64,000 bases of DNA. Source: Patescibacteria group bacterium. Its GTDB lineage: Bacteria > Patescibacteriota > Minisyncoccia > Phycocordibacterales > JACZSL01. The stretch covers positions 5,447-69,446 of the forward strand of contig JACZSL010000001.1 of NCBI GenBank assembly GCA_022574205.1, written 5' to 3'. Within the stretch, counting starts at the first letter, position 1; every line of letters starts with the position of its first letter. The notes under the pieces are model-generated. The model was not told the origin of the DNA. It ran no database searches and saw nothing but the letters and a program-made list of their open reading frames with translations. Shown piece by piece: positions 1 to 64,000 of this stretch. Both the position numbers and the translations under genes were made by a program.

Positions 1-62
1 TCTGATGCCACTTCTTCGCTTTCGAACTTAGCAATTGTCGCTTTGCGAGTAAGCGTTGTCAT
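1..62 (-). CDS. 5' part of a hypothetical protein running off the window (MTTLTRKATIAKFESEEVAS...)
   Basis: ATG at 62 on minus strand preceded by AAAAGGAGAG Shine-Dalgarno; open frame to window edge. Confidence 0.55.
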   Translation of the reverse strand, partial: MTTLTRKATIAKFESEEVAS

Positions 63-289
63 GACGTTAGCTCTCCTTTTGCTTATTATCCGAACCACTC
101 GGACTAGCGACTTGCCCCTATTGTTGAGACCAGTGTTTTAGGAGTTTTAAAAACGCCCAAAACACTGATCTCGTTGCCTTCCGTGCCAAAGAACTAATTA
201 CGCAACGAGCATAGCAAATCGTCAAAGAAAGTCAAGAATGTCTGAATAGAGAAAATTTTTTGTTAGTTTTGTTTTGATATACTTATGTT

Positions 290-769
290 GTGAATGATTT
301 ACAAGGTATTGTTATGGTTTTAGCAAAGATACTCATAGTCGCCGCAGTTGTCTTTGGCGGTTATTTTCTAGTGACACAGGACACTGTTGAAGAAATTAAG
401 GACTCGGATGACTTGGTGGTCATTGCTTCTTTTGAGGAATGCGCTGCGGCAGGAAACCCCGTTCTGGAAAGCTACCCAAGGCAATGCCGCACAGTAGACG
501 GACAACATTTTGTTGAAGATATTCAAGACGATGACTCTACGCCGGGAAGTGGGAATGCACAGGCCGGAACAGTGGCGTGTGCAGCGAAACAGCGTGGTAC
601 ATTTTGTACACAGCAGTACGAACCAGTTTGTGGTTTGGTTCGAGTTCGAGTGCAATGTATTACCACGCCGTGTCCTCTGATTTCTAAAACTTTTGGTAAT
701 GCATGCACCGCATGCAGTAACGAGTTTGTCGAAAGCTATACGGAGGGGGAGTGTCGTGCAGGAGAATGA
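290..769 (+). CDS. Membrane-anchored Cys-rich protein with Kazal-like C-terminal domain
   Basis: N-terminal TM; SFEECAAAGNPVLESYPRQC motif; CTQQYEPVCG...FGNACTAC Kazal-like pattern; true start may be ATG at 314. Confidence 0.7.
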   Translation: MNDLQGIVMVLAKILIVAAVVFGGYFLVTQDTVEEIKDSDDLVVIASFEECAAAGNPVLESYPRQCRTVDGQHFVEDIQDDDSTPGSGNAQAGTVACAAKQRGTFCTQQYEPVCGLVRVRVQCITTPCPLISKTFGNACTACSNEFVESYTEGECRAGE

Positions 770-1036
770 GCAGTCAGAATAAATAATAAATACGGGAAGA
801 ACATTACCGGAATGATGAAATTATTATTAAAGTGAAAGGTGTGGGGGCAAGCTTAAAGTACAAGGTAATCTTATGTAGTCAATGTCTGTCAGACATACAG
901 GCTTGGTTTGGTAAGTCTAAGACAGGTGGAAATTCAAAAATAAAACCGGCTACTGCGTGAGCCGGTCTATGATTTTGTAAAACTCCTATGAGTTCGTTTT
1001 TATTTGTAGTTTTTTATTGAGTTTCCACGCCTCGTA

Positions 1037-1558
1037 TCAAGCAGCCTGTTCAGTCAGGTATTGGAGTTCGAGAATCTCGAACAATCCAACTTCTGAACAC
1101 CCTTTTCGTATTGGGTATTCAAATTCCCTTCCCGGTACAGCTCCGCATAAACATCTGGCAATCATCATCTTATGGGAAATATGACCTTTACCATTCAGAT
1201 CGTTTTCCCCGTTTACGACAGTGAAAGTCTCCACTCTCGGTTCCCCGTTTGGTGGTGTAAGACGAACTTTTACCTGCATTTCAAGCGCAAAACAATCGCA
1301 CGGCAAGTCCGCGACTGCGCCGCTTTGTATAAGCTGCGCACGCACCTTATTGATGCGCTGATGTGCCGTGTTGATGCGATCTCGAATCCGCCTAATTTCC
1401 AGGTCACAGCATTCACCGGAAACCTCCCTTTCCAGAAGAAGTAATCGGTGCTGTATTCCAGCGACAATGAGCTTCCTTTGGTATTTACGTATACACTTAT
1501 GCTTTCTTTCGATGTCTGCTGTTTTTGGTGCATTTATTACGCTATGATGCTCTACCAT
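1037..1558 (-). CDS. Divergent GreA/GreB-like protein
   Basis: N-terminal coiled coil; C-terminal ETFTVVNGENDL..GHISHKMMIARCLCG resembles GreA/B C-domain; GGAAAGGA RBS before ATG 1558. Confidence 0.5.
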   Translation of the reverse strand: MVEHHSVINAPKTADIERKHKCIRKYQRKLIVAGIQHRLLLLEREVSGECCDLEIRRIRDRINTAHQRINKVRAQLIQSGAVADLPCDCFALEMQVKVRLTPPNGEPRVETFTVVNGENDLNGKGHISHKMMIARCLCGAVPGREFEYPIRKGCSEVGLFEILELQYLTEQAA

Positions 1559-1769
1559 GTCCTTTCCCCCGTACGGTTTTGATGTAGTTAAAGAACAATA
1601 TGTGCTCAAAACAGCACATATCTTCAATTTACTGGCTTTTGTGTAGTCCGTCAAGAGATTTTACTTATATCCAGGCATAATAAAACTAAATACTGTTTTG
1701 GAGGGTATTAAAAGAATAGACAAATGTGTGGTAGAATCGCTGTGGTAACAGTCGATAAGGAGGCATATT

Positions 1770-1982
1770 GTGTACACTGAAAGTGAACGAGATCTTTTTA
1801 TTTGCTATGGAAGATTCGTGTGCGAGTCTAAATGCAACCAAAGTGAAGGCCTGTACAAATTCAAATCAAGCCGAGGAGATATTTATCTCACTAGGAAAGG
1901 ATTGCAGGCGCGTCTAGAGCATCTGATAAACAAGAGAGAACTTCATGATCAGACTGAAAGAGCACTTGAATTACATCCATAG
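1770..1982 (+). CDS. Small hypothetical protein
   Basis: AAGGAGG RBS before GTG start; hairpin terminator downstream. Confidence 0.55.
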   Translation: MYTESERDLFICYGRFVCESKCNQSEGLYKFKSSRGDIYLTRKGLQARLEHLINKRELHDQTERALELHP

Positions 1983-1998
1983 CATCCACAACCAATAG

Positions 1999-2019
1999 CC
2001 GCCCTGTAAAAAGGGCGGC
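1999..2019 (+). terminator. Hairpin terminator
   Basis: GCCGCCCT-GTAAA-AGGGCGGC style stem-loop after ORF stop. Confidence 0.55.
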
Positions 2020-2347
2020 ATTACTGTATTTATCTATTTGTTATTATACGCTAGAACAAAAACTAATGTATTTCGCACAAAATTCAGACGTAAGGACGCA
2101 CGTCCTTACGTCGCGGTAATGCTTGCCAGCCTTTGGATGGGAACTCTATAAAAAAAGCTGTTTGGTGAACCATACTGTCTTCAGTGTTTAGTGGACGTAG
2201 AGTCCGCTTTGCTCCTGAACAAATTCAGGAGCAAGTTCAGGAGCAAAATTCTGAAGCGATTTTGGGGCTTAAAATAGCAAGAGAAAGAATCCTTGAATTT
2301 CATCCGAAGGCAGATCCGCCTCTGGCGGAAATTCAAGGATTTTTTTG

Positions 2348-2399
2348 GTGGACATAACGCACGAAACTTGCTTATGTCCTGAGTGGAGCGAAGGAGAAC
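2348..2399. repeat. 52-bp direct repeat, copy 1
   Basis: 50/52 identical to 3012-3063. Confidence 0.95.
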
Positions 2400-2433
2400 A
2401 AACTACATTCAAGGATCAAACTCTCTTATTTTC

Positions 2434-2934
2434 TTAAAGTTTATATTCTTCAAAAAACTCTTTGAGTTCTTCTTTTGTCCACCATCCAAAATCATCTGGA
2501 ATTGAGTTTTTATCAAATAAGATTACTTCTGTTACTTCTTGATTGGTCCGTGGGATATCTGCTAATTCAGCAATAACATATGGTGTAAAAGACCATTGGT
2601 TGTCTTTATTTTGAACATCAGACTCAATATCAATTATCTTATAGTCCTTCACTCTAACACCAGCTTGATCTTTAACAATCCTATTGACGCACTTCTCGAT
2701 TGATTCCCCGTACCGGATTAAATTGTGGCAAAAATAAAGTAAACCATTAGGATAATCTTTCGCCTTAGGTGGCAACTCGTGTTCGGGTATCGCGTTTGGA
2801 CGGCGTAAGGCAATATATTTACCATCCTTTTTTAGAAGAATCTCAAAAGTGATATGCAAGCCGCCACTTGCTTGTTTAGCAATTGGAGGAGCAAAATTTG
2901 CCTCTTTATTTTTCCAATCATATTCAAAAGTCAT
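2434..2934 (-). CDS. NUDIX-fold protein
   Basis: Degenerate Nudix box (IRYGESIEKCVNRIVKDQAGV); likely start ATG 2934, 6 nt after TATAAT. Confidence 0.7.
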   Translation of the reverse strand: MTFEYDWKNKEANFAPPIAKQASGGLHITFEILLKKDGKYIALRRPNAIPEHELPPKAKDYPNGLLYFCHNLIRYGESIEKCVNRIVKDQAGVRVKDYKIIDIESDVQNKDNQWSFTPYVIAELADIPRTNQEVTEVILFDKNSIPDDFGWWTKEELKEFFEEYKL

Positions 2935-3011
2935 AGATAAATTATACCAAAAGTTCCAACATAAAGTTGGGTAGGTTAAAAATATGTTGAGAAATAAAGA
3001 TAAATTTGATT

Positions 3012-3063
3012 GTGGACATAGCGGACGAAACTTGCTTATGTCCTGAGTGGAGCGAAGGAGAAC
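3012..3063. repeat. 52-bp direct repeat, copy 2
   Basis: 50/52 identical to 2348-2399. Confidence 0.95.
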
Positions 3064-3238
3064 CGCATGCATGAATGGATATTCGAAGCGCCCACTTTGG
3101 CTCGCGCCAAGCGAGACAGGTCAGAGGCGATTTCTGTGCTAAATAGCGAAAAAACAGCTTTGGTTTAGGTACAGTTGACATACTTAATCTCAATGATATT
3201 ATTGTCTGGGTCTTGGACCTTAACAATATAGTTATTCT

Positions 3239-3820
3239 ATGGAAATAAGGAGTTTTATTGTGAATAATTGGAAAAAACTTTCCAGCGGCGTTCTCGGCGT
3301 CTTTGTTGTAATTGGACTTTTGTGTGCAATTACGGGCTGTGGAGGCGGAGGTGTTGATACACCACCACCACTTTCATCGCCACCTCCAGTTGACTCCGGT
3401 TTGCCTCCGGATCCCGGAGAAGCAGGTCTCGTAGGTCTTCTCGGTGTTGACTCAGATAACGATGGTGTGCGTGATGACATTCAACGATACATTGCTCTCA
3501 CTTATCCTGATTCTGAAAAGACGCAAGCTGCGTTGACGGAGTTTACCAAAGGTATGCAAGAAGAGTTGGTTAATGCTGAGGACAAGGAATTGTCGATCGA
3601 GATTGCCATCAAAGGCAATATGATGATTTCCTGTATTAAGTACATTAATCCTGAGAATGGTTCGAGGATTTGGAGGGAACTTCGTGCAGAGATCTTAAAT
3701 ACTGAAGAGAGGTCTCGTGCATACATACAATACAACGATCAACTTGGAGGGGAGGTCTTTAGTCTCTTCCCCAGAGCTGCCAGTTCTTGTGGTTTTGACG
3801 TAGATTCACTTCCAAACTAA
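3239..3820 (+). CDS. Putative lipoprotein with acidic DSDNDGVRDD (Ca-binding-like) motif
   Basis: Hydrophobic signal ending ITGC, Gly/Pro linker, LPPDPGEAG...GVDSDNDGVRDDIQRYI. Confidence 0.75.
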   Translation: MEIRSFIVNNWKKLSSGVLGVFVVIGLLCAITGCGGGGVDTPPPLSSPPPVDSGLPPDPGEAGLVGLLGVDSDNDGVRDDIQRYIALTYPDSEKTQAALTEFTKGMQEELVNAEDKELSIEIAIKGNMMISCIKYINPENGSRIWRELRAEILNTEERSRAYIQYNDQLGGEVFSLFPRAASSCGFDVDSLPN

Positions 3821-3837
3821 TCTGAAGGAGACGAAAA

Positions 3838-5115
3838 GTGAACAGAATATATCTTGTACTGCTTGCAGTGCTTTTCGCGGTTGTTCCATTTACTGTTGCC
3901 GCTCAGGGCGTTTGTGAAGTCAGAGAGGTGAGTACTGTTGTGGTGTTTGGCAATGGAATTAACACTCCCGAAAAAGATGCTTACGACTTACTTGAGGTAT
4001 TAGAAAAACGTTTAGAGGCAAAACTGCCAGCTGATAAGTTTGAGGGGCTGGAGTTTAACATCGCCTACAATCGCACTGCGGGAATCCTGCTTGACCTCTT
4101 GGAAGCTGCAAAAGACAAGTATCTAATCGATGCAACCAGAGAAATCAGAGATTTCTCAATTGCTTTCTGGAGAGCTCTTGGATACTTGGATATTCTTCCG
4201 GATTGGTTTCAGGAGGCCGCATTGGAATCTGCTGAAAGTCTTACCAGTGCTTCGCTTGTAAACGACAGGGATTTGAGCAACCATTTGGCTCTCTATCGTT
4301 CGAGCATACTTGAAGGCAAAACCGTGCTTTTGGTCGCTCATTCTCAAGGCAATTTCTTTGCCAACAGAGCGTATGAAATTCTCTATGAGGGCTCAAATCC
4401 GATAACAACACAAAGCTTCGGCATAGTGTCAGTCGCAAATCCGTCAAGTTTTGTCGGAGGAAACGGCCCTTATTGGACACTTCATGAAGATGAGGTGATT
4501 AAGAGCGTTGCAAGATGGTCCGCAAGGTTTCTACAACCACCTCCTCTTGTTTCTAACATCGGTAACGACCCAAATGCAGAGCATGATTCATTGACCCACG
4601 GTTTTGTGACATCATATCTTGTAAGAGGAACTAATAGTGAAGAGAAGATTCTCGCTGGCATCGAGACGAGTATTGGGATGCTTGAAATTCCGTTTCCTGT
4701 TGCAGAAGACGGCATTATCACTGTAACGCTTACATGGGGAGTAGAGCCTGACGTTGACCTGCACGTGTTTGAACCAAACGGAACACATGTCTACTATGCC
4801 AATCGATTCGGAATTTCCGGATTTCTGGACGTGGACGATGTTACGTCGTTTGGCCCGGAGCATTACTTTGTCGGGTGCGACACTCTGGAAGAAGGTATGT
4901 ACCGGATTGGTGTCAACTACTTCAGAGGCTTCAATCCTGAAGTTGCACTCGTGCAAATACAGGCAGGCTTTATCATACGAAGCTTTGAGACTCCGCTTGA
5001 AACAGCTGTCGGCTCTTCGGGCAATAACTCACCGATTCTTGTCGCTGATGTTATTGTCGGCATAAACGCCGACGGCGTCTACGAGTTTAGTATAATGTCC
5101 CTTGGTGTTCAGTAG
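3838..5115 (+). CDS. Secreted alpha/beta-hydrolase-like protein with C-terminal YfaP/DUF2135-like domain
   Basis: Signal peptide; GNGINT and AHSQG nucleophile elbow; LTWG..DVDLHVFEPNG...LDVDD..FGPEHY; GAAGGAG RBS. Confidence 0.8.
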   Translation: MNRIYLVLLAVLFAVVPFTVAAQGVCEVREVSTVVVFGNGINTPEKDAYDLLEVLEKRLEAKLPADKFEGLEFNIAYNRTAGILLDLLEAAKDKYLIDATREIRDFSIAFWRALGYLDILPDWFQEAALESAESLTSASLVNDRDLSNHLALYRSSILEGKTVLLVAHSQGNFFANRAYEILYEGSNPITTQSFGIVSVANPSSFVGGNGPYWTLHEDEVIKSVARWSARFLQPPPLVSNIGNDPNAEHDSLTHGFVTSYLVRGTNSEEKILAGIETSIGMLEIPFPVAEDGIITVTLTWGVEPDVDLHVFEPNGTHVYYANRFGISGFLDVDDVTSFGPEHYFVGCDTLEEGMYRIGVNYFRGFNPEVALVQIQAGFIIRSFETPLETAVGSSGNNSPILVADVIVGINADGVYEFSIMSLGVQ

Positions 5116-5168
5116 CAAATAACCTTAAGTAAAACTTTCCGTAAGAGGATAACTTATATAATTATATA

Positions 5169-5202
5169 AACCCCACCTGCGCAAGCGCGGGTGGGGGTTT
5201 TT
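5169..5202. terminator. Probably bidirectional intrinsic terminator
   Basis: AACCCCACCTGCGC-AA-GCGCGGGTGGGGGTTTTT between convergent ORFs. Confidence 0.75.
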
Positions 5203-5218
5203 GTTTCGCACCGAGAAC

Positions 5219-5368
5219 TTAATTCTCTTTGTTGTGCTTCACAGGAGAAAAAGTGGCCGAGTTGCGGTGAGACCAGGTTTGCGTCTGCGGGTCGTATTGA
5301 CCCCGAACAGCACCTGAGATCTTCGATAGCAACTGTAGCGCCACGGGTTTTGTGGGCTTGTTCAACAT
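5219..5368 (-). CDS. 49-aa putative ATP-grasp RiPP precursor MLNKPTKPVALQLLSKISGAVRGQYDPQTQTWSHRNSATFSPVKHNKEN
   Basis: Manually translated; GAGGA RBS 7 nt before ATG; terminator downstream; divergent from ATP-grasp ligase; YDPxxQ motif. Confidence 0.65.
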   Translation of the reverse strand: MLNKPTKPVALQLLSKISGAVRGQYDPQTQTWSHRNSATFSPVKHNKEN

Positions 5369-5468
5369 GAGAATATCCTCAAAGTCAGTTTAGAAAGAAC
5401 AAACCAAACGTTGTTGTACACAACAAAAACATCTGGACCCATGAAGTGTGACATAATTTATAGTTTCT

Positions 5469-5490
5469 ATCAATATGTTGACATATTGAT
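5469..5490. promoter_or_regulatory. Palindromic operator overlapping a TTGACA -35 box
   Basis: ATCAATATGT-TG-ACATATTGAT perfect 10-bp arms; TTGACA at 5478-5483. Confidence 0.55.
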
Positions 5491-5547
5491 ATTTTATAGT
5501 ATTTTGTAACTAGATCATTATGTTTACAGCTTAGAGGAGTAGCAGCA

Positions 5548-6489
5548 ATGACTATCTTCATAATCACCCATCAGGCAGGATTTGAGGTTGATCCAGTTAT
5601 TGACAGATTAAAAAGTCTCAAACTTCCTTTTGTTCGCTTTAATCAGGACGATGGCGACAATATTTCTAAAGTCGGATTTCTTCGGTCAGATAGCAAGGAA
5701 AATATCTTTTGGACTAGCGACAATAAATCAGTTTCTTTAACCAATGTTGGTTGCGCGTGGTTTCAACAACCCCCGCCATTCACTGGGCAACCGGATAATT
5801 TTGAACAGGCTGTACAAAGAAACAATTTAATAGCATTTCTTGAAGCCACGTTTGACTTTTTGCCAGTAAAATGGCTTAACAGGGTAGCAAACGCGCGTCG
5901 AGCGGCAAATAAAGTTTTGCAGCTACACCTTGCTCCCTCAGTAGGATTAGCAGTTCCGAATACATGTATTTCAAATGACCCACTTACAGTACGCTCGTTT
6001 TGTTCCAAGGGACCGAGTATTGTTAAAAATCTCAATTCCTCATGGATAGCACAGGAGAATGATGCCGTCGTGTCCTCCACAAAGTTCGTGCAAGATGACT
6101 ACATAAAAGATGACCAAGCAATTATATTCTGCCCTCTCATATATCAACAATTCATTGAGAGAAGATATGATTACCGTGTAGTTATACTGGGAGACGCAAC
6201 GTTTGTATCTCGGTGTGATTCAACACTTGGTGATCCCGCAGATGTACGCGTTGACAACAAAACGGGAGCTAACTTCTACCGGGATAAAATACCTCCTGAA
6301 TATATTGAAAAGCTCAAAAATCTAATGGAGATCTTGGGTGTCGACTACTGTTCTGCAGACTTCATTGAGGACCGCGGAGGCAAAATCTTCTTTTTGGAAA
6401 TGAATATCTGCGGTGCCTGGTGGTGGATGGATGAACTCCATGGGGGTGAAATACTTGATTCTTTCGTGAAATACCTGACAACTCGATGA
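5548..6489 (+). CDS. ATP-grasp peptide ligase (RimK/MvdC-MvdD-like graspetide synthetase)
   Basis: ANKVLQLHLA..VGLAVPNTCISND, IVKNL, IYQQFIERRYDYRVVILG, ADF...FFLEMN.CGAWWWM; GAGGAG RBS. Confidence 0.85.
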   Translation: MTIFIITHQAGFEVDPVIDRLKSLKLPFVRFNQDDGDNISKVGFLRSDSKENIFWTSDNKSVSLTNVGCAWFQQPPPFTGQPDNFEQAVQRNNLIAFLEATFDFLPVKWLNRVANARRAANKVLQLHLAPSVGLAVPNTCISNDPLTVRSFCSKGPSIVKNLNSSWIAQENDAVVSSTKFVQDDYIKDDQAIIFCPLIYQQFIERRYDYRVVILGDATFVSRCDSTLGDPADVRVDNKTGANFYRDKIPPEYIEKLKNLMEILGVDYCSADFIEDRGGKIFFLEMNICGAWWWMDELHGGEILDSFVKYLTTR

Positions 6490-6508
6490 GCCATCAAGAT
6501 GTGTTATC

Positions 6509-6546
6509 AGCGGTGGTGTGTACACTTCACATCACCGCTATTTTTT
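6509..6546 (+). terminator. Intrinsic terminator
   Basis: AGCGGTGGTGTG...CACATCACCGCT followed by T-run. Confidence 0.7.
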
Positions 6547-6571
6547 AACATATTAAATATTAAAGCAACCT

Positions 6572-7090
6572 ATGAAACTGCGAGAACAACTGGATAAAAT
6601 AATACATATTAACAAAGGTGAAAATTGGTGGAAGCCAAGGTTATTTAAAGATATAACACTCCCACAGCTTCCGAAAGAATTAAAGATTCTTGAATTTCCA
6701 CCTCTCAAAAACAATAATTACAACTGTTTTATTCATACACTCGGTCTCTCCAAGGATGTTGGAATTATAAAAAATAGTGGCGGTTTTATTTATGACACTT
6801 TTTTCCAAAAATTGATTGATAAAAAGGCGCTTATCCCTACAGACCATCCCAAAAACGGAGACTATATTTTATACAGAGACTCCCAAAATTATCCCGACAA
6901 AATCACCCATTCAGGTGTTCTTGACAATGGGAAAGTGGTGTCAAAGTGGGCGTGGGGACCACTTTTGTGCCATGACGTTTTTGATGTTCCCGCGTCTTAT
7001 GGAGACGAGATTTCTTACATAAAGGCAGTCGATCATAAAAAAGCACGGGATCTCTACTGGAAGTATAAAAAGTTTAATAAACTTCCATAG
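6572..7090 (+). CDS. Hypothetical protein, possible Cys-His papain-like fold
   Basis: YNCF...GDYILY...ITHSGV...VVSKW pattern. Confidence 0.55.
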   Translation: MKLREQLDKIIHINKGENWWKPRLFKDITLPQLPKELKILEFPPLKNNNYNCFIHTLGLSKDVGIIKNSGGFIYDTFFQKLIDKKALIPTDHPKNGDYILYRDSQNYPDKITHSGVLDNGKVVSKWAWGPLLCHDVFDVPASYGDEISYIKAVDHKKARDLYWKYKKFNKLP

Positions 7091-7238
7091 AAGAGTATTA
7101 CGACACACGAGGCTCAACATTGGGTGTATCGGGTGTGGCTTTTCGTTACTCTTTTTCCGTGTTTAGATGCTGTGTATTAACAATGGGGAAATATGCTAGT
7201 ATGGTATAAGGAAAAGTGTAATTATAATTAACACTTGT

Positions 7239-7313
7239 ATGGCGAAAGGTAGAAATCATCAAAAAAGAGAGAAAAAGAAGCCGAAGAAGAGTAAGAAGCC
7301 TCATATTTTCTAA
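7239..7313 (+). CDS. 24-aa Lys-rich peptide MAKGRNHQKREKKKPKKSKKPHIF
   Basis: Manually translated; TATAAT just upstream; paralogous REKKKPKK frame at 8341-8406. Confidence 0.45.
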   Translation: MAKGRNHQKREKKKPKKSKKPHIF

Positions 7314-7433
7314 CGCTTGTTTTATATTTGCTCGTGGCGTAACCACCACTGTGTGAGAATACCCCCGATCTCTATCGGGGGCACCTTTTATAAAAATTTG
7401 CATTGTTGAATACTGATAGTTAAACTGAACAAA

Positions 7434-8351
7434 GTGACTACCATAGAACAATTAAAAAAGAGTAAAAATATATATGACATTAAGGCGGTTAAACTGACCA
7501 GCTGTATTGGTTTGCTAAAGAAAAGATGTACATCTGAAGTTTTGCGTGAAATAACTAAAAATTCACGATTAATTAATGTTTATGACATTACGTATCGCTC
7601 ACAAGGACATAAAGTTAAAGGTTTTATTGTCGAGCTAAAAAAACTAAAAGGGAAGTTACCATGCATTATTTATAATCGTGGCGGGTCGGGAGAATTTTGC
7701 GCAATTAAAATCGGGGAAACATTTCTGCGGTTGGGTAGGTTTGCCAAATGGGGATACATAGTTATAGCTTCACAATATTCTGGAAACGCGGGAAGTGAAG
7801 GTAAGGATGAAGTTGGCGGAAGTGATATTGAAGACGTTTTAAATCTTAAAAAGATATTAAAAAACCATCTGCACGCTGATGAAAAAAGAATCGGTATGTT
7901 TGGTATTAGTCGTGGAGGGATGATGACATATTTATCTCTTGCGAGAGTAAAGTGGCTAAAAGCAGCTGTATCGATTGCAGGACCAACAAATTTTAAGCGT
8001 GAAGAAAAGTTGAGGCCAGATATGAAGCGGAGGAACAAAATGTTCTTTGGGGGAAGTAAAAAGGCGCTTAGAGATCGTTCTGCCGTTTATTGGACTGATA
8101 AATTTACCAAGAAAACACCACTTCTCATGCTTCATGGCACTGCGGACTGGCGCGTAAGTCCGTTGGATTCGTTGGATTTGGCAGAAAAGCTTTATGAAAA
8201 TAAGGTCCCGTATCGCTTAATTATGTACGAAGGTGCAGATCATGGATTAAGTGAAGTTCGTGAAGAGGCAATGCTAGAGGTCAGAAAATGGTTTGATAAA
8301 TATCTAAAAAATAACGGAAAATTACCTGATTTAAAACCACACGGCAAATAG
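7434..8351 (+). CDS. S9 family (prolyl oligopeptidase-like) serine peptidase
   Basis: IIYNRGG, GISRGG nucleophile, LMLHGTADWRV, GADHGL catalytic triad. Confidence 0.9.
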   Translation: MTTIEQLKKSKNIYDIKAVKLTSCIGLLKKRCTSEVLREITKNSRLINVYDITYRSQGHKVKGFIVELKKLKGKLPCIIYNRGGSGEFCAIKIGETFLRLGRFAKWGYIVIASQYSGNAGSEGKDEVGGSDIEDVLNLKKILKNHLHADEKRIGMFGISRGGMMTYLSLARVKWLKAAVSIAGPTNFKREEKLRPDMKRRNKMFFGGSKKALRDRSAVYWTDKFTKKTPLLMLHGTADWRVSPLDSLDLAEKLYENKVPYRLIMYEGADHGLSEVREEAMLEVRKWFDKYLKNNGKLPDLKPHGK

Positions 8352-8436
8352 AAACAAAAGTAAACAAAGAAGGGAAAAGAAGAAGCCGAAGAAGGCTAAA
8401 AAGTAGCTTAAACGGCTTATTTTCTGGGTAATTAGA

Positions 8437-8504
8437 CGTTCTATGCGCGAGGACCGACCTCGTGTGTGGACCGTTCTGTGCGCGAGGACCGACCTCGTGT
8501 GTGG
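8437..8504. repeat. Tandem 33-bp duplication containing REP-like GAGGACCGACCTC
   Basis: 8437-8469 and 8472-8504, one mismatch. Confidence 0.85.
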
Positions 8505-8669
8505 GCCTCGTTGTGTAGTGGAAAAGGCGCAATACCTTGCAGGAGGTTGTGCTTTTTTGAGAAGGTTGTACAATTTGGGGTAGACAGTGTTCTAAAATCA
8601 TGTTGTTTTTAGGACATTTTTTGACATTTATACATATTCTGTAAACAAACTTACACCAGGAGGTGTACC

Positions 8670-10337
8670 ATGAAAACACAATTTGGTTTTCTAAAGCTCT
8701 CGCGAGTGGTTACGCCACTCTTCCTCTTCTTTTTTCTGACAAGCTGCGGAGGTGGAGGCGGAGATACGCCCCCACCGCCACCACCTGTGGCCGATAACCC
8801 ACCCACCGTATCGATAGATTTGCCAACAAATGGCGCGACTGTGTCCGATATGGTTTCAGTCGAAGTAACGGCATCCGACGACAGGGGGGTTTCAAAAGTT
8901 GAACTCTTTGTCGACAATGTGTTGTCGTCGTTTATGACATCGGCGCCGTATGACTTTAGTTGGGATTCAACGGCGGTTGCAGACGGAGCGCATATCCTTA
9001 AGGTGGTTGCAACTGACACCAATAATCAGACCGCCACCAGTCAAATCACGATAACAAGTGATAATGGTCCTGTTACATTTCGCATAGACAAGCATCTATT
9101 GACGCCAGTGGCGGTTTACAAAGATGAACTTCCCACTGCTCTTATCACGTATCAAATAGAGATGCAACTTCCGGAGGGTTGGACAGCTTTTGTTCGATTT
9201 AACCGCAATACATTTGTGGTTGGAAACCATGACCTTGTCAATATTCCAATCGAGGATGACGATGGCGACGGTGTTTGGGAAGTAACTTTTGCTACCGGCA
9301 TTCCAGAACCTACTATTGAGTCGCGCGATGGAAAAACGGGTTATGTCAATATTCACATTTTCCTTCTTGATGAAAATGGTATGGAGGTTTTCATTAATTC
9401 TCCAAACGGAGCAAGCTCTAGAACATATCTGGGTGTAGTAGACCGTTCGATTAACTCCACCTTGAGCGCCACGTCCTCTCCTTCAATCATGAGGACTCGC
9501 TCCGCAATATTTTTGCGCGCGGATGACTTCCAGGGAACACTTCAGGATGTCCCAAGAGTCACGCGAACTGTGTACAGCGTCTACGACGATCGTTTTGACT
9601 ATCTGATTGTGTCAAACATTGGGTGGTCATACGGAACTGGTCCAAGAGGCGGGGGTATAAATCCTGCTTCTTTCGGTAGTGCGGGACGTCTCAAAGCAAG
9701 AGCATGGATGAATGACAGCCACAGCCATATAGGTGCAATACACGAAATACTGCATCATCGTCTGTTTTTCTTCAACGATCCCGCTCTTAATATGACCGTA
9801 GGAGATCTTAGGGGAGTTCATATGGGCGCCTGTAGTGACATTGGCCCCGTGTCCATAGGAAGATTTCTGACTGACAATGGAGACGGAACATCCACTTCGG
9901 GAGAACTAAGAACAGCCGATGGCGGTCCGTTAAGTCAACTCGCACTTCGGATGGCGGAGATATCGGCCTGGTGGAATGGTTTCCTTCCGTCGTTCACGCC
10001 TTTCAGGTGTGTGACGGATGAAAGCGTAGATGTGTGGTCCTCTGAACCAATATCAAATTCGTTGATTTCAACAATTGACGAAAATGCGGTCATATCTGTC
10101 TACGGCAATCCACCCTTGTCATACGCAACAGGTCAAAAGGATTATAACGGCATTCTGCTCGTCATATCCCAAGACGGATTTCCTGACGCGGCAACAGCTG
10201 ATTATTTCACGGCGCTCGGAGATCATCTGGCCGGAACAAGCGCCGGATACATGACGAGCAAATTCTTTGCAAGTCCCGGAAGTTTTAACTGGACTACCCG
10301 TGGCGAAGCAATACTGTCGTTTCCGACAGTTCCGTAG
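8670..10337 (+). CDS. Lipoprotein with Ig-like domain and HEXXH metallopeptidase-like region
   Basis: LTSC lipobox, poly-Gly/Pro linker, ASDDRGVSKVELFVD...PYDFSWDST..ADGAH Ig domain, AIHEILHH; AGGAGG RBS. Confidence 0.8.
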   Translation: MKTQFGFLKLSRVVTPLFLFFFLTSCGGGGGDTPPPPPPVADNPPTVSIDLPTNGATVSDMVSVEVTASDDRGVSKVELFVDNVLSSFMTSAPYDFSWDSTAVADGAHILKVVATDTNNQTATSQITITSDNGPVTFRIDKHLLTPVAVYKDELPTALITYQIEMQLPEGWTAFVRFNRNTFVVGNHDLVNIPIEDDDGDGVWEVTFATGIPEPTIESRDGKTGYVNIHIFLLDENGMEVFINSPNGASSRTYLGVVDRSINSTLSATSSPSIMRTRSAIFLRADDFQGTLQDVPRVTRTVYSVYDDRFDYLIVSNIGWSYGTGPRGGGINPASFGSAGRLKARAWMNDSHSHIGAIHEILHHRLFFFNDPALNMTVGDLRGVHMGACSDIGPVSIGRFLTDNGDGTSTSGELRTADGGPLSQLALRMAEISAWWNGFLPSFTPFRCVTDESVDVWSSEPISNSLISTIDENAVISVYGNPPLSYATGQKDYNGILLVISQDGFPDAATADYFTALGDHLAGTSAGYMTSKFFASPGSFNWTTRGEAILSFPTVP

Positions 10338-10367
10338 CTTCACGCAGTTTACAGACCAATGTAGATT

Positions 10368-10399
10368 TACCCGCTCTTGCAATGAGAGCGGGTTTTTTT
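10368..10399 (+). terminator. Intrinsic terminator
   Basis: ACCCGCTCT-TGCAATG-AGAGCGGGT + T-run. Confidence 0.8.
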
Positions 10400-10526
10400 A
10401 TTCATCACAGTAGGGTGTGGGGGTGTGTATAACACCACTATACTTCAGTTCATTTTCGCAATACAATACAGACCAAGAAAGCCGTGGAATGCGGCAGAGC
10501 TTGTTTTTATAACATTTTATATTTCT

Positions 10527-10991
10527 ATGGGAAACAAACACACGCTATTCACTATTATTGTCATAGTTATCGTGGCCGTTGGTGTATATCAGATTTTTGA
10601 TTCTGGAGGTAATTCCGGCGGGTCTGCAGTAGTTGACAAAGAAAAGGCAGTCGAAGCTGCTTTTGAGGAACTTCTGGATACTCTGAACGTGAACGTGGTC
10701 AGACTTGCAGACAATGACGCCAATGGGCTATATCTGGTTCATCCAGACACCGGCATGACGTTCTACACAACTCCCGGAGAATGTGTCGGGGAGTGTTTGG
10801 TCAGGTGGCCGCCTCATACGGCCAAACAGGCGTTTGAGGATGGAAGTATAGGAACCACGCTTCGATCTGACACGGGAGAATACCAGTACACATGGAAAGG
10901 AGAAGCGCTTTATACATTTACTGACGATGAGTTTCCAAACAGTGTTTTAGGCGATGGATTTAAGGATGTTTGGAGGATTGCAAGGCCATAA
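10527..10991 (+). CDS. Membrane-anchored protein with secreted Y-X4-D repeat (Lipoprotein_15-like)
   Basis: TM; GMTFYT..C.GECLVRWPP; QYTWKGEALYTFTDD; GDGFKDVW. Confidence 0.75.
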   Translation: MGNKHTLFTIIVIVIVAVGVYQIFDSGGNSGGSAVVDKEKAVEAAFEELLDTLNVNVVRLADNDANGLYLVHPDTGMTFYTTPGECVGECLVRWPPHTAKQAFEDGSIGTTLRSDTGEYQYTWKGEALYTFTDDEFPNSVLGDGFKDVWRIARP

Positions 10992-11007
10992 TGTTTAGTT
11001 CGCGTAT

Positions 11008-13002
11008 ATGTCAGCGCAAAATATTTTCAGCATAAACAGAAAAAAACTCTTTCTAGTTCTCATAGTGCTTTTTGCCGTGCTGGTTTTTGCATTTCCACAA
11101 ACCACGTCGGCGGCATCTATAGCAACCACCGGACAATCCGCGGATGGATTTCTATGTAGTGATTCTTGGACTACGCCTTTTATGAGTACTGCCATCACCT
11201 GGGCTACAAACCAAGGTGTGCCAGGGCCGGATGTTCTAAACATGAGAAATGATATTTTTAGTTTTTTTGGGGCTCCAGGCGGACCAGAAGGAAATATAAA
11301 AACATTGTCAGATAGCAGTGGAGTTTTAAGTTGGAATCTTCGTCAAGTTCAGGGAATTCCTGGGGATGGTCAACGTTGCCAGGCGAGAATCACCGCGGCC
11401 ACTAGTTTTCCACCTCCTCTACCACCAGAAATAACAATAGACGCAAATGGAAATGATCCAGAAACAATAACAGAAGGAGAGAGTGTAATAATAAACTGGT
11501 CTGTTGCAAATAATAATTCTGGCAGTTGCTCTGCAAGCGGAGACTGGTTTGGGTCGAAAAATCCAACAGTAGGCAGTGAGTCCCAAGGTTCACCGAGCGC
11601 AGGACCATATACCTACACATTAGAGTGTACTAACTCCGACGGCTCTGATACCAAGTCTGTAAACGTTACCGTCAATTCTGCACCTCCAGAACTCACTGTC
11701 ACTCCTCCGTCCCTTGCTTTTGGGGATGTGACTGTGCTCTCCCCATCATTACTTGACTTTACTGTAACGAACACGGGAGGTGGAACGCTTTCAGGAGATG
11801 TTCTGTCCGCCGGTCTCACTACCCCGGAATTTGAGTGTTTAAGTAACTGTTTCTACGGTCCAATTTCTGTCGGTGCCCCATGGGATGTCACAATACGTTT
11901 CATTCCAACTGACACGATAAGCTACAGTGATACAGCAATATTTTCTTGCACATCAGGGTGCAGTAATGCTGATCAAAGCAGAGATGTGACAGGAAACGGG
12001 GTTGCGGGGCCGCCGCCAACAGCTGACTCGTTTGATCCTCCAACCGCTACAATTGCACAAGGCAGCACTGTCACACTTACATGGACGAGTACAGGCGCAG
12101 ATCCGGACGGGTGCACAATTGATGACTCAACCACAGGAATTCCGTACACCCCTCTTGCCGAAGATGGAACTTTGGATGTACAGCCTGACTCTGACACAAC
12201 ATATACTCTCACCTGTTCAAATGCATCCGGCGCATCGAACGCGCTCACATCAGTTATTACCGTAAATCCTCCTCCACAGATCACAGATTTTAGAGCCACA
12301 CCAGACACATTTACTGCTCCGGGATCCTCCATACTTGATTGGGATTCTACTGGAGCGACAAGTTGCTTAGGATCTGGATTTAATACAGGTGGAGCAACAA
12401 ACGGTTTTGTTACTGTCTCACCAAGCGTCACAACAACATACATGCTAACGTGCTCAGGTCCTGGCGGACCAGATCATGTTCTGACTGTTGACGTGACTGT
12501 GAACGAGCCGCTGAATGTAACTTTGGACCCGGGAGATAGTAGTGTGGTCGAAGGACAATCAACAATTCTCAGTTGGGATGGTGGAGGAGCGACGAGCTGC
12601 ACAGGATTTGGATTTAATACAGGCGGAGCAACAAGCGGTAACGTGCAAGTGACACCAGTGGCACCTGCGTCAACATACAGAGTGACATGTACTGTTCCCG
12701 GAGACTCAGACACCGCTGAAGTAATAATAACGGTAAAAAGCCCTGCAATTAGCATTAGTGTTAATCCTCGGATAGTAATTCCCGACAGGACAATAGTGAT
12801 ATCGTGGACGACAGTAGACATGGACTCCTGTGAATTGCTTGACCCCGGGGGCATTGGTGTTGCAAGCGGTATCAATAGTTCCTACACCACGCCAGCAATC
12901 ACAGCTGACGGCACGTATACGCTAAACTGTACCGCATTGGGCGAGCTCTTTTCAGCCACAGTCATGGTAAAAATATTCAGCCCACGGTTTGAAGAAATTT
13001 AG
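11008..13002 (+). CDS. Large secreted/surface protein with tandem Ig/PKD-like repeats
   Basis: Signal peptide; repeated ST.LSW...GATSC.G.GFNTGGAT.G...V.P..TTTY.LTC units; LAFGDV..FTVTNTGGGTL domain. Confidence 0.85.
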   Translation: MSAQNIFSINRKKLFLVLIVLFAVLVFAFPQTTSAASIATTGQSADGFLCSDSWTTPFMSTAITWATNQGVPGPDVLNMRNDIFSFFGAPGGPEGNIKTLSDSSGVLSWNLRQVQGIPGDGQRCQARITAATSFPPPLPPEITIDANGNDPETITEGESVIINWSVANNNSGSCSASGDWFGSKNPTVGSESQGSPSAGPYTYTLECTNSDGSDTKSVNVTVNSAPPELTVTPPSLAFGDVTVLSPSLLDFTVTNTGGGTLSGDVLSAGLTTPEFECLSNCFYGPISVGAPWDVTIRFIPTDTISYSDTAIFSCTSGCSNADQSRDVTGNGVAGPPPTADSFDPPTATIAQGSTVTLTWTSTGADPDGCTIDDSTTGIPYTPLAEDGTLDVQPDSDTTYTLTCSNASGASNALTSVITVNPPPQITDFRATPDTFTAPGSSILDWDSTGATSCLGSGFNTGGATNGFVTVSPSVTTTYMLTCSGPGGPDHVLTVDVTVNEPLNVTLDPGDSSVVEGQSTILSWDGGGATSCTGFGFNTGGATSGNVQVTPVAPASTYRVTCTVPGDSDTAEVIITVKSPAISISVNPRIVIPDRTIVISWTTVDMDSCELLDPGGIGVASGINSSYTTPAITADGTYTLNCTALGELFSATVMVKIFSPRFEEI

Positions 13003-13018
13003 GAGGTAGATATTGAAG

Positions 13019-13054
13019 AAAAAGAATCCTTGCTTTAAAGCAAGGATTCTTTTT
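13019..13054. terminator. Bidirectional terminator-like palindrome
   Basis: AAAAAGAATCCTTGCTTTAAAGCAAGGATTCTTTTT. Confidence 0.75.
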
Positions 13055-13251
13055 TGTATCACCTTATACGGTGGGAGTCCTAGTCATTACCCGTGACACT
13101 TGACTTCCGTTTATTTTTCAGTCACGATATATGAAGATGTTCAGGGCTTTTTTATGCTTGGCTAGCTAAACGCGTAAATGCCGTCATAATCAACCCTAAA
13201 CAGCAGTATGTGGCGGTATTTGTATTCCAACTAACTAAAAAGAGTTAGAAA

Positions 13252-13710
13252 ATGAACGTACAACCAAGAACTGTCAAACAGGCATACGATGCTATGAAGA
13301 AATGGGATTTCAGCGTCGTTGAGAATTACCTGGAACGGAAAAAGGGTTATGCTGTCGAGAAGATCGCTGGTATGAAGGAAGAGTATATGCGCTTCCTCTC
13401 GCTGGTGATCGGCGAGCAAACCCCTGCTCCGATCTCGTATGAGGTCGATCCTTTCTGGCATGTGCATGTTCTGCATACGATGAACTACATCCCCTTCTCG
13501 CAAGAAGTGGCTGGTGGCTTCCTTCATCACAATCCTGTTGCGACTGAAGAAGAGCGTCTGGCACTACAAGATGAATACGATGGATTCATCGCGCTGTACA
13601 AGAAGCATTACGGCGAACCTGACCCTGCATTCTGGGGTGGTAGCGACATGGTGTGCATATGCTGCTGTCCTGGTAGTATTTCGCCCCTGCCACAAGGCAT
13701 GGCGGCTTGA
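13252..13710 (+). CDS. GRDP-like (glycine-rich domain protein-like) protein with C-terminal CICCC tail
   Basis: EYMRFLSL, VDPFWHVHVLHTMNY, FLHHNP, LYKKHYGEP..FW motifs. Confidence 0.75.
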   Translation: MNVQPRTVKQAYDAMKKWDFSVVENYLERKKGYAVEKIAGMKEEYMRFLSLVIGEQTPAPISYEVDPFWHVHVLHTMNYIPFSQEVAGGFLHHNPVATEEERLALQDEYDGFIALYKKHYGEPDPAFWGGSDMVCICCCPGSISPLPQGMAA

Positions 13711-13754
13711 TGAGTAAAGGACGTGGTGTAAAAACCGCGTCCAATTTTATTACT

Positions 13755-14060
13755 ATGATTATAGAAAAAATAAAAAAAGAAAAAGTAGAAGAACTCAAAG
13801 CATGGGGCAAACGTCTCATGGGTGATTTGCATGAAGAAGCAATAGCCTCAATGCGAGAGGAAAATATAACACACGAGTACATGGGCATCTTTGAGATTGA
13901 TGGAGAATGGTATGGAGTTGGTTTTATGCAAGGAGAAAATATACAGCCAGCAACTGATAAAGAAATTAATAATGCACATAAAAAGATTATGAAAGAAGCA
14001 TGCGGTAAGAGAATATCTATTGAGACTATCTATCGTTTAAAAGATAAGGATGATTCCTAG
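13755..14060 (+). CDS. Small hypothetical protein (DUF6176-like)
   Basis: LKAW..L...EEAIASMREENI..E pattern; family call from memory. Confidence 0.55.
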   Translation: MIIEKIKKEKVEELKAWGKRLMGDLHEEAIASMREENITHEYMGIFEIDGEWYGVGFMQGENIQPATDKEINNAHKKIMKEACGKRISIETIYRLKDKDDS

Positions 14061-14194
14061 TTTCTATTAAGAGTTTGTATTTGAAATATACACGACGGAA
14101 ACATATCAATAATTTCACTCTGCTCTAATTCTTCCTGTATCTTCCTCCAATTAAGAGTTCTGAACCTACCCTGTCGCTGGAGCAAAAAATAATT

Positions 14195-14234
14195 TACCAA
14201 GGTCCGACCTCCGCACGGAGGTCGGACCTTGGTA
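14195..14234. repeat. REP-like perfect hairpin
   Basis: TACCAAGGTCCGACCTCCG-CA-CGGAGGTCGGACCTTGGTA, 19-bp arms. Confidence 0.9.
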
Positions 14235-14364
14235 TTTGTATTCCTCGTCCACATAAAAAAGATTGACACTTTGTCACTTCTAGTGTACACATACGCACAG
14301 ACTGGAAACTAAGTCTAGATCTTTTCAAAATTCAACTTCATAAATTACAGAAAGGAGAGCTATT

Positions 14365-15450
14365 ATGCTCAAGAAACTACTGCTTACGCTTGTACTCATG
14401 CTCGTCTCGAGTATGACATTTGCAGGTCAGTTTGCTATACCGCAGCACTCTGTTATTGCACAACGTGGAGACACAGTTCTCGGGACGTGGTGGAGTTTAC
14501 ACCACATCGGATTTGAGGCAATTGGTATCAATCAAAATGCCTATTGCGACATTTTCCGAGCTCGGAATGCACAGTTTTTCTCAATCAACACTCGTGGCTG
14601 CACAAACTCCGGATTCAATAAGTTAGGGACAGGAGTTGTTTGGAACATTCCGATTCCCCCCGTAAAACTTGTCGCCGCTTCCGGTGAGGTAATCATTCTT
14701 GCCGAAAGGCCCGATGGTTCATTAGTCCCCGAAATTATGTCGCAAGAGGAGGTGGCAATAGCAGGGGCAATGGCCACGGAGCGTGAAATGTCTGCTTTGC
14801 AAGTCAGCGAGCTTAAAAGTGAGCTTCTAAATGCATCCGACACAATTGTGGAGAATGAGTCAGAAATTCGAGCGCTAGAAATTGTTGTAGGTCAATACCG
14901 ACAGGCCGAGGAGAGCACGTCTCTTCTGGCAAAGTCTCTTGGCATTGTTGGCCTGCTGTCAGCCACTCTTATAGCAGTGGGTGCGGCATTGCTCATATCT
15001 CTATACCCACTGATGAAGCGAAAAAACAGGAAGCTTGCGGCAGAACTGGAGGAGGTTAAGAAATCACGCGATGCTTTACGCTCCACTCTGGAGGGAGAGA
15101 ATAAGGCGCTTATGGCAAAGATAAAGGAGATTCGTAACCGAGAGAAAAGACTGCGTAGGGCGATATTAAGAACGAACGTTTTGCTGGAGTTGCCAAGCGA
15201 TTTAAGGCAGGTTGACGGCCTTGATGTGTACTTACCGATACTTCGTTTTGTAGACAAGGATGTCAATAACATTCCTGTAGTATATCTTCTGGGGGCGCCG
15301 AACGGGATTGTCTTTGATAACCCAAAGAAAGTGTGGAAGCATCTTTCAGAATACGGAGAGGCTGCAGAAAAGTCCCGGAGGCAATTGGGCATCGAAAGGT
15401 GTGTTGTCACACTAAGGAGCGGTCAAGACGTCGCTCAACTCCAAAAATAA
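14365..15450 (+). CDS. Secreted/membrane protein with coiled coils either side of a TM helix
   Basis: Signal peptide, internal TM, heptad-rich segments; AAAGGAG RBS. Confidence 0.75.
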   Translation: MLKKLLLTLVLMLVSSMTFAGQFAIPQHSVIAQRGDTVLGTWWSLHHIGFEAIGINQNAYCDIFRARNAQFFSINTRGCTNSGFNKLGTGVVWNIPIPPVKLVAASGEVIILAERPDGSLVPEIMSQEEVAIAGAMATEREMSALQVSELKSELLNASDTIVENESEIRALEIVVGQYRQAEESTSLLAKSLGIVGLLSATLIAVGAALLISLYPLMKRKNRKLAAELEEVKKSRDALRSTLEGENKALMAKIKEIRNREKRLRRAILRTNVLLELPSDLRQVDGLDVYLPILRFVDKDVNNIPVVYLLGAPNGIVFDNPKKVWKHLSEYGEAAEKSRRQLGIERCVVTLRSGQDVAQLQK

Positions 15451-15606
15451 CTACTTATGAAACTGGAAGGCGAGGGAAACCGAGTGCGGAAGGTATTCAT
15501 CATAGGTTTGACTCTGAAGGTCTTAAACAGATGCGGAAGAGTAGATAGAGTAGATATGGTAGATTGGGGCGCTGTTGTGGTAAAACACACAGCGCCTTTT
15601 CATTTT

Positions 15607-15776
15607 ACCCCCACACCTTTCATGGCGTTGTGGTTTTTGCTAAGTAAGTCAATATGGTGGTGTACACAGAATTTAATGATGAATTTAGTTATTATTGCAG
15701 TATGTTAAACAAACCACGTTTCGCCACGCCATTAAAGGTGTGGGGGTTTACATATAAAGGTGTGGGGGTTTACATA
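15607..15776. repeat. MITE-like element with 22-bp inverted repeats (ACCCCCACACCTTT) and tandem-duplicated right end
   Basis: 15607-15628 vs 15726-15747 inverted 21/22; 22-bp tandem copies 15733-15754 and 15755-15776. Confidence 0.75.
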
Positions 15777-15825
15777 AAAAAAACCCGCCTTTTTAAGGGC
15801 GGGCCTCCATAATGAAGTTTGGGAA

Positions 15826-17118
15826 CTAGGGTGTAACGTATTCTATTTGCCTAAGCCCAAAATCGTTCGGACCACGGTCGAGGATTATCGTATCAGCGAC
15901 TGGCGGGGAAGTAGGGTCTGGCGCTTTGGCAACCTCTTCTGTCGGAGGCGCTTCCGGCATTTCTTCTTCGGTTTCCGATACCTTTTTCGGCTTGAACTTA
16001 ATAGGAATACCGCCAGGATCAGGCGTCGCCACAATCCAAGTATTGCCTAAGAGCGCTCGAGTGAAGGATTTTCCGTCGGTAATTGCACCACCTCCACCAA
16101 ACCCTGCAACAGAACGTTCAGATGAAAATGCCTTTGAAATGCTCGTAAGAAGATTGAGTCCACGGCCGCCTGTCGTGACACTGCGGTTGGCAGTCACTGA
16201 CTCCGGCATCGCCACAAGGTTAATTTCCCCAACGCCTTTTACATACCTCAAGACATACTTTGCAACGTCTGCTTGTATTGCCCCCAAGGGATTTATTTTC
16301 TTTGACTCTGACTCTGCGGTCACAATCCCAAGGCACTTCTGCGATCCTTCCGGCAATAAAAACCTCACCGTGTCAGCACGGCTTTTTCTTGCTTTAGCCA
16401 CGAGGTTCTGGTGTGGGACAAAAACAATGCGCGTGCCGCCAACCTTTCCTTCCTCCGGTATAAGAGGCTTACCGCGAGTATACTGCTGTTCGCACTCAGA
16501 GTTAAACCACTCTGCCAACCTTATTCCTCCTTCGGCTGCGTCCACTGACTCATTGAAGAGCTGTGGTTCCGGCAAAAATGGAGTACTGACATGCAGTATA
16601 CCCGGCAGTGGTTCGGGCGAGACAAACGTAACGGTCTGCGTTGGAGCAACATTTACGTCTCCGGTGGAGACGTTTACGTCACCTGTGGTGAGACTCACGT
16701 CGCCGTCGTTAACCGTCACACTTTGGTCACCGGTTCTTATCGCGCCATCAGCAATATTTACGCTGCCGCCAGTTGCCGTGGCACTACTACCTTCTACGTT
16801 AACCGTGTTGCTATTATCGTTCTTGTTAACGTTTTTGTTTTTGATGTCGATATCGTTCTTGTTAACGTTTTTGTTGTGAATGTCGATATCGTTCTTGTTA
16901 ACGTTTTTGTTGTGAATGTCGACTGTGGCACTACCCCCATACGCGGTCGATTTAGCAACCGCTTTCGCGCTTTGGCTTTGCTTCTGACCCTGCTTTTGCT
17001 TCTGTTTCTGACTCTGCTCCTGATTTGGAGCCGACGGTTTGTATCGATCATCTGCGAACGTGGTTGTCGACGCGAAAAGCGCAATAACAAACAGTACAAA
17101 CAACATTTTTGTATTCAT
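15826..17118 (-). CDS. Secreted protein with low-complexity Gln/Lys and Asn-rich repeats
   Basis: Signal peptide; QKQKQKQ; (DIHNKNVNKNDI)x3; TGDV repeats; GAGAGG RBS-like. Confidence 0.8.
   Translation of the reverse strand: MNTKMLFVLFVIALFASTTTFADDRYKPSAPNQEQSQKQKQKQGQKQSQSAKAVAKSTAYGGSATVDIHNKNVNKNDIDIHNKNVNKNDIDIKNKNVNKNDNSNTVNVEGSSATATGGSVNIADGAIRTGDQSVTVNDGDVSLTTGDVNVSTGDVNVAPTQTVTFVSPEPLPGILHVSTPFLPEPQLFNESVDAAEGGIRLAEWFNSECEQQYTRGKPLIPEEGKVGGTRIVFVPHQNLVAKARKSRADTVRFLLPEGSQKCLGIVTAESESKKINPLGAIQADVAKYVLRYVKGVGEINLVAMPESVTANRSVTTGGRGLNLLTSISKAFSSERSVAGFGGGGAITDGKSFTRALLGNTWIVATPDPGGIPIKFKPKKVSETEEEMPEAPPTEEVAKAPDPTSPPVADTIILDRGPNDFGLRQIEYVTP
16816..16922. repeat. 36-bp intragenic tandem repeat x3
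   Basis: ATCGTTCTTGTTAACGTTTTTGTT(G/T)TG..TGTCGAT units. Confidence 0.9.
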
Positions 17119-17234
17119 TTTCGCCTACCTCTCTGTGTATCAAGTTACAAGTTGTCCTATATTCCGTAGCCATTTTACGTAGCTTTTTCAAATTGTCAAG
17201 GTTTTAAAACCATAAGACTACCGGTGGTTTTTGC

Positions 17235-17270
17235 CTACCTTTAAAACAGCGTTATTTTCTGGTACTATTT
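17235..17270. repeat. 36-bp direct repeat of trpS upstream region, copy 1
   Basis: 35/36 identical to 19518-19553; followed by ATGGCAGA at 17276. Confidence 0.95.
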
Positions 17271-17764
17271 TGCCGATGGCAGAGAAGGGATTGCTTTATT
17301 CCTCTTTTATATTTTTCAAGTGAGGGAAGACCGAGTGACTCTCGTCGCTTATCTACATTTTTTTCGTCTCTTATGGGTAGAAAAGCAACGCTACCATTTT
17401 TTACTTTGTATTGTGTGCCGTACATTTGCTCACCACCTGAAATTACTTTAATTTTATCTACCAACATCGCCTCATCTTTTCTTTCTACATTTGAATCATT
17501 CTGTCGGTGCATTTCTAAGTATTGCTTCATAAGGGGAATATCACCAGAGTGTAGAACCAATACTAACATTGCTTTATATGTGTTTTCTCCGTATTGCTTT
17601 GTGACAATACCATGTTGTTTAAGAATTTGTTTAACCCTTGTTGTATTCTTTTTCACTCGCTCCAGCCAGATTCGTCTGTCAATTTTGCGTTGAGAAAATG
17701 CAGCGATTATTTCTTGATCGTTTTTGAGAAGCCCTCTTAGCTCTTTGATTATATCTTTCGTCAC
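17252..17764 (-). CDS. DUF6624-like protein
   Basis: LVLH..D, LVDKI.V..G.EQMYGTQY, PIRDEKNVDKRRESLGLPSLEKY. Confidence 0.75.
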   Translation of the reverse strand: MTKDIIKELRGLLKNDQEIIAAFSQRKIDRRIWLERVKKNTTRVKQILKQHGIVTKQYGENTYKAMLVLVLHSGDIPLMKQYLEMHRQNDSNVERKDEAMLVDKIKVISGGEQMYGTQYKVKNGSVAFLPIRDEKNVDKRRESLGLPSLEKYKRGIKQSLLCHRQNSTRK

Positions 17765-17778
17765 ATTCTCATTCTACA

Positions 17779-17815
17779 AAAAGGGCCGCGAACACACAAA
17801 CGTGTTCGTGGCCTT
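17779..17815 (-). terminator. Intrinsic terminator after precursor peptide
   Basis: GGCCGCGAACAC-ACAAAC-GTGTTCGTGGCC hairpin; A-run on plus gives U-tract on minus. Confidence 0.75.
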
Positions 17816-17853
17816 GCTGGTTACCCTAATCACCGACTGATTTGTCGTGTCGG

Positions 17854-18009
17854 TTAGATGGTGTCACTACAATCGGAATAAGGATCCTTCGTGTCGGTTT
17901 CCATCGCAATGCCAGGTTCACTGGCATCTGCCACATCCACCTCAACTTGTTCCGCAAATTGAAACATGAAGGGGTCCAGCGGTGTTGAAGGATCGTCGCT
18001 CTTTTTCAT
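17854..18009 (-). CDS. 51-aa graspetide (microviridin-like) precursor MKKSDDPSTPLDPFMFQFAEQVEVDVADASEPGIAMETDTKDPYSDCSDTI
   Basis: Manually translated; GGAGA RBS 5 nt before ATG; PFMFQFAE like leader PFFARFL; T/K/S/D-rich C-terminal core; directly downstream of ligase. Confidence 0.85.
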   Translation of the reverse strand: MKKSDDPSTPLDPFMFQFAEQVEVDVADASEPGIAMETDTKDPYSDCSDTI

Positions 18010-18084
18010 ACATTTCTCCAATCGGCCGTGTTGATTCAGAGTCGTTGTAGCTTCAGATTTACTCTAACAAAAACTTGTTACTTG

Positions 18085-19080
18085 TCAACCGTGTAATAAG
18101 TCTATCAGAGCTTGCGAAATCGGTAGCCCCACCTCAAGTTCGGATGGTAGCCATTGTCCTTGAGGGTTAATTTCAAAGAATGTATAACCATCTCTTTCTG
18201 AATAACCTAAATCTATACAACCAAAGACTAGCCCTAGCGAAAAAGTTATATCACGGCAGAGTGCCGCAATCTTAGTGGGGAGAATATGCTCGGAGTAAAT
18301 TCTGCGATAGTTATGATGTCTCCAATCAACGCCATGGTTGTATCCATAAAGAGATTCGCCCACAATTTTTACTGCAAAGACCTTTTTACCCACCACCGTA
18401 ACGCGTACATCAAATTCCTTTTTTACCTCCTCCTGTAGAATAAATGGGCAGAGAGGAATACTGTCCAGATGTGCCTTAATCACTTTTTGCGACACCCGTC
18501 TAGTATATATGACTCTATTAAGCCTCTCCTTATCCTCTTTTGCGGGATTCAGTCGCACAAAACTACTGCAAACAGGTTTCACTATCATGGGCTTACCACT
18601 AAGATGTTCCAAAAAAGCAAGTGCCGCCTTCCGAGAATTACCAACACACGTTTCAGGGATACGCCATCCGATGCGTTGTGCAACGTGTAGCTGGTATGGC
18701 TTACGACCAGATATTCTTGTTGCCTCAGGCTCGGAAACCCACCTCACACCGTTGAGTAAGTGTGGAAAAGACCTTACGTATGCTTCCGTCTCCTCCAATA
18801 TATATCTCTCTTTCATGTCATAAGGCTCAGCTCGGTACTTGCCGCGAGGACGTCGCCACCAAACGCTCTTAACATTCTCCACAGAGAAGTTAGCGGCACT
18901 AGTGAGGAACCTTCTGTCTGGGCCATTTTGTCCGACTAGATACGATGATTCGAAACCATTGGGGTATCCACCTATGTCAAGTGTGACGTGGTCAACTCCA
19001 CGCTGATTCATTCTCTCTTGCACATATTTTGCGTGTGCGTCAAGAGAATGAGAAACAATTAAAACAGTGTTCTTCTGCAT
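18085..19080 (-). CDS. ATP-grasp RiPP maturase (MvdC/MvdD family)
   Basis: SVWWRRP, RKPYQLHVAQRIGWRIPETCVGN, IVKPV, ILQEEVKKEFDVRVTVVG, DWR, FGCIDL...FFEINPQGQWL; GGAGAG RBS before ATG 19080. Confidence 0.92.
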   Translation of the reverse strand: MQKNTVLIVSHSLDAHAKYVQERMNQRGVDHVTLDIGGYPNGFESSYLVGQNGPDRRFLTSAANFSVENVKSVWWRRPRGKYRAEPYDMKERYILEETEAYVRSFPHLLNGVRWVSEPEATRISGRKPYQLHVAQRIGWRIPETCVGNSRKAALAFLEHLSGKPMIVKPVCSSFVRLNPAKEDKERLNRVIYTRRVSQKVIKAHLDSIPLCPFILQEEVKKEFDVRVTVVGKKVFAVKIVGESLYGYNHGVDWRHHNYRRIYSEHILPTKIAALCRDITFSLGLVFGCIDLGYSERDGYTFFEINPQGQWLPSELEVGLPISQALIDLLHG

Positions 19081-19517
19081 TTCAACTCTCCTCAAGGTAC
19101 AGTAAATAAACTGAGCAGATTATACTCTGTTTATGTATTTTAGTCAAGGTTTCCGCAATGGTTCAATGGCATGTAATCGAACCTTGAGTATGTTGGGATT
19201 TGTTGTGTGTGCCGTATACCTTATTTTAGCCTCTAAGGTGATGCAAAGGTATTGAAACATTACGGCTTCTTAACAATGACTGATAATGTTTCAGTAATTT
19301 AACGCAGAGGAAAGCAAAAGCTCCGTGCCGTAAGGCGCGGGGTTTTTTGTAAAGAGTGTAGCTTTTGGAGATTATATGTCACAGAAAACATTCCAAACTC
19401 TCTTGAGAGTTGGAATGAGAATCCTTGATTTAATCCTTGATTTAATCCTTGAATTAAATCAAGGATTCTTTTGATCTCCACCCTTGTGCGAGGGGAGCCA
19501 TCGTGTACATATAAAAA

Positions 19518-19553
19518 CTACCTTTAAAACAGCGTTATTTTCTGATACTATTT
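19518..19553. repeat. 36-bp direct repeat, copy 2 (trpS promoter region)
   Basis: 35/36 identical to 17235-17270. Confidence 0.95.
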
Positions 19554-19560
19554 GACCATT

Positions 19561-20514
19561 ATGGCAGACAAGCAAAGACTACTCTCTGGCATCAAGCCGA
19601 CAGGGAGACTCCATATAGGTAACTATTTCGGCGCTATGCGGCAGTTCGTTGAACTGCAGGATAAGTATACAAGCTATATTTTCATCGCTGATTACCACGC
19701 ACTAACTTCGGTACAAAACGCGGAGAGTCTTCAAGAGCTCATATTAAACACCGCTATTGATTATCTTGCAGTCGGCTTAAATCCCAAAAAAGTAGTACTT
19801 TTCAAGCAGTCCGATGTACCGCAACATACAGAGTTAGCATGGATTTTTAACTGTATTACTACAATGCCATATTTACAGCGCTCCCACGTATTTAAAGATG
19901 CGCAGGCAAAAAATAAAGAGATTGATGTTGGAACATTTGTTTATCCGATGCTTATGGCGGCAGATATTTTGCTCTATAGTCCGGACGTGGTGCCGGTGGG
20001 TGCTGACCAGAAGCAGCATATTGAATATGCGCGGGACACAGCGCAAAAGTTTAATAATATTTTTGGAGAAACATTTAAACTTCCTAAAGAGTATACGCCA
20101 AAAGACAGCGCAACAATTCCTGGAGTTGATGGGCAAAAGATGAGTAAGAGCTACAATAACACAATTCCGTTGTTTGGCTCGAGGGATGATGTAGAAAAAG
20201 CAGTAATGGGTATTGTTACAGATTCAGGGGGTGATTTTCCACAGCACGTGTACGCAATACACAAGCTCTACAAAAGTGAGGACGAGCTAAAAAATGTCTA
20301 TGATGATAATAAGGGTAACTATAAAGCTTTAAAAGAAGCCTTAATAGCAGATGTTGAAGAGGTCGCTCGACCACTACGAGAAAAGCGTGAAGAGCTCACA
20401 AAAGATAAGGCATATGTCCTCTCTGTGTTGAAAGAGGGTGGCAAGATAGCGCGTGAAATAGCCGAAGAAAAAATGAAAGAGATTCGTGAAAAAATTGGTG
20501 TAACGTTGCAATAA
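19561..20514 (+). CDS. trpS: Tryptophan--tRNA ligase
   Basis: SGIKPTGRLHIGNY, YPMLMAADIL, VPVGADQKQH, KMSKS. Confidence 0.97.
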   Translation: MADKQRLLSGIKPTGRLHIGNYFGAMRQFVELQDKYTSYIFIADYHALTSVQNAESLQELILNTAIDYLAVGLNPKKVVLFKQSDVPQHTELAWIFNCITTMPYLQRSHVFKDAQAKNKEIDVGTFVYPMLMAADILLYSPDVVPVGADQKQHIEYARDTAQKFNNIFGETFKLPKEYTPKDSATIPGVDGQKMSKSYNNTIPLFGSRDDVEKAVMGIVTDSGGDFPQHVYAIHKLYKSEDELKNVYDDNKGNYKALKEALIADVEEVARPLREKREELTKDKAYVLSVLKEGGKIAREIAEEKMKEIREKIGVTLQ

Positions 20515-20519
20515 AATAG

Positions 20520-21920
20520 ATGAAAAGAACATTAGTTAAAGATTTGCGCGAGAATATAGGAAATGTGGTTATGCTTTCCGGTTGGGTTCATGTTAGGCGT
20601 GACCATGGTAAGATTATTTTTATTGATTTACGAGAAGCAAGTGGAAAAGTACAGATGGTTGCTCTTCCGGCTCATGAAGATGCACACGCTGTTGCAATGA
20701 GCTTGCGACCCGAGTGGGTAATTGAAGTGTCCGGAGAAGTTAAAAAACGTCCGGAAAAAATGGTAAACGCCGATGAACCAAATGGTGATATAGAAATTGA
20801 AATAAGTGAGATCAATGTTCTAAACGAGAGCGAAACAACGCCGTTTGAGATAAGTGAAGATTCTATAAGTGTTGATGAGATCACACGCCTTAAATATCGC
20901 TACCTCGATCTTCGAACAGAGAGAATGCAAAAGAACATGAGGGTAAGAAGTGAATTTGTACGTAATTGTCGAGATTTTCTAAACCAGCGTGACTTTACAG
21001 AGATTGAAACACCTATTTTGACTGCAGCAACACTAGAGGGGTCTCGAGACTTTATTGTTCCTTCAAGGCTAAATCCTGGGAAGTTTTACGCGCTTCCACA
21101 ATCCCCACAGCAGTACAAGCAATTACTGATGACCGCCGGCTTTGAAAGGTATTTTCAAATTGCAAAAGCTATTCGTGATGAAGACTTACGCGCCGATAGG
21201 GGGTTTGAACATTCACAAATTGACATTGAAATGTCATTTGTTAGCGAGGGGGATGTATTGGAGATAGTTGAGAAAATGATCACTGTGGTTGTAGAATCGA
21301 TGGGCTACACAATTAAAGAAACGCCGTTTCCCAAAATCACATATAAAGAGGCCATGGAAAAACACGGTTCTGATAAGTTTGATTTGCGAAGCGAGGCTGA
21401 GAAAAAAGCTGGTGTCCTTGCATACGCGTGGGTTACAGACTTTCCACTATTTGGAAAAACCGATGAGGGAGAGTGGACATTTAGTCATAATCCATTTTCA
21501 ATGCCGAAGAATGAGTACATTGAAGATCTCCTTTCTGGTAAGAACATAGACAATATTCTTTCAACGCAGTACGACCTTGTCTGTAATGGCTATGAGGTTG
21601 GCGGTGGGAGTATGCGTTCTCACAGGGCTGACATTCTAAAAGCTGTATATAAAGTTATGGGTTACAGTGAAGAAGAAACTGAAGCCAGTGTGGGTCATAT
21701 GCTTCGCGCATTCAAATACGGAACGCCACCACACGGGGGGATTGCGCTTGGAATTGAAAGGAATATCATGATTCTTACCGGTGAAAAGGCGCTTCGGGAG
21801 GTTCAAGCATTTCCAATGACGCGTGGAGGGGTGACGGCTGTAATGGATGGACCGGGGGATGTGTCAAAAGAACAATTAGATGAGCTTGGTATTTCTATTA
21901 AAAAGAAAAAACATGATTAA
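20520..21920 (+). CDS. aspS: Aspartate--tRNA ligase, short form without GAD domain
   Basis: GWVHVRRDHG, RLKYRYLDLR, ALPQSPQQYKQLL, RDEDLRADR, PPHGGIALGIER. Confidence 0.95.
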   Translation: MKRTLVKDLRENIGNVVMLSGWVHVRRDHGKIIFIDLREASGKVQMVALPAHEDAHAVAMSLRPEWVIEVSGEVKKRPEKMVNADEPNGDIEIEISEINVLNESETTPFEISEDSISVDEITRLKYRYLDLRTERMQKNMRVRSEFVRNCRDFLNQRDFTEIETPILTAATLEGSRDFIVPSRLNPGKFYALPQSPQQYKQLLMTAGFERYFQIAKAIRDEDLRADRGFEHSQIDIEMSFVSEGDVLEIVEKMITVVVESMGYTIKETPFPKITYKEAMEKHGSDKFDLRSEAEKKAGVLAYAWVTDFPLFGKTDEGEWTFSHNPFSMPKNEYIEDLLSGKNIDNILSTQYDLVCNGYEVGGGSMRSHRADILKAVYKVMGYSEEETEASVGHMLRAFKYGTPPHGGIALGIERNIMILTGEKALREVQAFPMTRGGVTAVMDGPGDVSKEQLDELGISIKKKKHD

Positions 21921-23292
21921 AATAATTTACGCTAAAGTCCCGCCAAAAAATATTACAATAATACAATTTCATAAAGATAAGGAAATAAAATTTGTAGAGA
22001 AGGGGAAGAGTAGTGAGCTTTATATTAAAGCACCAAAAAATATTGATCGGCGCAAGCTTATTGTCTTGATTCGTAAGGCTATACGGGTCGCAAAAGAGCA
22101 AAAGCTTAAAAAAATAGCTTTCAATTTTTCCGCACTAAAGGCTTTGATCCCAAAAAAAATTACTAACGAAGAGTTTGCTTCAATCTTTGGTCAAAATATT
22201 GAGATGGCAAACTTTGAATTTACAGAGTTTCGTACCAGACCTAAAGAGGGATGGCCGAGTATTACTGAAATTACCATTATTGGATCTGTTTCTGCAAAAA
22301 CTAAAACTTTACTCAAGCGGGGTCAAACCATTGGCATATATGTAAATCATTGTCGACGTATTTCTAACACTCCCGGTGGTGATATGACACCTAAGATGAT
22401 GGTTTCCGAGGCCAAAAAACTGACAAAGGATGCAAAGATTAAAATGACCATATTGGGTCGAAAAGAGCTTAAAAAATTGAAGGCAGGCGCAATTTTAGGT
22501 GTTGCACAGGGTTCCAGGGAAGAACCACAGTTTATTGTGATGGAATATAAGGGAGGTTCCGTCAAGGAAAAACCTATTGTACTTGTAGGTAAGGGAGTAA
22601 CCTTTGACACTGGTGGTATTAATATAAAGACGGGAGACTCGGCGCTCGGCATGCATATGGATATGAGTGGGGGAGCCGCTGTGATATGTGCGATAGCATT
22701 GGCCTCTAAACTCAAAATAAAGAAAAATATTGTGGCACTTGTTCCAGCAGTTGAAAATATGCCTGGCGGAGCCGCGTATCGACCTGGAGACGTGTTGCGT
22801 TCCATGAGTGGAAAAACTATTGAGGTCAGAAATACTGACGCAGAGGGTCGCGTTATACTAGCTGATGCATTAACGTACGCAAGAAAGTATAAACCAAGAC
22901 TTGTTGTAGATGTAGCTACGCTTACAGGCAGTGCACTAGCTGCTCTTGGTGAACGCGCAAACGCAATCATGACTAAGAGTAAAAAACTACAGGATTTATT
23001 TGTTCACCTTGGTGAAGAAAGTGGAGATTATATGTGGCCATTACCTTTGTGGGAGGAATATGAGGAAGAGGTCAAGGGAATTCGTGGGGATGTAACCAAT
23101 ACTAATAATAAGAATAGCCGCTATGGAGGCGCAATAAACGGCGGTATTTTTCTACATGAGTTTGCAAAAGGGATGCCGTGGGTTCATATTGATATGGCGC
23201 CGCGTATGGAAAGTATTCCGAGCGACAACCTTGCACCTGGCGCAGCAGGTGAGCCAGTAAGATTCCTTCTTAAGCTTGTCGAGGCGTTTTAG
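21913..23292 (+). CDS. pepA: Leucyl aminopeptidase (M17)
   Basis: VGKGVTFDTGG, MDMSGGA, NTDAEGRVILAD. Confidence 0.95.
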   Translation: MIKIIYAKVPPKNITIIQFHKDKEIKFVEKGKSSELYIKAPKNIDRRKLIVLIRKAIRVAKEQKLKKIAFNFSALKALIPKKITNEEFASIFGQNIEMANFEFTEFRTRPKEGWPSITEITIIGSVSAKTKTLLKRGQTIGIYVNHCRRISNTPGGDMTPKMMVSEAKKLTKDAKIKMTILGRKELKKLKAGAILGVAQGSREEPQFIVMEYKGGSVKEKPIVLVGKGVTFDTGGINIKTGDSALGMHMDMSGGAAVICAIALASKLKIKKNIVALVPAVENMPGGAAYRPGDVLRSMSGKTIEVRNTDAEGRVILADALTYARKYKPRLVVDVATLTGSALAALGERANAIMTKSKKLQDLFVHLGEESGDYMWPLPLWEEYEEEVKGIRGDVTNTNNKNSRYGGAINGGIFLHEFAKGMPWVHIDMAPRMESIPSDNLAPGAAGEPVRFLLKLVEAF

Positions 23293-23418
23293 GGCTAATT
23301 TCTTCATATATTATTGGGTATATTAGCTCCCTGGCTCGATCCACTTGAGACGGACTTTCCATCTACGTCGCTAATAAAAAGATGAAAGTGTGCTTGTAAT
23401 GGGCTATAATTAGAGTAC

Positions 23419-24156
23419 ATGGACAGCAATGTTTTCAATATACGCACAGAGGTGTTTACGGGCCCTCTGGAGCTTCTGCTTGTATTAATTGAGAAGCGAA
23501 AACTTCTCATCAATGATGTGTCGCTTGCAAAAGTTACAGATGACTTTATTCAACATGTAAAGGCGTCCGGTAAGTTACTTGTTCCACAGACGGCTCATTT
23601 TGTATACATTGCTTCTACGCTTCTTTTAATAAAATCGAAGTCGCTCTTACCAATTTTTTCGTTAACTGAAGACGAAGAGGGAAGTATTGAGGATCTTGAG
23701 CTGCAGTTGAAATTATACAAGTATTTTAAGAAACTTGCACAAAACATTGATCAAATGTTTGGCAAAAGAATTATATTTTTCAAGTCACCAGAGAAAATCT
23801 CAGATCCAATTTTCTCTCCGCAGACAAATTTGACGCCTGATCTTTTGCTGCAATCCATTTTAGACATTGTTCAAAATCTCCCAAGAAAAAAAATTGTAAA
23901 AGAAGTAACTATTCAAAAAATGATGACCATTGAAGAAGTGGTGCAGAATTTGACTGCGCGTATTCAAAACAGTATATCACTTAGTTTTAGGGAATTTTCC
24001 GGCGCTGATAAAAGCGCAAAAATTGATATTATTGTGAGTTTTCTTGCAATGCTTGAGTTGGTAAAGCAGGAAATCATTTCAGTTAGGCAGGAAGTTCATT
24101 TTGATGACATACAAATGGAAAACAGAAACATTGGTGTGCCACATTATGGTGAATAA
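23419..24156 (+). CDS. scpA: Segregation and condensation protein A
   Basis: FTGPLELLL.LI, IVSFLAMLELVK. Confidence 0.93.
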   Translation: MDSNVFNIRTEVFTGPLELLLVLIEKRKLLINDVSLAKVTDDFIQHVKASGKLLVPQTAHFVYIASTLLLIKSKSLLPIFSLTEDEEGSIEDLELQLKLYKYFKKLAQNIDQMFGKRIIFFKSPEKISDPIFSPQTNLTPDLLLQSILDIVQNLPRKKIVKEVTIQKMMTIEEVVQNLTARIQNSISLSFREFSGADKSAKIDIIVSFLAMLELVKQEIISVRQEVHFDDIQMENRNIGVPHYGE

Positions 24157-24161
24157 AAATT

Positions 24162-24710
24162 ATGCGACTAGAACAATTAATTGAGGCGCTTCTGTTCTTC
24201 AAAGGTGAGCCAATGAAGATTAACGAGCTAGTTAAACTTACAAAAAATAATGAGAGTGATGTTAAATGGGCCGTTGTAAATCTCGGAAAAAATCTTGACG
24301 GCAGAGGTGTTGTACTTATGGAGAAAGATGGAGAAGTTGCACTTGGTACGAGTCCTGAAGCTTCCGAGACAATTGAGGAGATGCGTCAGATAGAACTTTC
24401 ACGCGACATTGGCAAGGCTGGACTGGAGACATTAGCGATTGTAATCTATAAAGGGCCAGTGGCTCGAAGTGAGATTGACTATATTAGGGGTGTTAATTCA
24501 ACCTTTACCTTACGAAACTTGATGATCCGTGGCCTTGTGGAGCGCAAAGCGAACCCGACCGACGCACGTGGATTCCTCTACAAACCAACATTAGAGCTTC
24601 TAGCCTTTCTTGGTGTTGGCTCTATGGAGGACTTACCCAGATATCTAGAAGTCGAGCAGGAATTAGAGACTTTTGTTAGTGAATTTCAAAATAATAATGG
24701 ATCCCGATAG
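24162..24710 (+). CDS. scpB: Segregation and condensation protein B
   Basis: IEALLF, LETLAIVIYKGPVARSEIDYIRGVNS. Confidence 0.95.
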   Translation: MRLEQLIEALLFFKGEPMKINELVKLTKNNESDVKWAVVNLGKNLDGRGVVLMEKDGEVALGTSPEASETIEEMRQIELSRDIGKAGLETLAIVIYKGPVARSEIDYIRGVNSTFTLRNLMIRGLVERKANPTDARGFLYKPTLELLAFLGVGSMEDLPRYLEVEQELETFVSEFQNNNGSR

Positions 24711-24840
24711 TTATCGCGGACGCAAAAGCTATAGCTATTATCATTGAAATCATGAACGTAAAGGTTGAGTCATTATTTATAAGCAATAATACAAACCCGC
24801 TGTGCTTTGTAGCGATGGCAGGCTGGTAACTATCGCGGGA
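24702..24840. mobile_element. Non-coding start-codon-targeting element (MITE-like)
   Basis: Ends TCCCGATAGTT / AACTATCGCGGGA; TGGA duplicated at 24698-24701 and 24841-24844. Confidence 0.7.
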
Positions 24841-25823
24841 TGGAGGAGAATAATCAACAGAATAATCATAGTGAGCGTGGACAATTGAGCTATTTTAAAG
24901 GTGTCGTTTTTATACTTGTTTTATTTATAATAGGTATTTTAGTGTGGCTACCATACCGAAGTGGTGATGCCGTACAAACTATTATAGAGAGAGAAGGCGA
25001 CAGTGCGGAGGTGATTGTCATGGAAAACCCGTTTGACACAATATCGCTTGAAGCTCAGGCCGCACATGTGTGGGACATAAACTCGAAGGAAACACTGTAT
25101 GATCTAAATGCTGAAAGTCAATTGCCGTTAGCTTCTCTAACAAAGCTTATGACAGTTCTTGTTGCTGCAGAAATTCTTGAACCGTCTCAGACTATCGTTG
25201 TAGAACTTGACTCACTTAAAGAAGAGGGAGACAACGGACTATTTTCGAATGAAAGTTGGAAGCTAAAAGATCTTCTTGATTTCACACTTATTGTTTCCAG
25301 CAACGATGGGGCAAATGTTCTGGCAAGTGCTGCTGGGAGCAAACTAATCGGTGGAGGAGCATATGACAAAACTGAAGAGGCTTTTATTCAAAAAATGAAT
25401 GAAATTGCGCTTGAAATCAATCTTACTCAAACATACTTTGTTAATGAAACAGGTCTTGACCCAACAATTGAGACAAGTGGTAGTTATGGGTCTGCTCGCG
25501 ACGTAAATCGTCTCTTGAAACATATATTAGAGATAAACCCTGTTATTTTAAGTGCCACAATATATGAAACTCTCAATTTTCAATCACAAAGTGGATATTA
25601 TCATCTGGCCACAAATACTAATAATATAATTGGGGACATACCTGGCCTTATAGCCTCAAAAACAGGGTTTACCGATCTTGCCGGAGGAAATATTTCTATT
25701 GCATTCGATGCTGGTTTAAATCGACCAATTATTATTACCGTTCTTGGTTCAAGTGTGGAGGGGAGGTTTGTTGATATCCAAAAGTTAGTAGCGGCGACTT
25801 TGAGTTATCTTAAAATGAAATAA
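24840..25823 (+). CDS. D-alanyl-D-alanine carboxypeptidase (S11)
   Basis: ASLTKLMT (SxxK), SSN, KTG motifs. Confidence 0.92.
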   Translation: MEENNQQNNHSERGQLSYFKGVVFILVLFIIGILVWLPYRSGDAVQTIIEREGDSAEVIVMENPFDTISLEAQAAHVWDINSKETLYDLNAESQLPLASLTKLMTVLVAAEILEPSQTIVVELDSLKEEGDNGLFSNESWKLKDLLDFTLIVSSNDGANVLASAAGSKLIGGGAYDKTEEAFIQKMNEIALEINLTQTYFVNETGLDPTIETSGSYGSARDVNRLLKHILEINPVILSATIYETLNFQSQSGYYHLATNTNNIIGDIPGLIASKTGFTDLAGGNISIAFDAGLNRPIIITVLGSSVEGRFVDIQKLVAATLSYLKMK

Positions 25824-25825
25824 TT

Positions 25826-26899
25826 ATGATTATTGATGTTGTAAAAGTCTTTCTTCCTGCTACTGTCGCCTTTTTTATTGGGATGCTAATTACGCCAATA
25901 TTGACGCATTATTTATATAAGTTTAAGGCTTGGAAGAAAAGGGGTGTGCAAGAAACAGTTGATGGTCTCGATAGCCCCATCACTCGCGCGCTTCACCAAG
26001 ATGAAACAAAGAAAACTCCTCGCATGGGGGGTATTGTCATTTGGGGTAGCGCCCTTATAACGACGCTTCTCATCTTCTTTATCTCCAAGCTCTTCCCTGT
26101 AGAGGTGACTCAAAAGTTAGATTTTTTCAGTAGAAATCAAACATGGATTCCTTTTTTTGCACTGCTTGTAGGGGCCGGTGTGGGGCTAATTGATGACATA
26201 TATGAGGTGTCGCAGCGCGGTAGTAGAAGAGCCGGTGGGCTGTCTTTAACTTTTCGCCTTTCTATTGTTGGCGCAGTTGCACTCTTTATTGGCGGATGGT
26301 TTTACTTCAAGCTTGATGTCGTTTCACTGGGTATTCCTTTCTATGGCGACTTCTTTATTGGACCGCTAATTATTCCAGCCTTTATTTTAGTCGCACTGGC
26401 TCTATACGCAAGCGGTATTATTGATGGCATAGACGGACTCTCTGGGGGAGTTTTTGCGGCAATTTTTACAGCATACGCTGCAATTGCTTTTTATCAGCAA
26501 CAAATTGACCTTGCCGCCTTTTCTGCGATGCTCGTTGGGTCAATTCTTGCATTTTTATGGTTTAACATTCCGCCAGCGCGTTTCTATATGTCGGAGACTG
26601 GTACAATGGGGCTGACTCTGACTGTCGCTGTTCTTGCTTTCATGACAGATTCACTTGGAGGAGGTGTTGGTGTATTTGTGCTCCCAATAATTGCTTTGCC
26701 GCTTGTTGTGACAGTGTTGTCGGTTATTATTCAGGTGTTATCGAAAAGATTTCGTGGTGGAAAAACAGTATTTCTAGTCTCACCACTTCATAACCATTTT
26801 CAAGCACTCGGTTGGCCAGGATATAAAGTAACGATGCGATATTGGATCATTAGTATGATTTTTGCAATTTTGGGCGTAATTGTAGCGCTTATTGGCTAA
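25826..26899 (+). CDS. mraY: Phospho-N-acetylmuramoyl-pentapeptide transferase
   Basis: TPRMGG, GLIDD, DGIDGL, FLWFNIPPARFYM, PLHNHF. Confidence 0.93.
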   Translation: MIIDVVKVFLPATVAFFIGMLITPILTHYLYKFKAWKKRGVQETVDGLDSPITRALHQDETKKTPRMGGIVIWGSALITTLLIFFISKLFPVEVTQKLDFFSRNQTWIPFFALLVGAGVGLIDDIYEVSQRGSRRAGGLSLTFRLSIVGAVALFIGGWFYFKLDVVSLGIPFYGDFFIGPLIIPAFILVALALYASGIIDGIDGLSGGVFAAIFTAYAAIAFYQQQIDLAAFSAMLVGSILAFLWFNIPPARFYMSETGTMGLTLTVAVLAFMTDSLGGGVGVFVLPIIALPLVVTVLSVIIQVLSKRFRGGKTVFLVSPLHNHFQALGWPGYKVTMRYWIISMIFAILGVIVALIG

Positions 26900-26905
26900 T
26901 ATGAG

Positions 26906-27187
26906 TCCCGTTAGAGATAACTAATAGTTATGTACTACGTCTATTTGTTAAAAAACAAGAAAGATAAGAAGATGTACACTGGAAGTACCAATAATCTACG
27001 GAAACGCTTGAAGGAGCACAACGATAAGAAGTCTACATGGACTAAGGCGAGTACTCCGTGGCAATTAATATATTACGAAGCGTGTCTAAATGGAGACGAT
27101 GCTAGGTCGAGAGAGAAATATTTAAAATCAGGAACTGGGAAACGTTATCTCAATAATAGAATCAAGCGTTTCCTATCTCTAACGGGA
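26906..27187. mobile_element. 282-bp GIY-YIG-encoding element with 14-bp TIRs inserted at ftsW start codon
   Basis: TCCCGTTAGAGATA (26906-26919) / TATCTCTAACGGGA (27174-27187); TGAG duplicated at 26902-26905 and 27188-27191. Confidence 0.88.
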
Positions 27188-27190
27188 TGA
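26930..27190 (+). CDS. Small GIY-YIG nuclease
   Basis: YYVYLL, MYTGSTNNLRKRLKEHN, LIYYEA, AR.REKYLKSG. Confidence 0.95.
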   Translation: MYYVYLLKNKKDKKMYTGSTNNLRKRLKEHNDKKSTWTKASTPWQLIYYEACLNGDDARSREKYLKSGTGKRYLNNRIKRFLSLTG

Positions 27191-28284
27191 GGCGCACAAC
27201 TATTGACAGGCCATTTCTTGTCATGGTGGTCACTCTTGTGGTACTTGGTTTTTTTATATTTACAAGCGCGTCGCTAGGGCTACTCGCGCGTGATGGAGCA
27301 AGTTTTTCGTCTGTTGCGTTTAGTCAAATTTTTCTCGGCATAGTTCTTGGTACAATAGCGCTCCTAATAAATACGAGAATACATTACTCTTTTTTTAGGA
27401 GGTACTCACTTTTTATCTTTCTACTATCCATTGCTACAACACTCCTTGTCTTTGTCCCTGATCTAGGAGTAGAGATTAATGGTGCGCGCAGATGGGTTGA
27501 TATAGGGCTTGTTTCATTTCAACCAGCTGAATTTTTGAAAATTGGTTTTGTAATATATTTTGCCGCATGGCTTTCGCGTGTCCGCGATAAGATGCACTCT
27601 TTCTCGTATAGTGTTGTTCCTTTTGTTATTCTATTGGGATTTGTTGGGGCAATTCTATTAGCACAGCCGGATACTGGTACTTTTATTGTTATTGTATCAA
27701 CTGGATTTGTTATGTTTTTGGTTGGTGGAGCTAAATGGCGGCACGTGGCAGCTGTTGTCGGCCTTTCAGTTATTAGTGCTGCCACACTCGCACTTACCCG
27801 ACCGTATGTAATGGAGAGGGTGCTGGCCTTTCTTGACCCTTCGAAAGATCCATTGGGCTCAAGCTATCAGATACAACAATCACTCATCGCTATAGGCTCG
27901 GGAGGCCTGTTCGGTAGAGGTTTTGGACAAAGTATCCAAAAGTTTAACTTCCTTCCTGAGCCCGCGAGTGACTCTATTTTTGCCGTTATTGGTGAAGAAT
28001 TTGGCTTTGTTGGGGCTGTTATATTAATCAGTCTTTTTCTTGCGCTGGCGTTGCGTGGCCTTAAAATTGCTTCACGTGCGCCGGATTATTTTAGTGGACT
28101 GCTAGTTGTCGGTATTGTTATACTTATTACGTCGCAATCGTTTATAAACATTGCATCAATGCTCGGTATTTTCCCACTCATTGGACTACCGCTCTTGTTC
28201 GTGAGCCATGGTGGAACTGCTTTTCTGTTTGTACTGTTTGAGGTAGGAATCGTTCTTGGTATTTCGCGGTATATGAAGCGCTAG
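27187..28284 (+). CDS. ftsW: Cell division SEDS protein FtsW
   Basis: GARRW, FQPAEFLK, QPDTGT, YQIQQSLIAIGSGG, LPEPASDSIFAVIGEEFG; between mraY and murG. Confidence 0.93.
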   Translation: MRRTTIDRPFLVMVVTLVVLGFFIFTSASLGLLARDGASFSSVAFSQIFLGIVLGTIALLINTRIHYSFFRRYSLFIFLLSIATTLLVFVPDLGVEINGARRWVDIGLVSFQPAEFLKIGFVIYFAAWLSRVRDKMHSFSYSVVPFVILLGFVGAILLAQPDTGTFIVIVSTGFVMFLVGGAKWRHVAAVVGLSVISAATLALTRPYVMERVLAFLDPSKDPLGSSYQIQQSLIAIGSGGLFGRGFGQSIQKFNFLPEPASDSIFAVIGEEFGFVGAVILISLFLALALRGLKIASRAPDYFSGLLVVGIVILITSQSFINIASMLGIFPLIGLPLLFVSHGGTAFLFVLFEVGIVLGISRYMKR

Positions 28285-28438
28285 CGCGCAAGTCGAAAGT
28301 ATAAAGTACTGGGTATTATGTTGTGGTATGAGACCTGTCTAGGCAGAAATTATGAATAGGCTAAATTATGCATAAACGTAAAGATGACAAGATGAACGTA
28401 TTATTATGTTCATATTATAAGAATAGTTTTCCAATGGG

Positions 28439-29569
28439 ATGAAAATTCTATTTACTGGAGGTGGCACTGGCGGACATTTTTATCCAATTATCGCAGTTGC
28501 TGAGGAGGTGAACGCTATTGCAAGTGAAAAAAAACTTTTAGTTCCCAAGCTTTATTTCATTTCACCAAACCCATTTGACTCAGATTTGCTGTTTAAAAAT
28601 AATATAATTTTTAAGAAAAGTCCTGCCGGAAAAATACGTACATACTTTTCAATTTTAAATTTCTTTGACCTCTTCAAAACAGCATTTGGTTCTATAAAAA
28701 CTGCATTTCAGATATTTTTTATTTACCCGGATGTTATTTTCTGTAAAGGTGGTTACGGATCATTTCCAACAGTACTCGCTTCAAGGCTTTTCAAAATCCC
28801 ACTCGTTGTTCATGAGTCCGATACTGTGCCGGGACGTGTTAATGTGTGGGCTGGAAAATATGCCCGAAAAGTCGCTGTGTCTTTCCCTGAAGCGGCAAAG
28901 TATTTTCCGGAAGACAAAGTTGCCTTAACGGGAGTTCCAATTCGGCGTGAACTTCATACTGTTGCTACTGAGGGTGCTGTTGAGTTTCTTGGACTTGAGG
29001 ACAATGTTCCAGTTGTCCTTATTCTCGGTGGCTCTCAGGGCTCTAAAGTGATTAATGAAATTATCTTAGACGCACTTCCTCAACTTGTAGGAGATTTTCA
29101 GATCATACATCAGGTTGGAAAAGGGAATATTGAAGACGTAAAAAATACAGCTCTCATTGTGCTTGAAGGTAATGAAAATTCCTCTAGGTATCGACCATTC
29201 GATTATTTAAATGCACTTGCGCTCCGCATGGCTGCAGGTGCGGCGGATATTATTGTTTCGCGTGCTGGTGCAAGCGCAATCTTTGAAATAGCCCTGTGGG
29301 GTATTCCAAGTATAATAATTCCTATAAAAGAAGAAGTTTCAAGGGATCAAAGATCAAATGCATTTTCATATGCCAGGAGCGGGGCGGCGGTCGTAGTTGA
29401 AGAAGAAAATCTATCTGTAAGTATTATTGTGTCAGAGATTAGAAGAATTGTTAACAATGCTGAGGTCAGGGAGAGAATGGGGAAATGTGCAAAGCAGTTT
29501 GCCAAAGCTGATGCTGCAAAAAAGATTGCCACAGTACTTATTGATATAGCCTTGGAACATGAGCGATAG
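28439..29569 (+). CDS. murG: MurG N-acetylglucosaminyl transferase
   Basis: GGGTGGHFYP, KGGY, HESD, GGSQG, SRAGA. Confidence 0.96.
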   Translation: MKILFTGGGTGGHFYPIIAVAEEVNAIASEKKLLVPKLYFISPNPFDSDLLFKNNIIFKKSPAGKIRTYFSILNFFDLFKTAFGSIKTAFQIFFIYPDVIFCKGGYGSFPTVLASRLFKIPLVVHESDTVPGRVNVWAGKYARKVAVSFPEAAKYFPEDKVALTGVPIRRELHTVATEGAVEFLGLEDNVPVVLILGGSQGSKVINEIILDALPQLVGDFQIIHQVGKGNIEDVKNTALIVLEGNENSSRYRPFDYLNALALRMAAGAADIIVSRAGASAIFEIALWGIPSIIIPIKEEVSRDQRSNAFSYARSGAAVVVEEENLSVSIIVSEIRRIVNNAEVRERMGKCAKQFAKADAAKKIATVLIDIALEHER

Positions 29570-30932
29570 CAGGATGAATGAGCACATTCCAAAAAAAGGA
29601 CCTGTGGTCACACGTATTGCACCTAGCCCTACGGGGGTACTCCACGTTGGTACGCTTCGAACTGCTTTATTTAATTATTTATACGCTAAAAAATATGGCG
29701 GGAAATTTTTACTACGTATCGAAGATACTGATAAAGGGCGCTCTACAAAAGCGTTTGAACAGGATATTCTGGAGGGTTTAGAGTGGGCCGGATTAAAATT
29801 TGACGGCAAAATAATTCGGCAATCGCAAAGGAATGATATTTATGCTAAATACATAAAAAAACTTATTGATGATGGTAATGCTTATATATCAAAAGAATCA
29901 AAGAAAAATCACCCCAAAGAGAGGATTGAAGTTGTTAGACTTAAGAATCCAAATAAGAAAATAACATTCATTGATTTAGTTCGTGGAGATATAACATTTG
30001 ACACTACAGAACTAAAGGACTTTGTGATTGCTAGAAGTGTAACCGAACCACTGTATCATCTTGCAGTTGTTATTGATGATCATGACATGAATGTAACACA
30101 TGTAATACGTGGGGAAGATCACATTTCTAACACTCCGAGACAAATTTTAATACACGAAGCACTCGGGTTTAAAATACCGAAATACGGACATCTTCCGTTA
30201 ATACTAAATGAAAATAGATCGAAACTTTCCAAGCGGGATGATGCAGCGTCCGTAACTTCATATAAAGATAAGTATCTGCCAGAGGCACTTATTAATTATT
30301 TAGCTCTTCTAGGTTGGAATCCAGGAACAGACCAAGAGATATTTTCACTTTTAGAGCTTATTGAGGCTTTTGAGATTTCAGATGTACAGAGGGGTGGGGC
30401 AATCTTTAATGAAGAAAAACTAAAATCAATAAACCATGAGTATATAAAGAAATTATCCGAAAAGATTTGGAATAAGATCGTTCTGGAAAATCTGCCAAAG
30501 ATAATTACTTCACACAAGTCTTTCGACAATACATTACTTCAAAATATTGCAGGCCAACTTAAGGAACGAGTAAAAACGTTTGAAGAAATACGTAAGTTAA
30601 GCAAGAGTGGGGAACTTAATTTTTATGTGAGGGCGCCCGAATACAATTCTTCTGACCTTGTACCAAAACGTGATTCGGATAGTTCAATAAAACAACACCT
30701 TGAAACACTTATTTTGCTTTTAGGGAAGATTTCTGAAGATAAATTTACAGAAATTAATATCAAAGAAGCTGTTTGGGATTACGCAGAGAAAGAAGGGAAA
30801 GGTTCGATACTTTGGCCAATGCGATTTGCTCTGACAGGGCTGGAAAAATCTCCTGATCCGTTTACTGTTTCCGGAATATTAGGTAAAAGCACGACCCTGG
30901 AAAGGCTGAAAAGCGCCTATCAATCACTTTGA
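29559..30932 (+). CDS. gltX: Glutamate--tRNA ligase
   Basis: RIAPSPTG.LHVG, LRIEDTD, THVIRGEDH, KLSKR. Confidence 0.96.
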   Translation: MSDSRMNEHIPKKGPVVTRIAPSPTGVLHVGTLRTALFNYLYAKKYGGKFLLRIEDTDKGRSTKAFEQDILEGLEWAGLKFDGKIIRQSQRNDIYAKYIKKLIDDGNAYISKESKKNHPKERIEVVRLKNPNKKITFIDLVRGDITFDTTELKDFVIARSVTEPLYHLAVVIDDHDMNVTHVIRGEDHISNTPRQILIHEALGFKIPKYGHLPLILNENRSKLSKRDDAASVTSYKDKYLPEALINYLALLGWNPGTDQEIFSLLELIEAFEISDVQRGGAIFNEEKLKSINHEYIKKLSEKIWNKIVLENLPKIITSHKSFDNTLLQNIAGQLKERVKTFEEIRKLSKSGELNFYVRAPEYNSSDLVPKRDSDSSIKQHLETLILLLGKISEDKFTEINIKEAVWDYAEKEGKGSILWPMRFALTGLEKSPDPFTVSGILGKSTTLERLKSAYQSL

Positions 30933-30936
30933 AATT

Positions 30937-32232
30937 ATGAAATTAGTTAGAAAAATATGCGTTCATGCACTAGTTATATTATTTGTGGTATTTATAACAT
31001 TTGTTGATGAGGTTGAATCGGCTTTAATTGATGATTTACGATCTCAAATAAGTGACCGGGCAACTAGAATAGAGCTGATTGAGCAGGAAATCACCCAATA
31101 CCAAAATGAGCTTACACGAGTGGGGAAAGACAAAAGAACGCTACAAAACGCTGTACGAACTCTTAATCTTTCTAAGAAAAAACTTGAGGCGGATATAAGA
31201 GTTACACAAAACCGGATTAGTGCCACCACTTACCAAGTAGAGGAGCTTGCTATACAGATATTTGATCACGAGCGTCAGATAAGTACCCATTCCAAAGCCC
31301 TTGCTGAAAGTATACGACGTATAGACGCGGCTGAGTCGAACACTTTTATTGAGTCGCTTTTGGCAAAGTCTGATTTCTCGGAGATATGGGAAGATGTTGA
31401 AGATACTGAACGTTTTCAGGCTCAATTGCGGCAAAATCTTGAAGAGTTAAAGGCGATAAAGAGCAACCTCGAGATCTCCAGAGATAGTAGAAAAAAGAAA
31501 CGGAGGGAGCTCGTTAATTACGAATACGAGCTTGATAATCAAAAAACTGTGGTTTTGATAAATAAAAGAGAGAAAGATACATTGCTGACACAAACAAAAA
31601 ATCAGGAGTCGAATTATCAAAAACTACTTAATGAAAAAGTTGCTGCAAGAAAAGAATTTGAGCGTGAACTTTTGGATTTTGAAGCACGACTTCAAATCAT
31701 CATTGATCCAAACAGTATACCTAGTCCCAAAAACGGTATACTCTCATGGCCGCTTGATAAAATCACCGTGACACAATATTTCGGGGACACAGCGTTTGCC
31801 AAGAGCGGTGCGTACAACGGTAGGGGACACAATGGAGTTGATTTTCGAGCGTCGCCCGGAACCACGGTGCGATCACCGCTTTCCGGAACAGTAACTGCAA
31901 CCGGAGATACTGATATATATGCCGGCTGTTACTCCTATGGAAAATGGGTGCTTATAAAACATAACAACGGTTTATCAAGTTTGTATGCGCACCTATCATT
32001 AGTTAGCGTTAATACTGGAAGTCAAGTATTGTCTGGTCAGGCGATAGGCTATAGTGGCAATACTGGTTATTCTACCGGACCACACCTTCATATGGGACTT
32101 TTCGCTTCTCAAGGTGTTAGACTTGTAAAATTTAAAGATATTAAAAGCAACACGAATTGTGCTGAAGCAACGGTTCCGGTAGCGCCACATGCGGCTTACT
32201 TGAATCCGCTGTCGTATCTTCCAAAAATTTAA
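30937..32232 (+). CDS. Coiled-coil M23 peptidase (EnvC/PcsB-like)
   Basis: Long coiled coil then HNGVDF, LYAHL, STGPHLH. Confidence 0.92.
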   Translation: MKLVRKICVHALVILFVVFITFVDEVESALIDDLRSQISDRATRIELIEQEITQYQNELTRVGKDKRTLQNAVRTLNLSKKKLEADIRVTQNRISATTYQVEELAIQIFDHERQISTHSKALAESIRRIDAAESNTFIESLLAKSDFSEIWEDVEDTERFQAQLRQNLEELKAIKSNLEISRDSRKKKRRELVNYEYELDNQKTVVLINKREKDTLLTQTKNQESNYQKLLNEKVAARKEFERELLDFEARLQIIIDPNSIPSPKNGILSWPLDKITVTQYFGDTAFAKSGAYNGRGHNGVDFRASPGTTVRSPLSGTVTATGDTDIYAGCYSYGKWVLIKHNNGLSSLYAHLSLVSVNTGSQVLSGQAIGYSGNTGYSTGPHLHMGLFASQGVRLVKFKDIKSNTNCAEATVPVAPHAAYLNPLSYLPKI

Positions 32233-32255
32233 TAGCTATAATAAGTAGAAACAAT

Positions 32256-32507
32256 ATGGAAAATAAACTGACTCCGCAAAGAGAGCTAAAAATTAATGTT
32301 CCGACAGGGCATGTTCCTGTGTACGCAAACTCTGTACAAATCAGTGTGTCAAATGAAGAGGTAACGTTACAATTTCTGTTCGTGCGTCCAAACACAGACC
32401 ATGGACTGCTTGTCTCAGAGGTTGTCATAACACCTAATCATGCGATGAAGCTCCAAAAAGCACTTGACGAAACAGTCAAGAAACACTTTACAAAGCACAT
32501 AAAATAG
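32256..32507 (+). CDS. DUF3467-like protein
   Basis: VYANSVQIS..EEVTLQF...VVITPNHAMKL..AL. Confidence 0.75.
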   Translation: MENKLTPQRELKINVPTGHVPVYANSVQISVSNEEVTLQFLFVRPNTDHGLLVSEVVITPNHAMKLQKALDETVKKHFTKHIK

Positions 32508-32641
32508 CTTACCTAAGCCATATATAAGCCATTTTTCATAAACACTTTTGCACGTACTTACTTACGTCTGTTAAATGTTATGTGGTAAAATGTAAGTGAG
32601 TCGATCATCTCATTATTATTGGCGCTTTTTAACACATATGT

Positions 32642-32899
32642 ATGAGCAATAAAAAAATACACATGCTTACATTCCTTCTCCTTGTAGTTGGGGGTCTTAA
32701 TTGGCTTCTTTTCGGGCTTTTTGAGTGGGAGATTGGAGAGATTTTTGGTGGCTCTGACAGCGTCATTTCTAGGATAATTTATATCCTTATTGGACTTGCC
32801 GCTGTGTACGAACTGCTTACACACAAGAACAACTGTAAGACATGCGCAACTCCAAACGGCCCTGGGACAGCTAGTTCGCCAACGAGCGATTTTAGGTAG
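32642..32899 (+). CDS. DUF378 membrane protein
   Basis: LLVVGGLNWLLFG, SRIIYILIGLAAVY. Confidence 0.85.
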   Translation: MSNKKIHMLTFLLLVVGGLNWLLFGLFEWEIGEIFGGSDSVISRIIYILIGLAAVYELLTHKNNCKTCATPNGPGTASSPTSDFR

Positions 32900-32961
32900 T
32901 ATACCCAAATACAAAAAACCACCTAGAAGTAGGAGGTTTTTGTATTTGAGGGTTGGAAAAT

Positions 32962-34761
32962 TTATATTTCCAATGTAACAAATGTTTGCTCAGTGGATGA
33001 AGCTGTGTTTGAGAGTAGATCGCTTGAGATAACGATATAATAATATGTCGTACTTGCGGTCAGACCAAAGATGGAGAGTGAGTGATTAACTGTAAGTGTT
33101 GCATCTGAATTAAATAATGCTTCCTCGAGTACAATTGGTGTAGTAGTTCCATACCACAGAGTGCTGTCTGCATCTTCGTCAGTGTCCCATGTAATTGTAG
33201 CTTCAGTCGTTGTTGCGTTCGCCACAATGTTTGAAAGCACTGGTGCAGTTTCATCTACTGGTTCAGGTTCTGCCAATGTTGTTTCAAATGAGTTCTCTGT
33301 GCTCGTTGCGGTATTTCCAGATTCATCAGCAGATACAACAAGGTAATAATAGGTTGTACTTGCAGTCAGGCTAAAGATTGAGAGCGAATGACTCTGTGTA
33401 AGTGTCACGTCTTCAACTGTATTTGCCGAATTGGGGTCAACAGGGGCTGTCGTGCTATAAAATACTGTGCTGTCTGCATCTTCGTCAGTGTCCCATGTAA
33501 TTGTAGCTTCAGTCGTTGTTGCGTTCGCCACAATGTTTGAAAGCACTGGTGCAGTTTCGTCATCAACCTCTCCAGCATCGTCGTTTTCATCATCCTCATC
33601 ACACTTTCCTAACTTGTCCCCGTGGAAAATATGTGCCCATCGTGCATTTTTAGAGATTTGTATCGTATTCTCGCCTTTGTGGCACATGTAAACTTTTTTA
33701 CTTTTCTTTCCATTGTTATCTTTGTCGTCGTTGTCGTCTCCATTATCGTCATTATTATTATCATCATCATCATCAACATCATTCTTTTTTCCACCAAAGC
33801 TAAACTTGAACTTGAATCCTCCATCATCGTCTATTTTCAAGGTTGATTTCGAGTCGGCATTACTTAGTGTCACGCGTTGTTTTGTGCTCCCATTGCCGTC
33901 GGTTTCTTTGGTAAAGTTAAACTTTATTTTAAGTTCTTTTGAAGACGCGTGTATTTTTATTTTTACGGCATCATTTCCGTCGTCGTTAATGGTTACTGAA
34001 ACACGATCAAGTTTTGCGATGTGATTCTCTGCAAGATCAACGAGCTCGTCAATAAATGAATTAACTGCAGCCACACCAGACGCATTACCTTGGGAGGCGA
34101 ATACTGCTTTGGCTTCTTCAAGTTGTGCAAGAGCAAAAAGAAGAGCGTCCTGTACAGTATTCACATCAAAATCAAAGTTGCTTAGAAATTCTTCCTCAAG
34201 CAAATCAACACCATTGTCATTAGTACTTGTTGTAGTGCTTGCATTATTGTCCGAGCTATTCGATGTTGAGATTGTTGTGGTTTCGTTGGACTCGTTTTGA
34301 GTTGACGTACCATGGATGGTGCTAAAATTTATTTCAACGCTTTCGGCCAGCGCAAGTATTGCTTTTACCTCATCGATACGTTCTTCCGCAAACCGGAGGC
34401 GAAAAGAGTCTTCAGTGTCACCAAAAGTAATTGTGAGAAGGATTTTTTCTGCCGCTATGTCAAAAGGGAAGAAAAAATCACCAGGTTGTGAGTGATCAGC
34501 AAAAACCGCTGTGGTGGAAACTGATCCAACAAGAAACGCTAAAATGAGGGCGGGTATAAAAACATACCTGGAATAATTAAAAGTAGAGAACATATACCAA
34601 AATGATCCCTGAAGACGTGCTTTGTCTTTTGCTGTTACCGTTTCCGCACTTACATCAGGCTGTATATTCCTTTCAACACGTGACCAGAGAATTTTTTTCT
34701 CATTTTCTGTAAGACGTTTTGGTTCCATATGTTCTAAAATATCTTCAAACTTTGGCTTCAT
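32962..34761 (-). CDS. Putative anti-sigma/membrane sensor: TM, DUF5667-like domain, His/Cys motif, two FN3 domains
   Basis: Downstream of ECF sigma; SQPGDFFFPFDIAAEK..FAEERIDE; CHKG..HIFHGDKLGKC; ATITWDTDEDADS x2. Confidence 0.75.
   Translation of the reverse strand: MKPKFEDILEHMEPKRLTENEKKILWSRVERNIQPDVSAETVTAKDKARLQGSFWYMFSTFNYSRYVFIPALILAFLVGSVSTTAVFADHSQPGDFFFPFDIAAEKILLTITFGDTEDSFRLRFAEERIDEVKAILALAESVEINFSTIHGTSTQNESNETTTISTSNSSDNNASTTTSTNDNGVDLLEEEFLSNFDFDVNTVQDALLFALAQLEEAKAVFASQGNASGVAAVNSFIDELVDLAENHIAKLDRVSVTINDDGNDAVKIKIHASSKELKIKFNFTKETDGNGSTKQRVTLSNADSKSTLKIDDDGGFKFKFSFGGKKNDVDDDDDNNNDDNGDDNDDKDNNGKKSKKVYMCHKGENTIQISKNARWAHIFHGDKLGKCDEDDENDDAGEVDDETAPVLSNIVANATTTEATITWDTDEDADSTVFYSTTAPVDPNSANTVEDVTLTQSHSLSIFSLTASTTYYYLVVSADESGNTATSTENSFETTLAEPEPVDETAPVLSNIVANATTTEATITWDTDEDADSTLWYGTTTPIVLEEALFNSDATLTVNHSLSIFGLTASTTYYYIVISSDLLSNTASSTEQTFVTLEI
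33161..33558. repeat. 92-bp identical intragenic direct repeat (FN3 duplication)
   Basis: 33161-33252 = 33467-33558, offset 306 bp. Confidence 0.9.
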
Positions 34762-34769
34762 AAAATAAT

Positions 34770-35303
34770 CTATAATAAAGCGGATAAATTACCTCGTAAT
34801 AATCTTATTGCCCTGTGGTGCCACACTTTGGCCGTCCCTTCTCTTATGTTCATAAAATCTGCAATTTCGCTATATGTAAGCGCTGACCAATAACGAAGTC
34901 GTAGGAGTTCTTGATAGTTCTTCGGAAGTTTTTTCATATTTTTTTCTAAATATCGATAATCCTCGACTTCAACTTCAAAGCTTTCAGTTATGTGGTGTTC
35001 TTCAAGCTCCACAGATAAAGTTGTTTTTTTGTAATAACTGTAAATGCGGCGCTTTAAAATAATGAACACAAAACCGTAAAACTCTCCTTCACTGCTATAG
35101 GTAAATCCATCCAGTGCTTTCCAAAGTTCTATAAAAGTTTCTTGTACAATGTCGAGCGCATCATCCCGTGATTTTGAACGTGATAATGCGTACCTAAAAA
35201 GCCTGTCACTCAACAGTTCAAATATCGCTTGAAAAGCCCGCGCGTCTCTATTTTTGGTCTTTTCAATCAGTTTTTGGAGTTCCGTAGGGTATATTTCATC
35301 CAC
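34770..35303 (-). CDS. ECF RNA polymerase sigma factor
   Basis: LFRYALS..DALDIVQETFIELWK; LP..YQELLRLRYW..LTYSEIA..MNIREGTAK. Confidence 0.92.
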   Translation of the reverse strand: MDEIYPTELQKLIEKTKNRDARAFQAIFELLSDRLFRYALSRSKSRDDALDIVQETFIELWKALDGFTYSSEGEFYGFVFIILKRRIYSYYKKTTLSVELEEHHITESFEVEVEDYRYLEKNMKKLPKNYQELLRLRYWSALTYSEIADFMNIREGTAKVWHHRAIRLLRGNLSALL

Positions 35304-35421
35304 GTTACGTAATCACATCCCTCACTAACACTATGCAACCTTACGCTAAAAAAGTTACAATGCAAGTCCAGTTCCAGGAAAGTGAGTTATAATACAGCTA
35401 TAATTGCTATACTAATGGAAA

Positions 35422-36024
35422 ATGGGGAATTTGAGTAAACAACAGAAAATAGTGGATTTTTGGTTTGGAGAGCTTTTTGCCGACGGCTTAGCGGAGAAGA
35501 AAATAAGTAAACGTTGGTATAAAAATGATCCGAATTTTGATAAGTTAATGCGCGAAAATTTTGAAAATGATATTGAGATGGCCAAGAAAGGGAAGTACGG
35601 AAAATGGAAAGAAACTACTTTGGGTTCACTTACTTTAATTTTACTGTGTGACCAGTTTACACGAAATATTTATCGTGATACTGAAAAAATGTTTTCTTGC
35701 GACGAAATCGCGCGGGTGGTTGCACAAGAAGCAATTGAAAAGGGGTTTGACAGGGAACTTCCGATGGCACAAAGACAGTTTATCTATATGCCATTTATGC
35801 ACGCAGAGAGCAACGAGCTCCAGGAAAAATCTGTTGAATTATTTCAAAGATTACGGGTGGAAGTTGTTGAACATGTTAAGGAATATGTCCCTGTAAAATA
35901 TGCTAAAGCACATCAGGAGATTATTCGTAAATTCGGTCGCTTTCCACAGAGAAATAAAATTCTTGGACGTACCTCAACAAGTGACGAGATAGAATTTCTG
36001 AAAGGTCCAAATTCTAACTTCTAA
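35422..36024 (+). CDS. DUF924 family protein
   Basis: IVDFWFGE, ILLCDQFTRNIYR, FIYMPFMHAES, IIRKFGRFPQRN.ILGR.ST. Confidence 0.9.
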   Translation: MGNLSKQQKIVDFWFGELFADGLAEKKISKRWYKNDPNFDKLMRENFENDIEMAKKGKYGKWKETTLGSLTLILLCDQFTRNIYRDTEKMFSCDEIARVVAQEAIEKGFDRELPMAQRQFIYMPFMHAESNELQEKSVELFQRLRVEVVEHVKEYVPVKYAKAHQEIIRKFGRFPQRNKILGRTSTSDEIEFLKGPNSNF

Positions 36025-36179
36025 CCGAAGAATCTTATCCTTTTAAACATATAAGGTAATATTGGGTGCCTAGGCATAAATAAGCCCATACAGGGCAATT
36101 TTGGGCTCTATATATAAGCTGGGTGCCAGTGTATGCACCATGTAAAATGAATAAATGTGTGGAAAAGTTCTCCTCATGT

Positions 36180-36207
36180 TGTTCGTTTTACATATATTGT
36201 GCGAACC
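36180..36207 (-). other. Candidate dif-like site (11-6-11)
   Basis: Minus strand GGTTCGCACAA TATATG TAAAACGAACA; first arm 9/11 to E. coli XerC arm; 22 bp upstream of xer start. Confidence 0.4.
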
Positions 36208-36229
36208 AGTTCTATGTTATTATGTATGT

Positions 36230-37204
36230 ATGAAAAGCGACAAACCCATGCGTAAATACATACTCCCCTTTCTTGAATACTGCGAAGTTGAGAAAGGGCT
36301 TTCAAATAATACGCAACGCAATTACCAACAATATCTTAAGCTGTTTACTGTATGGTTAAAGCATATTCGGGAAGAAAATTTACTTCCCCATAAACTAACG
36401 CCTGATCATATATGGAATTATCGCCTTTATTTGGCACGTACTCATAAGAGCCCTACTGGAAAACTTTTAGCTAAAAAGTCCCAAAATTATTACTTAATAG
36501 CGTTACGTGTTTTTTTAGATTTTTTGGCGGACAGAGACATTGAATCCCTACCCTCCTCGAAAGTAAAGCTTGCGAAACAGAAAACTACCGAGAGTATTTC
36601 TTTCTTGGAAGTTCGTGATGTTGAAAAAATGTTAGCAGTTCCTGATATTGATACTTCAGGCGGCCTGCGGGATAGAACAATTATTGAGCTTTTCTTTTCA
36701 TCCGGTATGCGTATTTCTGAATTGATTGCCCTTAACGTAGATCAAATGTCATTTCTCGACGACAAAAAAACAGATAGGACATATGAGCTGTCTATCGTTG
36801 GAAAGGGCTCATATGTTCGAACTATTTTCATTTCTCCAAGAGCAGCTAAATTCCTTAGGAAATATATCCTCTTGCGGCACAATGACATGTATAAACCTCT
36901 GTTTATAAATTTTCGTTCAAAAAGCGCTGACTCAAAACGACTTTCATCTAGATATATACAAAAAATGATCTCGAAGTCTGCCCTCTTAGCGGGTCTTTCA
37001 AAAAGAGTAACTCCTCACACCCTACGACACACATACGCAACCGATTTACTTTCCCACGGAGCTGATCTTAGGAGCGTACAAGAGCTTCTGGGACATAAAA
37101 ATGTTTCTACTACGCAGGTTTACACACACGTTACAAACAAGCAGCTTCGAGATATCCATGAAAAATTTCACGGTGGAGGTGATATTAAGGACAAGAGCCT
37201 TTAA
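36230..37204 (+). CDS. XerC/XerD-type tyrosine recombinase
   Basis: EVEKGLS.NT..NY SAM domain; LRDR..IELFFSSGMRISEL, GKG, TPHTLRHTYATDLL..GADLRSVQELLGH..TTQVYTHV. Confidence 0.95.
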   Translation: MKSDKPMRKYILPFLEYCEVEKGLSNNTQRNYQQYLKLFTVWLKHIREENLLPHKLTPDHIWNYRLYLARTHKSPTGKLLAKKSQNYYLIALRVFLDFLADRDIESLPSSKVKLAKQKTTESISFLEVRDVEKMLAVPDIDTSGGLRDRTIIELFFSSGMRISELIALNVDQMSFLDDKKTDRTYELSIVGKGSYVRTIFISPRAAKFLRKYILLRHNDMYKPLFINFRSKSADSKRLSSRYIQKMISKSALLAGLSKRVTPHTLRHTYATDLLSHGADLRSVQELLGHKNVSTTQVYTHVTNKQLRDIHEKFHGGGDIKDKSL

Positions 37205-37307
37205 GGTATATAAATCCGCTACTTACAAATCTTCTTTCTCTCCCCTTCCGTATTTGCTACAATCTAGTTGTATTTATTAATAACTATTAGTATTTGAGTA
37301 TAGAAAC

Positions 37308-37730
37308 ATGATGAAATCTTGCATGTGGGTGCAGCCATTGGGGCGCATCTTTCTTTCGACAATATTTATTGTTTCGGGACTTGGTAAAGCCTTCAATTTT
37401 GGAGGAACAGTCACTTTCATGGATTCCGTTGGTGTACCGTTTGCGGGCATTGCGCTTATATTGGCTCTGATTCTAGAAATAGGTGGAGGATTAGCTTTGC
37501 TTTTAGGATGGAGGGTACGATATGCCGCATATGCACTTATAGGTTTTAGTGTGCTTGCAACATTATTTTTTCACCTCGACTTTAGCCAGCAAGCAAATCA
37601 AGTTGCGTTCTTCAAGAACATTGGCCTTGCTGGTGGTCTTATGTACGTCATAATGTTTGGCGCCGGAAAATGGAGTATTGATAATAAAAATGACAACTCT
37701 TCCGAGTCGCCTCAGAATTCTGTGGCGTAG
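37308..37730 (+). CDS. DoxX family membrane protein
   Basis: LGRIFLS.IF..SG.GK, FFKNIGLAGGL, GAGKWSID. Confidence 0.9.
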   Translation: MMKSCMWVQPLGRIFLSTIFIVSGLGKAFNFGGTVTFMDSVGVPFAGIALILALILEIGGGLALLLGWRVRYAAYALIGFSVLATLFFHLDFSQQANQVAFFKNIGLAGGLMYVIMFGAGKWSIDNKNDNSSESPQNSVA

Positions 37731-37755
37731 CGGTCAAGAAAAATTATTCTAAATC

Positions 37756-37781
37756 AAAAACCCGTCACAATACGGGTTTTT
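37756..37781. terminator. Bidirectional terminator
   Basis: AAAAACCCGT-CACAAT-ACGGGTTTTT between convergent genes. Confidence 0.8.
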
Positions 37782-37784
37782 GAT

Positions 37785-38225
37785 TTAACGCATAGCTATG
37801 AGGTTTTTGCTGCTCCAACAATCCGAAGACGAAAGCCACGGGGCTGTTCCCTCTTTCTCATAGAGGTGGCGAGCATATTCTAGATTTCCAGTTAGCGTAT
37901 AAATATCGTGGCTTAGTCGGCGAGATATCTCTAGATGATAATATTCATTGATTTGCATCACGCCTATGTCGAGATAGTTTTCTTTTCCCCTCAGTGTGTC
38001 ACCGCTTTCGTTGAACTGTCGAAATGTGGATTCACAAAAAGCAATATCTGCCATAATAGGAATGTCGTTAAAATATTCAGTCACATACTCTTCTACTGTG
38101 GGTGGTGCTCCGAACAAGCTATACGTCTCCCCCACCCCAATCGACATTGATGGTGAGATAGAAGCGAATACAAATGATAGAGCAACTGCAATTTGATATA
38201 TAATAAGTTTTTTATTATCCAACAA
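37785..38225 (-). CDS. SLT/lysozyme-like transglycosylase domain protein
   Basis: IAFCES, DIGVMQIN, NLEYARHLY..GTAPW. Confidence 0.75.
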   Translation of the reverse strand: MLDNKKLIIYQIAVALSFVFASISPSMSIGVGETYSLFGAPPTVEEYVTEYFNDIPIMADIAFCESTFRQFNESGDTLRGKENYLDIGVMQINEYYHLEISRRLSHDIYTLTGNLEYARHLYEKEGTAPWLSSSDCWSSKNLIAMR

Positions 38226-38355
38226 AAAATCCGGTAGTCGTCTACGTCTAACCGGAATGTCGCTATCATAGCCCTGACAAACTCTTTGTCAAGCACGAGA
38301 AATCAGGGAAAGAGCCTAAGCTCTAAAATATGGCTCAAAATAAGAGTTATGTAGA

Positions 38356-38865
38356 TTATCTACGCCTTTTTGTGACTTTTTTTCTAACTACTGACTTTTT
38401 TCTCGAAACTGTCTTTCTTTTAGTCGTTTTTTTAGGAGCTGTTGCCCTATGGATCTTTCTCTTCCCTTTTGCAATTATTTTCCTGCCTTTTACCACCGCT
38501 CTTTTACCTGAAGTTTTTCCATTTTCAAACTCTCGCTCAACATGCTTCCACTGCGCCTTCAAGTCTCGCTTTAGTTTTGCAATGTCCTTATTGTCGATTG
38601 AACGCACTTTTCTATACTTTGCCTCCATTTGTTTCAAAAGAGCTTCATATGTTTTTCTATCAATCTCTTTTAGTCTCTCTGCTTTTTCCATAACTTCACC
38701 ACTAGCCTTAAGCATCCACCCTCGAAGTTGTTTTCGATGTCGTACTCCCTTTGGACCGTAGAGATAGTAAGCCCCGGCACTTGCCGCAGCCGCTGCCCCA
38801 GCAAACACAGCATCTAGTCCGAGACCACCTTTTGAATTCTTTCCCTTTTTTCTTTTAGCTACCAT
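38356..38865 (-). CDS. Lys/Arg-rich protein with hydrophobic N-terminal segment
   Basis: GAAAAASAGAYYLYGPKG then helical region and very basic tail. Confidence 0.75.
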   Translation of the reverse strand: MVAKRKKGKNSKGGLGLDAVFAGAAAAASAGAYYLYGPKGVRHRKQLRGWMLKASGEVMEKAERLKEIDRKTYEALLKQMEAKYRKVRSIDNKDIAKLKRDLKAQWKHVEREFENGKTSGKRAVVKGRKIIAKGKRKIHRATAPKKTTKRKTVSRKKSVVRKKVTKRRR

Positions 38866-38866
38866 A

Positions 38867-39172
38867 TTATTTTGTTTTACGTTTTTTCACCTTGTGTTTT
38901 TTCCCTGTCTGCGTGCGATCACGCACAGGCAGGGGTGAAGCCTTTTTTATAATCTTTCTAATTTTTCTACCTCCTTTTTCCAAACCACGTCGTAATTTGC
39001 TTATATCTTTCACAATTTCCTCACCCTCCTCTTCTATTGCTTCTGAGAGCGAGAAGATGTTTCTTAGAATTCGAACTATATAGTAAAGGGCAGCAAGAAC
39101 GACAATGGTTAAAAGTACTACGGCCGCCCCAGTTATGAAAAAGAATATGTCAGACTTTACTAACTCCTCCAT
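38867..39172 (-). CDS. Small single-TM protein
   Basis: KSDIFFFITGAAVV TM; basic tail; adjacent to next gene. Confidence 0.75.
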   Translation of the reverse strand: MEELVKSDIFFFITGAAVVLLTIVVLAALYYIVRILRNIFSLSEAIEEEGEEIVKDISKLRRGLEKGGRKIRKIIKKASPLPVRDRTQTGKKHKVKKRKTK

Positions 39173-39275
39173 CCCATTAGAACATTATTATTTTAATATT
39201 TGTGCGTAGTAATATGTTCACTTTCCTATCGTTACATATGTACATAATCTCGAATATCCATAATGTCTAACGGGA
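39172..39275. mobile_element. Non-coding relative of the GIY-YIG element abutting a start codon
   Basis: TCCCATTAGAACATTA / TAATGTCTAACGGGA inverted ends; no target duplication visible. Confidence 0.65.
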
Positions 39276-39362
39276 CAAGCCCTATCAGAGAATTATCATC
39301 ACTTTCAACTTTATAACTTTCTACTTCCCACTCGCTCTAGTATACAACACCTTTGTGTTGCG

Positions 39363-40340
39363 CTACAAGGTTTTTAGGAAGTTTTCTGTGACTTTCTCAA
39401 CCTCATCTGCCGTATTTTTCTGCATAAGCTCTCCTCTCAATTCACGTGCGCCTGGAAAATCATTTACATACGCCTTATAGTGCTTCTTCATAATTGCAAA
39501 GTTTTTTTGAGGCAATAATTCTACAAAAAGTCTTGTGTGCTTTAGCATTGTCTCCAGTTTTTCCCTGACATCTGCGGTATGCACAGGATCGCAAAATAGC
39601 CATGGATTTCCGAAAATTGCCTTCCCGAGCATTATGCCGTCTGCGCCAGTTTCATATATCTTTTGTTTTGCCTCTCCAATACTCATTACATCACCGTTTC
39701 CTACAATTAAGGTTTTGCTGTTCATTTTGTCTCGTATCTTAACTGCACGAGATATTGCGTCCCAATGTACGGGTACTTTTGACATTTCGCGCCGCGTGCG
39801 GGCGTGAATGGATATTGCTGAAGGTTTAGCAGACAGCAAGACCGGAAGCCATGTATCTAGTTCGTCTTCGTTATATCCAATGCGTGTCTTAATTGAGACA
39901 GGAATTTGTCTATCAGCGGATTCAGCTCCGGTTTTTGCTGCGGCTATAATTTCTTTTGCTAAAGTAGGATTTTTTATTAAAGCCGCACATGCGCCTTGTT
40001 TTTCTATATTCCGATCAGGGCATCCCATATTTATATCAACTCCATCAAAGCCCATATCTAGCGCTAAACGTGCTGCTTTTTCCATTAGCCCTGGCTTTGA
40101 TGTAAAAAATTGAGCAACAATCGGCTTTTCTTCTCTACTATAGATTAAATCCTGCATTAGAAGATTTCGTGCGTGTTCCCCACCAAGAAATAGCCCGTCT
40201 GCTGATACAAACTCTGTAAACATAACGTTGGGTTTTCCAAGGCTAGATATTAACTTTCGAAAAGCAGCATCTGTGACATTAGCCAATGGTGCTAGCACAA
40301 AAAACGGCTCTGCAAGTTGTTCCCAAAATCCTTTGTTCAT
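39363..40340 (-). CDS. dus: tRNA-dihydrouridine synthase
   Basis: LAPLANVTD, FTEFVS, DINMGCP, SIKTRIG, IHART, GNGDV. Confidence 0.93.
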   Translation of the reverse strand: MNKGFWEQLAEPFFVLAPLANVTDAAFRKLISSLGKPNVMFTEFVSADGLFLGGEHARNLLMQDLIYSREEKPIVAQFFTSKPGLMEKAARLALDMGFDGVDINMGCPDRNIEKQGACAALIKNPTLAKEIIAAAKTGAESADRQIPVSIKTRIGYNEDELDTWLPVLLSAKPSAISIHARTRREMSKVPVHWDAISRAVKIRDKMNSKTLIVGNGDVMSIGEAKQKIYETGADGIMLGKAIFGNPWLFCDPVHTADVREKLETMLKHTRLFVELLPQKNFAIMKKHYKAYVNDFPGARELRGELMQKNTADEVEKVTENFLKTL

Positions 40341-40401
40341 TAAAAATTAGCAGTCAATTACTCTTACCTGCCTACTGGCAGTCTGATACTTTCTCTTTTA
40401 T

Positions 40402-41244
40402 TTACTTGGTCTTGTAGAATACCTTATTTCCGTAGCGTAAATCAATATATTCGACATTCTTTATACCCTGCTCTAGAAAAATGCTGGATAGAAGTATTGA
40501 TCTGAAATTCTCGAGAATCGTGTTTAGATTTTGGTCCGTTCTAAAGAGTAGTACGGCTCCACTTTCAAATTTAAGATGGAGGTCCGAATCTTCATCTCTA
40601 ACGAGAGCAACTGGGTTTACCTTAAGGTCACGGAGCGCCTCCAAGAAAAGATTATAACCGAGAAATTGGGCGGCGGGAAGATACTGCATTCCAAGCGGGT
40701 CTGTTACGATAAAAGTGTCATGAAGTGGTCCGTAATAGCGAAAGAATATGTCGCCAGAAAAATTTGGTGATTGTGCAAAAATATATCCTCTGTTGTCAAG
40801 ATAAAAACACTTGGAACCTTCTTTTGCCGCCAGCTTATCGGTTGCACCGCACCAAAGACCAAACGGAACCCTCTCCTTTACTTCAACTGTGATGGTGTGA
40901 AAGTCGACAAATGAGACTGAGACTCCTTTAATTCTCGGAAACTGCTCCGTCAGGAGTAAACTCATGCTACGTCTGGGATAGAGAAAGATATTTGAGCGCG
41001 GAACGAGGAACATATATGTACCGTCGAGCTCTGTATCAATAATATCTCGCAATGACTTGCTCGTTGTAATGGCGTTTCCAGAAATTTCCACCGCATCGAT
41101 ATTGATTTGTGGCAGTCGAACTAACCACGTGGAAACTGCAATAAATGAAATTGAAATAACTAACGTTAGTAAAGCTTTGACTGTTAAAATTTTTTTCTTA
41201 CGTTTTCCCAGACGCGCGCGGCCTCTTCGGCTTCTCAGGATCAT
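40402..41244 (-). CDS. ftsQ: FtsQ/DivIB-like protein
   Basis: Basic N-terminus, TM, POTRA-like, VKER.P, EYIDLRYGNKVFYK. Confidence 0.8.
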   Translation of the reverse strand: MILRSRRGRARLGKRKKKILTVKALLTLVISISFIAVSTWLVRLPQINIDAVEISGNAITTSKSLRDIIDTELDGTYMFLVPRSNIFLYPRRSMSLLLTEQFPRIKGVSVSFVDFHTITVEVKERVPFGLWCGATDKLAAKEGSKCFYLDNRGYIFAQSPNFSGDIFFRYYGPLHDTFIVTDPLGMQYLPAAQFLGYNLFLEALRDLKVNPVALVRDEDSDLHLKFESGAVLLFRTDQNLNTILENFRSILLSSIFLEQGIKNVEYIDLRYGNKVFYKTK

Positions 41245-41248
41245 AGTT

Positions 41249-42508
41249 TTATTCTATTGTTTTTTTTCCAAAGTAGGGTTGGAGAACTTTTGGTATCACT
41301 ATTGAACCGTTAGCCTTCTGGTTGTTCTCAATTAGCGCCACTAGAACACGTGGTGTAGCTATTGCTGTCGCGTTTAAGGAGTGTACATATTTATTTACGC
41401 CCTCTTCAGCATAGCGAATATTGAAACGGCGTGCTTGGAAATCATGATAGTAAGAAGCGCTGCCAATTTCCCTATACTTCCCCTCCGATGGTACCCAGAG
41501 TTCGGTGTCGTATGACCGAACGTGAGCACTTTTCAAGTCACCGGTGCAAATCTCTAGCTGTCTATATGGAAGTTCTAAGGATTCAATAAATTCCTCTGTA
41601 TTTCTATTTATCTCTTCGTGTAGGCGCTCGCTCTCCTCATGACTAGCCTCACACAGTATGAGTTGCTCCAGTTTGTAAAATTCATGAACTCGAACGAGAC
41701 CTTTTGTATCCTTTCCGTGGCTTCCTGCTTCGCGTCGGAAGCAAGGAGAAAACGCCAGGTATCGTAACGGTAGAGTTTCTTTTTTTAGAATTTCGTCGGC
41801 GTGATATGCCATCATTGGCACTTCTGCTGTACCAGAGAGATAATCTTCGTTTTGTGTTTTAAAGAGGTCGTTGGCGTCTCCGGGAAGGTGTCCTGTTCCG
41901 TAGAAGTATTCTTTCTTAACAATAGCTGGGGCAATAAATGGCATGAAATTTCTTTTATGAAAGAAATCGCGCGCATAATTTAACACTGCCCACGATAATA
42001 ATGCCCCATCATTTTTGAGAAAGTAACCACGAAAACCATGTACTTTTATTCCACGCTTAAAGTCCACCATGTCGTGCATTTCCATAAGTTCAATATGATT
42101 TTTTGGTTCGAAGTCAAATCTTGGCGATGTGCCCCACGTTTTAAGCTCAACGTTGTCGTCCTCACCGTCTCCTTCCGGAACTGACATGCTTGGCATGTTT
42201 GGCACTTTGAGCATTATAGATTGCCACTCATCCATCACTTTCTTCAACTTTTTTTCGCTTTTTTGTAAATTATCTTTAATCTCCTTCATGCGAGCGATGA
42301 GTTCGGTCTTCTCATTGTCACTTATGCCCTCCGACACACGGGCTGTAGCGTTATTCTGCTCCGCGCGTTTCTCCTCCACACTCGCTAGTAACTTCCTACG
42401 TTCTACATCGACAAAAAGCAAACGATCGATGTCGATTTCAATATGTTTTTTCCTCGCTCCTTCTTTTACAAGTTTGCTATTATCCCGAATAAATGTGATG
42501 TCAAGCAT
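41249..42508 (-). CDS. serS: Serine--tRNA ligase
   Basis: MLDI.FIRDN, GTAEVP, FRREAGSHGKDTKGLVRVHEF.K.E, HSLNATAIA.PR. Confidence 0.97.
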   Translation of the reverse strand: MLDITFIRDNSKLVKEGARKKHIEIDIDRLLFVDVERRKLLASVEEKRAEQNNATARVSEGISDNEKTELIARMKEIKDNLQKSEKKLKKVMDEWQSIMLKVPNMPSMSVPEGDGEDDNVELKTWGTSPRFDFEPKNHIELMEMHDMVDFKRGIKVHGFRGYFLKNDGALLSWAVLNYARDFFHKRNFMPFIAPAIVKKEYFYGTGHLPGDANDLFKTQNEDYLSGTAEVPMMAYHADEILKKETLPLRYLAFSPCFRREAGSHGKDTKGLVRVHEFYKLEQLILCEASHEESERLHEEINRNTEEFIESLELPYRQLEICTGDLKSAHVRSYDTELWVPSEGKYREIGSASYYHDFQARRFNIRYAEEGVNKYVHSLNATAIATPRVLVALIENNQKANGSIVIPKVLQPYFGKKTIE

Positions 42509-42556
42509 AATTTCTTTTGATGGCCTGTCTTAGTGTTACAATACTACAATACCATA

Positions 42557-43414
42557 ATGAAAGGCGGCATACGACAACTTAAGGAAAGTGATTTTCCTGA
42601 GCTTTTGAGGCAAATCCCCGACCCACCCGAGAGGCTTTTCATAGAGGGGCCTGTTCCCTCAAGCAAATCGAAGCTTCTTTGTGTAGTCGGGTCGAGGCAC
42701 TATTCCCCATATGGTAAGGATGTGTGTGAGAGATTGATCTCTGGTTTATCTGGTTATAACGTGACGATTGTTTCCGGACTTGCAATCGGTATGGATAGCA
42801 TCGCGCATCGCGCTGCCATTTCGGCGAGGCTAGATACGCTTGCAATACCTGGCTCCGGGCTTGATCCGAGTGTACTCTACCCTGCTTCTCATAGAGCATT
42901 AGCAAGGCAAATTGTTGAAAGAGGCGGAACGCTTCTCTCTGAATTTGAACCAAACACACCGGCCGCGCCATTCACATTTCCACAAAGAAACAGGATAATG
43001 GCAGGGATATCGCACGCAACTCTTGTCATTGAAGCGACTCTAAAGTCAGGGACTCTCATTACGGCAAGGCTTGCTACGGACTATAATAGAGACGTGCTTA
43101 CAGTTCCGCATCCAATTTATTCTAAGACTTCCCGTGGTCCACACATGTTGCTTCGTCTTGGGGCAACATTGATAGAAAAAAGCGAGGATATACTGGAGGC
43201 ACTCCATATTGATCTTAAAAAGAGTAGTAGTTTGAAGCGCTCTCTCCTTTCCGAAGATGAGAGGAAGGTGATAGATGCATTGTATCACCCCTTGGAGAGA
43301 GACGTGCTTGTTAAAATACTCGGCATGCCAGCACGTGAAGTCAATGTCCTCTTAACAGCAATGGAAATTAAAGGTTTAATTGCTGAACGACTTGGAGAAA
43401 TACATATACTTTAA
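42557..43414 (+). CDS. dprA: DNA-processing protein DprA
   Basis: IPDPP, VVGSR, IVSGLAIGMDSIAH, FPQRNRIMAG, KSGTLITA; C-terminal wHTH. Confidence 0.95.
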   Translation: MKGGIRQLKESDFPELLRQIPDPPERLFIEGPVPSSKSKLLCVVGSRHYSPYGKDVCERLISGLSGYNVTIVSGLAIGMDSIAHRAAISARLDTLAIPGSGLDPSVLYPASHRALARQIVERGGTLLSEFEPNTPAAPFTFPQRNRIMAGISHATLVIEATLKSGTLITARLATDYNRDVLTVPHPIYSKTSRGPHMLLRLGATLIEKSEDILEALHIDLKKSSSLKRSLLSEDERKVIDALYHPLERDVLVKILGMPAREVNVLLTAMEIKGLIAERLGEIHIL

Positions 43415-43599
43415 GATTAAAATTTGACAAAATAATGTTTTTGAGTTACTAGTATATATCAATACTTGTCGCGCCTGCCCTGTTGTGAGCTTGCTCTACT
43501 ATGGGGTTAGAAAGTACGGATATATTAATTTGTTATAAATGCAAAAAAACGGGACACACTGTGTTGTGGTATATTTTAAAAGGATAATTTTCTAATTGG

Positions 43600-45825
43600 A
43601 TGAAGTTGTTAATCGTTGAGTCGCCAGCGAAGGCGAAGACAATTGAAAAATATTTGGGTAGCGAATATCGCGTTGAGGCAAGCATTGGCCATATTCGTGA
43701 TCTCCCAAAAAGTAATAAAAAAGCCATCGACATAGATGGTGGTTTTATTCCGCATTATGAAATATCTAAAGGAAAGGAAAAAATAATAAAAACACTAAAA
43801 AGCCTATCGAGGGAGGCCGAGGAAGTTGTGCTTGCTACTGACCATGACCGCGAAGGTGAGGCGATTGCGTGGCACCTTAAAGAGGTACTTGGTTTAAAGA
43901 ATCCAAAACGCATTGTCTTCAACGAAATCACAAAAGATGCAGTAAGAAATGCTATGGAGAATCCTAGAGAAATTGACGACTCCCTACGAGAAGCGCAAGA
44001 AGCAAGACGTGTACTCGATCGAATTGTCGGATATGAGCTGTCAGGATTGATTTGGAAAAAACTTCGATATGGGTTAAGCGCCGGTCGTGTGCAGAGTCCC
44101 GCACTTCGAATCATTATGGAGCGTGAACGTGAAATACGTAAATTTATTCCAGAAGACTTTTGGGTTGTCACAGCGCTTGTAGAAAATAGGAGAGGGGTGT
44201 CGTTTGAACTTGTTTGTAAAGAAGAGCCGCGCGATGAAAAAAGGATGGAATATATTCTTAAAATTGGTAAACAAGCAGATTGGCTAATAAAAAACACGAA
44301 AGAAAGTGAGGTGAAACGTGCACCGAGAGCTCCATTTATTACTTCGACACTTCAGCAGGTCGCAAGTTCCAGACTGGGCTACTCTCCCTCGAACACCATG
44401 CGTATTGCCCAGAGGCTGTATGAGGCTGGGCATATTACATATATGCGTACTGACAGTACTATTTTAAGTGCCACTGCAAAGACTCAAATCTCTGAGGTTA
44501 TTTTAAAAAAGTACGGCAAGGAGTACTTGGAGTCTCGTGTATATTCCGGAAAGAGCAAGTCAGCACAGGAAGCACACGAGGCTATCAGGCCTACAAATGC
44601 CGCTATAGTTTCAGCCGGTACCTCTCCTGATCAGAAAAAATTATACGACTTAATCTGGGCACGAACAACGGCTAGCCAAATGTCTTCTGCAACTATTGTA
44701 AAAACAAAAATTGTTGTGGAGGTGAAGAGTACCGACATTCCTGATTTTTCTATTAGTGGTTCTCGAGTTAAGTTTTCCGGTTGGCTAAAGGCTGATGTGT
44801 TAGCGCGCAGTGAAGATGTTGAACTTCCTAAAGTAAAAGCAGGTGAAATTCTTGAGTTAAAGAACCTCGACTCTCTCGCGAAGCAAACTCAACCGCTTCC
44901 TCGCTATAGCGAGGCCGGACTTGTTAAAGAATTGGAAAAGCGTGGTATAGGACGCCCAAGTACGTACGCTAGCACAATGAAGACACTTGTTGATCGAGGG
45001 TATGTCGAGAAACGTGGAAAGACGCTCTTTCCAACTGACACAGGGGATGCTGTTAGTAGTTTTCTCGAAAAATATTTTGAAAACTATATAAGTGATTCGT
45101 TTACTTCAAAGATGGAAAGTGAGCTGGACGAGATTGCTGCGGGAAAACGAAAGTATGTTGATACACTAGCTGATTTTTATAAGCCATTCCTAGCAGAGGT
45201 GAAGAATAAAGAGAACGTTGAGAAAATCACTAATCTTGGTGATGCGCCAAAAGAATTTGTTTGTCCAACTTGTAAAAGTTCTATGATTTACAAATTGAGT
45301 AGATCCGGGAAGTTTATGAGCTGTTCAAAATTCCCCGACTGTACTGGCGCACGAACGGTTGAGGGTGTTGCGCTCGAGGGCCCCAAAGAGACTGGGGAAA
45401 GTTGCCCTGACTGCACAAAGGGTAAGCTTATGGAACGTGACGGTAGATTTGGACGTTTTGTTGCATGTGATAAGTACCCGAAATGCCGGTACGTAAAACA
45501 AAGCGAGGAGGCAGTCAAACGCGCCTCAACCGGAATTAAGTGTCCAGTGTGTAAAGTCGGCCTGCCTGCGCCAAGTGAAGCGCGGCAGGCAGGTGAGATG
45601 ATTGAGCGACGAGGTCGCTTTGGTGTTTTCTATAGTTGTTCGAGTTATCCTAAATGTAAGTATGCTATAAAAGCAAAGCCAACTGGTGCTGTGTGCGAAT
45701 ATGATCGTGAAGATAAGGGGGTGTGTAATGCTCTCATGATGGAAGGCACAAAAACAATACCGGAGCGCTGTAGCGATAAAACATGCCCTAATCATAATCC
45801 TCATAAACTCACAAAGGTAGAATAA
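43600..45825 (+). CDS. topA: DNA topoisomerase I with zinc-ribbon C-terminus
   Basis: LIVESPAKAKTI, ATDHDREGE, SAGRVQS, ITYMRTDS, GIGRPSTY, C4 repeats. Confidence 0.98.
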   Translation: MKLLIVESPAKAKTIEKYLGSEYRVEASIGHIRDLPKSNKKAIDIDGGFIPHYEISKGKEKIIKTLKSLSREAEEVVLATDHDREGEAIAWHLKEVLGLKNPKRIVFNEITKDAVRNAMENPREIDDSLREAQEARRVLDRIVGYELSGLIWKKLRYGLSAGRVQSPALRIIMEREREIRKFIPEDFWVVTALVENRRGVSFELVCKEEPRDEKRMEYILKIGKQADWLIKNTKESEVKRAPRAPFITSTLQQVASSRLGYSPSNTMRIAQRLYEAGHITYMRTDSTILSATAKTQISEVILKKYGKEYLESRVYSGKSKSAQEAHEAIRPTNAAIVSAGTSPDQKKLYDLIWARTTASQMSSATIVKTKIVVEVKSTDIPDFSISGSRVKFSGWLKADVLARSEDVELPKVKAGEILELKNLDSLAKQTQPLPRYSEAGLVKELEKRGIGRPSTYASTMKTLVDRGYVEKRGKTLFPTDTGDAVSSFLEKYFENYISDSFTSKMESELDEIAAGKRKYVDTLADFYKPFLAEVKNKENVEKITNLGDAPKEFVCPTCKSSMIYKLSRSGKFMSCSKFPDCTGARTVEGVALEGPKETGESCPDCTKGKLMERDGRFGRFVACDKYPKCRYVKQSEEAVKRASTGIKCPVCKVGLPAPSEARQAGEMIERRGRFGVFYSCSSYPKCKYAIKAKPTGAVCEYDREDKGVCNALMMEGTKTIPERCSDKTCPNHNPHKLTKVE
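45561..45593. repeat. 33-bp palindromic element inserted in frame in topA
   Basis: CCTGCCTGC...GCAGGCAGG; adds about 11 aa (LPAPSEARQAG) relative to the preceding zinc ribbon. Confidence 0.8.
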
Positions 45826-45865
45826 ATGCATGCAACCTACGTTGCATGCATTATTGTTTTTGTGG

Positions 45866-45969
45866 GGCGGAGCGATGTTTCGCGACTAGCGAAACCGCGA
45901 GCCGGGGTCGACGAGCACTTAGTAGATTGCGAGCACTTGGAGCAATATACTTGAGTTGCTTGTGACCAA
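45866..45969. repeat. Dispersed structured element related to 53577-53689
   Basis: Shared GGCGGAG, CTTAGTA..TTGCGA, TTGGAGCAA.ATACTT, TTGTGACCAA blocks. Confidence 0.75.
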
Positions 45970-46028
45970 AAACTATTCCTGAACGTTGTAGTGACAAAAC
46001 GTGTCCGAACCATAACCCGCATAAGTTA
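45969..46028 (+). pseudogene. Orphan copy of topA 3' end (KTIPERCSDKTCPNHNPHKL)
   Basis: 20/20 aa identical to 45751-45810 with 15 synonymous codon differences; no start codon. Confidence 0.9.
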
Positions 46029-46221
46029 GATAAAGTAGTAAAGAAAAAAGTGCAAAATAATGTTGTAGTCTTCGTTTGTTATTATCTCTTATAATATTTT
46101 TCTCAAATTCATAAGTTTAGATTATTTTCTAAACTAGATTTTAAGTTCTTTGTAATCATCAGTTGTAAATTCAGGAAAGGTACTTGTGGTAAAAGCATAT
46201 ACATATACAATTAGGCAAATT

Positions 46222-47085
46222 ATGAAAATTGTATACACTATAGCAATTATTGGCAGTGGCGTGATTGGTGGTGCAACAGGAACTGGATTTGCATCACTTG
46301 GAAATATCGTAATATTCATAGATAATAATCCAGACACGCTTGCTAGACTTACCCGCAATGGACACACTACTAGTAGCATTAATGAATTGCCTCAACACAA
46401 TCCAAATATCATATTCATGTGCTTGCCAATACCAACCACCTATAAAGGTGTTGACTTGTCGGCACTCGAGAACACCCTTTGCAGTGTAGCTGAATACCTT
46501 GCGACTACTGAAACTGATTATCCAATAATCGTTTTACGAAGCACTGCTCCAATTGGCACAACACACTCTGCAATAAGATTACTTGAAAAGTACAGTGGTA
46601 AAAAATGTGGACAAAACTTTGGTGTATGTGTAAATCCTGAATACCTACGTGAGCGATATGCGGAGGACGATTTTCTTAATCCACACGTTGTAATTATTGG
46701 CTCAGAAGACACAAAGGCAACTAAGCGCCTCACTGAACTCTATATAACAATTACCGACAACATAGCAGTTATTGGTATTAGAGAAGCCGAACAACATAAG
46801 TACATCCATAATCTTTATAATGCGTGTAAAATTTCATTCTTTAATGAACATAGATATGTGTGTAACGTACTCGGTATTGATGCCGATACCGTATTTCCCC
46901 TAGTCGTAGAAAGCTCCGAGGCGTCATGGAACCCTATATATGGAACTAAAGATATGGGTGCGTTTTGTGGCAGTTGTTTACCAAAAGATACAAAAGGTTT
47001 CTTGAAGTTTGCGAAGCAACATGCATTATCTATGCCTCTGCTTGAAGCAATTATTGTTGTCAATGAACGAACTAAATCTGTTTAA
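46222..47085 (+). CDS. UDP-glucose/GDP-mannose dehydrogenase family protein, short form
   Basis: GSGVIG, LRST.PIGTT, NPEYLRE, KY..N.YNACKISFFNE, GSCLPKD; ends after central domain. Confidence 0.88.
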   Translation: MKIVYTIAIIGSGVIGGATGTGFASLGNIVIFIDNNPDTLARLTRNGHTTSSINELPQHNPNIIFMCLPIPTTYKGVDLSALENTLCSVAEYLATTETDYPIIVLRSTAPIGTTHSAIRLLEKYSGKKCGQNFGVCVNPEYLRERYAEDDFLNPHVVIIGSEDTKATKRLTELYITITDNIAVIGIREAEQHKYIHNLYNACKISFFNEHRYVCNVLGIDADTVFPLVVESSEASWNPIYGTKDMGAFCGSCLPKDTKGFLKFAKQHALSMPLLEAIIVVNERTKSV

Positions 47086-47256
47086 ACCTCTTTCTTCCAT
47101 TATTTTCTCCTAAACGTGCGAATAGTCAAATTTTGTCTACAACTTTTTGAAAATCTAAAAATAACGCGTCAAATCTTATAATTTTAAACAAGGTGAAAAG
47201 TAAATATTTATATCTTTACAATAATTTGAGTAAATAAATTATATGTTTTACATATT

Positions 47257-47817
47257 CTATAAGAAGTCTTTAGTAAAAAGCACATTCTTATATTGTAAAA
47301 CATCAATCCAGTTGTTATGAAAACACAAATGTATGACACCTGTGTTTTGCAGACCATAAATTGTGTTAAAGTGTTTAAATACCTCCTCGTTTGGACTAGT
47401 ACCATGTAGGGCAATCCAAAGCATTTGTTTAATAAATGCGGCATGACTACACACAAGTATGCACTGGGAATTGATCACTGCTATAAAACGAAGTGCGTCG
47501 TGTGCGCGCCGCTTAAATACACTATAGGACTCTAATGGACTAAGTTCACGCTCATTAAACATGGTATTTGGAACATTTTTTACTCCACATATTTCCCCTA
47601 TAATTGTAGCGGTTTCTATTGATCGTACCAGCGCGCTAGACATAATACAATCTATTTTTTCTATACCAACAAAAGCCCGTGCTGCCTGCTGAACCTGCCG
47701 CACACCATTTATACTTAATGATTCACTTGTACTTGGTTCTGCATTACGAATGTTACTGAATGTCTCGCCATGCCTCATAAGATACACGTGTTTATACTTA
47801 TGCTTTGACGTATACAT
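47257..47817 (-). CDS. Histidine phosphatase family protein
   Basis: YLMRHGET, SS.LVRSIETA, LVCSHAA. Confidence 0.88.
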   Translation of the reverse strand: MYTSKHKYKHVYLMRHGETFSNIRNAEPSTSESLSINGVRQVQQAARAFVGIEKIDCIMSSALVRSIETATIIGEICGVKNVPNTMFNERELSPLESYSVFKRRAHDALRFIAVINSQCILVCSHAAFIKQMLWIALHGTSPNEEVFKHFNTIYGLQNTGVIHLCFHNNWIDVLQYKNVLFTKDFL

Positions 47818-47866
47818 ACATGTATATTAACATGCTGATCATCTTATACTCATATGTGATATAAAT

Positions 47867-49111
47867 GTGTCTTGGATACACAGTATGATTTGGGAAAAAC
47901 ATAACATAATTAACGTAATACTCTTTATTGATAACTACCCCATACCTAGTGGTGGTATGGAAATGCACGCACACGCATTTATGCAGCACTTCAAAAACCA
48001 CTCTCGTATTCGTATACAACACGTTATTGCATTCTCCAACAGTCCGCATGATGTACAGAATAATAAGGACGGAATTCTGGTATTACCAAAAAGTATCATA
48101 CACAACCCAAATGGTTTAATAACCGCTCTCAGGAAAGTAGGTATTAGTGATCATGGTGTATTCTTTTTTAATAGTCTCTACTGGATAGAAACACTTGCAG
48201 TACTAAAAAAAACATTTCCTGACACAGTGTACATACAACGATCTGGTGGTAACGATATCATGCAATCGCGTGTTCCCGCAGGCGGAAACACTCTCGCTGA
48301 AAGACAGAAGTTTGTCGTCTCAACACTTAATGCACATTTAGACACACTTATTATTAACAGCGAATATACACGCAGTCGTTTTAAGATACTGGGTATATGC
48401 GACGCATTGATGTATACAATTGTTGGCGGTGTTGATACAAAAATATTTCATCCTATAACAAAAGACCAACAAAGAATATTGCGGTTAAATATGCAATTAC
48501 CACTCGACAAAACGATAATACTAAGTGTGTGCAGAATGGTGTCCTTCAAGGGGTTGCCGTATCTAATATGTGCGATCGCAAAACTTGCCGCACGCAATAT
48601 ACACTATATTATTGTGGGTGATGGGCCAGAAAAACAACGAATACAAACACTAATTGACCAAAATGGGCTACAAGACTCAGTAACACTAGTCGGTGAAATA
48701 CCTATGCAAGACATTCATAAGTATTACAAAGCATCTGATATATATGCCCTAACACCAATCGAAGAATTAGTAATCATTAAAGAGGAATCATATATCCGCA
48801 CTGAGACTATGGGGAGAAGTTTCTGTGAAGCAATTGCCACCAACCTGCCAATAGTGGCGTCATTAGTGGGTGGAATACCCGAAGTTTTAAAAAAATATCC
48901 ACATGCCGTGCTTGTATCACAACAAAACACCGTTGCAACTACACATGCGATTATGACTAAACTTGAGCCGTGTTATCAATATATTAAATCTAATATTACA
49001 TTACCGAACACACACTCTTGGTATGCTATATTTAACACATATGAACAACTATTTACTACAACATCAGCGCATCGCCATACTTGCAGGACGAGACCCAGCA
49101 ATGAAACATGA
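47867..49111 (+). CDS. GT4 glycosyltransferase
   Basis: YP..SGGME.H, GGVDT..F, VCRMVSFKG, IVGDGPE, ETMGRSFCEA, VGGIPE. Confidence 0.9.
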   Translation: MSWIHSMIWEKHNIINVILFIDNYPIPSGGMEMHAHAFMQHFKNHSRIRIQHVIAFSNSPHDVQNNKDGILVLPKSIIHNPNGLITALRKVGISDHGVFFFNSLYWIETLAVLKKTFPDTVYIQRSGGNDIMQSRVPAGGNTLAERQKFVVSTLNAHLDTLIINSEYTRSRFKILGICDALMYTIVGGVDTKIFHPITKDQQRILRLNMQLPLDKTIILSVCRMVSFKGLPYLICAIAKLAARNIHYIIVGDGPEKQRIQTLIDQNGLQDSVTLVGEIPMQDIHKYYKASDIYALTPIEELVIIKEESYIRTETMGRSFCEAIATNLPIVASLVGGIPEVLKKYPHAVLVSQQNTVATTHAIMTKLEPCYQYIKSNITLPNTHSWYAIFNTYEQLFTTTSAHRHTCRTRPSNET

Positions 49112-50303
49112 TACAGACGGCGGATCGGTATATTTAGAGTACCTAGTAGAAACACTCACCAAGTGCGGCGCATATATAGATGTATATATACCGTCTGGTG
49201 TAAAAGGCGCTATTTATAACAAAGAAAGAGATTCTCAGCAAAAAAGTAGTACTGGTAGCAATATATGGGACAATGAAATCGTACGGGTAATCTATTTTCC
49301 AGTGGATCAATGTACGCGCAATGATGTAGATATAACAGAGGACTACTTCTGTGCGCGAATAGAGAAATCGAGTTACATAGCAAAATTTTTTGCAGACAGA
49401 AAACTATATTCGTACAATGCTGTATATATACTGCATATGGCAAATGCATTTGCTGTTATACAAGAACGATTAACTGATGTGGATAATACTGTGGTCTTCC
49501 CTATGATGACCAGTGTTCATTATGAAAAATTTTCGGAAGTACCAAAAGAATACATTGAGGCAGAACAATCTGTATTTGATTGTATTAAACACATATGCAG
49601 CCCTTCAGAAGATGAAATTTGTAACATACAAAAAAGGTTTAGTGTACCTAAGCACAAACTCTTCAAGGTACACAGAGGATTTTCGGACAATGATTTCCCA
49701 CCTCAAAAGCACTGTGTCACAAATACAAACATTATTACACTTTTTTCAGCAAATGGTATCCGCCCACAAAAAGATCATCTTTTCCTCATACCACTCGTTG
49801 TAGAGCTACTACGTCACAACCTACATGTACATGTACACCTAACCGGCAACAACGGACATAGCCACAACCCGGTTTATAATGCATACACAAAAAAGTTTTG
49901 GGGTGCTGTAAAAGATAGTGGTCTTACTAATCACTTTACTGCACATGGTGTTGTTAATCGCACAGAGCTAGTGCGTATCATGTCATCGTGTGACTATGCA
50001 ATCTATCCTTCTATATCAGAAACATTTGGAAAATCAGCGCTAGAAAGTGTAGTAAGTGGATTACCGACAGTTGTATTTGATGACGTACCTGCATTCGGTG
50101 AATTCATCATACATAATGATACTGGTATCATAACCCCTAGAGAACCAATTGCCTGCGTAAAGACAATTTTAGATATTCATAAAAATCCAAACTTGTATAA
50201 AAATATAAGAACACAAGGATTGAAGCTACGAGACACCTTTACATGGAATTCTATAATGCGCGATTTTATACAAAAACAACACTCTCGTTATATTCTTTAC
50301 TAA
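49041..50303 (+). CDS. GT4 glycosyltransferase
   Basis: DGGSVY, IRPQKDH, YPSISETFGKSALES..SGLP. Confidence 0.88.
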   Translation: MNNYLLQHQRIAILAGRDPAMKHDTDGGSVYLEYLVETLTKCGAYIDVYIPSGVKGAIYNKERDSQQKSSTGSNIWDNEIVRVIYFPVDQCTRNDVDITEDYFCARIEKSSYIAKFFADRKLYSYNAVYILHMANAFAVIQERLTDVDNTVVFPMMTSVHYEKFSEVPKEYIEAEQSVFDCIKHICSPSEDEICNIQKRFSVPKHKLFKVHRGFSDNDFPPQKHCVTNTNIITLFSANGIRPQKDHLFLIPLVVELLRHNLHVHVHLTGNNGHSHNPVYNAYTKKFWGAVKDSGLTNHFTAHGVVNRTELVRIMSSCDYAIYPSISETFGKSALESVVSGLPTVVFDDVPAFGEFIIHNDTGIITPREPIACVKTILDIHKNPNLYKNIRTQGLKLRDTFTWNSIMRDFIQKQHSRYILY

Positions 50304-50320
50304 TATAACAGCGATACAAT

Positions 50321-50371
50321 GACAAGATGTGTCCCAACCATAACTCGCATAAATTAAACAAGAACAAATAA
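50321..50371 (+). pseudogene. Third copy of topA 3' end (DKMCPNHNSHKLNKNK*)
   Basis: 10/12 aa match DKTCPNHNPHKL; followed by stop and hairpin GGCGCCACT-A-AGTGGCGTC. Confidence 0.8.
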
Positions 50372-50424
50372 AAAGGCGCCACTAAGTGGCGTCTCTATTG
50401 TGTTGTGCCGTGAAGAGCCGTTGG

Positions 50425-50646
50425 CTATGACCCAAAGCCTACTTCTTTCTGCAGATCATGCGAGCGCTGTCTCATTGCGTCAACTCCACGGCCACCTCCG
50501 TACTTCTGGACATGTCGGACAGCTACATCATACACACATGTGAACATGTTGTGTCCGGGTTCTAACTCTGAAAAACGCTCTGTACATCCAGGACAGCGAT
50601 TGACGTCGCAGTCATCCAAAAAAGCAGGCGTGTGGTCCGTTACCAT
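50425..50646 (-). CDS. Small Cys/His-containing hypothetical protein
   Basis: GAGGTG RBS before ATG 50646; C..CPGC..H..C. Confidence 0.5.
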   Translation of the reverse strand: MVTDHTPAFLDDCDVNRCPGCTERFSELEPGHNMFTCVYDVAVRHVQKYGGGRGVDAMRQRSHDLQKEVGFGS

Positions 50647-50694
50647 AATTAGCACCTCGTTGCATATTTACCAGTGAAAAGTATAATGATCATT

Positions 50695-52233
50695 ATGCTC
50701 AATGTCAAGGACATTATTTCACTTATGCCCAGCGTCCCGTCACAAGAAGGTGTCGAGCTTATTAAAAAGGCATATGCGTTTGCAGAAAATGCTCACCAAG
50801 AAGACGACAGGCTTTCCGGCGAAACTTACATGATACATCTTCAGTCCACAGCCGGAACACTTGCCGAACTTGGTCTCGGCCCGCGAGCTATTTCCGCAGG
50901 GCTCCTTCATGATGTGATTGAGGACGGAAGAGCTGATGAAAATACATTAAAAAAAGAGTTCGGAGAAGAAGTACTTTTTCTTGTTCAAGGTGTCACCAAG
51001 CTTGGTCATTTGAAGTACCGGGGTGTAGAGCGACATGTTGGAAGCCTGCAAAAATTATTTGTTGCGACTTCTCAAGATGTCAGAGTGCTTCTCATAAAAC
51101 TTGCAGATAGACTGCACAACATGAGAACTCTTGATGCGCAGCCAAAAGTAAAGCAGAAACGTATTGCTCTTGAGACACTCGAAATATATGTTCCTCTTGC
51201 CTATCGTCTTGGCGTACGCCGTATTAATCGTGAATTAGAAGATCTTTCTTTTATGTATATTTATCCTAAAGAGTATGCTGAAGTAAAGGAGATTCTCAAG
51301 CAGCGGGCGGCGGAAACAAACAAGCGTCTTGATAAACTTCGCAAATCGATTCGGAAAGCATTTGCAAAGGAAAATCTGGAAATTATTGAAACTTACTGCA
51401 GAATTAAGGGGCTGTTTAGCCTTTACAAAAAATTGCAGCGAAAGGATAAAGACATTGAAAAAGTTTATGACGTTGCTGCGCTTCGCATTATCGTTTCAAC
51501 GGTTAGTGACTGTTATAGTGCGCTCGGTATCATACACGGTATCTACAGGCCACTCACAGGCCGCATAAAAGACTATATTGCACTCCCCAAACCAAACGGT
51601 TACCAAAGTTTACATACAACTGTTTTTGCAGGAGATGGAAGTATTGCTGAAATACAAATCAGAACAGCGGAAATGCATAAACAAGCCGAGTTTGGTATCG
51701 CATCACATTTCACTTATAAACCTGGAGATACGAAAGGAATCTTTAACCAAAATTTTGATTGGCTTCGCCAACTACTCCCAAATGTAATGATGCCGACTAA
51801 TGTAAATGTCGATGGTTTTTTTAAGACAACGCCTAAGCAAGAAGACGTGAAATCCCCACGTTGGATTAAAGAACTTGCTCGTGAACAACAGGGTGCGTCT
51901 TTAGAGCCACAAGAATTTATTAAAATTTTAAAAGCCGATTTTTTCGACTATCGAATATTTGTCTTCACGCCAAAGGGTGACACAGTTGACCTACCCACTG
52001 GTTCGAGCCCTATTGATTTTGCATACGCTATTCACTCTTATATAGGAAATCATATTTCGGGTGCAAAAGTGAATGGTAAGCTTACCGCGCTCGATGCAGA
52101 ATTGGAAAATGGTGACATAGTTGAAATTCTTACAAAGGATAGTAGCCATCCGACTCAAAAGTGGATGGGCTTTGCAAAAACAACGCTTGCACGTCGTCAT
52201 ATTCGTACTGTTTTGCAGAAAAAGAAATCCTAA
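50695..52233 (+). CDS. rel: RelA/SpoT homologue (HD + synthetase + TGS, no ACT)
   Basis: LLHDVIED, IKLADRLHNMRTL, KDYIALPKPNGYQSLHT, EIQIRT, FVFTPKGD, DFAYAIH. Confidence 0.95.
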   Translation: MLNVKDIISLMPSVPSQEGVELIKKAYAFAENAHQEDDRLSGETYMIHLQSTAGTLAELGLGPRAISAGLLHDVIEDGRADENTLKKEFGEEVLFLVQGVTKLGHLKYRGVERHVGSLQKLFVATSQDVRVLLIKLADRLHNMRTLDAQPKVKQKRIALETLEIYVPLAYRLGVRRINRELEDLSFMYIYPKEYAEVKEILKQRAAETNKRLDKLRKSIRKAFAKENLEIIETYCRIKGLFSLYKKLQRKDKDIEKVYDVAALRIIVSTVSDCYSALGIIHGIYRPLTGRIKDYIALPKPNGYQSLHTTVFAGDGSIAEIQIRTAEMHKQAEFGIASHFTYKPGDTKGIFNQNFDWLRQLLPNVMMPTNVNVDGFFKTTPKQEDVKSPRWIKELAREQQGASLEPQEFIKILKADFFDYRIFVFTPKGDTVDLPTGSSPIDFAYAIHSYIGNHISGAKVNGKLTALDAELENGDIVEILTKDSSHPTQKWMGFAKTTLARRHIRTVLQKKKS

Positions 52234-53234
52234 ACGGAGAAGTTGCGTATGGAATACAAATCATCCGGGGTCTCCGTGCTCTTAGTGTCATCTTCTTGTT
52301 TATCTTCTGTGTGGGCATCTCTTTCTTCTGTTGAAGAGCTTTCGTTAAGTGTATCTTCGCCATCATTTATCTTCTCGGGTTCAGGCGCTCTTGATAGAAC
52401 CTGGGTGTCCCCAGAACGCAATATAGTTAACAGGTTTCTCAGATCGTCCTCCGAGAAATAGTCAATAACGATTTTTCCTCCAACTTCCCTGCTCTCTATC
52501 TGTACACGCGTACCAAGACTTTCCGTAAGTTTCTGCTCAAGTTCAATAATTTCTGGAGAGAATAACCGGCTTTTCTTTCGTACACGATCTCTGGCAATTC
52601 GTCTGGCAATAGCTTCAGCTTCGCGTACCGTTAGTTTTTTATACTGAATTTCCTTAAAGAGCGTCTCCTGTTCCTCCGGCCTATCTGAAAGCATCATGAT
52701 TGGACGCGAGTGGCCTTCTGTAATCTCACCGTTTGCAAGCGCTTGTTGCATGTGCTCCGGAAGAGTCAGTAGCCGCAGGCTATTTGTGACATACTCACGA
52801 CTTTTTCCTATTTTCTTTGCAATTTGAGTGTGTTTAAATTTAAATTTTATAACAAGTTGCGCAAACGCGTGTGCGCGATCAATTGGGTTTAAATCCTCAC
52901 GTTGAATGTTCTCGATAATCGCAAGTTCGAGCTTCATCTGATCGCTGTCGTCTCCTGTACGAATAATCAGAGGAACACGCTCGAGTCCGGCTATTTTTGA
53001 CGCTCTAAGACGCCGCTCACCAGCAATAAGTTCGTATTCAACAAACAACCCACCGTCTTCTTTAATAGTCTCTTTGCGAGTGGCAACTAGCGGTTGTAAA
53101 ATACCGTACTCTCGTATAGAATCGGCAAGATCAGCAAGTTTGTGCTCGCTGAACTGACGCCGTGGTTGAAATGGATTGGGTTTGATGCGGTCAACTTCCA
53201 CCCAAAAAACTGAATCTCCTTTTATAGATGACAT
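52230..53234 (-). CDS. parB: ParB/Spo0J partition protein
   Basis: PNPFQPR, GILQPL, LIAGERRLRA, ENIQREDLNPI, KSREYVTNSLRLL. Confidence 0.95.
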   Translation of the reverse strand: MSSIKGDSVFWVEVDRIKPNPFQPRRQFSEHKLADLADSIREYGILQPLVATRKETIKEDGGLFVEYELIAGERRLRASKIAGLERVPLIIRTGDDSDQMKLELAIIENIQREDLNPIDRAHAFAQLVIKFKFKHTQIAKKIGKSREYVTNSLRLLTLPEHMQQALANGEITEGHSRPIMMLSDRPEEQETLFKEIQYKKLTVREAEAIARRIARDRVRKKSRLFSPEIIELEQKLTESLGTRVQIESREVGGKIVIDYFSEDDLRNLLTILRSGDTQVLSRAPEPEKINDGEDTLNESSSTEERDAHTEDKQEDDTKSTETPDDLYSIRNFSV

Positions 53235-53424
53235 TTTTACTTTAATGTAGTAATTATATCACGAAAAAAAGTCGACTCAAATTGAAAAAAGGGTGGCTTT
53301 GTCGTAGAGTTATAGGATCCGGTTCACATATTGGGCGAGTGGCCAGGAGAATCTGATGGTATACGCGCAAAGCGGCATTGCTAAATTAAATACTTAGTTT
53401 AGAGTGGAATAGAATCGAATGTAT

Positions 53425-53506
53425 GCCGCGGTGGCGGAATTGGTATACGCGCACGACTCAAAATCGTGTGGAGCAATCCATGAGGGTTCGACCCCCTCCC
53501 GCGGCA
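53425..53506 (+). tRNA. tRNA-Leu (CAA)
   Basis: Acceptor GCCGCGG/CCGCGGC, anticodon arm CACGA-CTCAAAA-TCGTG, long variable arm, GGTTCGA T-loop; CCA not encoded. Confidence 0.95.
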
Positions 53507-53555
53507 CATAAAACACTAGGCCCTGGTGCAAGAGCACTGGGGTCTTCGTGTTTTA

Positions 53556-53706
53556 CCGTTGGGGATGGAGTTGAAAGGCGGAGACGGTACACAAGACGAG
53601 CGAAGCGAGGACTTGTCGCCGAGTCGTGGTTAAGAACGCTTAGTATTTTGCGAATGTTTGGAGCAAAATACTTAGTGATTTGTGACCAACTCCCTCCTCG
53701 CAAACA
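53556..53706. repeat. tRNA-adjacent structured element bracketed by degenerate tRNA 3'-end copies
   Basis: Starts with inverted T-arm-like GGGGATGGAGTTGAA; ends TGTGACCAACTCCCTCCTCGCA; related to 45866-45969. Confidence 0.6.
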
Positions 53707-53751
53707 AAAATAACAGCTGAGTACAAAATGTACTTGGCTGTGTTTTTTATA

Positions 53752-54294
53752 TTACTTATTTCTTAAGTAATCCAGCATTGTATCAACATCGCTTATCTCA
53801 AACGGATCGGTTGGGCAATCATTTTGGAAACCTGGTTCGATAAATATTTTTTCTATTTTTCCATCGTCTACAAACATGCTGTAACGCCAACTTCTCTCAC
53901 CAAATCCAAGATCATCCTTTTTAACAGCCATGTCCATTGCCCGAGCGAAATTTCCTGAGCCGTCTGGAAGCAACTTAACATTTTTAATGTTCTGGTCTTT
54001 ACCCCACTGGTACATTACAAAAGCATCGTTTACAGAAATACAATATACTTCGTCAACTCCAAGAGCTATTAGCTCATCATATTTTTTTTCATACCCAGGT
54101 AAATGTGTTGAACTACACGTTGGCGTAAACGCACCGGGTAAAGAAAATACAACAATCTTTTTTCCTCTAAATAAATCCTCTGTCATAACATCCTCCCAAC
54201 GAAATGGGTTATCGCCTGGCACCGATTCGTCGCGGACACGAGTTTTCAATGTTACATTAGGTACTCGGGTGGGGGTTTTTGGTTCTTGTGTCAT
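53752..54294 (-). CDS. Peroxiredoxin (Prx5/type II)
   Basis: FSLPGAFTPTCSSTHLPGY, CISVNDAFVM, FGERSWRYSM. Confidence 0.95.
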   Translation of the reverse strand: MTQEPKTPTRVPNVTLKTRVRDESVPGDNPFRWEDVMTEDLFRGKKIVVFSLPGAFTPTCSSTHLPGYEKKYDELIALGVDEVYCISVNDAFVMYQWGKDQNIKNVKLLPDGSGNFARAMDMAVKKDDLGFGERSWRYSMFVDDGKIEKIFIEPGFQNDCPTDPFEISDVDTMLDYLRNK

Positions 54295-54344
54295 ATTTAC
54301 TTTTGAGTTTATAGTTATATGGTGGCATTGTATCACATATTATT

Positions 54345-55244
54345 ATGAGTAATAAAAAACAAAAGATTTTGGTAGTCGTAGGTCCAACAGCTTCTGGAAA
54401 AACAAGACTTTCTATAAGTTTGGCGAAAAAATTTAATGGGGAGATCATTTCCGCTGATTCAAGGCAGGTGTATAAAGGTCTCAACATTGGAACAGAAAAA
54501 GCATCAAATAAAGAAATGCAGGGTATCCCCCATCACTTAATAGATGTGTGTGATCCATCTGATACTTTTACGGTTCGTGATTTTAAGAAACATGCTAAAG
54601 ATGCTATTCGTGAAATTGCTTCGCACAGCAAACTTCCAATAGTGACCGGTGGCTCAGGATTTTATATAGATGCTCTTTTGTACAAAATAGATTTTCCGGA
54701 AGTGCTACCAAACAAGAGTTTGCGTAAAGAGCTAGAACATAAGTCAAAGGATGAGCTGTTCACCGTATTAGAGGAAAAGGATCCAGAGAGGGCGAAGACT
54801 ATAGATCCACACAATAAAAGACGTCTTATTCGTGCGCTTGAAATAATAGAAAAGCTAGGGAGCGTCCCGGAGATTGGTGTAAGAGAGGGTGTATACGACA
54901 CGCTTATAATAGGCATCAAAACCAGTGATCATAAACTAAAAGAAAAAATTGAGGAGAGGTTTGGAGAAACTATGGAAAAAGGTCTGATAAATGAAATAAT
55001 GTTACTACGAAACAACGGAATTTCAGATGAGCGGATCAATGAATTTGGACTTGAGTATAGAGTTGGTTTGGAGTTTTTAAATGATGATATATCTGAAGTT
55101 GATATGAGAGAGAGGATTATTGGCGAGTTGTGGAAGTACGTGAAGCGACAAAAAACGTGGTTTAAGAGAAACAAAGATATACTGTGGTTTGAGATTGATA
55201 ATATCGAGGAAATTGAAAAAGAAATCAACAATTTTTTAAACTAA
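54345..55244 (+). CDS. miaA: tRNA dimethylallyltransferase
   Basis: GPTASGKT, IISADSRQVYKGLNIGT.K, PHHLID, GGSGFY, KRQKTWF. Confidence 0.97.
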   Translation: MSNKKQKILVVVGPTASGKTRLSISLAKKFNGEIISADSRQVYKGLNIGTEKASNKEMQGIPHHLIDVCDPSDTFTVRDFKKHAKDAIREIASHSKLPIVTGGSGFYIDALLYKIDFPEVLPNKSLRKELEHKSKDELFTVLEEKDPERAKTIDPHNKRRLIRALEIIEKLGSVPEIGVREGVYDTLIIGIKTSDHKLKEKIEERFGETMEKGLINEIMLLRNNGISDERINEFGLEYRVGLEFLNDDISEVDMRERIIGELWKYVKRQKTWFKRNKDILWFEIDNIEEIEKEINNFLN

Positions 55245-55353
55245 ACTCAACACGCCAGCTGCGATCGAGCGTAGTGGGTACTTCTTTCGAACCCTCGTGG
55301 GCTAACGCGTGGTTACAAAAAAGGCCATGAAAAACATGGCTTTTTTGTTACTG

Positions 55354-55425
55354 CGGGTCCACCAGGACTTGAACCTGGGACGGTGGTTTTGGAGACCACT
55401 GTTTTACCAACTAAACTATGGACCC
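55354..55425 (-). tRNA. tRNA-Trp (CCA)
   Basis: Acceptor GGGTCCA/TGGACCC, anticodon arm GTGGT-CTCCAAA-ACCAC, GGTTCAA T-loop; downstream of rpmG. Confidence 0.95.
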
Positions 55426-55497
55426 AAAAATCTCTGAGAGAGATTTTTTGACCATTGTGGGAGACTTTTACAAATCATACCACAAACTCTAAGTGGC

Positions 55498-55656
55498 TTA
55501 TTTTTTGACTTCCGTATGAAGTAAGTGCTTTCTGTCCCACTTACAATACTTCTTGAGCTCGATTTTACGCGTAACCTGTTTACGATTTTTTCTGGTCCAG
55601 TAGTTAATCCGATTACATTTACTACAAGCTAGTTTTATTAATTTATCTTGTGACAT
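55498..55656 (-). CDS. rpmG: 50S ribosomal protein L33
   Basis: Manually translated MSQDKLIKLACSKCNRINYWTRKNRKQVTRKIELKKYCKWDRKHLLHTEVKK. Confidence 0.95.
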   Translation of the reverse strand: MSQDKLIKLACSKCNRINYWTRKNRKQVTRKIELKKYCKWDRKHLLHTEVKK

Positions 55657-55719
55657 AATTTCCGTGTCTATGTTTAGTAGACGCCATTATAGAGTATGTT
55701 TGGAGAGTAGTCAAATTAT

Positions 55720-56823
55720 CTACCCTCCAATAATTCTTAAAATATCGTTGTAGGAAATGAGTAAAATGAGAAGTATTAAGAGTATGAAAAAGATGTTGTG
55801 AAGTGAATTTATTACATTTGGTTGAAGTGGTGAACCTTTTACAACTTCTATAAGTAGAAACAATAAACGTCCCCCATCAAGTGCTGGAATTGGAAGAATA
55901 TTTATAACTGCTAGATTTATTGAAATGATTGCTGTAAAGAATAGGAGGGAGACTATACCAAGTTCTGCTGCATCCCCCACGACGCTTACAATGCCAATTG
56001 GCCCAGCAATATCCGAAAGATCTGCAGACAATGTAAATGCGCCTACTATGAGAGCACCGATGGCTACAGCTACGGTTTTAGTAATTTGATACGTTATTTT
56101 TCCTCCTTCCCACAGTGCAATGTGTACAGGGTATTTAAGATCTCCAATGAGGGCCATTGATATGCCAATGGCTCTACGATCCGGGTCACCGCTAATCAGG
56201 CCTAATTCAGGCATAATTCGCAAGGTTACCTCCTCGTCTGCGCGCATAAGAACAAGCTCTATGTCACCGCTACCCCCTACAATGTACGTAACAATTTTAT
56301 CTATGCCATTCAGAGGATCGATTTTATTTCCATCAAGTGAAATTATGCGGTCGTCCGATAAAATTCCTGCTATAGCTCCCGGAGAGCCTTCTAATGTCTC
56401 CATAATTACTACCTCAACGTTTTTGCTGTACTTGAGATCAGTATCGGAAACTACGGTTGTTACTCCAATCAAAAATATAACGGCAAATATAAACCAAGCA
56501 AAAATCAGATTAAAGACTACACCAGCAACCAACACTAAGGCCTGAATAATCTTTGGTTTGTTTACAAAACTCCTCTCGCTATCAGGTCCCGATATTGATT
56601 CTTCATTTGGATTCTCACCAAAAATTTTTACAAATCCACCGAGCGGAATCCAGTTTAGCGTATATTCTGTCCCATTTTTCCTTCCTAACGTTAAAATTTT
56701 TGGTGGAAAACCAATGCCAAACTCATCTACCCGAATACCGTTTTTTTTGGCAACAATAAAATGCCCAAATTCATGAACAAGTATTAAAATCACGAGTATG
56801 ACAAGGAAAATAATGACTGACAT
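55720..56823 (-). CDS. rseP: RIP metalloprotease RseP
   Basis: HEFGH, FGIGFPP, IPLGGFVK, PDZ, NILPIPALDGG. Confidence 0.95.
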   Translation of the reverse strand: MSVIIFLVILVILILVHEFGHFIVAKKNGIRVDEFGIGFPPKILTLGRKNGTEYTLNWIPLGGFVKIFGENPNEESISGPDSERSFVNKPKIIQALVLVAGVVFNLIFAWFIFAVIFLIGVTTVVSDTDLKYSKNVEVVIMETLEGSPGAIAGILSDDRIISLDGNKIDPLNGIDKIVTYIVGGSGDIELVLMRADEEVTLRIMPELGLISGDPDRRAIGISMALIGDLKYPVHIALWEGGKITYQITKTVAVAIGALIVGAFTLSADLSDIAGPIGIVSVVGDAAELGIVSLLFFTAIISINLAVINILPIPALDGGRLLFLLIEVVKGSPLQPNVINSLHNIFFILLILLILLISYNDILRIIGG

Positions 56824-56825
56824 AT

Positions 56826-57380
56826 TTACGTGTTTAGGATCTCCTGTTCTTTCTTTGCAAGATGCGAGTCAAGAAGATTGTTGCCTGTTGTCACAATCTT
56901 CTCCATTTCCTCCTTATATCGAAACTTGTCGTCTTCGCTTATTTCACCATCTTTCTCTTGGCTTTGAATATCATTCCAAACAGCATCACGCTCTGCGCGG
57001 AGTGACACGTGAGCCTGCTCGCATTTGTTTTTTATTACTTTTGCGAGTGCTGTTCTGTTTTCACTTGTAAGCTCAGGAAAAAAGACCCTAACACCTTTAT
57101 CGTCTAAAGAGACTGACAGACCAAGGTTTGAGGAGACAATTGCTTTCTCAAGTGCTTTAGATTGTGTTGGGTCGTACGGAACGACTCGTAAGGTTCTGGC
57201 GTCTTCGGTTGATACACTGGCAACTTGGCTTATTGGAACAGATATTCCATATGAATCGACACGTAGTGAGTCTAAAACTTGTGGTGTTGCTCTTCCGATA
57301 CGAATATTAAAATATTCTTTTTTAAGCCACTCCTTTATATCATCCACTTTTTTATTCAGATGTGAAAAATCGTATGTCAT
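56826..57380 (-). CDS. frr: Ribosome recycling factor
   Basis: IRIGRATP..LD, V.SYG, PELTSENR, ISEDDK. Confidence 0.95.
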   Translation of the reverse strand: MTYDFSHLNKKVDDIKEWLKKEYFNIRIGRATPQVLDSLRVDSYGISVPISQVASVSTEDARTLRVVPYDPTQSKALEKAIVSSNLGLSVSLDDKGVRVFFPELTSENRTALAKVIKNKCEQAHVSLRAERDAVWNDIQSQEKDGEISEDDKFRYKEEMEKIVTTGNNLLDSHLAKKEQEILNT

Positions 57381-57481
57381 CCCATTATAGAGTTGTTCCT
57401 TTAAAATATTTCATTAGATTATGTTTGTTCCGTTTGGTCACACATACCTGTTTTGCGGACTAATCGTAACTCCTAATGGGA
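57380..57481. mobile_element. Non-coding relative of the GIY-YIG element abutting frr start codon
   Basis: TCCCATTA / TAATGGGA inverted ends; terminal base is the A of frr ATG; no target duplication visible. Confidence 0.55.
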
Positions 57482-57506
57482 CAGGTATTGCTATCTTAAC
57501 AGAAAA

Positions 57507-58172
57507 TTAAGCCGTAAGCGCGATATGTTCCAAAATCATCTTCATAAGAGACCCTCGATCAAATAAGTACCCCTTACAAACAGCGAGCTCTCTTAATAAA
57601 TGTAATCTTTCCTTTGATGGCTTTTTAAGAAGCTCATGACGTAAAGATAGTTCGAATTCATCCAAAAATGTGAGGGCTTCGTCTTTATTTTTTGCTTCAA
57701 TAATAGGTTGTAAGTAACGTAGGCGTTCTGGCCCTTTCATTCTCAAAAATTTATCTCCTTGGATGCAGAGTGTTTTCTTTGTCTTTTGGCTTATTACAAA
57801 GAGCCTGGAAAAAAGTGTTGGGAGTATTGTTTCTGGTGTTTTTGTGACGAGAAAAAAATGTGTGTTTAGTGTCGGTTCTTCAAAGAGTTTTAGGAGCGCG
57901 TTCTGCGCCTCGTGTGTCATTGATCGAAAAGTGATTACGGTAATCTGTTTTTCGCCAATTGCTTTTCTAGAACTGTTTTCTTTAAGTATCCTGCTGTCGT
58001 TTATGCCAAAAGTTTCAGTGATAATGTGCGAGAAATCAGGATTTCCTTTTAGTGAGACGAGAAGATCTCTCTCAATAAAAGAAAGCAGGTCACTCGTTAG
58101 TGTCTCGTCAATGAGATAGGCGTGATGAAGAAATCCTGTCCTTTTGTACGTATCACTAATTCTTTTCAGCAT
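57507..58172 (-). CDS. holB: DNA polymerase III delta-prime-like subunit (short)
   Basis: HHAYLI, NPDF, MTHEAQNALLKLFEEP, ILPTLFSR. Confidence 0.8.
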   Translation of the reverse strand: MLKRISDTYKRTGFLHHAYLIDETLTSDLLSFIERDLLVSLKGNPDFSHIITETFGINDSRILKENSSRKAIGEKQITVITFRSMTHEAQNALLKLFEEPTLNTHFFLVTKTPETILPTLFSRLFVISQKTKKTLCIQGDKFLRMKGPERLRYLQPIIEAKNKDEALTFLDEFELSLRHELLKKPSKERLHLLRELAVCKGYLFDRGSLMKMILEHIALTA

Positions 58173-58352
58173 GTAGTAGTTATTTGTGCCTTAAAATATA
58201 GCCTTTTTAAGCTATAACAGATATGGGTGTAGAAAGACATTGACAATTATTTTCCTTATAATAACATTTTCCTGCTGTTTGGCGTACCGTGTCGTGGTTC
58301 TCGCCGGCAGCGGTCTGTGGCTCGCTTAAACAGGGGCTGCAGACCTTATTTT

Positions 58353-59366
58353 TTATCTTTTCGCAATAATACTCTTTTTGTATAGATCCAAATGATTGAG
58401 TGCTACACCAGTTCCTTTTGCAACACAGCTCTGCGCGTCTTTTGAAAGAATGGCTTTCACTCCGGTTCGTCTAAATACAAGCTCTGGTAGGTGGCGAAGC
58501 TGTGACAAACCACCCGTCATGATAATACCGCGGTCAATAATGTCTGCAGAAAGTTCTGGAGGTGTTTCCTGTAGTACGCTACGGATTGCTTTAATCATTT
58601 CTCGAAGTTCTCTATTGATAGCCCGAACAATCTCGTTTGTTTTAATCTCTGTTGTGCGTGGTAATCCTGTTATATAATCACGCCCCTTAATAAGCATTGA
58701 GAGCTCCTCTTCAATAGGCACCGCGGCACCGATTTGTATTTTTACTTCTTCTGCCGTTTTATCGCCAATCGCAAGATTGTGCGTTTTTTTCACATAATCG
58801 ATAATTGCCTGATCAATTCTGTTGCCTGCACATTTCACACTTGTTGACACAACAATGCCTCCAAGTGATATGACCGCAACATCAATAGTTCCACCCCCAA
58901 TGTCAACTATCATGTGTCCGTGTGCTTCCTGAATGGGGATGCCTGCTCCAATAGCCGCGAGAATCGGTTCTTTGATGACGTATGCATTCTTGGCTCCTGC
59001 TTTTATGGTAGCTTCAATAACCGCACGCTTTTCTGTTGAGGTAACACCAGCGGGGACAGACACCATCACATCTGGTTTAAAAATATTCCATTTTCCCAGA
59101 ACCTTCTTTATGTAATGACGAAGCATTATCTCCGTCATACGATAATCAGCAATCACACCGTCACGCATTGGTCGATAAGCCACAATTGTTTCAGGAGTGC
59201 GTCCGATCATCTCTTTTGCTTCGGTACCAATTGCAAGTATTGTATTTTCCTCTTCAGAGACTGCCACAACAGAAGGTTCATTCAAGACAACCCCTCGACC
59301 TGGAAGATATACGAGTATGTATGTAGTACCAAGATCAATTCCGAGTTTTTTACTAAATAATGCCAT
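58353..59366 (-). CDS. mreB: Rod shape-determining protein MreB
   Basis: GIDLGT, EPSVVA, RPMRDGVIAD, VDIGGGT, ETPPELSADI. Confidence 0.97.
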   Translation of the reverse strand: MALFSKKLGIDLGTTYILVYLPGRGVVLNEPSVVAVSEEENTILAIGTEAKEMIGRTPETIVAYRPMRDGVIADYRMTEIMLRHYIKKVLGKWNIFKPDVMVSVPAGVTSTEKRAVIEATIKAGAKNAYVIKEPILAAIGAGIPIQEAHGHMIVDIGGGTIDVAVISLGGIVVSTSVKCAGNRIDQAIIDYVKKTHNLAIGDKTAEEVKIQIGAAVPIEEELSMLIKGRDYITGLPRTTEIKTNEIVRAINRELREMIKAIRSVLQETPPELSADIIDRGIIMTGGLSQLRHLPELVFRRTGVKAILSKDAQSCVAKGTGVALNHLDLYKKSIIAKR

Positions 59367-59501
59367 GTTTGAGACTATGCTTTGAGCAAAGAAAATCGTG
59401 TATATATGTAACCATAATTATCAGCGTGAATGGTTCATATTTTCAATCCCTATATAGTATCGTATAAACCGCATGTTGCAATGATGCGAATCCGTCCACT
59501 A

Positions 59502-59521
59502 TATAGCATATATGCTATACT
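59502..59521 (+). promoter_or_regulatory. 18-bp perfect palindrome overlapping extended -10 of HTH-murA
   Basis: TATAGCATATATGCTATA (59502-59519); TGCTATACT at 59513-59521, 6 nt before ATG. Confidence 0.65.
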
Positions 59522-59527
59522 TCATTA

Positions 59528-61048
59528 ATGAAAAATCGATTGGAACACATAGGCCCTATTATTGCAAAGATTCGCGAGGATAAAGAGATGACTCAAAAAG
59601 TACTAGCGAAAAAAATCATGACAACTCAATCCGCCGTAGCACGCATGGAAAAAGGTGAACAGAATTTGACTACAGAAATGCTCGCCCGTATTGGTCGTGC
59701 TTTAAAAGCGGAGATTTTGAGTGTTTCTTCAGGAAAAATGAACCTGAAAATCAAAGGTGGGGAAAAACTTCATGGTAAAATACGGGTAAATACATCAAAA
59801 AACGGAGCAATGGGTCTTCTTTCGGCTTCTCTTTTAAATAGAGGAACAACGGTTCTAAAAAATGTGCCAAATATTGAGGAAGTGAACCGAATCGTCGAAG
59901 TATTAAAGAGTATTGGAGTACGTGTAAAACGCTCGCGTGGAAATATTGAAATAATTCCGCCAAAGAAATTTACATTTTCTAAGTTGGACAAAAAAGCTGC
60001 TGGGCAGACACGTAGCATAATTATGTTCATTGGACCTCTAGTACATAGCCTTAAAACGTTCACTCTACCAAACACCGGTGGGTGCGAATTGGGGGTTCGA
60101 AGTATTCGACCTCACCACTATGCTCTAGAAAAACTTGGAGTAGTTATAGAAACGAGGCAGAATGATTTTGTGGTGCGCCATAAGGGACTTAAAAAGAACC
60201 AGGAAATTATTCTATACGAAGCCGGTGATACAGTAACTCAAAACGTGCTGATGGCCGCAAGTCTTATACCAACAACAACAACTATCAAATACGCCTCAGC
60301 AAACTATCAGGTTCAGGAATTATGTTTTTTCCTCGAAAAACTTGGAGTAAAAATAGGTGGTGTTGGCACTTCTACGCTTGTTGTTTCGGGGGTCTCAACC
60401 ATAAACAAACATATGGAGTACGAGATAAGCGAGGATCCAACAGACGCAATGTTTTTTTTGGCAGCAGCAATCATGACAAAAAGTTCTATAATAATTGAAA
60501 GATGTCCTATAGAGTTTCTTGAGATAGAGCTTTTAACTTTGGAAAAAATGGGCTTTAAATATAGTAAGAGTAAACCCTACCTCTCACGTAATGGTAGAAC
60601 TAAATTAGTTGATATTAAAACACAAAGCTCAAATCTTTTCGCACCTCCAGAAAAAATTCATCCTCTTCCCTACCCTGGATTAAATATAGACAATCTTCCA
60701 TTTTTTGCTGCAATAGCAACGATCGCAAAAGGTCAAACATTGATTCACGATTGGGTCTACGATAAGCGTGCGCTTTATTATACAGAGCTAGATAAGCTTG
60801 GGGCGAGTACTGTTCTTGCTGACCCGCATCGCCTATACATTACAGGACCAACCAAATTAAGAGCCACGGAGCTTGTGTGTCCGCCCGCGCTTCGCCCCGC
60901 TACCATACTGCTCATATGCATGCTTGCGGCTGAAGGAACCTCGGTTTTGCGCGACGTTTACAGCATTAATCGTGGATACGAGAATTTGACAAAGAGGCTT
61001 AATTCTATTGGGGCTGAAATAAGTATCATACGTGATTTTACATACTAG
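59528..61048 (+). CDS. murA: XRE-HTH fused UDP-N-acetylglucosamine 1-carboxyvinyltransferase
   Basis: TQKVLA...TTQSAVARMEKG HTH; SKNGA, GGCELGVR, PYPG, INRGYE. Confidence 0.93.
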   Translation: MKNRLEHIGPIIAKIREDKEMTQKVLAKKIMTTQSAVARMEKGEQNLTTEMLARIGRALKAEILSVSSGKMNLKIKGGEKLHGKIRVNTSKNGAMGLLSASLLNRGTTVLKNVPNIEEVNRIVEVLKSIGVRVKRSRGNIEIIPPKKFTFSKLDKKAAGQTRSIIMFIGPLVHSLKTFTLPNTGGCELGVRSIRPHHYALEKLGVVIETRQNDFVVRHKGLKKNQEIILYEAGDTVTQNVLMAASLIPTTTTIKYASANYQVQELCFFLEKLGVKIGGVGTSTLVVSGVSTINKHMEYEISEDPTDAMFFLAAAIMTKSSIIIERCPIEFLEIELLTLEKMGFKYSKSKPYLSRNGRTKLVDIKTQSSNLFAPPEKIHPLPYPGLNIDNLPFFAAIATIAKGQTLIHDWVYDKRALYYTELDKLGASTVLADPHRLYITGPTKLRATELVCPPALRPATILLICMLAAEGTSVLRDVYSINRGYENLTKRLNSIGAEISIIRDFTY

Positions 61049-61066
61049 TGTTTTTTTGACACTATA

Positions 61067-61870
61067 ATGGCAATGGAAACATTCGGAAATAAATGGGGGC
61101 TTGCGGTCGTGATCCTCCTTATAGCAACCGGTACAGTTTGGCTTTTTGGAGCGAGCGGTTTTCGAATCGGAGAAGGTTTCCTCCTTGTGCGCACTGGCTC
61201 AGTGGAGCTACAATATGTTTTGCCAGAAGCCGTCGTATTCTTAAACGATGAAGAAAGGAGGGGTAAGAAAAACCTAGATGGTAGTTTTTCTATTAAAAAC
61301 ATAGAACCGGGAACATATACAATAATGGTTGCCAAAGAAGATCATTGGCCTTGGATCAAAAAAATTAATTTGAGCGAGCAGCAAGTACTTGTACTGCATC
61401 CATTTACCATTTCAAAAAGTCCAAAGGTGACGAAAGTTTCCGAGGATGACGAACTATACCTTACTTCCATATCTAGTATTAAGCTAGAATTACTACCGAC
61501 AATGCAGTCGAAAAAAACCTCAATAGATGGCTTAACCGCGATATGGCTAGAAGACAATGCAGTAATGATTGAGTGGCTTGGAGACCTTGAAGATCTTCCG
61601 TCTATTTTCTGCAGTACGAGCAACACTTGTGATCAACAGATTATTGTATATTCTGGTACTGACACTGTAAGTAGTATAGATTTCTATCTAAATCAGACTG
61701 ATGTTTTGCTCATAGCTTCAGGTAATAAACTTATCGTTGTTGATGTTGACTCAAAAAATGTTCAAAATATTCAACCACTATACGAAGGCACTGAACCTGT
61801 TTTTAAAGTTATGGAAGGAGAGACTCTATATATTCTTGACGCAGGAGAACTCTACGTTATGACACTTTAA
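61067..61870 (+). CDS. Membrane protein with PEGA-like domain
   Basis: TM, ASGFR..TGSV, AVVFLN, PGTYTIMVAKEDHWPW.K. Confidence 0.7.
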   Translation: MAMETFGNKWGLAVVILLIATGTVWLFGASGFRIGEGFLLVRTGSVELQYVLPEAVVFLNDEERRGKKNLDGSFSIKNIEPGTYTIMVAKEDHWPWIKKINLSEQQVLVLHPFTISKSPKVTKVSEDDELYLTSISSIKLELLPTMQSKKTSIDGLTAIWLEDNAVMIEWLGDLEDLPSIFCSTSNTCDQQIIVYSGTDTVSSIDFYLNQTDVLLIASGNKLIVVDVDSKNVQNIQPLYEGTEPVFKVMEGETLYILDAGELYVMTL

Positions 61871-61882
61871 ACGCTTTTCTTT

Positions 61883-63739
61883 ATGAACCTCGTGCACGTC
61901 ATCCCGATAGCAAGAGGTATTGCTCGTAATCGACTTTCCTACTTTACATCAAAGAATGTTGTGAAAGGTAGCCTTGTATCCGTTCCTTTGAGAAACAAGG
62001 TGGTGCCTGCTCTTGTCATTCAAGTTGAGGATCTTAGATTTGCACGTAGCCAACTTCGTAAAGCTAAATACGCAGTCAAAAAGATAGTGGTGCTAAAAAA
62101 TAGAAGCGTATTGTCTGATGCATATCTAAAAGCCGCAGAAAGCACGGCTATTTATACAGCTTCTTCGGTCGGAGCGGTGTTTTATGCTTTAATTCCAAAG
62201 GTGTTCCTAGACAATATAGACGCTATGCCAGCACTGAAAAACCCGAGGTTAAAAAAGGGCACACGCACAACATATATCATTGAAGCTCCGCGATTAGAGC
62301 GTGTAGCACAATACGCTAAGCAAATAAAGTTAGAGCTTAAGTTAAATAAATCAGTTTATATATGTGTTTCAACAAGAGAAGAAGCCCAGCGTATTGGGTG
62401 CGAGTTAGCTTTTCTAAATGAGCGAATTTTTGTTTTTCATGGTTTTATACCAAGAAAGGAGTTGGTGTCGCGCATGGAAGCCATGTTACAAGAAAAGAGG
62501 GCGGTTGTTATTGTTGGCACAGGAAACTTTTTAGCTTTGCCAAGGACTGACATTGGTACAATCATAATTGAAAGAGAGTCATCCGGAGCCTACAAAAAGC
62601 GCTCTAGACCATTTGTTGATATTAGAGTATTTGCTACATACCTATCTAAATACTCAGGCGCGCGCTTAATCATTGGTGATGATGCGTTGCGTATTGAAAC
62701 AATGTACGGATTGACTTACGATCAAAAAGTTAAACGGAGATCAAATATGCCCAGTCAGTTTCCAAAGAAAAAAGTCGTAGACATGCGGAAATATAAAGGT
62801 AAGACGTTTAAGGTGTTGAGCCTTGAGCTTGAAAAACTTTTGATGGAAGCTTCTGGCCACGTCTTTCTATTTACTGCTACTCGCGGTGTATCATCGAATA
62901 CGATATGCGAAGATTGCGGTGAGGTTGTCTTGTGTCAAAATTGTGAGGCTCCAGCCGTATTGCACAAAGGAACACCTGAAAATATATTTGTCTGCCATAA
63001 CTGTGGGGAGTCCAGGAGTGCTAAAGAACGTTGCAGAACGTGTAATAGTTGGAAGCTAAAGCCAATAGGTGTTGGAATTGAGCGTGTAGTTGATGAAGTT
63101 AAAAAAAATGTTGGAGACGTTAGTGTGTTTGTTATAAGTAGCGACCACACAAAAACCCATAGCCGAATCAAAAAGGAAATGAAATCTTTTATGGAATCTG
63201 AGGGTGGTATTCTCATTGGTACTGAAATGGCCCTAAACTATTTAGAGGAAAGAGTGGACTTCGTGGCTGTCGTTTCTATTGACGCTCTTTTGTCTGTGCC
63301 GGATCCAAAAATCTTTGAGCGTGTATATACACTTTTACTTGCACTTATCTCTAATGCAAAAAAAACATTTCTATTGCAGACAAGACAACCGGAGTTGAGC
63401 CTTATACAGCAGGCTTTAGATGGTTATACAAAACAATTTTATAAAGATGAACTGGAGGAGAGAAAGCGTTTTGGTTACCCTCCATTTACTGTACTAATTA
63501 AAGTCAGTGTTTCCGGCACACGCTTGTGGGTTGCTGCAAAAATGGAGGAAATAAAAAAACAACTTGAAGACTATGACTTTCGGATTTATCCTGCATTTGG
63601 GCGCACAAAGCGTGACTATGTACTAAATGCGCTGATTCGTGTCTCAAAAAAATCATGGCCAAATACCAAGTTAATTGAGCTTTTAAGGAGCCTGCCTCCA
63701 AACGTTATGATAGATGTTGAACCAGAAAGCGTGCTTTAA
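61883..63739 (+). CDS. priA: Primosomal protein N' with degenerate helicase motifs
   Basis: GSLVSVPLR N-domain, four CxxC pairs, GVGIERV, ILIGTE, LLQTRQP, ERKRFGYPPF. Confidence 0.88.
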   Translation: MNLVHVIPIARGIARNRLSYFTSKNVVKGSLVSVPLRNKVVPALVIQVEDLRFARSQLRKAKYAVKKIVVLKNRSVLSDAYLKAAESTAIYTASSVGAVFYALIPKVFLDNIDAMPALKNPRLKKGTRTTYIIEAPRLERVAQYAKQIKLELKLNKSVYICVSTREEAQRIGCELAFLNERIFVFHGFIPRKELVSRMEAMLQEKRAVVIVGTGNFLALPRTDIGTIIIERESSGAYKKRSRPFVDIRVFATYLSKYSGARLIIGDDALRIETMYGLTYDQKVKRRSNMPSQFPKKKVVDMRKYKGKTFKVLSLELEKLLMEASGHVFLFTATRGVSSNTICEDCGEVVLCQNCEAPAVLHKGTPENIFVCHNCGESRSAKERCRTCNSWKLKPIGVGIERVVDEVKKNVGDVSVFVISSDHTKTHSRIKKEMKSFMESEGGILIGTEMALNYLEERVDFVAVVSIDALLSVPDPKIFERVYTLLLALISNAKKTFLLQTRQPELSLIQQALDGYTKQFYKDELEERKRFGYPPFTVLIKVSVSGTRLWVAAKMEEIKKQLEDYDFRIYPAFGRTKRDYVLNALIRVSKKSWPNTKLIELLRSLPPNVMIDVEPESVL

Positions 63740-64000
63740 CAAGAAAGTTGTGCAATCACTCATACCCAAGGAAGCCCTCGGACATTTGCTGGTGCCAAGC
63801 TGTTTGGTCATTACAGAAGATTGGCTGTTTATTTTATAAAATAATGGCTCCTGACCCTATTTTCCTCAAGTTTTGATCGAGATCCGATCTCGATCAAATT
63901 GGGGTTGTTTGTTATTTACGATGTCTTGATAAGACTTCGTATACGTGTCATTATGAAATCGCTTTATATGCAAAATATTATTAAAATTGTTCAGGCAAAT

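What the first reader, a model, noticed from the sequence alone, without database searches (positions are those of the whole stretch)
26901..27191. Minimal GIY-YIG mobile element that targets and regenerates start codons
Seen: mraY stop-T-ATGAG|TCCCGTTAGAGATA-[86-aa GIY-YIG]-TATCTCTAACGGG|ATGAG-ftsW. Perfect 14-bp TIRs and 4-bp duplication (TGAG). The last A of the right TIR restores the ftsW ATG, and the nuclease stop (TGA) is supplied by the target, giving ATGA translational coupling, so insertion in an essential operon is harmless. Knowledge: GIY-YIGs are known from homing endonucleases and Penelope elements; TIR+TSD elements normally encode DDE transposases. Inference: undescribed class of tiny element, the nuclease being either mobiliser or cargo.
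Basis: partly seen in the sequence, partly recalled or inferred. Interest (0 to 1): 0.88.

Follow-up and report, generated by a model that had tools for sequence, protein, structure and literature searches.

The report
Tiny nuclease transposon at start codons
A 282-base piece of mobile DNA that carries only a small DNA-cutting enzyme has inserted exactly at the start codon of a cell-division gene and rebuilt that start; it belongs to a large family in ultra-small bacteria that likely uses this enzyme, of a type not known to do so, to move itself.

Summary
Observation confirmed. Perfect 14-bp inverted ends enclose an intact 86-residue GIY-YIG gene between mraY and ftsW, with ATGAG repeated on both sides and the nuclease stop overlapping the ftsW ATG. 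It is a real mobile family. About 1,800 GTDB stretches (estimate) carry the left end, mostly Patescibacteria. Of 113 paired elements, 6 carry the nuclease, 107 are gene-less, and none carries another gene. The flanking pentamers match each other, and congeners of one carrier show clean empty sites with a single copy. No empty allele of this ftsW site was found. The nuclease is under purifying selection (dN/dS about 0.17), its clades track different end sequences, and no DDE, IS110 or RT gene was found in this genome with seven models. I infer that it is the mobiliser (about 0.65); no biochemistry exists, and four repeat-rich genomes lack it. Corrections: the duplication is 4-8 nt (absent in one subfamily), 'harmless' is inferred, and start-codon targeting cannot be separated from selection. 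It is not a member of the Ssn family, the nearest published system. Nine paper searches found no description; this scan noted the family before on other DNA.

The parts
25826..26899 (+). mraY-like host gene upstream of the insertion
   Evidence: ORF; PF00953 E 2.1e-19
26901..26905 (+). Left copy of the duplicated target ATGAG (the original ftsW start position); opens a 7-codon peptide that stops at 26924
   Evidence: sequence; flank matching across the family
26906..26919 (+). Left terminal inverted repeat, 14 nt
   Evidence: I2, 100% complementary
26930..27190 (+). Single-domain GIY-YIG nuclease gene, 86 aa, Slx1-like fold; last codons lie in the right inverted repeat and the stop comes from the target
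   Evidence: PF01541 E 3.3e-18; conserved Y5, Y16, G18, R26, H30, E62; model pLDDT 90.8; fold neighbours
27162..27173 (+). Internal 12-nt arm that can pair with 27000-27011 and extend the terminal stem in the predicted single-strand fold
   Evidence: (I5); significance untested
27174..27187 (+). Right terminal inverted repeat; its last A is the A of the ftsW ATG
27187..27191 (+). Right copy of ATGAG: regenerated ftsW start and nuclease stop (ATGA overlap)
27187..28284 (+). ftsW host gene, intact 365 aa
   Evidence: PF01098 E 4.2e-97
28333..28439 (+). Decayed gene-less family copy ending on the murG start codon
   Evidence: murG by PF03033/PF04101
39172..39275 (-). Gene-less family copy (ACYTG subfamily) ending on a start codon; missing in related strains
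   Evidence: joint 39176-39339 in 3 of 4 runs
43464..43600 (+). Decayed gene-less copy ending on the topA start codon; precisely absent in related strains
   Evidence: joint 43463-43600 in 2 of 4 runs; topA by PF01131
57380..57486 (-). Gene-less family copy (ACYTG subfamily) ending on a start codon

Best explanation
This is a full-length copy of a minimal insertion element of about 280 bp that inserts at ATG motifs, duplicates them and so rebuilds the host start codon, and its only gene, an Slx1-like GIY-YIG nuclease, is likely the enzyme that moves it. Shown: the ends, the duplication, empty sites in relatives, dozens of gene-less copies per genome, and an intact nuclease under purifying selection. 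Inferred: in single-stranded DNA the two ends pair into a stem; the nuclease cuts at the foot of that stem and makes staggered nicks at an ATG(A/G)N target; host polymerase and ligase join the ends and fill the gap, which leaves a 4-8 nt duplication (usually 5). Host joining is needed because GIY-YIG enzymes hydrolyse DNA and form no covalent intermediate (established knowledge). In canonical copies the host ATG starts the nuclease and the ATGA overlap would hand ribosomes on to the host gene, so insertions at start codons would be tolerated and the rest purged.
For: Family: about 1,800 GTDB stretches estimated from 5 of 64 parts scanned; 113 of 124 left ends pair within 400 bp, 6 with GIY-YIG and 107 gene-less. 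Duplication: the fifth base matches on both flanks, 86/2/2/11, p = 3.7e-11; 28 of 30 unanchored ATG-flanked pairs match over five different pentamers. Empty sites: 4 of 6 congeners of G056 have a clean junction with a single ATGGG; a G016 paralogue and a G020 congener also lack the element; the topA copy is precisely absent in 2 of 4 runs. Two GIY-YIG-bearing copies 87% identical sit at different genes of G016. Enzyme: pN below pS in 210 of 210 pairs, median dN/dS 0.17 over 168 unsaturated pairs; catalytic positions at least 90% conserved in 114 sequences; end classes follow protein clades, 29 changes against 59.9 shuffled, 0 of 200 (quick tree). Co-occurrence: 8 of 13 genomes with 3 or more ends have a family nuclease against 1 of 47 with fewer, p = 4e-6. 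No rve, DDE_Tnp_1, IS110, IS1595, IS1380, IS256 or RT match in this genome. Coupling: the right ATG opens an ORF of 60 aa or more in 57 of 62 against 194 of 734 background sites; 37 of 92 gene-less copies keep the frame open from the left ATG against 16.2 +/- 3.3 shuffled. Precedent: related single-domain GIY-YIG proteins cut single-stranded DNA beside their own flanking repeats (PMC11893778).
Against: No activity is shown. Co-inheritance of ends and gene is also expected for cargo, and the last codons overlap the right end. G001, G011, G030 and G032 hold 8-22 ends but no nuclease of this clade was found, and G053 has only sister-clade ones. The ACYTG subfamily inserts with no duplication, which one simple staggered cut does not explain. 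G.T over A.C bias is 19:5 in this genome (related copies) but 12:6, p = 0.24, in GTDB, and cannot tell single-stranded DNA from RNA. Open frames in gene-less copies may be inherited from the nuclease ORF. The genome is 94% complete and repeats assemble poorly; only nine recombinase or transposase models were tried, and a Y1 transposase and a tyrosine recombinase are present. No circle junction was seen in contigs of 8 runs.
Confidence: 0.65

Rival explanations
1. The element is an ordinary MITE moved in trans by a known type of transposase (DDE, or the resident Y1 enzyme), and the nuclease is selected cargo, for example a maintenance nuclease.
For: Inverted ends with a 5-bp duplication are typical of DDE elements, and MITEs are moved in trans (PMC3184786, passages). 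Four genomes have many ends and no family nuclease. A Y1 transposase is present in this genome.
Against: 0 of 124 left ends lead into a transposase while 6 enclose a full GIY-YIG gene (downstream ORFs of the 11 unpaired ends judged by eye, not scanned). Six DDE or IS110 models found nothing in this genome. The Y1 gene has its own unrelated palindromic flanks. No match in plasmids and only one 28-base match (E 0.3) in phages. None of 50 longer homologues carries a transposase, integrase or RT domain. At least five end classes each go with their own nuclease clade.
Confidence: 0.15
2. The element moves through its RNA, as a Penelope-like target-primed retro-element: the nuclease nicks at ATG and a reverse transcriptase or host polymerase copies the transcript.
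For: Fixed right junction, variable duplication length (4-8 nt) and fixed orientation fit target priming. Sense-strand G.T bias in this genome. Copies lie in transcribed leaders.
Against: No RVT_1 match in this genome and no RT fusion among 50 longer homologues. Both ends are precise in 113 of 124 elements. No Rfam match.
Confidence: 0.12
3. It is a free-standing homing endonuclease: it nicks empty alleles and is copied in by homologous recombination, with the repeats serving only to protect host translation.
For: GIY-YIG is a homing nuclease fold (PMC1564403, passages). The same cell-division genes are hit repeatedly: ftsW and murG in G030, murG in G011 and G015.
Against: Copies sit at dozens of unrelated genes within one genome, with no flanking homology. 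Gene-less copies have spread as families. The ftsW allele is not shared with any of 22 relatives in which mraY could be placed.
Confidence: 0.08

Closest known systems
Ssn nucleases with NTS/SRM repeats (SsnA of Neisseria, cd10448; Chenal et al. 2025, PMC11893778)
   Same: Small single-domain GIY-YIG gene flanked by its own repeats, with many gene-less repeats in the genome; the authors compare the layout to insertion sequences and show cutting of single-stranded DNA.
   Different: SRMs are self-folding hairpins; each end here does not fold alone (z -1.0 and -0.6) but pairs with the other end. Six NTS-linked homologues form a separate long branch. In the parts I read no target duplication, start-codon insertion or movement is reported.
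Bacterial insertion sequences and their MITEs (DDE type; review PMC3184786)
   Same: Terminal inverted repeats, short target duplication, empty and filled sites, autonomous-looking and gene-less copies.
   Different: No DDE gene; 282 bp in all; fixed orientation at an ATG motif; variable duplication length; the host start and stop codons are borrowed.
REP/RAYT and IS200/IS605 (HUH Y1 transposases)
   Same: One small enzyme with many short dependent repeats; proposed single-strand route.
   Different: No HUH or Y1 match in the protein; target duplications are present, which IS200/IS605 do not make (recalled); the RAYT-like gene of this genome has unrelated flanks.
GIY-YIG-encoding insertions in CPR rRNA genes (PMC11270868)
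   Same: Small GIY-YIG genes in non-intron insertions of the same bacteria, scattered over sites; the authors doubt spread by homing.
   Different: The four passages read describe no inverted ends, duplications, gene-less families or insertions at protein genes.
GIY-YIG homing endonucleases and Penelope-like retroelements
   Same: Selfish elements that use a GIY-YIG nuclease to open the target.
   Different: No intron, no DNA-binding domain, no RT; the fold is closer to Slx1 than to I-TevI.

Membership tests
GIY-YIG nuclease superfamily (Slx1-like) | GIY-YIG domain with two Tyr motifs, central Arg and C-terminal Glu | tested here: met
   PF01541 66 bits over cut-off 22.6; Y5, G18, E62 invariant and Y16, R26, H30 at 90% or more in 114 sequences
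GIY-YIG nuclease superfamily (Slx1-like) | Slx1-type fold | tested here: inconclusive
   Best Foldseek rows are 1zg2, Slx1 and HIGLE at probability 1.00, but none reaches E 0.001; profile hit to 1zg2 E 1.3e-8
Ssn family (cd10448) | Protein falls in the SsnA clade | tested here: not met
   Six NTS-adjacent homologues group apart on a long branch (SH-aLRT 93, quick tree) and have a different C-terminus; CDD itself was not available and these six are stand-ins for SsnA
Ssn family (cd10448) | Flanking repeats that are 20-50 nt self-hairpins (SRM) | tested here: not met
   Each end alone folds no better than shuffles
Ssn family (cd10448) | Sequence-specific cutting of single-stranded DNA | not testable with these tools
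   Needs purified protein
DDE insertion sequences | Terminal inverted repeats and target duplication | tested here: met
DDE insertion sequences | DDE transposase encoded between the ends | tested here: not met
   Only GIY-YIG or no gene in 113 paired elements; no DDE domain in 50 longer homologues
DDE insertion sequences | Ends identical to a catalogued IS | tested here: inconclusive
   No match in plasmids and one 28-base weak match in phages; ISfinder not available
MITE | Non-coding, moved in trans | tested here: not met
   This copy encodes a conserved protein; its 35-206 bp derivatives do fit the MITE anatomy
IS200/IS605 and REP/RAYT | HUH Y1 transposase | tested here: not met
   Protein matches PF01541 and, weakly, PF10544 only
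Homing endonuclease elements | One cognate insertion site per element, spread between alleles | tested here: not met
   Close copies at unrelated genes within one genome
Penelope-like retroelements | Reverse transcriptase linked to GIY-YIG | tested here: not met

The most novel reading that the evidence does not exclude
An 86-95 residue GIY-YIG protein is a new class of transposase. It drives a self-mobile element of only about 280 bp, and its lineages have each settled on a self-repairing landing site: start codons (host ATG borrowed, ATGA coupling rebuilt), prepilin cleavage sites (nuclease made as a cleavable pilin leader) and tRNA 5' ends.
Probability: 0.55. Interest if true: 0.92.

Novelty: categorically new. 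Interest (0 to 1): 0.8.

Why it matters
Known prokaryotic transposition uses DDE, HUH, serine or tyrosine recombinase, IS110 or RT enzymes (established knowledge). A 280-bp element moved by a lone GIY-YIG domain would add a new chemistry, and would give a function to a large set of 'putative endonuclease' genes (2,232 clusters at E 1e-20 or better, not all of them tested for ends). It would make directly testable the idea, raised for Ssn/NTS, that small GIY-YIG genes spread bacterial repeats. It also explains dozens of gene leaders per genome in Patescibacteria: 54 of 65 loose right-end matches in this 650-kb genome open an ORF. An element that lands on ATG and rebuilds it could serve as a compact gene-tagging tool.

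Tried and rejected
Empty allele of this ftsW site: none in contigs of 8 of the 24 listed runs; contigs that cross its junctions carry the element. Contigs drop rare variants, so this does not show absence. Circular or excised forms: no such joint seen. Phage carriage: 17 of 17 viral matches to the right end had no left end within 2 kb, so treated as chance; the annotated phage and plasmid collections gave nothing useful. Structured RNA family: no Rfam match at E 1. Preference for promoter-proximal starts: a -10-like hexamer precedes 31 of 97 target sites against 2 of 97 further upstream, but also 99 of 465 crude gene starts in this genome; inconclusive. G.T wobble test, prompted by note e1-6990839: mixed. 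Genus searches around G016 and G055 held no other genome. The second deletion joint (39176-39339) removes 58 extra bases and is not a clean empty site. The careful tree did not finish; the quick tree is quoted. A first pilin-fusion count (4 of 50) came from a faulty pattern and was redone (17 of 50). NCBIfam gave no hit over a cut-off. No complex prediction was run, since no binding claim is made.

Full report
Observation. mraY ends at 26899, one T follows, then ATGAG (26901-26905), a 14-nt arm (26906-26919), an 86-aa ORF (26930-27190), the perfectly complementary arm (27174-27187) and ATGAG again (27187-27191), whose ATG starts ftsW and whose TGA stops the small ORF. The three proteins match PF00953, PF01541 (E 3.3e-18) and PF01098. 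The single strand folds at z = -4.2 because the two ends pair; neither end folds alone.

A family in this genome. The window lies in a 650-kb, 94% complete genome; the relatives that carry the motif are mostly labelled Patescibacteria. The right end plus ATG occurs 19 times exactly against 0 for the reversed control. A looser pattern gives 65 sites against 5, and 54 of the 65 open an ORF of 60 aa or more. One set of gene-less copies (203-206 bp) still aligns to the start and end of the nuclease gene at 70-74% and has ATGAA on both sides. A second set of about 113-136 bp has ATGAA or ATGGA on both sides. A third set of about 101-135 bp has ACYTG on the left and no duplication. Four such copies lie in the window, at murG, topA and two other genes. 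One copy sits inside another at an internal ATGAA, with a decayed left repeat, so a real start codon is not strictly required. This is the only intact nuclease of its clade that I found in the genome.

A family across bacteria. A GTDB scan for the left end returned 123 loci and an estimate of about 1,800 stretches from 5 of 64 parts; a few hits are Planctomycetota or other labels. Of 124 distinct left ends, 113 pair with a right end within 400 bp: 6 enclose a full GIY-YIG gene (277-280 bp) and 107 are gene-less (35-198 bp). The other 11 are contig edges or have a decayed right end followed by what look like host genes, judged by eye. For a test not selected by the ends, I took 116 loci of homologues (plus 6), dropped 25 (6 partial, 12 duplicates, 7 at edges) and searched 91 for inverted repeats. 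Leaving out this copy and three pattern-selected ones, 23 of 25 homologues at 57% identity or more have arms scoring 10 or more (one pair faces outward), and 17 of 25 have an ATG-type direct repeat. Among the 62 more distant ones, 22 have arms scoring 12 or more, of other sequence classes; 31 of all 91 have none.

The duplication is real. The fifth base of the left and right pentamers matches in 97 of 101 informative elements (86/2/2/11, p = 3.7e-11). Among 66 pairs not selected by flank, 55 have ATG on one side (I chose the orientation that favoured it), and 28 of 30 with ATG on both sides match over five pentamers; duplications of 4 and 8 nt also occur. Empty sites: the full element of G056 has ATGGG on both sides and compensated ends; 4 of its 6 congeners have a clean junction with one ATGGG, and the other two have unrelated DNA there. 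A paralogue in G016 and a ligA-like orthologue near G020 also lack the element, at about 60-75% identity, and G016 holds two GIY-YIG-bearing copies 87% identical at different genes. In related strains the topA copy is precisely absent with no duplication (2 of 4 runs, sides 57 and 52 letters, flagged 'between: not known'). For ftsW itself, I examined the best 29 of 60 relatives: mraY could be placed in 22, 7 have a gap of 1-5 nt, the same-family G001 has 2 nt, and none has a gap of the element's size with its ends. G030 has an independent gene-less copy on the ftsW start. No empty allele of this site appeared in 8 runs.

Start codons and coupling. The right ATG opens an ORF of 60 aa or more in 57 of 62 testable elements against 194 of 734 other ATGAR sites. 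In rebuilt empty sites an in-frame stop lies within 30 codons upstream in 73 of 83 against 92 of 242. In the 6 full GTDB copies the left ATG is in frame with the nuclease; 49 of 120 top homologues begin with the peptide read from that junction and 108 of 120 end in LTG or LMG. This copy is 2 nt longer, so the left ATG gives a 7-codon peptide and the nuclease has its own ATG 5 nt after that stop. Gene-less copies keep the frame open from the left ATG to within 12 nt of the right ATG in 37 of 92 cases, against 16.2 +/- 3.3 in 500 shuffles and 13 and 15 in the other frames. That fits selection for ribosome hand-over, but descent from the nuclease ORF could also give it, and 55 of 92 copies do without it. 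'Harmless' therefore stays an inference, and I cannot separate targeting from purging of other insertions.

Mobiliser or cargo. For mobiliser: it is the only gene between these ends. Its catalytic positions are conserved in an alignment of 114 of the 120 listed homologues. pN is below pS in 210 of 210 pairs of 21 genes, with median dN/dS 0.17 over the 168 unsaturated pairs and the end-overlapping codons left out. End classes follow protein clades: 29 label changes against 59.9 shuffled, 0 of 200, on a quick tree with few columns in which near-copies inflate clustering. Of 13 relatives with 3 or more ends, 8 hold a family nuclease, against 1 of 47 with fewer (kin are not independent). Seven models (rve, DDE_Tnp_1, IS110, IS1595, IS1380, IS256, RT) found nothing in this genome. 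The one Y1 transposase has its own unrelated palindromes, and there is one tyrosine recombinase. None of 50 longer homologues has a transposase, integrase or RT domain. Against: G001, G011, G030 and G032 have 8-22 ends and no nuclease of this clade was found; gene and ends would also travel together if the gene were cargo; and no activity is shown.

Mechanism, inferred. The model (pLDDT 90.8) is nearest to UPF0213, Slx1 and HIGLE structures, though no row reaches E 0.001. Slx1 cuts at junctions of single- and double-stranded DNA (PMC1564403, passages), and SsnA cuts single-stranded DNA beside its own repeat (PMC11893778). I therefore propose that the paired ends form a stem in single-stranded DNA, that the nuclease cuts at its foot and nicks an ATG target with a stagger of about 5 nt, and that host enzymes seal and fill. 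The two arms covary (position 11: 64 A-T, 37 G-C, 2 mismatches of 103), and G.T exceeds A.C 19:5 in this genome but only 12:6 in GTDB. The subfamily without duplication is unexplained. I put 0.65 on the nuclease as mobiliser by a DNA route; the detailed steps are less certain. A sister lineage at 63-69% identity lands on a different motif: 17 of 50 longer homologues run in frame into a pilin G-F-T-x-x-E motif, and L197 shows both a gene-less copy in a pilin leader and a nuclease copy with GTTTA repeats. The cleavage-site reading of that motif is recalled, with PF07963 and PF08334 hits in several of these proteins.

What is known. Nine searches of the held library (listings only unless named) found no description of this family; most subscription journals and ISfinder are not covered, and no supplements were read. 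Of PMC11893778 I read parts 1-2 of 11, section 10 and discussion passages: it defines Ssn as cd10448, flanked by hairpin repeats, and likens the layout to insertion sequences without showing movement in those parts. Six NTS-linked stand-ins branch apart from this protein. Of PMC11270868 I read four passages, of PMC1564403 and PMC3184786 twelve each. This scan has noted the family before on other DNA (52 notes for one query; more). Those are unchecked AI notes and not support; I saw them after forming my reading, and one prompted the wobble test.

Verdict. Real, mobile and widespread, with the anatomy of an insertion sequence but none of the known mobilising enzymes tested. It fails membership of each family tested except the GIY-YIG superfamily. 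Interest 0.8; it would deserve about 0.92 if the nuclease is shown to move it.

Noticed in passing
P0122-P0163; L197: Sister elements with C-type ends are fused in frame to type IV pilin or pseudopilin genes at the G-F-T-x-x-E motif (17 of 50 longer homologues); L197 has a gene-less copy inside a pilin leader with GTTTA repeats.
   Followed up: partly
L026, L253, L019-L021, L025, L032, L035; G000 C11:2352 (L003): Other small GIY-YIG genes sit next to tRNA-like sequences (recognised by eye), several with a partial copy of the tRNA start on their other side; L026 and L253 have 20-22 bp inverted ends.
   Followed up: no
L033: A small GIY-YIG gene lies inside what looks like a 16S rRNA gene, flanked by complementary arms.
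   Followed up: no
window 28275-28439: In runs X10, X11 and X12 a contig joins the end of ftsW, through 40 other letters, to a left end like that of the nuclease element; related strains may carry a different family copy at murG.
   Followed up: no
L289:230-995 (G000 C18): A 237-aa Y1 (RAYT-like) transposase gene flanked by two identical 34-nt palindromes unrelated to the element's ends.
   Followed up: partly
G000 C13:14341, C13:5665, C15:38369, C17:2850, C2:71239-71626: Several gene-less copies contain a second, nested palindromic repeat of about 30 nt, and some contain longer nested hairpin inserts.
   Followed up: no
G000 C15:50197-50405; L008, L015, L036, L197: Tandem copies joined end to end through a 5-nt spacer, showing repeated insertion at one start codon.
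   Followed up: partly
window 29792-30177: In runs X7 and X12, 384 bases inside the 457-aa gene after murG are replaced by 381 other letters, suggesting an allele swap between strains.
   Followed up: no
G000 C19:37741-37908 (L004): A frameshifted GIY-YIG gene of another clade, flanked by a short inverted repeat.
   Followed up: no
L045, L052, L061, L080, L114, L048: Short copies (40-105 bp) with the same ends in genomes labelled Planctomycetota, and C-type pairs in one labelled Syntrophobacter, so the family may reach beyond Patescibacteria; binning not checked.
   Followed up: no

Follow-up and report, generated by a model that had tools for sequence, protein, structure and literature searches.

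Stacked topA 3' ends in a patescibacterial genome suggest a small, guide-directed insertion unit

Introduction

Why does topA of a Patescibacteria group bacterium carry further copies of its own 3' end downstream? The window analysed here, a stretch of 64,000 nucleotides from contig JACZSL010000001.1 (assembly GCA_022574205.1), holds three such ends. A preliminary description proposed that they bracket a glycosylation island and that incoming DNA had repeatedly replaced the end of the gene. Three copies are indeed present, but they do not simply bracket the island: the first two frame an element of their own, 218 bp in length. Repeated gene-end replacement stands as an interpretation; what had been missed is that the step from copy 1 to copy 2 marks the presence of a structured, site-specific mini-element, of a kind that targets tRNA genes as well. 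The locus is laid out as follows:

42533-43414, + strand: dprA, a conserved neighbour
43600-45825, + strand: topA, DNA topoisomerase I, 741 aa (PF01131, PF01751, PF01396), the target gene
45747-45758, + strand: insertion site, to which the antisense arm is complementary; junction within the Thr716 codon, 45749/45750
45750-45825, + strand: copy 1, the 3' end now in use by topA, taken to be the spare end of the mini-element
45825-45852, + strand: 12-bp hairpin of the unit, terminator-like, with compensating strain differences
45853-45864, + strand: antisense arm ("guide"), exact reverse complement of 45747-45758
45865-45967, + strand: conserved folded core, a stem with a GGA/GA internal loop, then a long hairpin
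45906-45909 and 45964-45967, + strand: base of the long hairpin, GGTC pairing with the terminal GACC
45968-46046, + strand: copy 2, read as the displaced topA 3' end, abutting the core exactly
46225-47085, + strand: nucleotide-sugar dehydrogenase-like gene, N-terminal and central domains only
47257-47817, - strand: histidine phosphatase superfamily gene
47867-49111, + strand: GT4-type glycosyltransferase 1
49062-50303, + strand: GT4-type glycosyltransferase 2 (gt2), a narrow family of 27 proteins
50303-50371, + strand: copy 3, a decayed topA 3' end that keeps the ancestral spacing to relA, with no preceding core
50374-50394, + strand: terminator-like hairpin 3' of copy 3
50698-52233, + strand: relA/spoT, which usually follows topA in genomes of the order

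The three 3' ends

When copy 2 (45969-46028) is set against topA 45751-45810, the 20 codons comprise 15 synonymous changes, no non-synonymous change and 5 identities, just as first described. There are 16 nucleotide differences, and the probability that 16 neutral changes would all be silent is about 4e-12. The fraction of same-residue codons that differ is 0.75, which lies within the range between different genomes (mean 0.59, sd 0.12), so the two copies are functional-type alleles, as had been argued, rather than products of a local duplication. Codon and GC statistics, based on these 20 codons, assign the copies to neither host nor donor. Copy 3 (50321-50371) has the stop and terminator reported for it, and is the sole other match genome-wide (tblastn E 3e-6; nhmmer E 7e-5, next best 0.61). 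It is more decayed than copy 2. Its true start is probably upstream, near 50303, and the longer copy then includes an in-frame stop and several non-synonymous changes.

Anatomy of the 218-bp unit

The non-coding unit between copies 1 and 2 consists of a spare topA end, a hairpin, a 12-nt arm antisense to the insertion site, and a folded core ending in GTGACC; it contains no ORF. Spare end, arm, core and displaced end are all four present, and the gene is restored, with a displaced 3' fragment at the far end.

Because wobble bases vary freely, topA is more testable than the tRNA sites described below: its wobbles show which copy the arm matches, where the junction lies and which unit is the latest. 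At the wobble positions of Gly715, Thr716, Lys717 and Thr718 the arm equals the upstream copy in 28, 27, 28 and 21 of 29 loci (L085 was dropped, its arm being eroded), against permutation means of 13.0, 9.8, 18.9 and 6.6 and maxima of 23, 19, 26 and 15. Matches to the displaced copy (16, 17 and 10 of 29) are little above chance, and a long trans pairing with the target is therefore unsupported. With L085 included, 30 loci offer 42 sites that distinguish the two copies; here the arm agrees with copy 1 in 36 cases, with copy 2 in 3 and with neither in 3. A candidate remnant arm after copy 2 (around 46063-46073) mismatched the copy 2 wobbles at two of three sites and was discarded.

The core behaves as a conserved structure. 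In an alignment of 22 loci, 93.6% of cells were paired and two-sided changes occurred at 21 of 29 pairs; none of 500 shuffles scored as high, and slid controls gave 33-50%. The pairings at both junctions of topA units are also conserved and covarying, and the core shows conservation of G-T pairs on its sense strand. The fold in the window has a z score of -5.5 as DNA and -4.6 as RNA.

Distribution and strain variation

How widespread are such units? The exact junction pattern occurs in 25 of 301 genomes of the order, this one included; all 25 junctions lie behind topA, as do 4 of the 23 one-mismatch sites fetched. In at least 29 other topA loci, copy 2 begins at one fixed nucleotide after the conserved core. 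The core pattern is found in 95 of 151 genomes (reversed control, 0), and the units always lie on the sense strand of a transcribed gene. Within this genome, the same core with its own arm stands behind 11 of 38 tRNA calls (12 matches minus one owned by a neighbouring tRNA). Beyond these, a tRNA-Leu(CAA) unit was added by eye, the second family member in the window:

53425-53706, + strand: unit at tRNA-Leu(CAA) (53425-53507)
53561-53575: its arm; the core ends at 53687 and the displaced tRNA 3' end runs from 53688

The unit is thus likely to be mobile and directed by its guide, and to belong to a kind that is common among these tiny bacteria.

Stacked topA ends, which the preliminary description had suggested seeking elsewhere, do occur in other genomes, in keeping with its idea of incoming ends that repeatedly displace resident ones. 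Genome G097 carries two stacked units, each with an arm matching its own carried end, and both arms and cores differ between them; in G141, two near-identical units precede a different last end. The downstream copy in locus L042 equals the intact end of its relative L043, the L042 insert being different and eroded. An intron-like insertion at L047 was rejected as a run of N.

From the stacks and from strain contigs we infer the polarity of the event, with copy 1 carried and copy 2 displaced. In contig X4-13, 8 of 27 bases differ from the window just after the junction, compared with 11-16 of 156 before it (p 0.0004-0.005), and 6 of those 8 show copy 2's letter; the contig stays near copy 1 through the stop. 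One contig of run X1 has the copy 1 letters followed by a plain terminator, without the element, so that in this run element variants and an element-free strain sit on one topA backbone. The X1 element-free contig and X4-13 blur the polarity evidence. Same-genus pairs among those listed are too diverged to polarise the insertion, the comparison being uninformative because the wobbles are saturated. Neither a circle nor a precise empty-site or joined form was present in the contigs of runs X1-X6, and contigs drop rare forms.

The sugar block and copy 3

In two other loci, L121 and L122, these four genes likewise separate topA from relA, with neither copies nor core. Because the block there lies directly behind topA without copies, it was likely captured together with a topA end. 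The dprA-topA neighbourhood is the same in both; it is ordinary synteny, and the earlier use of dprA as support for capture by transformation falls away. For the cargo step alone, a putative transformation-linked capture is plausible. In a relative from run X5, topA is joined to relA across 308 bases, and the distance in the window from copy 3 to that same point is 310.

As no core precedes copy 3, the element alone does not explain the cargo step. Among the 65 topA loci examined there is no other distant copy bracketing cargo, and stacks with variable cargo, anticipated as a general rule, did not materialise; loci with the element have cargo above 2 kb no more often (3 of 28) than loci lacking it (4 of 29). 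The cargo step is a single case of moderate interest. As to the origin of the block, a search for gt2 in 400 further genomes of the order was negative, a phylum search of 400 genomes gave no other, and a single-protein metagenome scan gave nothing; an alignment scan found 11 loci, of which 7 were examined. The block may instead have been inherited vertically with wide loss, though the search for gt2 within the order gave none.

Search for a moving enzyme

What could move such a unit? Neither the unit nor the island encodes an integrase, the island genes being sugar enzymes, and on this point the first description was accurate. This genome, 94% complete, has no match to IS110 (PF02371, PF01548), serine recombinase, resolvase or reverse transcriptase, and an integron integrase fell below threshold (TIGR02249, 104 bits against a cut-off of 265). 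Its sole tyrosine recombinase lies in the window, 8.5 kb away, and scores best as XerC/D-like. Y1/RAYT was rejected as mobiliser, showing no co-occurrence with the core in 151 genomes (56/39/35/21, Fisher p 0.73); 11 core-rich genomes are without a Y1 match, and the one Y1 gene here carries its own, different palindromes. A comparison of 43000-56000 with Rfam, at E up to 1, placed only tRNAs above the cut-off and gave no match for the unit. No description of the unit was found in the main text of the papers searched, few of them from subscription journals.

Proposed mechanism

On balance, we favour the reading that the 218-bp unit was inserted site-specifically in the Thr716 codon, copy 3 being an older end displaced by the arrival of the sugar block. 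The unit would insert as a folded single strand, shifting the resident end downstream. On this mobile strand the arm would be pre-paired with the unit's own first 9-10 bases, leaving 3 arm bases to pair with the target directly 5' of the cut, and GGTC would hold the unit's own GACC end. Both sites end in C, and a candidate enzyme, host-encoded or otherwise acting in trans, would exchange the strands. The rest of the target specificity would come from similarity between the carried end and the gene, and later homologous recombination among strains or copies would blur or remove units. As to the order of events, the resident topA end would have been copy 3; a donor end with the sugar block would have replaced it, at a junction that left no core; and the mini-element would then have displaced copy 2.

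It is conceivable, and offered here tentatively, that this is a natural programmable, guide-directed insertion system of Patescibacteria, in which an antisense arm made in cis can point a folded scaffold of about 100 nt to the end of any essential gene, and a core host enzyme moves it; such a system would swap divergent alleles into essential genes and create hot spots that capture gene blocks such as this glycosylation cassette. Should the mechanism be right, the smallest genomes among bacteria would harbour, in abundance, a mobile unit that encodes no protein and has its target spelled out by an arm of 12 bases, and with it a compact programmable insertion chemistry and an allele-exchange route for essential genes.

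Alternative explanations

Could each target gene have received its unit only once? An ancient insertion could be spread and refreshed by homologous recombination only, with the topA upstream part and copy 2 as recombination arms, and with the fold serving the host RNA in termination, stability or antisense control. The arm agrees with the wobble base of Gly715, on the 5' side of the junction, in 28 of 29 loci, as selection in place would produce. Copies are nearly identical (at least 18 of 20 codons) in 6 of 30 loci, as gene conversion or local duplication would give; the shared topA backbone in X1, the keeping of G-T pairs on the sense strand and the failure to find a mobile enzyme also fit. 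We nevertheless consider this view unlikely, since G097 stacks units with different arms and cores, a second core subtype (L152) and an unrelated fold-back insert (L009) occupy the same topA codon, and presence within genera is patchy. In addition, new junctions would have had to arise again and again at more than 10 different tRNA targets, each time 3 bases within the arm pairing.

Movement through RNA, by intron-like or ribozyme reverse splicing with the arm as internal guide and subsequent reverse transcription, would account for units that always lie on the sense strand of a transcribed gene. Group I guides pair across the 5' junction, as the arm does, and the RNA fold score is in keeping with this route. 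It is rather improbable, however, as there is no Rfam match, no reverse transcriptase was found in the genome, and the core is only about 100 nt long.

The preliminary description's own model derives all copies from transforming DNA, with topA homology as anchor and an illegitimate far joint, and no element. In its favour, some loci resemble a donor in having the block immediately behind topA, copy 3 is coreless and dprA is present. Illegitimate joints would be expected to scatter, whereas at least 29 other topA loci have copy 2 starting at one fixed nucleotide behind a conserved core, and the same core recurs at tRNAs. The model may hold for the cargo step only. For copy 2 the model is already contradicted, and as an account of every copy it is decidedly improbable.

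The units might also be shrunken scars (attL-attR remnants) of ordinary integrase-bearing islands, which share the geometry of gene and displaced fragment and, at tRNAs, the T-loop crossover class (PMC4383910); the window does hold one tyrosine recombinase. This is very improbable: fold and arm are intact and covary in 29 topA loci (about 190-340 bp), many unrelated targets share a single core, and the recombinase scores best as XerC/D-like.

Contigs from X1, X2 and X3 match the window without differences at 45867-45996, 45967-46093, 46006-46395, 46139-50800, 50041-50393 and 50371-50672; X3 comes from a separate study, and X1 or X2 may be the source sample. The window's exact letters at 45789-45866 are in no contig among the matches listed, and contigs of variant strains do span that stretch. 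A chimeric assembly of strains, raised as a concern at the outset and suggested by a population that is polymorphic at the topA site, where contigs break, has next to no chance of explaining the copies as far as testable, since exact contigs from two studies tile the path from copy 2 through the island to copy 3 and the same architecture recurs in 29 other genomes.

Comparison with known systems

The guide-directed unit that we favour shares features with several known systems. Integron attC sites are folded single-strand sites whose end is the crossover, and cassettes stack at one platform; the mini-element is alike in both respects. The cassette crossover core is GTTRRRY, whereas the junction here is GTGACC followed by N on the sense strand, with no GTT on either strand (by eye). 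Unlike integron cassettes, the unit contains no cargo gene, and there is no integron integrase in the genome. In IS110, separate segments of a bridge RNA pair with the target and with the element's own end, a division of labour that the unit resembles; it differs in that no IS110 recombinase was found in the genome and the arm lies in cis, beside the carried gene end.

Prophages that target protein genes include those at icd (phage 21, e14). Other integrase-borne islands and prophages target tRNA or tmRNA 3' ends; like the unit, such islands carry a replacement gene end, mark their far end with the displaced fragment, cross over in the T-loop at tRNAs and stack in tandem (PMC4383910). The mini-element, on the other hand, is about 200 bp long, has neither integrase nor any ORF, and uses one folded core at many unrelated targets, its arm covarying with the target.

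In IS200/IS605 and REP/TnpA-REP systems the cut sites are recognised by pairing with short sequences at hairpin feet, as those of the mini-element would be, and target choice is programmable by DNA sequence; IS608 integrates on the 3' side of a tetranucleotide, and longer pairing was engineered there (PMC5934647). What distinguishes the mini-element from these is that it has no TnpA on the unit and no Y1 co-occurrence, relies on a plain Watson-Crick arm of 12 nt, and carries with it the end of a gene.

The topA end and the unit behind it

The 3' end of topA occurs three times, and a unit that encodes no protein separates the first two occurrences (copies 1 and 2):

43600-45825, topA
45750-45967, unit between copies 1 and 2, 218 bases
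45825-45852, 12-bp hairpin of the unit
45853-45864, 12-nt arm, exact reverse complement of topA 45747-45758
45969-46028, copy 2, the last topA codons again
about 50303-50371, copy 3, decayed topA end that has a stop, followed by a terminator-like hairpin

The unit begins with the working gene end, followed by the hairpin, the antisense arm and a folded core that terminates in GTGACC and directly abuts copy 2. Against shuffles, the fold of the 218 bases scores z -5.5 as DNA and z -4.6 as RNA; Rfam gave no match. As the preliminary description had it, copy 2 differs from the topA end by 15 synonymous and no non-synonymous codons (five are identical), and copy 3 is real, with its stop and terminator-like hairpin, though decayed. 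The 650-kb genome holds no topA-end copies beyond these. The claim that the copies are not a locally decayed duplicate also stands: all 16 changes between copies 1 and 2 are silent (chance under neutral decay about 4e-12), so neutral decay cannot account for copy 2; copies 1 and 2 are as diverged as topA ends from different genomes.

Most of the titled records closest to this topA are Patescibacteria-group MAGs. Its zinc-ribbon region carries a palindromic in-frame insertion (45557-45594), where a relative in run X5 lacks 34 bases.

A family at topA and tRNA genes

The unit belongs to a family and is not a one-off. Among the best 40 of 60 topA relatives (three loci too short at the end to judge), nine have a second topA-end copy by tblastn and nine, judged by eye, a core of this type. 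Of 301 genomes of the order, own genome counted, 25 have the exact junction pattern, always behind topA; four of 23 fetched one-mismatch sites proved to be topA units as well. A search for the core pattern hit 95 of 151 genomes, and its reversed control hit none. At locus L009 a fold-back insert of another kind occupies the same topA codon and likewise duplicates the topA end.

In the own genome, the core lies behind 11 of 38 tRNA calls, plus tRNA-Leu(CAA) within the window. Each arm in the tRNA units is antisense to the T loop of its own tRNA, and a displaced tRNA end is often present.

Several variants were also seen. Another, short insert type (L042) sits at a later topA codon and duplicates the topA end. 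L042, L043 and L044 are titled Bdellovibrionales, yet their topA is CPR-like (60-66% identity, C-terminal part), and the records may be mislabelled. A second core type, which is longer, stands by itself at tRNA-Asp (G000:C22; compare tRNA-Gln, C15) and nested in some topA units (L035, L016, L088); a third core ending is found at tRNA-Met/Thr and, in L152, at topA. The tRNA-Leu(CAA) unit (53425-53706) has an arm closer to the downstream fragment than to the gene now in place, which reverses what holds at topA. At L067 (G000:C1:1-1800), a tRNA-Asn unit is followed by about 1.4 kb of small genes and, where the contig ends, by another, identical unit; this may be cargo enclosed by stacked units, or else an assembly repeat. 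At L075 (G000:C7:3715-3958), two 84-base tandem repeats, called tRNA-Pro by ARAGORN, follow tRNA-Thr(TGT), contain its 3' half and precede an eroded unit. The tRNA calls in the 650 kb include two each of tRNA-Trp(CCA), tRNA-Tyr(GTA) and tRNA-Thr(GGT).

Covariation of core and arm

In 22 aligned topA cores (of 29 loci, longer ones left out), 21 of 29 pairs have changed on both sides, in a structure derived from the same alignment; none of 500 shuffles scored as high, and slid controls were far lower. At the other end of the unit, GGTC and the terminal GACC are paired in 21 of the 22, and the remaining locus has a compensating change.

The arm, placed by best match (the conserved core start follows it directly in 29/29), equals the upstream copy at four wobble positions in 28, 27, 28 and 21 of 29 loci (30, less L085 with its eroded arm), exceeding all 20,000 permutations; the loci span many genera, with kin not fully independent. 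It equals the downstream copy in just 16, 17 and 10 of 29, and where the copies disagree it sides with copy 1 at 36 of 42 sites. Hence the long pairing lies in cis, with the carried end, just three bases pairing 5' of the junction (the Gly715 wobble among them). The tRNA units share this geometry: three bases pair, and the junction follows, behind a C.

Direction of the proposed insertion

Genome G097 has two different units stacked, and each arm matches the end before it, so the downstream end formerly worked and was then displaced. In G141 a different final end follows a pair of near-identical units, and the L042 downstream copy is identical to the intact end of L043. In run X1, one topA contig (depth 10.3) leads into both a variant element (4.6) and an end that lacks the element (2.8); the insertion site is thus polymorphic within that population. 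On contig X4-13, from a relative without the element, divergence jumps exactly at the junction, where the letters are mostly those of copy 2; X6-16 repeats the pattern at five to six of the sites listed.

Against a clean polarity, X4-13 is like copy 1 up to and including the stop, the element-free X1 strain carries copy 1's letters, and six of 30 loci have homogenised copies. Recombination after insertion would be the source of such strains and copies.

The sugar block and copy 3

The island was said to lack an integrase, and its cargo is indeed sugar genes: a nucleotide-sugar dehydrogenase-like gene, a histidine phosphatase and two GT4-type glycosyltransferases, at 37-39% GC against 41-46% in the neighbours. 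The second glycosyltransferase has no match in a further 400 genomes of the order. The dehydrogenase (46225-47085) lacks the C-terminal domain; loci L121, L122 and L124 have a comparably short version, so this form is conserved.

In L121 and L122 (metagenome; topA 62-63% identical), the four genes lie directly between topA and relA, with neither copy nor core. These loci also have dprA beside topA, so this neighbour, once taken as a hint of transformation, is nothing special. In the X5 relative, 308 bases join the topA end to relA, against 310 from the copy 3 stop to the same point, which would put copy 3 in the former place of the resident end. The sugar block likely came in joined to a donor topA end. 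Copy 3 starts within about six bases of the element's junction, with no core in front: either an earlier unit was lost by deletion during joining, or the joining was illegitimate.

Stacked ends with variable cargo had been expected elsewhere. The stacks exist (G097, G141); none of the other loci, among 65, has a distant topA-end copy enclosing cargo, and loci with the element carry cargo no more often than those without.

How might the unit move?

We lean slightly towards single-strand, guide-assisted insertion, by a putative enzyme acting in trans. The main rival is a static fold, useful to the host and spread via homologous recombination. The 218 bases hold no integrase. One tyrosine recombinase was found, XerC/D-like; the own genome (94% complete) has no match to IS110, serine recombinase, resolvase or reverse transcriptase, and the core shows no co-occurrence with Y1 genes. 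A REP-associated-type Y1 gene, scoring below the family cut-off, lies between two identical perfect palindromes at L079 (G000:C18:230-995), the right-hand one overlapping its last codons.

Our search of literature listings found no description of the element. Replacement of gene ends is already a known principle; should guide-directed movement be demonstrated, the antisense arm with its reusable scaffold could count as a new category. In its proposed insertion logic the unit resembles IS608, which recognises its cut sites by pairing them with guide sequences at the feet of hairpins (PMC5934647). In its geometry it resembles integrative islands, which restore the target and leave the displaced fragment behind (PMC4383910). 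Because no enzyme of the kind that defines either family goes with it, the unit stands outside both.
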